DNA of 64,000 bases from Paragordius varius (taxonomy: Eukaryota; Animalia; Nematomorpha), in assembly GCA_964247055.1 (NCBI GenBank), contig OZ176050.1, forward strand, positions 2,170,001 to 2,234,000. The letters run 5' to 3'. The translations under genes were made by a program, and so were the position numbers. Shown here piece after piece: positions 1 to 64,000 of this stretch. The notes beneath the pieces are model-generated. The model was given only the letters and a program-made list of their open reading frames with translations. It ran no database searches and had not been told where the DNA came from. Position 1 is the first letter of the stretch, and each line of letters starts with the position of its first letter.

Positions 1-70
1 ATATTTTTATATTTAGTGTATTGATAAAAATCACCGTATATTTTTTATTTCACTTTTGCAAACCAATTAG

Positions 71-1652
71 GGGCATGTCTCGCAATACAAATGGGTATTC
101 CCATAAAATTAACTTTGGCCGTCAATGTTAATGATATCATAAAGCGAACTTTGAACCGAGGAGATTTTTCAGCCCTGACACCTGTTAAACCAACTCTTTC
201 AGTGTCGATGGATATATTGGTTTTGTAATTTAACATTTATATAAAAATATTTCAAAATTTTGAATTCTATTAAATTTTACTTGTTAATAGTGTCCATATA
301 ATATGGAACGCATATTTTACATCTACAGTAAAGGCGATGCCGAATTGACAACCAAAATTATGAGAGACTTTAGTCAATACAAAAATGTTACCATACCACC
401 TGACCTTTTAAATGAGGTATGCTATTTTTTAAAAAAAATAAAGAGTGTTTTAACCATTTGATTTAACTAAATTTTGATTTATTTAATTTTTTAGATGCAA
501 AAAGATTTGAAAGGTTATGAATGCAATGATGAAACAGTTAAATCGACAATCGTTCGATGTTACATGGAAAATAATTTTATTTTATGTCCTCACACTGCCA
601 TAGGGGTAGCCTATTTTTATGAATGCCGAGATGGGTAAACAAAATGTTTCTTATATTTTTTTTTAACCAATTAAGCCTCTTAACATTGAAATTGATAAAT
701 TTTGATACTTTATTCTTACCAAATATATAATAATGTTAAAGCCGCATTTTGAAAATTAATTAAGAACTGAATTTCGGATTTCCATATTCAACACTGGCCT
801 CAAATAATACAACTAAAACATAAATTATTTAAATTCTTAATTTTGGGTAACATTCAAAAAAATCCGGAAAAAATAAAATTTATGCGGATAAACTTTTTAA
901 TATTATATATTCTAATATAATGATAATATACTTTTCATCCTTACCAAGGTTTGAAACCAAAATCGATTTTAATTTTGTTTTCAAATATTCCTAAATAACG
1001 GTTTTGGACTAAATGCTTTTGATTCCATAGAATTTTATGCAAAAAATTTTGGTTTCAGTAACATTTTTGATTTCGGTTCCATTTTTAGCTTATAGTTAGC
1101 TTTTAATTATTTTAACATAATGTGTATGAATAACCAAATATAAACATATAAACACCACTTGTTCAACTTTATAATGTTTTTATAAATAAAAAAGGGATAC
1201 CGTTTTAATAAGTTCCAGTTTCTCATAACCGTTTTAACTAGTTAAAAATTATGGTTACACTGTATGTGCATAGGAAATCATTGAAATATCCTATGGTTTG
1301 TGAAGCCACCGCATCTTATAACAAATTCCCTTCCTCAACTGACACCATAAAACAATATTTAAAGGATGAATTTGCTGAAAAGAATGTAGTCCAATCCGAT
1401 ACTCCGCCAGAAAAGGGTCCACCCAAAAATTTTGTACTAAGTGAAGAAAAAAAGATTGCTTTCAAACAAAAAATGGATGAACGGATGTATGAAATTGAAT
1501 TGAAACCGTTGCGAATTCAAAAGCTATTAGATACGTCTCTTTCTGGACAAGGGGAAGGCCGTCAAAATCTCCATAAAATGCTTCGAAGCAATCAGCCCGA
1601 TTGGTGTCAACAATTAAAACTACTTATACTTGACATTGCAGAAAAATTCTAA
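71..1652 (+). CDS. THNSL2: Threonine synthase-like protein (THNSL2-type), 3' part; gene begins left of the window
   Basis: Exons about 71-219, 291-416, 495-634 and 1274-1652 join in phase across GT-AG introns. They give MGIPIKLTLAVNVNDII...KPTLSVSMDIL|CPYNMERIF...LCPHTAIGVA...ATASYNKFP, matching recalled THNSL2/Thr4 motifs (AMDIQVPYNMER, LCPHSAVAV, ASAAKFP). Stop TAA at 1650-1652. Confidence 0.9.
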
Positions 1653-1829
1653 TTTTTTTCATATATTTATTTATTTATTTATTAAAATTATAATCAACAA
1701 TATATATTTTATATGAATCATGGAGTTATTTATGTGGAAGATTAATTGACTAGAAAATTAATTAATAATAATAAATGCGTTTGCATACAATCAAAAATCA
1801 ATATGAAAAAAACATTATAAAATTGAATA

Positions 1830-4800
1830 TTATTGAATATTTATTAACGTAATATTTACATAACTTGTATTTGTATTCATTACACTCGTCTGTCTACCAT
1901 TTTTCATGAGATTTATGAGGGGAGCCTTTTTTATTTCTTTTGTATTAGTTTCAATCAATTTAGATTTTGGCGTTAATGTAGTTGATGTGGTATTTTGTAG
2001 AAGTTCAGTTGTACCAACCAGTTTTTTACTAAGTATGCTTGTCGTTTTCAATGGTTCCAGGGTTGTATCGGTTTTAACTGAGGGCGCAACAGGTAAAGTA
2101 GCTTCATATGGGACATAATCACGAACAATTAAACCAGCTTGTAATAGGTGAGAATCATTGTTTGTTTTGTTTCCATTGAAAATGGGTAAGGGTTTAGTAG
2201 TAGTTTGTTCAGAAATTTCGAGGGATTTTACGGTTATTGTTAAATTATTTAGAGGATTTAGAATGAGAGCAGCTTGAGTTACGTTTTCTGTTTTATTTAT
2301 ATTATGTTCCGCAGTGAGGGGTAAGAATGTTGAATTGATTTTCGTTGCATTATGTTCAATCGTAGGGTTTGTTTCCTGCTCATTTATAATTTTAGGCGCA
2401 GCTTTTATAAAAATTTCATCTAAATCAGATTTTTCTGGGGTTGTTGCGGTTTCTAGAGAAGGTATGATAGTTGTTGGTCTGGTTCCACTCAATCCAACTA
2501 ATTTCAATAAACTTGTATTCAACGGAATACTGGGCTCATTACTAAATGTTACAGAGTTATTATTGTTATCTCCCAAACTGCTTATGGTAGTTATGTGGGC
2601 AACTGTTTTTACAACAAGGGCTGCTTCATTTGTTCCTTTTATAACTTCAACACCACTTTTTATAGTTGTGGACCCAACATTTGTTGTAAATGTAGATTCA
2701 TTTAGAGTCAAATTTTCATTTGATACGTTAGTTAGGTTGGGAAAAAGTGTTTCATTCAAAATTAATGAAGAGATTTGAACTTTCTCTTTGCTTTGAACTT
2801 CAGTTAAATTGGTCGGAATCGGGTGTTTTAACCTACTAAAATTTTTAGCGAAATCCGTTGTGATATCGCTTTTTTCGCTTATGAGAGATGGTATAGAAAC
2901 GTTGCTTGTTAATTCTCTGGAACTAACGGTATACAATATTAAAGGAGCTTGAGTCGCATTTACCACCAAAGTTTGCGTTGAGTTCTCAATAATTAAGACT
3001 GGATTTGGGGAAGAAACTAAATTTTTCTTAGTATAGGGAAGAGTTGTTAAATTGCTTTTAGAACTTGCTTTCTTGGTTATTAGCGAATCATTAATATTAG
3101 AAATAAATTTTTCCAAATCCTCCGTAACTATTAATGAAGCTGTTTTTACTGAATACTTTTTGTCATTCGTTTTCGTTTTAGATGATTTCCCATCTGGAAC
3201 AGATGTATTACTACGACTTCCAACCTTTATTATCTCTTTATGCAAAGAGGCAATACCTGATAGAGCAGTTTTTATATTTTTATCAGAAGAATTATTTTTT
3301 GATTGTGAAACTTTATCATTAATGCTAATAAGTTTTGCTGTTTTTGTTTCGTTAATTGTGATAATTTTGGGGGCACCCACAACGTTAGTTTCCACAATTT
3401 CATTTGCATCTTTCATTGTTTGGGTTGTAGTTTCTAAAATAATATTTTCACTATGAGTTGTATGATCAAAATCAAATTTTGTATGTGATACGGCATTAAA
3501 TGGTGTATCCGAAACTGGGGTAATTGGATTCATGTTATTAACTTCAGAAATGTTTGGGTTACCATTATAATTATTGTTGTTGGTTGAAACAAAGTATTGA
3601 TACAATTTGGAGTTTAATGGCACATTTAAATTGGTGGCAAACAGTTCTTCAGTTATTTTAGTCTGTTCATGCTTAAGATTTGGAGTTTTATAGTTTAATA
3701 AATTTTCAACAATTTTTTGTTGTGGGCCGACGAAATTTGCTTCGAATTGCGACTTTGTTTGTTGGATAACTATGGGATCTCCAGAGCCATTTCTAAATTG
3801 GAGCGTTAATACAGTGCTTGGTATATCGGTAACTGTCAATTTCTTAGGTTTCATAACTGACGAATTATTTCTGCCCTCCTTGGTAAAATTTATTAATGGC
3901 TTAAATGATGTAAAAATATTATTTTCCCAAAAAGTTGTATGGTTTTCTGTAAGCGATTGATTCGACGTTTTCAATTGCCTAACGTAAAAAGATCTCACGA
4001 TATCGTTGTTAATGCGATTAAAAGCGTTTTGAGTATTAGTTTCGGATTCAGATCCATCCAAAACTGTATCATCGATAAGATCATCAAATGAAAATTCTTT
4101 CCTATATCATTATGTATATGACATTATACCCAATGTTTTTTTTTTAAATTATGAAAAAAATATTTATATTTATTAATTTTAACAAAAAAAAACGTTTGCG
4201 GTATAAAACTTGTGACATTCAATCTGTTTGGTGTATAACTTATTTACTTACTATCATGTCAAAAGCCACTTTTAATTATGCTAAAATTACAAAATTGTTT
4301 GTTTTTAAGAATTTATTGCGCAGTAATTTCGTTAAATCATTTATGTTTTTTATATGATTCATTTAAAATTTTAATGGTTTTACTGATTCTTTTTGCGTAT
4401 AATACAGCTGTCACATTTCCCTTGGCATAAATCGAGTTGTAGCGATCCTTTAAGTTCATCCTCTAACATTGCAAAATTAAAGCGATATCCTCTTTGTTCA
4501 GGATACAAACCCCAAGCTAAATGCAGTTTTCCATCGATGATTGGAATGTCAAAAGGATCAATTCTTTGCGCAAACAAGGATGAATCTTGTCTATTAAACA
4601 AGATAAAATTCAGAATCCATAAGACAAAATGGAGACCCGTAATTTAATTTGAGTAAACTATTTTACCAATTTCGATTTTTTGTAAGGAAATAATTTAAAA
4701 TTCTTCTATAGGGACTAACAAACTGGTTATGTTTAAGAAAACAGTAAAGTGCGAAAGAAATTAACAGAATTATGTATTTATATGTGTATTGAACAGACAA

Positions 4801-6848
4801 AAACCATATAATATTTATAAACAGGTAAAATATAATACTATAAAAATGAACCTTTTGATATGATATCTAATGGGTTCATAAATATCGGAATCAGTAGAAT
4901 TTTCTATTGTTTGAGTATCTCTTCTATAATTCAATGTGCTGTTTATGTTTTCCGTAGGAGAGTCTAAATCCTGCGTATCTCTTGTATGCTTGCTTTCTGG
5001 TCCCACACCGGCATAATTATATTGTATGCCTAAATAGCATATATGATACAAATATTAAAGCTCACAAATATAACTATTAGAAATAAAAACTTATAGCATT
5101 TTTTGATTCTTACATAGGTTTATCAATGGTTTTTTAACTCAATAGTATAAAAATTAATTTCAAAATGTAATGTTAATATATATGTAATATGACCTATTTT
5201 CTTCCTAAACATCACAAAAAGGTGATTTAGGGATTCTATTGCGAGAGCGCCTGTTAAAGTTGCATCTGATCGCTGACTTCCACCATAAAAATAATCTGAT
5301 TCTGGGGAGGCAAAACCTGGTCCGGCATATCTAATACAAATAAATACAATTTAACGTTTAAAACGATGTAATCCTAAATTTTGCTGAAATATTATACGAA
5401 ATTCAGATAATTTCTACCAATATTTTGATATTATTTAATGTTTTGAAAATAGCGGGTACCTATCATCCACTCTATGAGTACTCCCATGAGCCATCCCTGT
5501 CATCAAATCTAAACATTCGAATTCACTCAAATTTGCTTCGCTTGGAGATTGGATTCCAGAATAAAATGGAAAATTTTTGCACATTGCAGTCATATTGGGC
5601 CATCGCCAACCCAATCCTATAAAACGATAGATATTATATAATTTTACATAAAAACTCCTAAAATAAACAAATTTAATAATTTACCGATTTGGTGATTAAT
5701 AGGCCCCTTGAGAACTATTTCGATTTCACAACTATCCGTTAGAATGCGCCAAAACAGAGTTAATTTGTTAGATAATGTTACATTGGTGTAATCCTGAGAT
5801 AAACGGATAAATTTAGGAGAGTGGGAGAGGTTAAAACGGTTTAAATCACATTGAGCTGAACATTTTTTCATATAGAAACCATGATGGCAAAAGCACATTT
5901 TCCTAACGATATTTTGAAGATTTACATATTTTTATCCCATATTAAAATTAAACCTTTTTATGTCACACTAAAAATTTATGAGATATCGTTTTGTTTAAAT
6001 TTATTTGATTCTTACTGTGGGAAATAAGTTCGACTGTATTGGTGACAAGAACCTCTTTTCCCGCCTCCGCAGTCTTCCTGATCATCGCATTCCATTTCGT
6101 ATTGGCAATATTCTCCGCGGTAAAGTTGTTTGCACAAACAAGTTCCGTTGTTTGGGTAACCTCGGTTGTAACAAAGTAATTGGAAATCTGTGTTATATCA
6201 TCATAACACTTTTACAAACTTAAAGAAAATAAATTTATAAGAGAAACCTATTCCATTAATTGAGAAACGTTAAAATGCAAAAAATGATAATCGGACCGCC
6301 CAGATGAAATTTGCTGCTCCGTGGGACCAATTTATAGAAATTATCTTATGATCATTCAAATTCATGGTCAAAATTTCGTCATTTTTTACATAAGGTGTGA
6401 TTCTTATATCATTTTATTTTTTTATCATATCAAGTGTTAACAAATGTTATTTTAGTTTTAACGATCTCATTTATTCTTAATAATAGGTCATGCGCAACAA
6501 AATTTAATTTTAATACAATGTTTCAATTATTTTTAAACTATCTATTAAAATATTCCGATATATGCTGCAAATGTTTTTACTTACAAATTTAATTTATATA
6601 TTTTAGCAGCTCGATCGGTGTAATTATATAATAATCCAAAACTCAAAGATTGTATCCAAGACTAAACGTAAAAAACGACCTTTTTTGATGGAGACATCTG
6701 CACAGCTCATAAGTTTATAATTGGTTCCATGAAAATTAACATTTTGACTGAGTCGCATAATGCAATTGGAGCATGTTAGATTTTTCGGTACCGTCCAATA
6801 AAAATTTTGCACGTGCATCGTTCCATTTGTGCATGTTGTCTCGGTAAT
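1830..6848 (-). CDS. Probably secreted EGF-like + DOMON domain protein (nahoda-like family) with a long Ser/Thr/Asn-rich mucin-like C-terminal tail; 5' end not resolved
   Basis: Minus-strand exons give VPKNLTCSNCIMRLSQ...MSCADVSI (about 6660-6848) and EGF-like CLCKQLYRGEYCQYEMECDDQEDCG (about 6020-6187). They continue with CFCHHGFYMKKC...LFWRILTDSCEIEIVL, IGLGWRWP...DLMTGMAHGSTHRVDDRY, DYFYGG...VMFRK and LHLAWG, which are DOMON-like motifs. The 743-codon low-complexity ORF 1830-4061 follows. Confidence 0.72.
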
Positions 6849-7319
6849 CTAATATATTTGAGATAAAGAAAGTCATAAACTTGGTCTTGTAGTTCAAATT
6901 ATGTAAAAGTACTAAGGCTAAACCTATAATGGTCAGATCTAGCAAACTTTACTTTTAACCAATACATAAAAAGCCTTAAGGTAGTATACCAAAAAATTAT
7001 TTTATTTACATCGCTTAAAAAATTGGATACACTACTTGTATTCATAGTTTTTTACCGGTTTTAAGAGAAGATTTTGACGTACGCAGACGATCTATTTGAT
7101 TCAAATCCCATTTTGACATCTAACATAACTGAACTGCATTCCGAGTTCAGCAAAAACATGTGTCTTACTTTTAAAGTTCAGTAATCATAAAAAATTTTGT
7201 GCCTGAAAAACCTTTGCGATCGCATTACCATCAGTAGAAAAAGGCTGTTGATTTTCGTTTCGTGGGAGAAACATAGATTTAATGTAAAAAATGGTTTCGA
7301 TTATAAGTTATGATTTGTG

Positions 7320-8050
7320 GGTCTTGTATACCGCACAACTGCAAGGACGTGCAAGAGTTATTGGATGATGCCTCCACTGAAACTCAGCGGTAATTGGCAG
7401 AAGCATTACATGTATCACAAAAATCGATCAAGAGATTTCTATGATATATGGACCAATAAACTCGGTAAATGGTTCCCTCACAATTTGAATGAACGCGAAA
7501 ATTGAAGAGTTTGTGAGATCCTGCTTGACCGTCACGAAAAGAAATCCTTTGATGATTAATTGATTTTTTTAAATCCAAGTCATTCCATGACGGTAAGGGG
7601 AAAGCGCTTTGGCATAAAACGATGCTCTGCTTGTAGGATCAAGGCGGTAGTGTGTAAAACTAATTAAATTCCCGTTACTATTAATACAAACAATGCCAAC
7701 AAAACCTAATTAAACCATAAATTTATCGAAGAACAACCAGGATGAGCCAGAAAACATGCCAAAACGATACTTACAGACAATGCTTTATCTCGCTCAACAA
7801 AACCAGTGAAAAACATCTAATCCCTTTCTTGGGAATTTTTTTGGCTTCTAATTACCGACTAGGCGCCATCTTACTTATACAATATCAATGGGCCACACCC
7901 TCACAGACAACATTTAAATAATTTCGAAGGCGTTTGAAAATGGCTTGATGAATGGTTTGTCGCATGAGCAATTTTCTGGCACAACATTCATATACTTCTC
8001 GAAAGATGGGCAAAATTTTTAGAAGCTGATGGACAATATTTTGTAAAAAA
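7320..8050 (+). mobile_element. Decayed mariner (Mos1-like) transposase remnant
   Basis: Broken frames give ELLDDASTETQR*LAEALHVSQKSI, LGKWFPHNLNEREN, CEILLDRHEKKSF, SMGHTL, KWLDEWF, ERWAK and ADGQYF. These are collinear with Mos1 transposase (GRWVPHELNERQ, KKWLDEWF, ERWEKCVASDGKYFE). Many stops and indels. Confidence 0.88.
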
Positions 8051-8942
8051 CAATTGATTTTCTTTTAAAATTTCAATTTCTTACTAAAAATTCCCTTACG
8101 AATTCACCAGGTATATGACTTTTGCGCAAAATTTATATTGAAATAATCCAAACATAAACAATACGTTTACTCTCGAAAAATGTGTAAATCCTATTATATT
8201 TTAAATGAAGTGTAAATTGAGAGTTCCACTTCTCGTAATAATTGCTTTTAAATGGTCATATATATTTACATGACGTGGTATTTTTATCTTTGCCGCTATA
8301 GGTATCAAAATTGTGTACATGTAAGTATTTCAAAACATAATTTATAATCATCAAAGCAAAAATGTGTCAACCATTTAGAAAATATATTTTTTAACCATAT
8401 TGTACTGCTAATTTCTTTTTCGCTTTCATAAAATATATCACAAAAATTTGCATATTTATTAAAAAAAATGCTTACCTTGAACTTCTTTTAAACATTTATG
8501 TATGACAAACAAATGTTTTTAACAAAAAAATTTTTTCAAATTGCATCCTAATTTATTATATAAATTATCCGATAACAAGGACCGAACCGACTTAATCATT
8601 AGTTTAATATCTAATCTTCTTATGTTGCATTTACAAAGTGAAATAATGTTGGTTGAAAAAAAATGAAATTATAAAGACGGTTAATTTATGAGTTAAGTGT
8701 GGTTTATATTAAGGAATAACAAATTAAAATCTTACATTATAAACGATGTGGCCTTGCGCATCTAATAATTGTAAGAGAATCGGTCCTGGAAGAGAGTGAG
8801 TAACATCCCAAGTTATTTTGTAGGCAGTTTGCCGTTTCATGGGAAAGGGAATTAAGCTTTTTGCAGTATTCCCGCATGGCGGATTCTATAAAAAATAATT
8901 TATATTGATTTGACAAAACCTAGATGATAGTTTCATCTATTG

Positions 8943-9208
8943 CAGGGGTGTCCAACACAGATGGCTTCGCGGGCCGCATAGAAAATATATAAGGACATTC
9001 ATAAATACTTTTTTCGATTGTAAACATAAGGCTCTAGAATGCAAATAAAAATTCTTTCTAGTTCGATGCCAATTGAATCGACTCATTTCTAAAAATTGTG
9101 TTGGAAATATTAATTTTATTAAGATTTTGTGGACATACTTTTGCAAATAATGTATTTTTTTCGCGGGCCGACAAATAATCTCGAAGGGCCGCGTGTTGGC
9201 CACCCCTC
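8943..9208 (+). mobile_element. hAT-type MITE, copy 1
   Basis: Ends CAGGGGTGTCCAACAC...GCGGGCCGC and GGGCCGCGTGTTGGCCACCCCT form imperfect terminal inverted repeats typical of hAT/Charlie-type elements. No clean TSD. Confidence 0.7.
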
Positions 9209-10672
9209 TATTAAGATATTTATAATGTCAAACTTGTGTGTCAACTCTTTAACTTAGTTTATGATTGCTGATATCAGATTTCCTTATTAAACATTAATTT
9301 GTTTACCTTAGGTGGGTGTACAAAGAATTAATAATCTAATTCTATGAAATATCTAAATAACAGATGATTATTATAGGTAATTAAAATATATAAATACCTC
9401 ATATCCAAAATCCGTGCTTAATTTTCTTGGAATAGGAAAGGTTAATCTCAGGTGAGAATGTGCTCGCTGGATAATAACACCGATGATCAATGTCAAAATG
9501 TAAAAAGTCATTATATTCAGTAACCTATTTTATCATACAATTAAAATTAAATTGGGTAACGCAAAATGTTAACACGAAAAGAATTTTATAAAAATAATAA
9601 AATTATTATGTAATATTCGTTTGTTCGTATTTCACAGTGCACTACTTTCTCTCAAATTCAAACCATAAATTACGCATAAGTTTGGAAAAACAATATGTGA
9701 TTGTTTTTATCCGAAGCTTTTGAGATTCTCAAATCTTTCCTCTCCAACGCACATATTGCTTCAAAATGGAGAGTAAAAAATGTGCGTATTTTATAATTTC
9801 GCTCCTATGGAAAAGAAAACAATAGGTCGTTCGTCATAAATTGTAATGCACAAGAATTTAATTTATGGAATTTTTATACGGATCAAAACACTTTAAAAAA
9901 TGTATTTGCACAAGGTTAACTTATCTATTAAAATTAATATCCTTTCAATTACAAATTTTTAATATAACAAACATAAAAAATATTTTTTGCATTTACTATT
10001 TGCGGAATCGGGATTTAAGAATGTATGTATATGTTTTGTGGTTGAATAAAAATGCGTAAAAATATTTTTTTTGTAGTAACGTTATTGGACAAAAAATAAA
10101 TGCGACGACTTACACACTACTTCATTACTAACAAATGATAACTAATTTTCTCTATCCAATGTTTTTTTTTTAATTTCGTAAAAGTACGTAAACCACATAA
10201 TAAAAACTATCATTTGCCTGTGCGTAAGACATGACATATATATTTTTACGATTTTTAATGTTCAAAAAAGCGACAATTTTTAAACAATGATCCTACTAGT
10301 CTGAATGATTATTTCGTGTTAAAATTATCAAACAGTTTTTCACGTCATTAATTTTTTGTATGTGCTTATAATTCATTGGTTGGATACACAAGATATCATG
10401 GTTGAATTTAAAATACCAAATAAATCTATATTTTGAAAAATCTGTCTTATATAGGCGTCTAATCTGTACATGGACAAATGTTATAGTTAATCGGACAAAA
10501 ATTTGTGGTTACATGTCATCCTATAAAATTAATTTCAAAAAAACGCGAAACAGTTCATTAATAGTTTTTTGGCAATCGCTTTTTTAATTATGGACCTAAA
10601 CGATATTTTACCGCATAATCTCTAAAATAACATTAAAAGATATTAAATCCAGAATCGTAATGTTGGATAATA

Positions 10673-10811
10673 AATAAAAGCGTCTATGGGGTGTTACTAT
10701 AAATATTTAAATTATTTAAAAAGCTATGAAAATTATAAATTTATAAAAGCGTCTATGGGGTGTTACTATAAATATTTAAATTTTTTAAAAAGCTATGAAA
10801 ATTATAAATTT
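10673..10811. repeat. Tandem duplication of a 69-bp unit (2 copies)
   Basis: The unit AAAAGCGTCTATGGGGTGTTACTATAAATATTTAAATT(A/T)TTTAAAAAGCTATGAAAATTATAAATTT recurs, with CGTCTATGGG at 10681 and 10750. Confidence 0.95.
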
Positions 10812-11894
10812 AATCTAATCTTATTTGTTGAAGGTTGCTTTGGATATGGCCTTAAAGTTTCTCAGCTGCTGTCCACTAACTAATTTTAAAAAAGCATGGC
10901 ATAAATGAAAAAATAATGTTTTCAGATAAAATTACTAATTTGATTATAAATCATAGTGTATGTAGCAAAATTTTTCATAAATTTGCTGGTATATGCTTTT
11001 TATAATATGAATAGTTAGGTGTGCATGCCCGGCCAAATTTGGCGTTTTTCATAAATAGATAATATTTAACAAAATATGATTGCATTTAAATTTGGGCCTT
11101 TTATAATCTCAATATTATTGAAATACGATTTGGTACATATTTTAACTTCATTATTTTTTAGTTTTTTACAAAAGGGCTAATATAAAAACGAATTATAATA
11201 TATTGGCCCAAATTTTGCAATATTTTATTTTATCACCAAAAGCGTCTGTGACAATCTAAGAATGCAATTCATATACTTTAGCTGCTTATCCGCTATTGGT
11301 TTGATCCATTTCTATTGCAAATCTTGTAAAACCTACAAAGTGAACACACACACAAAATCTGCCTTATGTCGCATTATTAAAATAAAATCGATTAGATTGA
11401 ATCTTAATTTCTTATTTTATTTATTCTTGGAAAATTTCGCGACTATCGATTGGGAATATTTTAATTTTACCACGACTAACGGTATCTTAAAACATATTTC
11501 AAATAAGCCAATTTATAATGAGAAAAAAACGGAACGAATCAAAAAAGTGGCTCCACCATGTTCTTCGCACTAATATATTAAATATAATTGAATAAAAATG
11601 ACTTCAAATGTACGTTTTTAGGAAATTGGATATAATAAAAGACATGCTTTTGGTTTTTGTATTTTTATTATCTATATTTGATCACAGAGGCTAATTTTAA
11701 AATATGATAATAGGCGCATTAATATAAATATAACAATTGTGGGTAGATCGCTTTTTTTAAATTGTTTTAATAAACTATTTAAAGTTTCTCAACTAACGCA
11801 GAAAATATGTTGCTTAAAAATAGCTTTTTATTGGGTGGACTATTCGTTATTATAATTTAACAATTACGTGGAATGATTTGAGCATTTATCATTT

Positions 11895-11937
11895 TTTATC
11901 TGCGGCCTGCGAAGCCATTTGTGATGACCCAGCCGTG
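11895..11937 (-). mobile_element. Isolated end of the hAT-type MITE
   Basis: TATCTGCGGCCTGCGAAGCCATTTGTG closely matches the reverse complement of the 5' end of the copy at 8943. Confidence 0.5.
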
Positions 11938-12822
11938 ATCTAATACGTACTTACATGATTAAAGATGTAATCCGTATCATATTTTCTCGTCCTTAATATT
12001 TTACAATGACATAGGCCAAAACATTCGCTTATAAAATATTTTTAAACATAAATTATTGCTCGTTGACTGATTGCTAACTTTTCTGATAAGCACAACCTTT
12101 AAATGAAACATCTTACACATGGCTTTTTATAATCTTAAACAGGCTTTTTCAGTGATTATCTCATCTCTTCTTGGTAAAATACGATTCTGGACAAAATATT
12201 TCTAGTTGTCTTTTGTTTAAAATGTTTATTTTCAGAATTTTTTGCAAACAGCTACACATTTACAATTCATTTAAATTTGCAGTTATCTTTTGAATGTGAT
12301 TCTATTGGCAAAAAATAAGCGAAAAAATGTCTTTATGCTATTACTTTCTAGGAACTTAACATGTATTGATAATTAGTAAATAAGGTTATAGATTAAAATT
12401 GATAAAAATTTATACCATTTGATACCGAATTTTTGTAAAAGGCAGAGCTGTTTTTGGATTTTTTTAGTTTAAATAAGGTTCTAAAAAAGCTTTCAGTTCC
12501 TATTTTAATTGTTCTGGTTTCACTCCTAGCGCTTTTATAACGCAGAGCAACAATTATAACCGCTTAGAAGCTATATTGATATATATTGTAAATCAATTAA
12601 AATATAAGAAATAAAGGGTTGATAAATTAACTCTCTTTTAAAGACCATCTAATAAAATCGCTGGTTTCAGAAAATAAAACATCCTCGATATTTGTACCGT
12701 ATAATTTATAAGGTTACTAATATTTATTTGATATTTGAATTTGATATTTGTACTTATAAATATAATTGTATACTATCTATGGACATCAAAATTAATTGCA
12801 ATAGAAACGACCCATAATTAAT

Positions 12823-15800
12823 TTATGGCATTAATAAACGAGTATTTGTAATAAAGTAGGAATTGGTATTGCGTTCAACGTCATAAAAAATTTCGAGTGC
12901 CCCATGAAATATTGGATACGTATGTGATTGTGCTTTAAGTCGTTCGTTCCAAAATTCTATGACTTTATTGAGTTCTTTTATCAGCAAATAATATTTACCC
13001 TTGGTTAGGGCCAATGTAAAAATATTCGAATCACAAAGGTCAGGGAAAAAATTGAGGAAATCTGGACCCCATAGGGTGGCTGGTAAAGATATTTGATTAG
13101 CATCATGTAATATGAGTGTCATTGCAAACGTGTATTCCATTTTGCTTTGACAAATTGGGCAAATTAGTTTGGTTTCAGATTCAACACTACCAATAGTTAT
13201 ATCATGGTTAGCGTCTTGTAGAAAGTGACAATCCCAACAATGAAGTTGCATTAAATGACAACTTATATTTTGAGTAGTTATTTTGGAAACATTGGGTATA
13301 ATTGCTTTGATGCCACAACAAACATTGGCTGTTCCTAGACTAGGCAATTTATATGCTACATTCGTTTGAGTAAGGGAGGTAGGGAAGAGATTTTGTTTAT
13401 CCATGTGTGACATTAAATACTCTATTATCCGTTTTTGGTTTAAGGCGTGAAATTTTTTTAACGATAAAAAAGATGGATTGATTGAATCTGAATTTATGAG
13501 TGTAGTTAATAGTTCAATTTTTGCATTTTTTGAAGGTGTGGTTTTCGTTGCTGATACATAGTATTCTTTGCAACAGTCTGGAAGTGTAAGAGATAATGTA
13601 TTTGGATTCGAACCAGGTATTACATTTAAAATTTGAATATCGTCATCTTCTTGATAGCCTAAAAATTAAACATTAAATATACCATTTTTCATGCAAAAAC
13701 ATCATTTTTTCAACCAAATGCAACATTTTTTCAACCAAACTCAACATTTTTTCGAGCAAACGCAACATTTTTTCAACCAACGACAACATTTTTTCGAGCA
13801 AACGCAACATTTTTTCAAGCAAAGACAACAATTTTTCAAGCAAACGCATCATTTTTTTCATCCAAACGCAACAGTTTTTCAACCAACGACAACATTTTTT
13901 CAAGCAAAAACAACAATTTTTTTAAAATAAACCATTTTTTTTATTTTAAGACATATTAAATTTAAAGTTAGTGTAAATTAATTTTAGGGTATATTTATGA
14001 TTTTTATTGTTTTATCATCAATATTTGATGGTATGATTGATTTTCAAACATTTTAATTTAGCCCATAAATTGCATTATTTATTTATAAATATTTTTTTAT
14101 CAATTAATACAATTTGCGCTTTAAGACTCTCTTTAAAAATTTAAAGTTATCCTTCGCTTTAAATTCCTTACATTTTAGCAGTTTCCATACAACCGTTTTT
14201 TTTGTGTGTAATTATCTATTTTTTAAATTTAAACTAACATCTTTATTTATTAGTTTTTGAATCAAAATTAATATTTTCATAGTAAAACAACTTTGTTTGA
14301 AAATTTTCTTTAATTTATCAATATTATAAATTTATTATTGTTTTAAACTAAATATTACCATCAATAACCCACAAAACATAGATATTTTTTAATATTAATT
14401 TATAGAAATAATAAGGATATACGGTTATGAAAGAAATGTATTCACTTAAAGGTTTAGGTTAAATAAAAAAATAGGTTTAAATGATTGAATAATGAATATT
14501 TTATTGCCTCATTAATAAACGTTAGAATCAAAATTAAATATTGAAGATCAACTTGAAGTGTTCGAGGACTAAGTTTAAATGTAAAAGAACAATCTTGAAG
14601 CGCAGTATAACTTAAATTGTAAAAGAAAAAATAATTAATATAAATAAATAATGCAATTTATGGGCTAAATTAAAATGTTTGAAAATCAATCATACCATCA
14701 AATATTGATGATAAAACAATAAAAATCATACTACCCTAAAATTAATTTACACGAACTTTAAATTTAATAGTCTTAAAATAAAAAAAATGGTTTTTTATTT
14801 AAAAAAAATTGTTGTTTTTGCTTGAAAAAATGTTGTCGTTGGTTGAAAAAATGTTAAGTTTGGATAAAAAAATGTTGTCTTTGGTTAAAAAAATGTTGCG
14901 TTTGCTTGAAAAAATGTTGCGTTTGCTTGAAAAATTGTTGCCTTTGCTTGAATAAATGTTGCGTTTGCTCGAAAAAATGTTGTCTTTGCTTGAAAAAATG
15001 TTGCGTTTGCTTGAAAAAATGTTGAGTTTGGTTGAAAAAATGTTGCATTTGGTTGAAAAAATGATGTTTTTGCATGAAAAATGGTATATAATCATTAATA
15101 AATCCTTTTCATATACATTTAATGAAACATTAAAAAAGTCAAGTTTTTAAGCATAATTATATATGACTCAGTTAATCAAAGATTATCATACCAAAAAAAA
15201 CAAACATAATTTAATCAAAATTGTTACCGTTTTGTTTAGATGTCTCCGGATTGTGAACATTTCTAGATGAAGAAGGATTGGGTACTGAGATATTATTGTT
15301 AATCTTGTCGGAGGGTTGGTTTACTGACACGGTACCCTTATCGGATTTGAAAGGAAGATAGAGATTACAATATTTTGAGGAATAATATGAATTATCGGAT
15401 AATTCCATAGACATACCGGTATCTTGAGTGAGAGTTTGCTCATCATAAAGAATTTGAAATTCGGATAATTTTGTCGAAATTCGTTCATGTAAAGCTTGGT
15501 GAGATTCTGATGTTTGTTCCAGTAATTTAAGGCCTCGCTTGAAGTTTTTCCTTCCATTCCCATGGACAATAAACTCCAATTGGCTATCATTCTCATTCTT
15601 CTCAGGTAAAGTAATTCGTTTTATGTGAACATTTGTTATGGAAATATAATCTCCTAGTTGAAATAGCAAGAGATCTGGTACATGGTCATCATAAACGTAA
15701 ATGGGTAAAATATAATCCAGTACGATTGGCAGGTGAAACCATTTTGTCTCGAAATCTTGCACAAACTTAACGGTTGCTTCTTCGTTTGTGGAAAAAACTG

Positions 15801-16605
15801 GTGGTTTCAATCTATCGTTGTAAAAACGTAATAAATTATAAATATTTTATTAAGATGAGATATAGTTGCAAGCGAATGCGCTTATAACAAAATATCTTCT
15901 TAAATAATTATAAGTATTTTTGGAATATTATATTTATAAAAAGCCGTTTATTATGACTCTATCCTCTAATCTGAAAATGGCTTAATACAAGAGTTTTTAA
16001 GATAATGTTATCTACTTGTTTGTGTGTGATTTATGAGAGATGCCATCCCATACAAATATTAAAGCGCGGTCTTTATGAAAAACTACCTGGCCAATCAATT
16101 GAACATTGAGATCAATGTATGTTTTTAGGGTCGTTTGATCGGAGAGAGCACTATTTACAATTATATGAGGAGAGTGAGATCGGGATAAAGCCACCTGCGT
16201 ATTTTGCAAAAGTAAGATATGATTTTTGTCAACACTTGTTAATTCGGATGAACGTGGATAAGAAAATAAAATTTGTGGATTCAAAAGACTACCTGTAGAT
16301 TCGGCAATGACTAATAGGGAGAAACCTTTAAAACCAACTCCGCGCATTTCATCATTAAAGCTTTCAATTTTAATACGATGTAATCGTAAAATCTGTTGTA
16401 TTTCAAAATTAAATTTTATAGGCTTTTCAAAGAATAGATTGCAGAGTAGAGACGGTGAATCCGCCAAATAGTTTTCGGAAATACGTAAAGTAATATTTTT
16501 AAAAGGGTTTAGATCGTTATATGATTTAATCCAGGTGAGAATTCCGAATACATTAACTTTCCTGTTAATTTCAAAATCACAAAATTTTGTGTAAACAGTG
16601 ACCAT
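12823..16605 (-). CDS. POT1: Protection of telomeres protein 1
   Basis: Three exons (16605-16016, 15811-15228, 13659-12823) join in phase, about 670 aa. OB1: KVNVFGIL...LLCNLF...ILRLHRIKI. OB2: YIDLNVQLIG...IFVWDG, IYVYDDHV, LEFIVHG...KRGLKLL. C-terminal OB fold: LHCWDCHFLQ...CPIC...MEYTFAMTLILHD. Confidence 0.9.
13677..15089. mobile_element. Foldback-like element: long inverted arms with 21-bp tandem repeats, inside POT1 intron 2
   Basis: Arms about 13677-14095 and 14640-15089 are reverse complements. Each has ATATACCATTT termini followed by about 11 (left) or about 13 (right) copies of CAACATTTTTTCAAGCAAACG-like units. No coding capacity. Confidence 0.9.
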
Positions 16606-17936
16606 TTATGGCAACATATTACAATCAATCACAAGAAGTTTTGGGAATTAAAGACGCCGTCAGTTTAATCATAGGTACTGCTTGACAATTTTAGAGATTG
16701 GCATAGGCAATGTTTCAAATATAAAGAAATTTTTTGAAATTTTGAAAAACAAACAAACGAAAGCATGTTCCCCATATGATAACAAAACTGCCGTAAAAAT
16801 GCACAAACCAATATATATATATATATCTCTCTCTGATAAAATATACATATTATGATAGAAAAATGTAAAGGATTATCATGGTTTTGGTTTTTTCCCGAGT
16901 TATAATATATTTATTTTGTGATAACTGCTTTATATCAGAAGAGGAAAATTGTTTCACATTTGGTTGGATAATATTTTTTGGCCAAGGATAAATTTATTCC
17001 AAAAATATCACTTATGTATTTTAATTACATATAATATCAAAAATATAAATAAATATAATTTTATGTGGAGTTCGAAAGTCAAAAATCTTTTAGAGCTCCT
17101 AAAATAGGCCAGTGCTCGTAAATAGGCGTGAAATGCCAAGATTGCGTGATAAACATTTGAAAAACTGGAACTTTGACAGCCTCAGATAATATTTATAAAA
17201 ATTTAGTTTTTTTTATTGCATTTTATGATATATAGAGAAATTTTTGGAACAAACCATTTAGTTTCGACTAAATTTAATTTAATAATATGTGAGAAATTAC
17301 TTCTGATACGGAGTAACTACCACAAAACTGATTCCTCATATCACTGTATATATATTATCAGGATGTTTTTATATTAAACGATTGACCAATTAGCGCAATA
17401 GTGCAAAATATTTTCGCCAGAAGGCCCCAAACAAGGTACCATAAAAATCCTGAGACAATTATATATTTCATAAGGATTTTTATACTCCCAGCTTTTGTGT
17501 CAATATAGCATTAAAAAAACTATTTTGCACAATGCTGTGAAATCATTCGTATTCGTATTTTAAAGCATAAAGCTATATCAAAAATTTTTTTACGAATTAA
17601 ATACTCCCGAAACTTTACCCTTTGAGTTTTAGTCAAAAAATCCGTTATAATGTTTAATTAAATAAAAAAATTTTATGGTATATAAATTGTCAAAATACGA
17701 CGTTAATTTTATCCTGGATTAATCAAGGTGTATAAAAACTATAATATTGAAACATTACATATGCGTTTTATATGTATTTTTTTAAAAGGACATAATCATG
17801 TGAAAACTTCGGTTAAAAGCAATGCTTTTAGACTCAATTAAGGAGTATAGGAAAAATGCTGCGAAATTTTCTAGAGATGTAAAGATATCGTTTATTAATA
17901 AATACAATAATAATGAAGTAACATATTTATTTTTAG

Positions 17937-26883
<8,947 letters not shown>

Positions 26884-27669
26884 ATAATACGCCATATTAT
26901 TTATGCATTTTCATATAAACACTCTGTATTTTATATGATTTATATTAATATTGAAAATTGTAATTATTAATATTTTAATATTATATTATATCTGCACGCA
27001 TTTAATTAGACAAAATAATAAATTTAAATTTAATTAACAAATTTACTATACATTTTTTATTCATTTTTATCTCTTTTAATCCATCTAAAAAAGTAATAAA
27101 AATAATTATTAATTTTCATTATGTGTCGCATTAAAATGACAATAGATACATATATATACAATTGTCTCAGCAAAATGTTTTCTTCCAAGCGTTTAATTTT
27201 ACTGTTAACACAACACTCACTTCCTATTTAGTTTGAAATTGCTGAATTTTGTATTTTGGATTTTCCCTCTCTGAATCTTTTGCATGATGACAATAATAAT
27301 AAACTTTCATTTTCTAATTTATTCACAGTTTATTTATTGGGTGTGTTGCTGTTTGTAAAGTTGATAGATAATAATGACGAAGTTTTTTGTTTTGCGGTGA
27401 AACATTAGTTGCTGTAAATTATTTTGATAAATTTTGAAAAAAAAGTATCTTTTTTAACAGATATAACATATTTAATCCTTTTAATTTAACTAATATTTTT
27501 TAACGATCACAAATAATTAGTCCATATACTTATTTCATTGGGCGTTACAATTAATAAAATTTTATGATTTTTTTGACCTGTTCCTGACTACTTAATCATA
27601 CATATCCATACTACAAATAAATACATTAACACATCTCTTTCTCTCTATTATTAATAATAATCGAGAAAA

Positions 27670-30600
27670 ATGATATATCATAATTTGTATGGCTTTATTT
27701 CATCTTTTTTCATTGTTGTTGGATCATTTGTTAGTGTTAATTCAGGCATATATAGACAATCTGCGCCCTCTGGCAATGATCATCGAATACAATTCCGACC
27801 CTCTTCCCATAGCGACCTATTATCCCGGGCTCAAGTTACAGGGGCAATCGACAAGGCGGCCGCCCTTGTTGATGAGATGGAACCACAATTACGTGGAATT
27901 TTGAATTTAGGTAACAACACATAAAATTATATTCTATATATATTCACTACTACTTTGTAACTTTACTCTAAACCTTATCCCGTCTATCTATAACAATAAA
28001 ACAGATAATTCGGATGTTGTTCTAGTCTATGGTAAACCTATGATACTAAGGAAGTTTCGTTTGGGATTTATAGCTACGTTTGCTGGTCAACTATTAAAGG
28101 AACAATTACAGTATATTAAACCGTTATCAATATTATCCATTCAAAAATATTTTGAATTTATCAATTTTTTAGCGGACGTTTAAACAAATATGATTACGCC
28201 GATTACTTGAATTCATTCGATGTTTCGGGCACAGTTTTGGACAATGAATGTCCTTTTACTGAAGAATTGTACAAGGGTCGAGAATGTGATCCGTTCTATC
28301 GGGAAATTGATGCATTTTGCAACAATCTTAAGAATCCGATTTGGGGTTCAACTTTCAGTCCACCAAAACGGTTTCTGCCACCAGACTATGGTGACGGTAA
28401 GCTTTACGTAATAAATCTCTTTTATTTCTATAAGCTTTGTCATTCGACAAAAACATTATTTTAACGATCGTTATTAAATGTCCAAATAAGTAACTAATTT
28501 TGGATTTTATAGTTTAATTAACTTAGCATCTACCCATTCATTTTAAATTAGAGCATAAATATTAAAGGCAGTTTTTGTAGATCAATATCACTGCTAAACA
28601 AGGGTTTGCACCACCCCAATTTTTTTGCATTTTCTGATACCTAATGGCATGGAAAGGCCAAAACAAAAAAGAAAATTGAGGCCACCAATAGGATTTTTCC
28701 GAAATTTAATTTTTAAATTTGTATTTAATATAAAAATAACAATCATTCCTCGTGTACATATGTTTAAATATTCAAACGAACAAGTCAAAACAAGTAATAT
28801 TCCATGCATGAATAACAAAATTCTAGGCATTAAATAAGATACTAAACAAGCTAAGAGCCAAAGTATTAAAAATCTAAAAGGGGCTTATGTATAGTGTGAT
28901 AGATCCGGGCGGCTGCACAAGCTCTGCATATCCCCCAAGCGATCCAATTATGCCAGATATGGCAAAGATAACAATAAGTAATCGTAAAGCCCGATAAGAG
29001 AGACTTGCAAGCAAAATCCAGGCCAATTTACATGTCAAATTAACCAATTCACAGAATAAAGTTAGATAAATTCTACAATTTAATTGAATAAAAAGATTAG
29101 GTAAATACAAATGGTCCAATTCCATAATAGTAAAATCTACTAAAAGTGGCTATAACATCCATCTGAAATTAAAAATACAAAACAACCAATAATTTTAAAA
29201 AATAAAGTATATCCACTAGGTATAAATAAAGGATTTTTTGTAAGAACCAACTCAAGAAAAAAAGCCTAATAAGTACTCGAAAGGACGGAAACTAACAAAA
29301 ATATAGCCTATCTAAAAGCGGAAGGTTTAAACCATAGAATGCCTTTTTTAGTATTTTTTAAAAAAATTTTTATACGTATTAAAAATTCACTTGAAAGAAA
29401 AAGACTAAATTTTGACGTTTAAGTCCGTACTATTTTTTTCTCTCTGATATTTAAATGACATATTTATATTCAAAAGATAGAGTTTAAAACGCTTTATTAA
29501 ATGATATTAAGTTTATAATATAATAACATTTTATTGTAAAGTTATATTAAATTTTCTCTCGATTTTCTCTTGTTTTTGAACAATTGAAAAACCTATAATA
29601 TTTTAAAATTCTTATTGGCGGGATCAAAAATTTTATCACATTTGGTTTTAAAACACTGAAATTAGTCATAATTTAAAAGATTGAGTAATGGTGCTCAAAA
29701 ATGTCCAAATTTGTCGACTAGTGTATTCGTTTTTGATAATTTTATCCGGTTACTAATAGGCTTTTATTAATTATGTTAATTTATCTGTCAAAATTGAGTT
29801 GCATTTTTTCGCATAAAGTAAAACATATAGATAATATTAATTTGTTGTTTTATAAAACTTTTTTGTTTGGACATTTTTTGTATTTCTATCTTTTTTCTAC
29901 CTCATTTTGTGGGGTAATAATGATGACAAAATAGCATAAGGCCCAATATTTATATTTAAAAATAATATAAAAAGCTTGTTTTTAAAAAAATAATAATTAA
30001 TTTTTCGTCATTTTAGAGGAGCAAGAAAAGCACATCGAATCATTAAAAAAGGCCCGATTATTTTTTTAACGGGTCCGGTTTTCTATTTTTATACCCTCTT
30101 TTTTAACGTACGATTATAGGACTAAATAGTTTAAGATTATCGGTTAAAGGCGAATATCTCCCAGATACAAGGTTGGTGAGTACAACTGTTTTGAAGACGC
30201 GCGTGATTCAAGATCCTATTTGGACGAACGCTTTCATGTCTTTCGGCCAATTCCTAGATCATGAAATAGCTTTGGCTTCTAGTCCATCGGGTTTATCATA
30301 AGTTTTAATCTTTATAGGAGACAAATTTGGGGGTGTATCCTGTTGTGGTCGAGATAAAGATCATCCCATTTGCATGCCAATCAGTATTCCTACCAATGAT
30401 TATTTTTACAGTCGATGGAATCAAACATGTTTGGATGTTGTGAGATCGGCCCCTTCTATCGATAGAGATTGTAAATTAGGTATGGAAAATCCTTTTTTTA
30501 TTCATACATATATAGGTGCACGACAACATAAAAATGAGGTGACTTCTTATATTGATGCTTCGCCCGTGTATGGCAATACTGCAGCAGCTCGTGATGCCGT

Positions 30601-32439
30601 TAGATTGTTTCAGGGAGGTTTGTAATTTAGTTATTTTTTACAATTTTGTTAGGTCTATTACGGACTCAGGTTAACCGTTATAACCCTGCAAACAAACCAC
30701 TGCTTCCAAAAGAAATTGTACCATCCGCAGGCCCATGTGCTAATAAAACTGAAGAATTTAGATGTTTCCAAGCCGGTAATAATCAATCAATTAAATTTGT
30801 TTATTCTGATTTTAGGTGACGAAAGAGCTAATCAAAATTCTATGTTGCTTTCGTTCCATCATGTATTTTTACGAGAACACAATCAGATTGTAACTGAACT
30901 TGCCAAACTCAATCCTCATTGGGATGATGAAAAATTGTAAGAAATGTTTTTTCCATTTTAACTTTTAGATTTTTGGAGGGCCGAAGGATCATTGGAGCTT
31001 ATATGCAACATATCGTGTATAATGAATACCTGCCTATCGTTTTGGGACCATACAATATCAAAAAGTTTAAACTAGGTTTGCAAAATACCGGCTATTTTAC
31101 CGGTTACGATGAAGATATCGATGCTAGTATTGAACAAGGCTTTACTGTATCAGCATTTAGATTTGGGCACAGTTTGATTCAGTAAGTCAATTTATGAAAC
31201 TAACATTACATTTATGGATACGCTTAACAGTATTACAATGGTAAATATATATTTTTAAACTTTATTTTCCATTATCTTTAGTCCCTTCATTTTTCGAATG
31301 ACTGCGGATCGGCAACGTTATTCTCCTCTTAATCTGAGACAAGACTTTTTCCGTCCCGAAAATATCTATATTGAATATTTTCCAAAGGGCCTAGATCCGA
31401 TTATAAGAGGTTTATCTCAACAACACAACATGTTAATGGATAACAACTTTGCTGAAGATGTCAAAAACCATTTGTTTGAACCAGATCATCTCCCTTTCGG
31501 TTATTATACATTTTTCATTCATATTTGAATATAGCATTAAAAATCAGAATTTGAGGTATTTCAAAATTCAAAATTTGGAAAAAAATTTAAATTTAAGTTT
31601 TGTGTTAATATTAGACTGTTAAATTTTACGATTTATTGGATGTAACAACGTTAATGGTAGTTTCACAAGAATATTAAGTGGCAGAATTTATGTTCAACAT
31701 TTATCTAATTTATTTTTTATTACGGAATATTAAGAAATGTAATAGGGCAAGGGTACAATTATCCAATTTTATTAAATAACGTCAGTGTGTGTTTTGGTCA
31801 ATCTAAAATTTAAGCAATTTTTTTGTAATTTTACCGTAGGATTGGATCTTCCAGCCATTAACACTAAACGTGGACGGGACCACGGGATCCCAGGTTACAA
31901 TGAATGGCGAGAATTTTGTGGTTTCCCTCGTTTTCACAGTTTTGAGGAGATGGAATCTGAAATGTATGAAGGCGTACCTACTAATTTAGCCAAAGTTTAT
32001 GAACATCCAGACGATGTGGATCTGTTTGTAGGAGGGGTCAGTGAGGTTCCTGTCGATGGGGCAGTCGCTCCCCCCACCATGGCTTGTGTCATTGGACTCC
32101 AATTTCATAATCTCAGGTATGGTGATAGATTCTGGTATGAAAATCTTCCCAAACCCGGTATCATAGACTACCCTTTCACACCAGGTAACATATAGTCGTG
32201 TTAATATAATGTGTTTTAGAACAACTCCAGGAAATACGGAAAGTTTTGTTGAGTAAAATTGTTTGTGAGAATGCGGATTACGTTCCTTCCATACAAAAAC
32301 AAATGTTGAAAATGCCCAGTTTAAAGTATTTTTTTGTGCATTTATACACAATTTTAGCAATCCTTTCGTGCTGTGCGATAATTTGCCCAAAGTTGATTTA
32401 TCGGTTTGGAAGGAAGCTCCTACTGCATACTATGGATAG
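27670..32439 (+). CDS. Secreted animal heme peroxidase (chorion peroxidase/peroxinectin-like)
   Basis: Hydrophobic N-terminus at 27670, then [17 protein letters not shown], distal [27 protein letters not shown]...[17 protein letters not shown], proximal [34 protein letters not shown] and GDRFWYE. Ends [16 protein letters not shown] with TAG at 32437-32439. Multiple 27-40 nt introns. Confidence 0.95.
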
Positions 32440-32526
32440 AAAGAAATGCATTCATTATTCATCATCACTCAATGATAATACGACATTTACCAAAAAAGAT
32501 TTACAATAATTCTTAAATAAATAATA

Positions 32527-32532
<6 letters not shown>

Positions 32533-32565
<33 letters not shown>
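32533..32565. repeat. (AT)n microsatellite
   Basis: About 16 AT units visible directly. Confidence 0.95.
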
Positions 32566-32568
<3 letters not shown>

Positions 32569-32749
32569 TATTTATTGATTAATTGTATAGTGTGGTATTA
32601 AAAATAGATACGGTAGATTTTTTATCAAGGTTAGACATAGTTTCTATTAAAAGGGTTGTCTTTAAATATTTGCTAAATAGTACCCCACATATTTTTGCGA
32701 TGGACATATAAGTTTGGGTATTACCTTCGTTTTTTCTCTTTCATATGAG

Positions 32750-34666
32750 ATGATGAAAACTTTAAACCTTGCGGGGATTAATTTATGCATTTATACTTTC
32801 CTTTACTTAATTAGAGACGAGATATTTTGTTTTCAAATAATTTGGAATTATCCCTCTGAACACTGCCAACATTCTAAACAATTGACAACATTTAAGATCA
32901 AATGTAATCATGAAAATCGGTGGCACGGTGATATGATAAACATTTTTTATCTTTCTTCCATGAAGTCTTGGCCTCACATTGTAACATATAATGAAAATTA
33001 CATTGAAAACTTTTTCGATCAAAATGACAACAATGGTTTGCTTGAGGCAATCAATGGAGGCATTCCCCCAAAAGGGGATTTAAAAATCCATTCAGATTCG
33101 ATAGCTGATTCTATCACGAAAATAATACCTAATAAACAATATAACGTAAATTTTTATTGTTAACAACCAAATATTAGGGATATGCAGTTTTAGATTTTGA
33201 GGAATACAGGCCCAATTGGGAAGACAATTTCGTACCATCATTTAAAATGTATCAAGTATTTCATCATTTTTATCCGTAAAATATTATTAGGGATTAGTTA
33301 AAACAGAATACGAAAATATGCAGTTTGATTCGTCCAGCAATCATTCGATTTCAGAGTTTTGGAACGTTCCGGCCAAAATGTTTTTTAGCAAAACCCTAAA
33401 AGTGGCTCACAAGCTAAGGCCTAAAGCCAAATGGGGTTATTATGGCTATCCCTGGGTAGGGAGGTTTACACAAATTATTTTTATTCTAAAAAATATAGAA
33501 ACGAAAAAACGACCGATATAGTGCGTAAAAGAAGCCTTAGAAATTATACATGGTTATATAATCAAAGCAGTGCCTTATTCCCCAGAGTATACCTAAATCG
33601 AAATGCAATCGTTAAAAGAAGAGAACGTCTAATCTTTGTTTATAAAAGTAAAAAGCTCCCTCTTAAATTTTTAAGTAAAATTTTGAGGGATCGGAACCGA
33701 AACCGTTTTTAATCCTATTCTGGATTCAGTGAATATTGGGTAAAAGATGGTTCTGGTTTGGTAGAATGCTCATTTCTGTTAAATTTATATTTCGTGAATA
33801 CTACTAAAATTAAAAAATTAAACCGTAAAAGGACATCAAAATGTATTCTCTAAAGAGTTAAAAAAATTCTCTTAAAATTTAAAATGAAAAAATATTAAAA
33901 ACAGGCCAGCTAATCAATATAAATTAATGACGAAATGCAATAGTATTAACCGTGAGCAGTCGTGGTGAAAAAGGTTCGTTTTGGGTTTTTGGCTTTTTGA
34001 ATCCACAAAGACAATTCCGATTTTAATCCCTGCTAATATAGACACAACAAAAAAATTTATTAAAAAAATAATGATAATGTTTATTTTACATATAATTATA
34101 GATATCGCCGAAGCTATGTATGTTAAAAATACGAACAATCATATTTTAGTTATGCCTTATGCCCGATATCAGTACGTTAATGAAAATTATCCAGCCTACG
34201 TGGATATTGACGAATTTAAACTGTTATTGAAAATGGCATTCGACTTGGGGACCGATGGAATCGTAAGTATTTGTCAAATCTTATTTTGTATTTCCACTTT
34301 TCATTTCAGATTCTTTGGGGATCATCGATGGATGTGAAAAATTGCGATTCTTTAAACAAGCAAATCGATGAAAATTTGGGGCCAGTTGCGCAACATCTCA
34401 CCAAATTCGCTAAAAGTTTCAATGTCCAATAAATAACCTTTTTAGGATGTAGCAAAACTCGGTGTAACGGAAAAGGATCATGTTTCCTTAATATTTTTAA
34501 TGTTGAAGATGTACAATTCGATGACCAAGTTATTAATAAGTATCTGGATGCCGACTCCGACGAATTTTGGAATAAAAAAATAAATTTCGATAATTATGTT
34601 TGCAAATGTCAAAAGTCCTGGGTGGGACCACAATGTCGCATAAAATCAAAGTTAAAACAACAATAA
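32750..34666 (+). CDS. Hyaluronidase / chondroitin hydrolase, glycoside hydrolase family 56
   Basis: Signal-like N-terminus, FQIIWNYPSEHC, INGGIP, catalytic AVLDFEEYRPNW (D-x-E), KWGYYGYP, WLYNQSSALFPRVYL, VMPYAR and DLGTDGI. C-terminal EGF-like CSKTRCNGKGSC...CKCQKSWVGPQC. Stop TAA at 34664-34666. Confidence 0.92.
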
Positions 34667-34914
34667 ATTATTTTTTAGTCAACAACATGAATTTACAGCA
34701 AACATTTCTATCAAATGGAAACTAATTGAAAACGGCGCCTCTATACAAATGACATATATTTAATATTTAAATGTTAATTTGATTATTAATAATTATTTAT
34801 ATAAATAAATATAATATTTGTGCAATTCATACTGAATAATTTCTTTTCCTTTCGTGTTCTTTGAACTTTTATGTGGCCTTAGGCGTTGTATTTTATGATT
34901 ATCTTACCATTTAA

Positions 34915-37557
34915 ATGCGTATGAAAATATACTTTTTTTCTACGATGAGAATTTACCAATTCAACAATTCTCACAAGGATTCGAATTCTACGTCGATAAA
35001 ACCAAAACTATTTTCCAATCCTAACAGCAATACAAAAAATATAAAGCCATTGCGTTTAAAACATATATTTCAAGTTTTTACGCAATATTCTATATATCTC
35101 TTGATAGGCATAAACCTTCGGTTATGGTATCAAGTTTTAGTTTGCCATATAAATATGTGTAATGATTGTGGTATTCAACGCTTTACTTTCCAATATCTTA
35201 AAAAAGGCCTACAAACAAATGTTAGGAATGAGCTTGATACAATATCTAACATCGTCATTTCAGCAAACGAGGAGAATAGTATGGAAGAATGCACATTGGA
35301 TCAGATCGAAAGATGCAACAAAGTATCGAGCTGTCCAGTTTGCCCGGAACACATGGAAAAACATCTCAAATCAAACGATATAGATCGCAGTAAACGGCAT
35401 ATCGAAACATCTTTCAGTAGTCTTTCTATTCCTTACCCCCATTCATCAGATGAATATTCAAAATCTAGTGAACACTCCAATGATAACAATAACGTTTATC
35501 GATATCAATATTTTGATGATTACTTTTTGTATGACACATTTGAAGCCGAACCCAAGATCCCACTTCCGGGTTATTATAAAAAAGTCATCAAACATATTGA
35601 AGACAGTGCTCTGAGGTAGGCAAAAATTAATGTGTTAATTATTTTTATCATTGATTTTTAAACTATTTGTTATAATTCGTCCCTAAATACCGAATCGGTA
35701 AGCCTCTTTTATCTAAAATATTCAAAGTTTAAATACCATAACAGCTAATAAGTTAACAAATCTTTATGTTTTATTAAAACGTCTAATGTTCAAAGATTTA
35801 AATCATCACCTTGATATCTAGATACATTTAATATAAGAAAAACGCAGGACACTCGTAAATTATTCATCAAAGAGTTAATTTAAATTATAAAAATACGAAT
35901 AAGCTACAAAAGCCGTTGTTTATACTGTTAAGAATTCTAATAAATTTACTTGTGTATGACCATGATTTAAATACCTTAATAGGTATCGTTCAAATATTTA
36001 CATGCTTAGTTAATTATAAAACAATTTATTGCACTAATGAGCGGATGACGTAAATTAGTTTTTGCTTTTATCAAGGAATTCCTATGGCCCCATTATATTG
36101 TATTATGTGAAGGTCTTTTTTATAATGTAATCTTAATTAAATTTACTTTTCAGGCATTTAAAATTATCATTTTGCGTGTTAGCCGAATTTTATCACAAAT
36201 CTAATTTTAGTGATTTAGGGATTAAAGTTTATACTATCATATAGGCTAATAAACCAAGGGAATAAACAACGCTGGCGCCTTCAAAAGATTCTGAATGGTT
36301 ACCTCCGACATGAATCTGGAATCGGGACATTTTACAAGATTGATTTGCGGTTTGCGAGAAACCTCAATAAAAATAATGGGAAAGGTGTTGAATTTATGAC
36401 TAAACGTTTACAATACACACATCCATTTGAACGCGTTTTTCTGTTATCTTCGGAGGAATTAAGTAATATTGTTTGGTTTTAATATACGCTTAAATAGGAA
36501 ATGAAGGTGGTGATATTATTCACGTTATTTTGCCATTGGCTGGGGGCAAAGATATACCACTCCGATTTAAAAAATTTCTTTTGGAACAATTCGGATTCGT
36601 AGGCCATTTAGGCCTAATACTGTACGTGGTTTTATTCGTGGAAGAAACGCCTGACATAGAATTATTGGAAATGAATCGGATTATTAAAGAATTTTCTGAA
36701 GAGCACACGGGAAACTACGAAATCAAGTAGGCTAACATTTTCCTCTACATATAAATAAAAGATTTCATACTTTTACAAACCATCAAAGTAGTTAACCTTT
36801 TTCAAAAAAATAAAAATTATTTGTGCTATAATTTTTGTTTTTCAACAATTTTTAAGGTTAATTTCTACGGAGGGAAGATTTAGCAGAGGCAAGGCCTTAC
36901 ACATTGGTGCAGAAGCGGTCGAGGGTGATAATCAGCTCATGTTCTTTTGTGATGCTGATATGACTCTCACACCCAAGTTTATTGAGAGATGTCGGCAAAA
37001 CACGCACTTAAATGGCCAAGTTTATTATCCTATCGTTTTAAGCCAATATAATCCTGAAATTGTTAGAAATTTTAGCGACTCGACATTCGATCCAAATGAT
37101 ATCTCTTCTAAAATAAGTGCTAACATCGGTAATACAATGATATTCTAAGTAAATAGGTCATTGGGTAAATTATGGTTTTGGATTAGTCTGCCTCTACAAG
37201 GCTGATTATAAAGCGGTAAACGGTTTTGACTTGAACATTACGGGTTGGGGAATGGAGGATGTCGATCTCTACGAAAAACATGTCAAACACCCACGAATAA
37301 AAGTATGCAAAATTAGACTTTTTTTTATTATTATACTTTTTTAGTAAGCTCTTTTTATTTTATGGGCAAAGGTTTTTAGAAGTCAGGATCCTGATTTAAT
37401 TCACATTTATCACGATAAATTGTGCGATTCTCGACTTAAACCACAACAGTTTCAAATGTGTATCGACACAAAATCTGAATCTTATGGCAATGAAGTCCAA
37501 CTTGGGCGCAAAGTTCTTACAACTATAGTTGATCAACATCTTGGCCCGTATTTTTGA
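34915..37557 (+). CDS. Chondroitin sulfate synthase-like GalNAc transferase (CHGN/GT7 domain); start codon uncertain
   Basis: GRFSRGKAL, LMFFCDADMT (DxD), VYYPIVLSQYNP, GHWVNYGFGLVCLYK, GFDLNITGWGMEDVDLY, VFRSQD...HIYHDKLCD and QFQMC, all close to the recalled CHSY1 C-terminal domain. Stop TGA at 37555-37557. Confidence 0.88.
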
Positions 37558-37604
37558 TATCAAAAAATATACAATTAATTTAACATATTTATTTTTTTTG
37601 TATC

Positions 37605-39846
<2,242 letters not shown>

Positions 39847-40236
39847 TTTAAATCAAATATATATTTTATCATATTATTATAATTTTCCGTTCACTTTTTT
39901 CTCACCTTATTCAAATTAACTTAATTTATAATGCCTTAAACTATTATTTTCCGCCTACTCTTTAAAAACAATTAACACTATTGATAACGAGAAATGTGAT
40001 AAAATTATATATAAATACATAAAACCAAATATAAATCATCAATTTATCATCAATGTAAATGACTGAACAAAAAACCTTGAAACAATGTTTTGTTTCAAAT
40101 GCATGAATAATACAAAAGTTTGTACTTTAATTTGACCTATAAAACAAACAATGACATAGTACTCTCCACCAATAATAATTTTTGCATGATAAAATGATTT
40201 CAATTTATCAATTTTCCAACCAAAATTTGATCTATT

Positions 40237-40562
40237 ATGCATTTAAATTTCGTTCTTATTGCGATGATAATGGCAAAGGTATATAAAAAATTTTAAGTTA
40301 ATAAAAGGTTACGGCCACATTTAATGGGCAAAGCGTGGATAATCATGAATATTTATTGATTGATAAAGAAAGGAATCTTTTTGCCTGTATGCCAAAGAAA
40401 TGGACAGCTTCTAATGCCTGGAACAGCCAAGATACTTATACCGCTTTTGAAATGTCAAAATTATGTGATGGATTTGAAGATTGTTTAGATGGAAAAGATG
40501 AAACTCAGGGATGTACCAAAAGGCAAGAATGGAATATTCGAGATATATATTTAAACAAATAA
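40237..40562 (+). CDS. Small (98 aa) secreted protein with an LDL-receptor class A-like motif
   Basis: ATG at 40237; a 29-nt phase-0 GT-AG intron (40279-40307) joins MHLNFVLIAMIMAK to VTATFNGQSV...FACMPKK...LCDGFEDCLDGKDETQGC. AATAAA lies directly at the stop. Confidence 0.7.
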
Positions 40563-40605
40563 TAAATATGCACCAAAATTATTTATTTCCATAAAAGAAT
40601 ATTAA

Positions 40606-42146
40606 TTAAGCAGCAGATGGAGTCTTGATTTTCGAAAGCATGAATTCCTTGTTAATGAGATGGACAGCATGATTAACGTGATTCATAACAGCTTCATTAT
40701 TGCGGGCCCACTCATCTTCGGCACTTGGGGTGGTCGTCGGTGTGGGTAAGCTTGTCATTTCCACAAAAGTTATTATATCTATGAAAAATAAATAAAAATG
40801 TAACTGTCCAAACGATCAATTTTGGCTTGAACCAATTTATCCACAACGGCTTTCTGCAAAAAAGTTTCGGTTTCCTCGATCGGCATAGAGAGCAATTGAG
40901 ACATTCGACTTAAACTGATTCTTTGATAGTAGATAGATAGTATTCTAATATTCTATAAAAGTTTTATAAACATAAATAAACATGTTCATTTATTCTATTT
41001 TTCATGTCCACATCCCATTCCAGTGTTAGGAAACAGGCAGGAATGGTGCCATATCCAGCAATATTTTTAATATCCGCAAAGTCTTGGCTAAATTTCTTAA
41101 AGTCAATAATTTCATTCGTAAGAAAACATTTTATTAACAATCTGAATAAAAGTTAAGCAATACTTAAATTTTGGTATATGGTCAATATTTTTATCTTTAC
41201 CAATTCGATTTAGCATATCTATCTGCTCGTTGGAATATTGCGCTAAAATTGTATAAATTATTATGTTGGATAAAATCTGAAATATATTTGGAGAATTATA
41301 CAAGGTCTTTAGTCTGCTTATCAATATCGATAGAAGGTAAATCGTATATGTATTTATAATGGGATGCAATCAAAAGATACTGCTTTTCATGTTGATACAA
41401 TTGAATCATTAATTCAAAATATTTCAATTTTAATTTATCATCCTTCAAATCTTGTAAAGTTTTTGAAGTGATTTTTTTGCTAATAATTTGCATCCGCAAA
41501 TAATCAGAATTTAAAATACACAAGCGCATTTGTTCAAGAATAAATTCAAATTTTTCAATCTTCTCCATAGCACCAAGTGTATCAATCTTAAATTATATTT
41601 TGTATAAGACCTGAACATCGTGTAAAACATCCATAGCTTCTTTTATTTTGCCTTGCGATTCTTTAATTTCAGAAAGGATTTTTGTCAAACGAGCGCGTTC
41701 AATTTCAACATATAGCTATTTTAGATTAAATAATAACTTTTCCCTGTGTAACTTCTCTTACTGTTTCAATTAAATCAAGTTTAACATTTAAATCATCAAT
41801 CTTTGATACATAAGTGCACACTTCTTGGATCAACTTAATAACTGCTTGCTTAAGTTGGTTGCGTTTTTTTGTGAAAACTTTCAAATTTTCATTCAACAAA
41901 ACCCATTTTTTATTTTCAAAACATATTTGGGCGATTGCAATCATAACTTTGGCTGTCGAATTCATATCACACGATGTTCTTGTAAGTTTTTCCATATTAC
42001 TTAACATGTTAATTGCTCCATCCAATTGTCCATTCTTAAATAAATAAAAATTAAACTTTTGCAAGTGATATGCAATCAGGAATTAGCTGATCGACTTCTT
42101 TGGAATAATCAATTTCCATTTTTTGAGTAGATAAAGCGTCCGTCAT
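40606..42146 (-). CDS. PSMD12: 26S proteasome non-ATPase regulatory subunit 12 (RPN5)
   Basis: [10 protein letters not shown]...[30 protein letters not shown]|[40 protein letters not shown]|[18 protein letters not shown] and HLINKE. Eight exons, seven introns of 22-29 nt. Confidence 0.97.
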
Positions 42147-43418
42147 GTTGATAGTCACGTTATTTTATGAAATGTACCCTTTTGTCAAATGATCTATGTG
42201 AAATATAAAAGAATGTTAAAGATTCACGGAATTAAAATATATAGTAAAAATACCAAGAAACGCGTATATATTATTTTTGAAAATGTGTTTATTTATTTAG
42301 TAATTACTAAAGCTTTGCTTAGTATAATAATACATTTTTTAAGGTAAATATATAATTGTTAAACAAAAAATCGATTTTCTATCACCCCAATTTACTAATC
42401 AATATCAATCACATGAGTATTAAGTAACAACCAAACATAATACTGATTTGCAGTGGCTTATGTTCCAATTAATTTATATGTTTTTAATAATGTCCATTAA
42501 CTTACAAGTATATAGGTGCATTGGTGTACATTCTAACACCACCTTTTTCTTGGATACAGTTGATATATATTAAGTGCATTTCAGATTCGCGTTTATCGCT
42601 TTAGTAGGGACATTGGCACTGTTAGTGGTTTCTTTGGATAAAATTGCTTGTCTTTTTTGGAGAGGGGTTGGGGTTGACAAGGTATTAGCGGGTGCGTAGC
42701 AGCACGTCATAGCGTTCAATCAGTTCATTAGTTTTCTGGTAGCGGCGAGGGTGTTATCCTAGTATAATGGTTAATCTTTTGCCTACTTTGCTTTCTTCCC
42801 TCGATCTTAGTTGATCGGCACTGTTTTCACAAGATATGCCATTTAAATCTAAAACTATCATTGTAAACTTTAAATTTCCCTCCCCATTTTAAACAGATTG
42901 AACATTTTGTATATCCTTTTTAACATTTCATATTCACCCTATAAATATATTATTTGTTTCTCTGTATTAACTCATTGTTGACACAAAATATTTGTTTTTG
43001 GCATGGTTTATCAATTTTTTTAAATCATAAACTATTTCATTATTAAAATATTGAAAATTAAAGGTATTAATTACACTGCGTTTAAAATCGAGCGTCACAA
43101 TAATTATTCTGATGAAATATATATATTCTGACGAGAATATGTTACACGATTCAAATAGTGGTATTGGTGTGGATATTGCCCTTAGAAAATGAAAAAATAT
43201 GAGCACATTTTAAATATTTTTTGATAACTCTATGCTTTATTCCAAAAAATATCGCTAAAAAATATATAAACTACTATAAAATATATAAAATATAAATTTT
43301 CCGATATATCTAAAGTTCTAATTTTTTGTCCTCTCTAAAGTAGAAAAGTTCTTTTAAAATAAACAAAAAAATGAGATTTAGGTAAAAAACGATTGCAAAA
43401 TTATGCAAAATGTTTACA

Positions 43419-44376
43419 TTAACACTCGGATACAACACATTAATTTCAGGCCTTCGATTCAAATTGGGGTAGTTGGATACCCCAGGCCTGTTTTAATTAA
43501 AATACTCCAAAGATGTGTAAGAAATTGAAACCATGCCAAAAGTTTGCACTATAACATTAATGAACCGAAAATTAAAGAAAAATTTTAAAAATACTTGATA
43601 TATTAAAATAATACAAATTTAACCACTTTTTCCGTTTCTATTAATGTTAGATGTGATTTAAACAAAAAATGAGCTTTAACTTTAGCTTTCAAATAATATA
43701 AACAGGATATATTGCAAAAACGTTGTAAAATAAAATGGCGCCTAAGTAGTTTCATATGGCACTTTTTTTACAAAACTAAATTTTATTAACACTTGGATAC
43801 AACACATTCATTTCAGTCCTTCGATTTAAATTCGTGATGTTAAATACCCCAGACCTGTTGTAAATTAAGTATTCAAAAAAATGAAAAATATGCACTTAAA
43901 TAACATTAATTAACCGAAAAATATAAAAATGTTTATTCAAAATACTTGATATAACTTAATTTAAGGTAAAACCGAAAGGTAAAAATTTAGTCAACATGAC
44001 ATGTGTTCATTAGCCAAATTTAAAAATAAAAAATAAACCACTTTTTCTGTTTATATCAATGTTAGATGTGTTTTAAATGAAAAAGTTGCTTTGATTTTAG
44101 CTTTAAAATTAAATCAACACGATATTTTACAAAAATGTTGCGAAATAAAAATGGCGTCAAAGTAATTTGATGTGAAACTTTTTTTTATCACTTTGAGTAG
44201 TTTTATAATATCAACTTTAAAATAGCCTGGGGTATTTAGATACCCCAATTATCGAAGTGTTAAGTATTTCGGGTTATTTATATAATTGTTTGGGACCCTT
44301 TCTTTCAGTAGTTTTTTAATAATAATTGAATATTGCCTGGGGTATTTATATACCCCAATTTAAATCGAAGTGTTAA
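43419..44376. mobile_element. TTAA-bounded (piggyBac-like) MITE with a second copy of the same family nested inside (43786-44263)
   Basis: Two left ends TTAACACT (43419, 43786) begin about 367 bp of homologous sequence. Two right ends AGTGTTAA end at 44263 and 44376. The ends carry the subterminal palindrome GGGGTA-N6-TACCCC (degenerate in the 43786 left end). Confidence 0.7.
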
Positions 44377-45367
44377 AAAAAGTTTTCCGTAATTTAATTT
44401 AAAGCAAAATTTTGTTGAAGCGTAGTTCATATATTTTCAGCCTGTTAAAACGGTATATATAAACGGTTTGTGATTTTATGAATTTTTTTTCTATATAATT
44501 AAGTGATCAGAACATTTCTATTCTATCACTTAAAATATATATAAAATGTTCGTCTGCTTTTAAATTTGTGCATATATTTGTAAAAAAATTATATTTAACA
44601 TAATTTGAAACCGAACGAATATTCTAATCAAAATACCGAGGTGATAAAATTGCATATCGTTATGGGAATAGTGTATTTATAATATCAAGTGATTCCACTC
44701 TGCTTCGGAACGCGTTACAACTCCATCACCGAAATCTTGTCATAAATTAATTTTTAAGTAAAATATCCATTTTTTCGGGAAATTTTTTTGATGTCAAAAT
44801 GTAGCAATATTTAAAATTTTTACCTCCCTGTCTTTAAATTGCATTCTTTAGGAGGGAGAAAGAATATGAAACTTTCAGATCCCACATTTAAAAATTAAAA
44901 TTTTATAAAAATATTGTTTTGATTTTTATATGATAATATAATTTAATGATTTTTAAAATGAAAGTTTTGATAAAAAAATTATTCAACTAATAAATGTGCG
45001 CAAATTTTGGTATTTTCTGATATGGAGCAGTTACCACTTTCTTACATACTCGAAAAGGCCGTAACCAAAAGCGCCATGATAATCCTGATAAATTTAAATC
45101 AGAAATACTTCATCCGATATTTTTCGTGGACGCTGTGTTTTAGTTGTTTTGTTATCAAAATTTAAAATAAATTAAATCATACAAGGCACTGATAATAATA
45201 AAATAACTAGATTTTATATTTTTTTACAAATGAATATTATTTAAAAATTACCGAAATAGATTAGTAAAGCGGCTTTATATCTGAGTTTATTTATCCTAGA
45301 CGCAAATAATTGTTTTTAGGGTGAAATGGTTAAGTGTGGATACGAAGTGTTCTAGGGTGAATTCAAG

Positions 45368-46025
45368 ATATACCATTTACACTTCAAGAGTGTCCTTGAA
45401 CAGTTCAAGTTGGTCCTTGAACAATTCAAGTTGGTCCTTGAACAATTCAAGTTGGTCCTTGAACAGTTCAAGTTGGTCCTTAAAATTTATAAATTTTGAT
45501 TTAATCATAATTATTGCATTTCTTTTTTTATTTAATTATTTATTAACCTAATTTTCTTTATTTATTATATATTTATTCATTTAAAAATAAATTTTTTTAT
45601 TGAAAAACCACTTTTTTTGTTTAAAACTATTTTTTTTCAATTGAACAATATTATTGACTTTTAAATGTTTTTAATGAAAAATTTTAATTAATAACCCAGA
45701 AAACTTATATAATTTTTCATTTCATGTTAAAATCTTATAAATATCCAAATTTATTTTAAGGAATTAATAAAGATATACGGTTTTTCAAAGATTAAAAGTT
45801 GATATCGATTTAAAATTTATGTTAAATAATAGAAAATAGGTTAAAAACAATAAAATAGACGAATTATTTTCGATTTGATTGATAAAAGTTATAAACAAAA
45901 CTAAAAAGTCAAAGGACCAACTTGAATTGTTCGAGGACCAACTTGAACTGTTCAAGGACCAACTTGAATTGTTCAAGGACCAACTTGAATTGTTCAAGGA
46001 GACTCTTGAAGTGTAAATGGTATAT
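45368..46025. mobile_element. Second foldback-like element with 21-bp tandem repeats in its arms
   Basis: Termini ATATACCATTTACACTTCAAGAGT and its reverse complement. Each arm has 4 copies of CCTTGAACA(A/G)TTCAAGTTGGT. The interior shares motifs with the 13677 element. Confidence 0.9.
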
Positions 46026-47905
46026 AAGTGGACAAATTAATCCTATGTCGGATATCATTTGCCCTTGTCACCATCCTGAGGTTGATTTATTTTTATATTT
46101 TAATATAACTTTTTCATTTTCATGGCAGTTCGTGATATAGATGTACATCGTTAAAAAAATCAATCTGTTCATGTTTTAATCTGATTTGTACGTTCTAATT
46201 ATTACGATATTCCTACAACTTATAGTTTATTTTTGTTTGTGTATCGCTTGCTTCTGGTGACTGATATTTAAAAATAAATATTATTCGTTCGACAATCCAT
46301 TCTTTGACGGTGCAGATGTTACATGTTAATACTCTTCTAAGTTTCCATCGTTATTTTAACTCACTGTAATTTGATGTAAAATTAAAATGTTTTCAGTTTT
46401 TTTCAACCTTCGAAAACCCTATCGGCTGAAACATTCCTTATAGGGTTAGATTCGCAAATATATTGATAATTAATCTCAATAATAAAATAAATATTTTTTA
46501 ATAATATCTATAAATGATTTTTATAATTATGAAAAGGATACGAGTCATAAATCTATTTTTTACTTTTTATTTTATCATAAAATTATAAATAAATTTTTAA
46601 AATTGGCTGGTATGCTAAAAATTAAATTAATTAGTTGCGATTCAAACATGAACAGTAGTATTCGAGTTGTCCTTATCTAAAAATAAAATTCAAAAGCAAT
46701 AGCCCATTATTTAACACTTAAGAAAAATCCACTTTTGTCAAATACCATATAATTTTTAATATTTTTAAAAACCATCATTTAATAAAGTCAGTCATGGGAA
46801 GTCCGATATAAAAAGAAATCAAAAATATAAATTATTTTATGGCTATTGGGCTTTGTAGAAAATGAAGAATAAAAACTTATATAAATCTTCCAATTTTCTT
46901 ATTAACTTTTGAAGGGGGAATGCCTAAAATATTCTGAATTATAGCAACCTAGCCACAAGATTTGGTCAAATTATAAATGCGATAAACATGATGAATTAGC
47001 GCACAAAATTTTAAACAACCACGATGACCTTTAATCTCATAAATTAAAATAAAAACTGCTGTAATTTGATTTGTTATTAAACAGATACATGCAAAATATC
47101 TCTTCTCCTGTATATTAATTGGAAAATTATGTAGCTACAAAGGCCTACATTTCATTCATATAAATTTGCAATCACTGTAATGATAAATGTGTGTGTTGAC
47201 TTGTAAATGTTAAGATATAAGATACATACATATATACATACATACATATAAATAGATAATAAGGCGATTGCTAATTAACTTTAAATTATGCGACAATGTT
47301 AAATTAGTGTTGTGCCTTCTTCGTTTCCATATTACAGCACAGCACAACAAAAACAACCAATTTAAAAACGATGATGGTGCCCCCATCTATTTCTAATTGA
47401 GATTTATGTCTTTTTCTTATCCTATTACATACACTCTACCTCAAAAACTGCAATCCCCTTTTTTCCTACGGCAGTTCACAACTTAACCAATCCATGTTGA
47501 AGATGTATCCAATTTTCACTTATATTGAAAAATTGTAACAAGTGTATGTGCATATTTTTTGTCATAGAGTTTTCCCACAAACTTCCTAAACACTAATTTC
47601 ATTTTCTTTGCATGCTAGTTATTATTTATACAAAATATACATATAATACTATTATTAATTTTGTAACAATACATCGGAAATTACCATATAAAAGATTAAA
47701 AATTTGTTCGCTACCACATTATTGCATAATTTTTGACAGTACATTAATAATTTTTTCTTTGATTGCTGTTAAGTAGCCAACGCCAACACACACTAAATTT
47801 TCAAGCGCTAAATTATTTTGTCATTTATAAAAAATAGTCATAAAACACTTTTAAAGTAACATTCCATCAATAATATCTATCAGCGCTTTCCTTTGATTTC
47901 GCACA

Positions 47906-49686
47906 ATGCATTCGTATTCGAAATCAATTTGGTCATTGATTGGAATTATTCTAGCAATTCATATTAGCTTGTATGCCGCGGGATCATTTTCCTCTCATAA
48001 ATTACGAGGTAAGTCATACACAACTTTTTTAGGGCATTTCATAATTAATTATTACCATAAAAATTTTATTTATCAAGCACGGTTTTTTGAAAATTGCATC
48101 CTATTTTTATTAATATAGCTATTAATTAAATTGTTATGCTTACGCAGTATTTAAACTGTGGGGGGTAGCAAAATATTTTTTGACATTTTTGCTATGGTAG
48201 AAACATGCTTTAACTATGGGGGAGGCGTAATAAAACAATAAATAAGCACGGCGTATAAAATGTAACTAACCTACCACTGTGTATTAAAGGTTGGGCAGAG
48301 GGTTTATTTTTTAATTTCTTTTTCGATTACAACAATTATTTTCTTGTCTAAACTAAAATTTTTCATTAAAAAACTAATTAATATTTTTATACAACTTGAA
48401 ATTATAATTTATATGCAAATAAATAAAACTAATAATCTAACAGGAAATTAAAAATTATGATAATAATTTTTATTTTTATCATTTCAATTAACTACCAATA
48501 AAAACTTTCCAATTTCACGGAAATTACACTTGAAATGATAAATTATTACTCTTTTAGAGGCAACCAACCAATCAAGTAGTTAAATGTCAAAATAGGAATA
48601 TATTAAATTGGTAAATAAATCAATCGCTACACCAAAATATTTTTTTAAGGGAGGGCACAGCAGCATTGTGTCAACACTACTTACCAATTCACAAATAACA
48701 TGGTGGAAATATTTAATAAAAATAAGTTGTCAAAATGTGCTTCTTAAACTGGAAGTGGATTTAGACACACACACCACTATTTTTATATATAAAGCATGAT
48801 ACAACAAATTGAGATTTTCATTTTTTTCAGCAGTAAATGATTTAACATTTTCGTATTTTACACAACAAAGTGACTGCTCGCCTGTAAACTATGATTGATT
48901 AAATGTTAATTTTTTTTGTGATGTGTGCTTTTAGGCAAATCTTGTTTTACATATTATTATACAGTCATTATTATACTAAAATTGGCTTCAATTAGGGAAT
49001 ATAAATATAGCTTTTGAATAAAGCGGTGTTTCAAACACCAATCTACATGTGCATATAATCAGCGATCGTGTGTTAACATAAGTAATTTTAATTAAAGCTA
49101 TTTCCAAATAATCTATAAAGAGAAAGTTTAATTAGAATAAAGCGTATTTTCCGTTTGTCTAGTTAAATTAATCTATCAAATCTTACTTACAAAAGTTAGT
49201 CTTTTGAACTAGCAATTTGTAAAATATTTAAATTATTGATGATTTTAACTTCAAAATAAAAGGCATTTAAAAAACATTTACAAATCAAAAGAATATATTT
49301 TCGATTCCACTAACATATTCTTTTATAATAAAACAGGTCTAGAAAATAAGGAAAAAAACTCAGCCGTACATCTCGCGAGAGTAAAACGCAGGGCTTACGC
49401 TCTCAAATGGACGGGATTGGGAAAACGAAATGAAGATTACCCTTATGCCGAATCCGATTTGGATGATCTTAACATTAATGGTAATCAGTACGGATTGCAA
49501 AGCAGAAATAATTGGGGTTGGATTACAGGAGGTGGATCTAGAATGCAAAACGATATTGTACCCTTCAATGATGGTGATTTAAACACTTATTACGGGAATG
49601 AAAAGCGAAGCCTTAACTTGGAACCACGGGCTGTCTTTAAATGGGCTGGACTGGGAAAACGTAGACGCCGCCGAAACGCCCAATAA
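47906..49686 (+). CDS. Neuropeptide precursor, allatostatin-A/buccalin type (150 aa, 2 exons)
   Basis: Exon 1 (47906-48008) encodes a signal peptide (MHSYSKSIWSLIGIILAIHISLYAAG). A phase-1 GTAAGT...ACAG intron spans 48009-49336. Exon 2 encodes KRR-AYALKWTGL-GKR and KR-SLNLEPRAVFKWAGL-GKRRRRR with an acidic spacer. Confidence 0.88.
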
Positions 49687-50053
49687 TAATTAAAGTTAAG
49701 CAAAAAAGCGTGGATCTACTTCCACATTATTTTATGTTCTCAGCTTTTTGATGTTTTGATTTATTATAACACTAATATTCTTAAATGTATTAATGTTCGG
49801 CGTTTTTATAACATGATTCCAAAAATAAATTATGTGTATAATTTGAGATAATTAGCAAAAACTCAATTGATAACTGTGAATTTAGCTAATCCATTAAAGC
49901 ACAATTTGAATATATGATTTGGTTGATTGATTTTAACCAGCGCGTGATGCTTTCATATCGTTATGTCATAAATTTGTGCTAAAATAATGAGAAGCAGGCT
50001 CATTTTCTGTATCCTAATTTTATTTTTATAGGTCCTTTGTTTATAATTTAAAC

Positions 50054-50258
50054 GAGGAGTGTACAAATGGCCTCGCGGTCCGCATTTTTGAATCTGAAAA
50101 AAAATCGGCCGGCCGGATTTGAAATATATGTGGATATATATGGGCATTCTTAAATAATTAATTAGATTTTAATAAAACTGTAAAATCAAACACAAACTAA
50201 TTCCGATAGTTCATTGCCAATAGATTTTTTTTCGCGGGCCGCATGTTGGACACCTCTG
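50054..50258 (+). mobile_element. hAT-type MITE, copy 3, with 8-bp target-site duplication
   Basis: Right end CGCGGGCCGCATGTTGGACACCTCTG; degenerate left end GAGGAGTGTACAAATGGCCTCGCGGTCCGC. ATTTAAAC is directly repeated at 50046-50053 and 50259-50266. Confidence 0.75.
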
Positions 50259-50422
50259 ATTTAAACTGTAATATAAGAAATCTATGACGCTTTTTTTTTA
50301 ATTTTGTCACAAATTTTTGTCCCAGAAAAATTTTAAAATCAAGATGAATCGTTAATCAATCTTGATTTATATTTAGTTATTTTGATACAGTGATTGAGAG
50401 AACTAATCTTTTACATAACACC

Positions 50423-51456
50423 TAACACTGTATGCAAAAAAGTTTTAACAAAAAACTTCTTTCTCACGAGATAGCTTATGACGAGCGAATTAATTTGCCG
50501 CAAAAATTTTTATTTGTTGACGACCTAGTTTTTGAAATATTGAGAGAAAATCAAAATTCGGCAAAAAGTGAAAATTTCGAATAATAAGTAAAAAAATAAA
50601 GATAAACCTTGAGAATTTATATCATTTTAGCAAATTACAATTTATAAATAGCGTAAAATCATATAGTTAGATTTTTATCACATAAAAAAATTGCGTTTTT
50701 CTTTTAGCATACTTAGAGGACAAAATTTTTTATGCTATATGAAAATAATTTTTTAAATACATACCCCTAAATTTACTATTAAAATCTTCAGATTCATATT
50801 TTATTCAGTAAATAAACTTTTACAGCAAAATAAAACTAAAAAAATTTTGTTTTTTATTTTATCACTCATATGGTTTATAAGTTTATAAAAAATTTACTGT
50901 TTTATTTTGGAATCCACATGAGCGGGAATTGCAAAGCACATAAATTAATACAAAATAGTTTACAAGTAGCGAATATCAACTTAAAATCCGTACGATTCCC
51001 AGTAACAGGTTTGCTTGACATAAATTTATATTTTACTGAGATTTGTACGGATTGTTGGTTATTCCACAACTTTTAAATCCTATTCCCGCTTACACTCACA
51101 AACCAGATCCAAAAAAATGAATAATAAAAAACAATATTTTTTTAGTTTGTTTTTGATATATAAACTTTTTTACTGAATAAAATATGAATGTTTTAAGAAT
51201 TGTGAGTTTAGCTAGTAAATTAAAATAAATATTTTAATATAGTTTCATAAAAATTTGTCTTTTCAACTTTTACCATTATTTATTTAATTTTTCTTAATTT
51301 TCACTTTTTGCCCAATTTCGATTTTCTCTCAATATTACAAAAAAACTAGGTCATCAACAAATTAAATTTTTTGTGGAAAATTAATTCGCTGGGCATAAGC
51401 TATCTTTAATAAAAAATTTTGTTAAAACAGATAACCCACTTTTTTCCACAGTGTTA
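50423..51456. mobile_element. Non-autonomous element with long inverted arms (Tc1/mariner-like ends)
   Basis: TAACACTGT...ACAGTGTTA termini. Arms about 50423-50865 and 51115-51456 are imperfect reverse complements (e.g. GATAGCTTATGACGAGCGAATTAATTT vs AAATTAATTCGCTGGGCATAAGCTATC) around a loop of about 250 bp. Confidence 0.8.
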
Positions 51457-51909
51457 TGAAAGGTCATTTAGTGAAATCTAATTTCTTCTATTCCTCGATG
51501 GGCTGTTAATTTGATTAAACAAATTAGCTTAATTTAAATGGTAGTTATCACATATTGTGTTAATGTTCATTGGCAGAATCTATGATTATTTATCTTGCTG
51601 AAGCATTATATCCTGTTTTGTATGAAGGTAAAGAACAGCATCGATGAATGTGTTGCTATTGCAGTCGAGGTCGCCTTTTTGCAATATTCTAAAAAAATTC
51701 TCCATAAATTGCGATTTTAGTTGAATTGCGCCAAGGTTACATATCCGCTTCTTACTTTTTTCTTACCGGTGTTAAAATATATTGTGCTTGGTAGCGATAT
51801 AGTTTTCAAAATAATTAGGCTTCACGTGTAAAATCTAACATATTAATAACAGGTAATTCGAAATAATCTAATTACCATTAAAACTTCAAAGCGCAGACAT
51901 ATTTTAGAT

Positions 51910-51970
51910 CAGTGATACTCAAAGCTCATGGGCCGGATGCAGCCCTAAAAGTGGTTTTCATGGCCCTGAA
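51910..51970 (+). mobile_element. Probable isolated 5' end of another hAT-type element
   Basis: CAGTGATACTCAAA...GGGCCGGATGCAGCCC resembles hAT/Charlie subterminal motifs. No matching right end found. Confidence 0.4.
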
Positions 51971-53489
51971 TTATTTATTAATTTTTTGATGTAATATTGA
52001 GTATAAATATCTGCGAACGTGTCAAACATATGAAATTTTTATCGCTATTATATGGTGCATGGCTCTTGAGACAAGATTAATATTTTTCGCAGACCTTTGA
52101 ATATTTTTGGTGAGTACTACTGTTTTAGAAAAAGATAATCCCAACCAGACACAAAAATTTGGGAATATATAGACAAAAATGTTTGCGCGTTTAGATAATG
52201 TATATATGATTGAGACAAAAATTCGATGGTTAACTTCATTTACAAATGAATAAACTGATCCAAACAGCGGATTATCAGTATTGTGGAAAAACTTTGCATA
52301 AAATATGGAATAAAAACCCAAATTAACCGAGATTTTTAACGACTATAAAAATAAATGATTCATGATATGTTTATTAATGATATAAACTAAAATATTAAAA
52401 TTTGTTCAATTTAATATTTTATGAATAAACTTATTTGATTTTTAATTCTTAATAAAACATGCACATGATTGAATTTGTAAATGAATGACTTGGCCAAACT
52501 TAAACTAGAATAGATCATGTTTTTCTTCAAATAGTATTTTTGTTGATTTTATCTTATATTATCGCAAATGAGTAGCTACACCTATAATGTAATAGTTTAA
52601 AAAAGATTATTAAAGCAAAATTGACTATTTATCAAAAAAGGCGACATTTTTTATTTTAAATTCGTATAAATGTATTATTGGACAGATAAGTTTATCTTAG
52701 AGACATTTATTTTTATGAAAGCCCACCATTCTTTTATGTCTAAAAAATTTAGCTCCTAGAAACATACAACGTGGTTTCTGATATTTACAAACAATGATAC
52801 ATGATAGGGATTAAAATGCAAAGATTCTATTTATTTGTAAATATTCACACGGATATAATTAAAAATTAAAGGGTGTCGATATGAAAGGCGGACCTTCAGC
52901 GTTTGACTTTTGTAACTCAAAATTGTTGGATTCCGCAGCGCCATTCAGTGCATTGTCCTGATATAAATATATAAAACACATTTTATTATAAATATTGATT
53001 AATTAATTTATACATGTAAAAATTATGGAAGCTATAATACGGAAAATTTACCTTAATTATTTATTATTTAATATTTGCCGATTTTTATAGCCTATTGTGG
53101 TTTTAGAGAACGTATTTGGATCATCTTAATTTCTCGCTTATAATCTTTATATAAATGGTAGTTATATCCATTTACACATCAAATTCATCTTCTAACATTT
53201 TTGAAAATTATGTATAATTATATTATACCTATGTTTTTTTATATTTTCAAAAAGAAATTTTCTATATAATTTTAACATAATGCATGAAAAATTATGCCAT
53301 AAATTACTGCATATTAATAAGGGGTTAGCCCAAAAATACAATGTGTTTACAGAGCGAATATAATTTTTTAAACTGTTTTTTTCTTTAATTGCTATCTAAA
53401 ATCATTAATCTCCTGCCTATTGTATTGAAATAAACGGAAAAATCGCAAAATATATATTGCTAAAAAATATATTTGTTTTCTTATCAGAG

Positions 53490-54608
53490 TATTGAGGTGT
53501 AGTCATATGTTTTATCGTTTTTTTTAAAAAAAATTATAGTAAATCAATTTTTTCTAAAATGCCCATCTCTCATAAATAAATCCAGTTCCGAAAAAACTCA
53601 TTAACTTTTGCGGCAAACAATTCGTCAGGCCATTTTAAAAATTTTAAATTAGGGCTGCTCTCGGAGGGCCTCTATTGACAAGTTGTTTTAGTCAGATGTG
53701 CCAGGTCAGGAGAGTTTTAAGTTTCGCCATCGAAGCGATATGTGCCTTTCACTGTTTTAGCTATGTGAGACGGAGCATGCAAAATCATTTTGCCCTGTTA
53801 TCTAACCGATTCCAGCGTTTTTCAAGTAATGTTTGGTTTAAAGTAATCTGTCAGCGATAGCATTGTGTATTAACGGTTTCACTGGGTGTTAGGTTCAAAA
53901 TACATTGTGTCGCTCTAGTCCCACCAGATATAGAGCATGGCCTTTTTGCCGAAGCCATTTGATATTGAGGGGTTGATGGACCGGATTGGCAAGGATAAAG
54001 CCACACTTTTTCCGCTTTGGATTTACAAAATAAAGTCATTTCGTCCCAATTTAATGCCGACATGATCAGTGACGTTGAATCAAGGTTTCACAAATCACTT
54101 TGATATTTTCTGCTTCGAATTGAATGCCATTTACCGAAATTATTGCGTTGCTCGTAGACATCTATTGATTGTTTTTTGTGATACAAGAAATGCTTCTGCC
54201 AATTGTTTTAAGTTTAAGTGAGGCCATCATCCAATAACTCTTTCACTTTAGTGTTCTTGCAGTTGCGTGGTCTATGCCAAAGCGCCCACCTCTTTCACAT
54301 GAAATCACAACTTGAAATATTGCGACACCATGTTTCAATTATAATCGATAGAGCATGTTCAACACATGTTTCTGCCAGCAAACCATAACTTTCATTACCT
54401 TTTTCTTCTGATGTCAATGCGCGCCGCAAATGTTCGTTTTCATGCACAAAATCAGAAATGATTACAGAATGATAATACGAGGCTAGTTTTTGGCAAACTT
54501 AACTTGTGTATGCTTGTCGACTGGGGGTCTATAACATAATCGTCTGCATACATTTAGCTGACTGCTTTGCTTCGTTAAACATGTGATGACTTATGACTAC
54601 TCCTGATA
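53490..54608 (-). mobile_element. Near full-length decayed mariner (Mos1-like) with both TIRs
   Basis: TIR-like TATTGAGGTGTAGTCATATG (53490-53509) and CTTATGACTACTCCTGATA (54590-54608). Minus-strand broken frames give FVHENEHLRRAL, QLAEAFLVSQKTINR, YFVNPKRKK, NGFGKKAMLYIWWD, ETVNTQCY, HAPSHIAK and SPDLA. Confidence 0.9.
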
Positions 54609-55644
54609 ATAGCGTGTGCTTAACACAATCTCAAAAAGTAGGGCTTTATTTAATAATTAGATAGTGCATTAAGATCGCATGACGCAAATTATTTATGAGC
54701 GCTCTTTATTTAATCTTATTATAAGGAGTGACCGTATATATAATTTTTTAGGGATTAACTGAAAATTCGTAAATTTGGAAGCGAAACGTGAGATTAATAC
54801 ACGGTAAAGAGATTAAAATAAAATTTCACACCTATAAAACAATTCCGAATCTGTTAATAAAATATATAACATAAATAATTCTTTAAAACAAAATACTTAA
54901 ATCATGATCGTAGTTTTGCTTGTTATATCGAATTTCATAGTAAATCATAAAAGAGAATTAATTAAAATAAAATCCTACATTAATAATAAAAATTAATGAC
55001 AAGCTTCATAAGAAATATCAAAATTAATTTATATTTTAGGGATTAATTAGCAATATATTAAATTAATATTAATATTATAATTAAATTATGCAAAAGATTA
55101 CATTGAATTTCAAAATCAACTATAAAATTAATTATTTTTGCATAATCCATACGTAATTAATTTAGGGTGCCTTAAATTTTTTGTGAATTCTATATGTTCA
55201 TTGATGGCAAACGAATATGTAAATGATAAAAAGCCCTAAATAAATATCAAGTTTATATGTGAATTTTTTTAATATTCATACAATTAATACAATGATGTGC
55301 ATTTTTCAGAATATTTTTATATATTAAATAAGAAAAAAGTGTTGTCCATCTAGATGAAAATATAAGAAAAGATACATATACTGACAATGAAATTTAAAAA
55401 CCGCATATTTTTTTAATATAATACAGTAAAAATTGATGTTATACAAAAAAACCAAAATTAAAAGATATATTTTTTAAAATAGACAATTATACTTTTAACC
55501 CTGACTCCTACATAAATTATTAAATATTTGATTAAACATTTAACTCAACGTGCAAACATTTATTTATTTCAACGGAGGTATATACGATAAATTAGGCCTA
55601 AAAAATGGCTGTCCTATTTAAAAAAATATCTATCTTTAAGCTTT

Positions 55645-58600
55645 TTACGTTTTGCATGTCAACTTCAAGTGTTAGTATAAATTAAAATACCTCCTCTTCC
55701 TGGACACCAAAATAGGTTTCTATAATTTGACAAGATTTTTCATAAATTTCATTGTTTGAGTGTGTTTGCAAATCTTCTAGTTTGTCCAAACCCTCGTGAG
55801 TTTCAATACAAATCACTAATTCTTCGAGTTGGTTCAGAGAATCGGAAACCTTTCAATGTTAATTGAACATGTTGAATTTTTATTAATCTTCAGTACTGAT
55901 TTTATAATGGCTTATGCTTACACATATTTTCCATAATTTATCAATATATTGGTATATTTTTATTTAAAATCGTCACAAACCTAGTGTTTTTTATACGAAA
56001 TTATTTATTTATATAAGCTTTTACCATTTTGATAGGTTCTAACAAAGTTATATATTGAGTTTTTTTCAAATATACAAAAATATAAGTTTTAAACGCATTT
56101 AATTTACAAGTTTATTAATCTAATAATTGAGTGATACAACTCATTTTTAAAAACATTTTAGTATCTAACCTCAATGTATATAAACTAAAAACCATTTTAT
56201 ATACTTTAAGTAGAGAAGTAAGCGTGAGTAATAAAGTGTGAAGCAATTTTAAATCCGTGTTCCGATCGAGCAAAAGACACAAAGCCGGAATGAAGTCATG
56301 TTTGAGTTGCAATAAAGCTTCCAAAAACTCAGTATATCCACTCAATCCAATGTTGGCAAAAACCCAGCCAGCTTCTCTTTTGCATTTATAATCACCCTGT
56401 GGTAAATGATATATTAATAATTAAACTGCAAAGGCTCTAACATGATAACATTAAGGTCCAATATTTATTGAGTTTTGTTTTGTGAGTGTTGTGAAAAATT
56501 ATTTAATTAAGTAATAGTTTAAATATGCCAAAGAATCAACGTGCGATTGGGCATTTATGATTAATTTAAAATATTTATTTATATTAGAAATCGGTTTATG
56601 CGATTATTTGGCTTTTTCCCATAGATTTAATTAATTAGTAATACTATGACAAATTTATAAATATTTTCTGATGTTTAAAGCATATGATTTATAGTCTGCA
56701 AGGGATAGACAGACAGAGTTAAACAAAAATTGTAGTTTATGAAACCAAAATTACCAAAGATATTTCTATTATAAAAAGATTATAATTCGCGTCGTTTTTA
56801 AACAATATATTTGCACATAATCGATTTAATATAATGTACTGCTATTTAAATGGTGTGTATGCAATAAACTAAAGTAAAACCTGAACAATGACATGACAAA
56901 GTGGAGGGATGAGATTATGCGTGAAAAGACTGGCTATTTGATTCTTGTCCCCGGCCGCAATGTTGGAAAGGAGCCAAGCCGTTTCTTTTACCAAACTGCG
57001 ACTCGGACTGGTCAGCAAATGTCCAAACAATTCCATAGCACCACTCTCTACAACTTGCTACAATCATTCAAATAAATTAAAGTATATTCGAGCAATTTCA
57101 AAAAAAATTAAAAAAAAATTTCTTTTTCCGCATCGTAAATTAGTAAACCATTTTATTTTATTATTGATATTGCTACAATTTGTCATTGATCAAAAAATAT
57201 ATAGTTTTATAAATGACTATTTTTATATTGTTCAGATCATATATGATAGAATTTAATGATGTTTTTAAAAATTAACAGAAAAAATTGTTGGTATGATTAT
57301 ATTGATTGAACTAATGATTCTTGTTATTTCTTATTGCCCTTTATTTATAATTTTATGACACAAATTCAATGGTAATTTATCTAAAGATAAAATGTACAAT
57401 ATCCTTGTGTTCCTATCTTTAATCTATCACCTATAACACAAATTTTACAAAAGATTAGTTATAACATTTTAAAAAACATCATTATGGATCATAATAAATA
57501 TTGTTCTCGTGTAAGACTTTGTACAAGCTTATATGCATCGATAAATATTGGAAGATAGAGAAAAAAGTATAAATTAAAATACTATTTTCATATAAAAACA
57601 ATTTTCTTTTTAAAAACCCTAGAGCAAATACCTCTAGGTAAATATTCTCAGTTTTAGGTTTTTTTACCAAGGCGGTCAATACTTTTTTTCATCATATCGA
57701 TTAAATATTTTCTGAAACTATTATACAAATTAAAATTTTTATTAATTAAATTCAAAAAAAATTTTATTTACTGATTGTAATTTAAATAATAACTATATGG
57801 TAATAATCAAAACAACACAAATAATCAGGGTATCTAAACACAACTAGGTTCGATCACAGAAAAGGAACGTTATCAAATGGTAATAAATAAATGAGTAAAT
57901 TATTATTTTTTGTTATTTAAATAAATATCTTTTGCCTATATCATATATAAAAATTTTCTTTAAACAGACACAGTTGTTTTAAGGTTTGTATGTAACCAAT
58001 ATCGATTTAACCTGATAAAAAATGTACAAAAAAGACCTGAGTATGTTGATTAGTGCCAGTGACAATGTTGCCGAGCGTTTTAAGAGCCGGATTGATGAGA
58101 CCATTATCAGGGGAGGCTAAGAGTTGAGCTAAGCGAGCAGTTATCCCAGGACAAGCTTTAAGCACTTCTTCAATGCGCTCATTCGGACCGTCAGTCAGGT
58201 AAGAAACGGCCCAACATGCATCCACTATACATTCCTTGTCTAAAAAAAATTATATATGATAATAATGCACACACCTATGTAATAGTAAATGTTGAAAAAA
58301 AAGAACATGTCAATCAAGAGTCATAATATTATAAATCCACGTAAAAAGAAACTTATTACGATTCTATTTCTCTATATCTCCGAGAAAGTTATGAAATATA
58401 GAGAAATTTGACCATTTGACAACCATTAGCATAAAATATTTATGCAGAAACATCATTTTAGAATGTTGACGCTTTATTAAGTTGTAACCTGATTGTATTT
58501 TTTAAACTTTATAGCATAAAACACTACAAAAACTTTATACTTGAATGATTGAGTAAGCGATAGATGTATGGTAAGGAAGCGCGGACAACCTCAATATTTG

Positions 58601-59390
58601 GCAAGGGTTCTTTGTTGCGACAAATGTTGGAAAAACACCAAGCGATGTTTTGCAAATATGTTAACTACATATAAAAAATTAACAATTACTGGTATGTCCA
58701 AATTCAAAATATCAAATAGTGTCGGCAAAAATTCAGTTTCCAAAACTTTCTCCCTACTCTTGGCGCTGTCTCCTATAAAACAATCATAGAAAAACTTTAC
58801 CGATTATATTTCCGATAGCCCATAAGGATTGTTCCGAGATATGTATATGTTGAGATTTTAATAACTTAACAATATTGGGTAAAGCCCCTGAATTAATCAC
58901 AACTTCCGTTTCATTACTATTACCAGAAGCAATATTTGTTAAGGCCCATAATGTTTCAAATTGAATCTCAGAGTTGGTGTTTGAAAGCAAATTTACCAAC
59001 AATGGAACAGCCCCAATATTTATGACTTGTTGAATTGGTGGATCTTCATTGCGTGACAATGTTTTACGAATAAAAAGAACACTTTGATATAAAAGGTCAT
59101 TATTTAAATTGTGCGCATTGCTTAAATTTTTAACCGCAGAATTTAAATCTTTAACCTAAAATTGTGTTAAAGAAAACTTCTATATCCTTATTTCCATATT
59201 TGTGTGGAGGCGAATTGGGTGCATTTTCAATCAATGTTCGTCTTTTATTAAGAGATTCAATCCGTTTTGATTTCCTAAGTTCGATTTCCGAATTTATCTT
59301 ATTTTTCTTCATATCCTAGTGATTAATAATAAGTTTTACTTCTGAATTCATATGATTATCTTTAAAATTTCGCAACCTTGTAGATTTCAT
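55645..59390 (-). CDS. KPNA: Importin subunit alpha (karyopherin alpha); last few codons uncertain
   Basis: IBB-like EIELRKSKRIESLNKRR; ARM repeats LSRNEDPPIQQVINIGAVP...IQFETLWALTNIASG, EQSLWAIGNI, DACWAVSYLTDGPNERI, PALKTLGNIVTG, KETAWLLSNIAAG (exon 56882-57058) and KREAGWVFAN; C-terminal EGLDKLEDLQTHSNNEIY. Confidence 0.96.
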
Positions 59391-60169
59391 TTTTAAAACG
59401 TGTGGGAAAATGAAGTGGATGAATATTATTAAATAACACACTGGGCCTGAAACATTAGGCTAATGGATAATTTAATAAATTGGTGTAAAAATATTGAAAT
59501 ATAATTCTGTTAAAAAATTTAAATTCTCATGGCGCTGGTGTTTTTCGTACGAGTATTTAAATATAAATTTTTTCACAGAGTTATACAATATTTTTTACAC
59601 CCTTTGTGGTAATTGCTCCATATCAAAAAATTCAATTGTGCACATTAATATAAAAAATTTTGGTGAAATAACAATTTCCAAATAAATTAAAAATAAGTAG
59701 AAAATATAACATATTTTAATTTTTATATGAAAAATGTGATCTTTAAAATTTGGGATTTTTGAACCCGTCTAAAAGGGCATGTTTTAACTAAAATAAACGT
59801 AAGATGGCCGAGATCATGGGATAATATTTTATCATGCTAAATGAATGCAATAATTTAATTTATAGTAAGGATGGTGCTTTAAAGCATGGTATCAGTTAAA
59901 CACATTAATATATTAATATAAATAAATCTCGTGAATTTTAATAGCGCTTGGGAAAAACGGATAAGCCTATTCCGATTCTAGTGAAAATTATTTAATCATT
60001 TATTTATACGTGGACAGTAAGTAAGCCGTTTTTAAATCCTGTGTTAATTTTTTTTAAATTTATTAAATTTTAAGCTCTGAGGCATAAATCTATTTCAAAA
60101 GGTGATGAAGTGTTAAAATTTATCAAAGAAGTTTTTATATCTTGGGGTGTTTTTTGCCGTTTGATATTA

Positions 60170-60495
60170 TGTTATATAATATGCAACAAAACATAACTCT
60201 ATTTTATAATTACGTTGCTATTCAATGCATACTTATAATACTTTTCTGTTATTAATATTTTACGTGACATGCTATATACTACGTGACAAGTTTTAGACTA
60301 CGTGACTGTTTTATAAATGCACACTCATCATTCTCAGAAATTTGTATATGAATGCACGATAAAAATATATAATAAGATCCGTATACATTTCTCGGAATTA
60401 AATATAACCTATATAAACAACAACTTCTTCAAGTCCATTGCATTACTGTGTTTTCCCATTATTGTGTTATAATAAATTATACCCAACTGATATTA
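60170..60495 (+). repeat. Putative 5' LTR of the Gypsy element
   Basis: Begins TGTTAT, contains TATAAA-like and AATAAA motifs, and ends just before the PBS. The 3' LTR is outside the window, so the boundaries are unverified. Confidence 0.4.
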
Positions 60496-60497
60496 TT

Positions 60498-60507
60498 TGG
60501 CGACGAG
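60498..60507 (+). promoter_or_regulatory. Primer-binding site TGGCGACGAG
   Basis: Complementary to a tRNA 3' end CTCGTCGCCA (tRNA-Ser(GCU)-like, from memory). Lies 23 nt upstream of the gag ATG. Confidence 0.75.
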
Positions 60508-60529
60508 AAAAAAAAAATTATTCTGCCTA

Positions 60530-63500
60530 ATGGAAAATCCCGGAGATACATCATTTAGTAATGCACAAAATCCTCTAATCGAATAATTCTTGAACCATTT
60601 GACGAATGTTACAATTTCAAAAATTATGTCAAGCACATAGAAAGGGTACTAGCGGCCAGGGATATTCCTGTCACGGATTCCAATATAAAAAAATTATTTT
60701 TTACTTTCGGTGGTATTAAAATTTTGAACAAAATTGAAAATATTCTATATCCTGATACCATCGAAGATTTGGAATGGCTGGAAATCTATAAAATTGCAGT
60801 TCAAATCTATGCCCCAGACAAAAGTCTATGGGTGAATAGATGTGCATTTTATCGTATTCGTCGTGGTGATAATGAATCTATTCTTTCGTATTTAGAACGT
60901 TTGAAAATTTTGGCCGACAATTCTGGATTTGATTCGGACATTTCTAACAAAATCAGGGATATATTTTTGATTGGATTAAATCAACCCAGATTAGAAAGAG
61001 AACTCCACATAAAATATCCGCTCGGTAAGTTAGATGACAAACCACTGACACTACAAATGTTGGTCGATATGGCTTTAAGTTTTGAGGAAGCCGATAATCT
61101 TCCCTCGCAAATCAATAAGCTTAAAGTGGATAGATCCAGAAATGTAAAACCTCATGGAAGTTTTAACAAGGGCCATTATAACAATAATAATTATAAAAAC
61201 AATAAGAATAATGATGTCCGGCATAATAATGATACTAAAGTAAATTGCCGAAATTGTGGATCACTGCATGTGAGAAACAAGTGTCCGGCTTGGGGCAAAA
61301 CGTGCTACAATTGCAACAAAAATAACCACTTTAGTTCAATGTGCAAAATAAAGTTGGTGAGAAATTTAGATGAAATTAGATCTATAAAAGCGGGCACTAC
61401 CCCTAAAATAAAAGTGAAGATCAACAATAATATGATAGATATGATTTTCGATACCGGTGCTGACTGCTGTCTCATAAGTCAACAAATATGGAAGCAGATC
61501 GGTAGCCCTAAGTTAACGTGGTCCGATCAAATAACCACGTATGATAATAATAAAATAACAATCTTAGGGAAAACTATGGTCACTGTGACGTTGTACAATG
61601 AAAAGAAAACGTTACCATGTATCGTAACTAAAAGCAATTTTGATCCAATTTTTGGATTACCTTGGATAAAGTACAAGCTACCTTTTCCAAAAAATGTAAA
61701 CAATAATATAAATTCTAATGAGAAGATGAAGCTGACCAAAATATTTCCAAAACTATTCTCAAAGGAACTTGGTTGTTACAACGGCAATCCGATCAAAATT
61801 TTTTTGACACCGGATGCAAAACCAAAAGCTTTTCCATGCCGTAGAGTTCCTCTACCATTGCAACAATTGGAAGAAAATGAATTGAATAGATTGTTAGATT
61901 TGGGAATTATAGAACCAATAGACCCAACAACAACTGAGATATCTTGGGCAACCCCAACGGTCAACGTGTTAAAATCCAATGGGGAGGCTCGTATCTGCGC
62001 CGATTTTCGTGTCACAATCAATCCTTATCTATCAAAAGATTCTCATATCATTCCGACATTTGATCAATTATTGGGTAAAATCGGAAATGGACATTCATTT
62101 TCAGTTTTGGATCTCAAGGATGCCTACTTACAACTACCGGTTGATAAAGAATGCTCTAATATTCTGACAATTACAACACACAGAGGTTACTTTACGTATA
62201 AACGATTACCTTTCGGGCTCACAAATGCTCCAATGATATTTCAACGAGTTATGGATCAAATTCTGGATGATTGCACAGGCGTTTGTGCTTATCTGGATGA
62301 TGTTCTGGTAACCGGCAATACACACACTCAACACAAAGCAAATCTTGAGCATGTGTTGGAGAAACTTGAACAGGCCGGATTCCGTTTGCAACCAGATAAA
62401 ATGAAATTCTTCCAGGAAAAAGTATCCTACATGGGATACGAAATATCTAAAAGAGGTATTAAGCCAACGGATGAAAAAATCAAGGCTATTTTGAAATGTT
62501 TTGTTCCAAAGGACAAAACAACATTACGGTCCTTTTTAGGACTATTAAACTTTCATGAAAAATTTATTCCAAGATTACATTCAGTCATAAGTGATCTGCA
62601 CACTTTAACTGGATACAAAATGCCATGGAAATGGGAGAATATTCATGATAAACAATTTGCACTGTCAAAACAACTAATAGCAAATTTTGTAACTGATTCT
62701 GTACAATCCGCAATTGCCATTATTGATTGAGACCGATGCTTCAAACGAAGGTTTGGGTGCCATCCTTTTCCATGTAACCGAAGATGGCAAGCGGCCAATC
62801 TCTTTCGCATCCAGGAAATGTTTATTTAAAACATTATTCGACGATCGAAAGAGAGGCCAAGGCGATTTTGTTCGCGGTAAACAAATTTCACCCTTTCATA
62901 TATGGGAGATCTTTTAAAATATTGACTGATCATAAACCACTGATTAAATTATTTGGGGAAGACCGGAACTTAACCGGAGTCACTAATATAAAATTATTAC
63001 GTTGGATTTCAAAATATCGGGGTATGATTATACCATTCATTTCAATAAAGGGGTTCAAAATTTAGCTGATCCCCTATCAAGATTAGCAATTGACGATCCT
63101 GAAATGGATGATGATCATGCTGTAGCTGAAAAAATTCGGTTCTTATCTATGAACGATTTGAACATTAATAAAAAAATGTATTAGATCAGTCCAATAATGA
63201 CCCGGTGATAAAAAAATTAAAAATTGCATTAAATTCCAACAATTGGGATGATCCAGATCTAAAAAATTATCAATCACATCGCAACGCTATCCAAGCATCG
63301 TATAATTTAGTTTATTTCGAGGATAGACTCATTGTTCCTAGATCCATGCAAAATGAAGTCCTAAACTACTTTCACACTGGACACCCAGGGATAAGTACCA
63401 TGAAGTCCCTTGCGCGCCACAGTGTATATTGGCCAGACTTGGACCAAAGTATTGAATTGCTTGCGAAGACATGTGACTCATGTCAAAGATACAAGCCCAA

Positions 63501-64000
63501 TGTCCAGGAAAATCCAACATACAAATGGAATTTCAACACCGCCGTCTGGGAAAGAATACACATAGATATTGCTGGTCCCATTGATAATTTCTACTGGCTG
63601 GTAACAATTGACAGCTCGTCCAGATGGCTGGAAGTTAATTTATTGAAACAAGTTAGGAGCAGGTCTGTTTTAAATTGCTTAGAACAATTGTTTTCGAGAT
63701 ATGGTTTTCCTAAAATGATAGTAAGTGATAATGCATCGTATTTTGTATCGCACGATTTTGATGAACGGCTAAACACTTAAACATCAAACATGTTACGTCG
63801 AGTCCGTATCACCCACGAACGAATGGGTTGGTAGAAAGATCTATTTACACATTGAAAACTAAATATAAAGCTACGAAGAGGGCTGACATCTCTCCGCAAG
63901 AAGCAATGAATACCATTTTGTGGAGCTATCGGCAAGCAATTCATAGTGCAACGAGAGCAACACCGTGCTCATTATTCCTAAAAAGAGAATTGTTAGGTCC
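60530..64000 (+). mobile_element. Decayed Ty3/Gypsy LTR retrotransposon, Mag clade, single gag-pol frame; truncated by the window edge
   Basis: Twin zinc knuckles CRNCGSLH...CPAWGKTCYNCNKNNHFSSMC, protease FDTGA, RT LDLKDAYLQ...RLPFG...YLDD, RNase H ETDAS...TDHKPL, integrase H...GHPG...C..CQ, RIHIDIAGP, VSDNA and PYHPRTNGLVER, in PR-RT-RH-IN order. Frameshifts or stops near 60585, 62715, 62830, 63000, 63180 and 63775. Confidence 0.97.

Follow-up and report, generated by a model that had tools for sequence, protein, structure and literature searches.

A complete PSMD12/RPN5 gene with seven introns of 22–29 nt, six of them at ancient bilaterian positions

To our knowledge, it was believed for a long time that animals could not have introns shorter than 30 nt. 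The introns of Paramecium are approximately 25 nt long, and those of the Bigelowiella nucleomorph are 18–21 nt long. It is known that human ultra-short introns of 43–65 nt depend on SPF45/RBM17 in place of U2AF. In a survey of 51 animal genomes dated September 2026, introns below 30 nt were found only in dicyemids and in myxobolid myxozoans, and were tied to parasitism and genome reduction (PMC13644364). The median intron of the myxobolids Henneguya salminicola, Thelohanellus kitauei and Myxobolus spp. was 22–27 nt; myxozoans with introns of this size have an A-rich feature in them, together with a conventional U2 snRNA and both U2AF1 and U2AF2 (PMC13644364). Dicyema introns have been described as mostly below 30 nt, with a median of 27 nt (Ogino 2010, via PMC6543705; PMC6736024). 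Introns of 15–16 nt in Stentor are cited in the survey (PMC13644364). Hairworms are not mentioned in the main text of that survey, and the hairworm genome papers that were consulted do not mention introns. For Gordionus, a GC content of 26.9% and a BUSCO score of 71.6% have been reported.

The DNA described here is a stretch of 64 kb, which is called the window below. It is evenly AT-rich, with a GC content of 25–37% per 2 kb and approximately 29% overall, a value that fits the one given for Gordionus. On its minus strand lies a complete PSMD12/RPN5 gene (40606..42146), running from an ATG at 42146 to a TAA at 40606–40608 and comprising 456 codons. The anatomy of the gene can be read directly from the DNA. 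Removal of seven segments leaves a coding sequence of 1,371 nt in eight stop-free exons, which is 170 nt shorter than the colinear locus of 1,541 nt, and if they are left in, the reading frame meets stops after each exon. The segments are 22, 22, 24, 25, 22, 29 and 26 nt long (introns 1–7), and all seven begin with GT and end with AG. An earlier note on this DNA had claimed these introns from the letters alone; their coordinates, lengths and GT-AG ends were all verified on the minus strand. They are also as AT-rich as that note had held: the GC content of individual introns is 9–27%, and the pooled value is 17% in the introns versus 32% in the exons.

The gene model was tested exon by exon, each exon being searched singly. 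The best matches in the PDB were human and rat PSMD12. Exon 1 (42057..42146) contains 30 codons including the start ATG, and an in-frame TAA is found 18 nt upstream of this ATG. Exon 2 (41738..42034, 99 codons) corresponds to residues 38–135 of human PSMD12. The 35 codons of exon 3 (41611..41715) exactly fill residues 136–170. Exon 4 (41302..41586) starts at residue 171, with the aligned part covering 171–260, and its 95 codons end at residue 265, directly before exon 5 (41164..41276, 37 codons plus 2 nt), which takes up residues 266–302 and is matched from its second residue (267–302). In the Pfam PSMD12-CSN4_N profile, exons 2, 3 and 4 occupy positions 2–94, 96–129 and 130–216, respectively; in other words, they abut on the profile as well as on the human protein. 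Exon 6 (40982..41141, 1 nt plus 53 codons) is the least conserved part and carries the conserved R-x-x-E-H motif at its end. Exon 7 (40805..40952, 49 codons plus 1 nt) encodes the PCI domain, and exon 8 (40606..40778, 2 nt plus 56 codons plus the TAA) encodes the RPN5_C domain. The three Pfam domains are thus arranged in the order PSMD12-CSN4_N, PCI, RPN5_C. Two codons are split by introns. Joining across intron 5 restores the conserved stretch I-P-K-[FY]-K, and joining across intron 7 restores D-R-L-x-x-I-I-x-F. When the exons were placed as separate rows in an alignment with five PSMD12 orthologues, they tiled end to end with neither gap nor overlap, and exons 2, 4 and 7 were approximately 45–55% identical to an animal orthologue, which means that the protein is not strongly diverged. 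Judged from these matches, the gene is PSMD12/RPN5, encoding a lid subunit of the 26S proteasome. Both the identity given to it in the earlier note and the claim that removal of the introns restores the RPN5 motifs are borne out.

Downstream of the gene, a putative polyadenylation signal, AATAAA, is located at 40582..40587 on the minus strand, 18 nt past the stop codon. An open frame (40335–40562, plus strand), noted earlier as coding for an LDLa-motif protein, is convergent with PSMD12 and ends 43 nt before the PSMD12 stop. Since the AATAAA sits between the two convergent stops, either the 3' untranslated regions overlap or they are extremely short.

The positions of the introns were compared with those in eight PSMD12 loci: Hyalella (amphipod), Macrostomum, Crassostrea virginica (oyster), Branchiostoma belcheri (amphioxus), Polyodon spathula (paddlefish), Zootermopsis (termite), Nymphon (sea spider) and a PSMD12-like gene in a Zophobas assembly. 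Each annotated protein was mapped onto its own DNA to give the intron sites and phases, and each exon was then aligned to each protein. The oyster, amphioxus and paddlefish genes have ten introns in common, which are referred to here as the canonical set. Intron 1 (42035..42056, 22 nt, phase 0) is at a site common to the oyster (708 nt), amphioxus (412 nt), paddlefish (443 nt), sea spider (777 nt) and Macrostomum (1,440 nt). Intron 2 (41716..41737, 22 nt, phase 0) has counterparts in the oyster (265 nt), amphioxus (227 nt), paddlefish (408 nt), termite (395 nt) and sea spider (79 nt), and intron 3 (41587..41610, 24 nt, phase 0) in the oyster (349 nt), amphioxus (409 nt), paddlefish (861 nt) and Macrostomum (632 nt). 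The site of intron 4 (41277..41301, 25 nt, phase 0) is occupied in the oyster (102 nt), amphioxus (503 nt), paddlefish (1,162 nt) and sea spider (80 nt). Intron 5 (41142..41163, 22 nt) is in phase 2, and both site and phase are common to the oyster (356 nt), amphioxus (126 nt), paddlefish (204 nt), amphipod (253 nt), termite (418 nt) and sea spider (1,290 nt). Intron 6 (40953..40981, 29 nt, phase 0) shares its site with the oyster (542 nt), amphioxus (243 nt), paddlefish (287 nt), amphipod (887 nt), termite (803 nt) and sea spider (87 nt).

Introns 1–6 therefore coincide with six of the ten canonical introns, identical in codon and phase (for intron 5, in phase 2), and several of them also coincide with sites in Nymphon, Zootermopsis, Hyalella and Macrostomum. 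The chance of at least six such matches in seven tries is approximately 1e-12. Because six canonical sites are matched in both codon and phase, coincidence is excluded, and the claim that these are real intron positions is supported. The counterparts are 102–1,379 nt long in the oyster, amphioxus and paddlefish, and 79–1,440 nt long across all the animals compared. On this positional evidence, introns 1–6 are orthologous to ancient bilaterian introns. Four members of the canonical set (Polyodon sites 55, 98, 219 and 386) are absent here, and are read as ancient introns lost outright. Since six of the seven tiny introns sit at ancestral bilaterian positions, the tiny introns are shrunken ancient ones and not an artefact.

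Intron 7 (40779..40804, 26 nt, phase 1) is required for the frame and for the D-R-L-x-x-I-I-x-F motif. Its site has a counterpart in one of the eight compared loci, the PSMD12-like gene in the record labelled Zophobas morio. It should be mentioned that this gene, in the 2001–16026 region of JAVQLY010000206.1 (GCA_036711695.1), has 19 introns, lies in DNA of only 18% GC and has diverged much further than the PSMD12 of other beetles. A nearly identical protein is also found in a JGI metagenome. The source of this gene may be a contaminant organism rather than the beetle.

The same sites bear on the idea that the seven segments are cut out of the DNA itself, either as eliminated sequences of the ciliate IES type or by programmed DNA elimination of the nematode type. 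The somatic gene would then be intron-free and would need no unusual splicing. Paramecium eliminated sequences are similar in length, and the 22–29 nt found here resemble them in this respect. However, the segments are bounded by GT and AG rather than by TA, six of them are at ancient spliceosomal sites in the same phase, and contigs of a public DNA run, the tissue of which is not stated, keep the segments, none being excised. Elimination at the DNA level is considered very unlikely.

Five public sequencing runs hold the stretch, none of which is on record as RNA. In the contigs of the run that holds it best, PSMD12 is unspliced and all its introns are kept, which identifies this run as DNA. 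Introns 5–7 are covered by a single contig, and intron 1 by a contig of a divergent haplotype, in which the length of this intron is unchanged. In this second haplotype, the beginning of exon 2 (42006–42033) differs by eight substitutions over 28 nt, with synonymous and replacement changes mixed. The recurrence of the introns in these contigs removes assembly error as an explanation. A related proposal, which treats the locus as a pseudogene in decay or as an artefact of assembly and the short segments as chance insertions, would have to accommodate an intact frame of 456 codons with all three domains present, and seven insertions that are all bounded by GT and AG, six of them at canonical sites, which is beyond chance. 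In addition to the recurrence of the segments, the only indel within exons of the DNA-run contigs is an in-frame 3-nt insertion of TCG in exon 6 (41017). This proposal can be given practically no weight. A functional, single-copy PSMD12/RPN5 gene, in which all seven spliceosomal introns have shrunk to 22–29 nt, is the reading that we hold with high confidence on the basis of the sequence features described above.

Further public runs were considered. In five runs that bear the same species label and are guessed to be RNA, next to none of the words of this stretch were found. Three of these, which are less than 90% alike to this DNA, gave no junction in PSMD12. Their single match there, 35 nt inside exon 3, was rejected as spurious: it is A-rich, and its flanks do not read as PSMD12.

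The gene that adjoins PSMD12 as the next one on the same strand encodes an SRPK kinase (37608..39507, minus strand). Its introns are at 39283-39313 (31 nt), 39160-39194 (35 nt), 39041-39071 (31 nt), 38907-38933 (27 nt), 37987-38224 (238 nt) and 37796-37823 (28 nt). Across introns of 35 and 31 nt, the exons abut seamlessly on human SRPK1. The other SRPK introns (31, 27, 28 and 238 nt) were read from the frame and from similarity judged by eye, and the spacer region at approximately 38400–38760 may hold more. On the plus strand, the 3' part of a CHGN-type (chondroitin N-acetylgalactosaminyltransferase) glycosyltransferase gene (36882..37554) contains introns at 37129-37156 (28 nt) and 37303-37371 (69 nt). 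The Pfam profile of CHGN is unbroken across the 69-nt intron, and is continuous to within one residue across the 28-nt intron. The three public runs guessed to be RNA come from a related but different organism, and their contigs match only the two most conserved CHGN blocks. There, the related organism has 174 letters where the window has 246, and the spliced form would have 177. One of its contigs runs colinear with the spliced form across the 69-nt intron, and the match breaks at the acceptor of the 28-nt intron; this is comparative support only.

The three adjacent genes together provide 15 definable introns, of which 13 are 35 nt or shorter and ten are 30 nt or shorter; none is shorter than 22 nt, a length that three of them have. 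PSMD12 stands out in that all of its introns are in the small class, whereas SRPK and CHGN mix small introns with those of 238 and 69 nt. The same size class occurs in SRPK and CHGN, so that it is no peculiarity of one gene, and the word "regime", which the earlier note had used for the splicing, is appropriate as far as three homology-anchored genes allow. A protein-free census of micro-introns was also made over the 64-kb window, in which open frames were joined across GT...AG under tightness rules and were then scored for codon usage trained on PSMD12 and SRPK. In this census, GT-AG candidates did not outnumber those with control dinucleotides or those in the reversed sequence; the procedure was too noisy in AT-rich DNA.

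Splice signals were tabulated from 12 micro-introns, seven of PSMD12 and five of SRPK, which is a small sample. GT and AG are the sole invariant signals (12 of 12). Position 3 is A in six, T in five and C in one, and there is no consensus further in. At the 3' end, position −3 is T in eight, A in two and C in two. An A is found at −11 to −13 in six or seven of the 12, and T makes up 58–67% at −10 to −3, compared with 36% in the window. It had been claimed that a real polypyrimidine tract is lacking. This is correct in the sense that a full tract is missing, but a short T-rich run is present at −10 to −3. The only micro-intron with a textbook motif resembling a branch site is intron 5 (41142–41163, minus strand), in which CTTAAC is located 11 nt before the AG. 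A U12-type reading of this intron was rejected, as its 5' end is off the U12 donor consensus. An Rfam scan of the 64-kb window gave no snRNA and no other RNA family, and the window contains no splicing-factor gene either.

Retention of any of the seven PSMD12 introns leads to an in-frame premature stop, and in six of the seven this stop is inside the intron itself. Intron 3 is the sole PSMD12 intron with a length that is a multiple of three, and it carries an in-frame TAA. Since every retained intron gives a premature stop, unspliced transcripts would make no protein; they could be cleared by nonsense-mediated decay.

From these features we infer splicing itself, together with a branch site and the kind of spliceosome that acts. 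The tiny introns would most likely be removed by the ordinary major (U2-type) spliceosome, through intron-definition recognition of very small signals. The 5' signal would be GT plus A or T. The A-rich zone approximately 11–13 nt before the 3' end is the probable branch site, and it would be followed by the T-rich run of approximately 8 nt and then by the AG. On the basis of seven introns, the earlier note had proposed that the spliceosome is modified and has a strict lower limit of approximately 22 nt. By analogy with the myxozoans, a modified spliceosome would not be required for 22-nt introns, because myxozoans with introns of 22 nt have conventional U2 and U2AF. A floor near 22 nt is compatible with the 12 micro-introns, which do not establish it. 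By analogy with the human ultra-short introns, a different factor may be needed at the 3' splice site where the pyrimidine tract is truncated, as a candidate mechanism.

Several other features of the window should be mentioned. The coding region of an LTR retrotransposon is located at 60724–63780 (plus strand), in the order zinc knuckle, aspartyl protease, reverse transcriptase and then integrase (Pfam), and has the highest GC content of the window. An open frame of 743 residues (1830–4061, minus strand) is rich in Ser, Thr and Asn. It matches no Pfam domain, and a search of 5.8 billion proteins gave no homologue. Candidate explanations are a mucin-like gene specific to the lineage and chance in biased DNA. 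Open frames are also found at 15211–15810 (minus strand), 16012–16605 and 12823–13413 (minus strand), one of which matches the ssDNA-binding domain of the telomere protein POT1. The two frames of approximately 196 residues beside it, which lack a Pfam match, may be parts of that gene.

The PSMD12 protein itself does not point to any particular phylum. Its best scores are against animal orthologues, approximately equally against those of molluscs, vertebrates and arthropods, and the summed exon scores favour no phylum. A protein search with exon 2 gave three fragments of 52–56% identity, an exhaustive search with exon 4 gave no match above 63% identity, and a profile search built from five orthologues and five exons as separate rows gave general animal PSMD12 only. 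Neither a close relative nor a hairworm PSMD12 was found in any of these searches (exon 2, exon 4 and profile).

Ultra-short introns are probably unpublished for the lineage of this genome. It is considered unlikely that the genome is that of a dicyemid or a myxobolid, for which such introns would be nothing new. The intron lengths of both groups and the GC content of Henneguya salminicola would agree with such an origin, but the GC content of Dicyema japonicum, the 45–55% identity of exons 2, 4 and 7 to an animal orthologue, and the LTR retrotransposon and 238-nt intron of the window speak against it. We lean slightly towards the view that introns below 30 nt arose here independently, for the third time in animals after Dicyemida and Myxobolidae, and for the first time in a genome that is large, rich in transposons and not compact. 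In such a genome, ancient introns would have shrunk to a floor of 21–22 nt, with long intergenic DNA and some long introns retained. If this is so, the miniaturisation of introns would be uncoupled from genome compaction. PSMD12 does show extreme shortness of introns in surroundings that are not compact, as the LTR retrotransposon and the 238-nt intron in the window indicate. A third origin would also mean that part of the "rampant gene loss" and of the low BUSCO values of horsehair worms could be failure of gene finders on micro-introns. If the organism is a horsehair worm, it would be a third animal lineage with such introns, and a natural system for determining the minimum of bases that a metazoan spliceosome needs. 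The default intron-length limits of aligners and gene finders would in that case break many genes, and could inflate the gene losses that have been reported.

All seven PSMD12 introns fall in the animal ultra-short class (30 nt or shorter), their 5' motif being reduced to GT and a weak third base and their 3' motif to AG. The likeness to dicyemid and ciliate introns, which the earlier note had drawn, agrees with the literature (PMC13644364, PMC6543705). As in Dicyemida, animal GT-AG introns below 30 nt are set in a conserved exon-intron structure, in a parasitic host, and only GT and one weak position are left of the 5' signal (PMC13644364). Dicyema japonicum differs in its small genome of 67.5 Mb (scaffold N50 1.0 Mb), which has a GC content of 36.7%, compared with 29% in the window. 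Unlike Dicyema, the window contains retrotransposons and kilobases of non-coding DNA, and the neighbouring genes have introns of 69 and 238 nt.

The Myxobolidae resemble this locus in their weak splice-site motifs, in an A-rich stretch upstream of the 3' AG that is taken as the branch site, in the clustering of short introns within a gene and in an AT-rich genome. The GC content of Henneguya salminicola (assembly of 74.9 Mb, contig N50 2.2 Mb) equals that of the window. The Myxobolidae differ in being fast-evolving cnidarians with heavy gene loss, whereas the PSMD12 protein described here is about equally close to its mollusc, vertebrate and arthropod orthologues. The introns of ciliates and nucleomorphs share with the present ones a narrow length class near the physical minimum, stops on retention and a conventional spliceosome that is thought to act on them. 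However, they belong to unicellular lineages or to an organelle-like genome, whereas PSMD12 here keeps bilaterian intron positions. The SPF45-dependent ultra-short introns of human have a truncated pyrimidine tract like that of the introns described here, but are two to three times longer.
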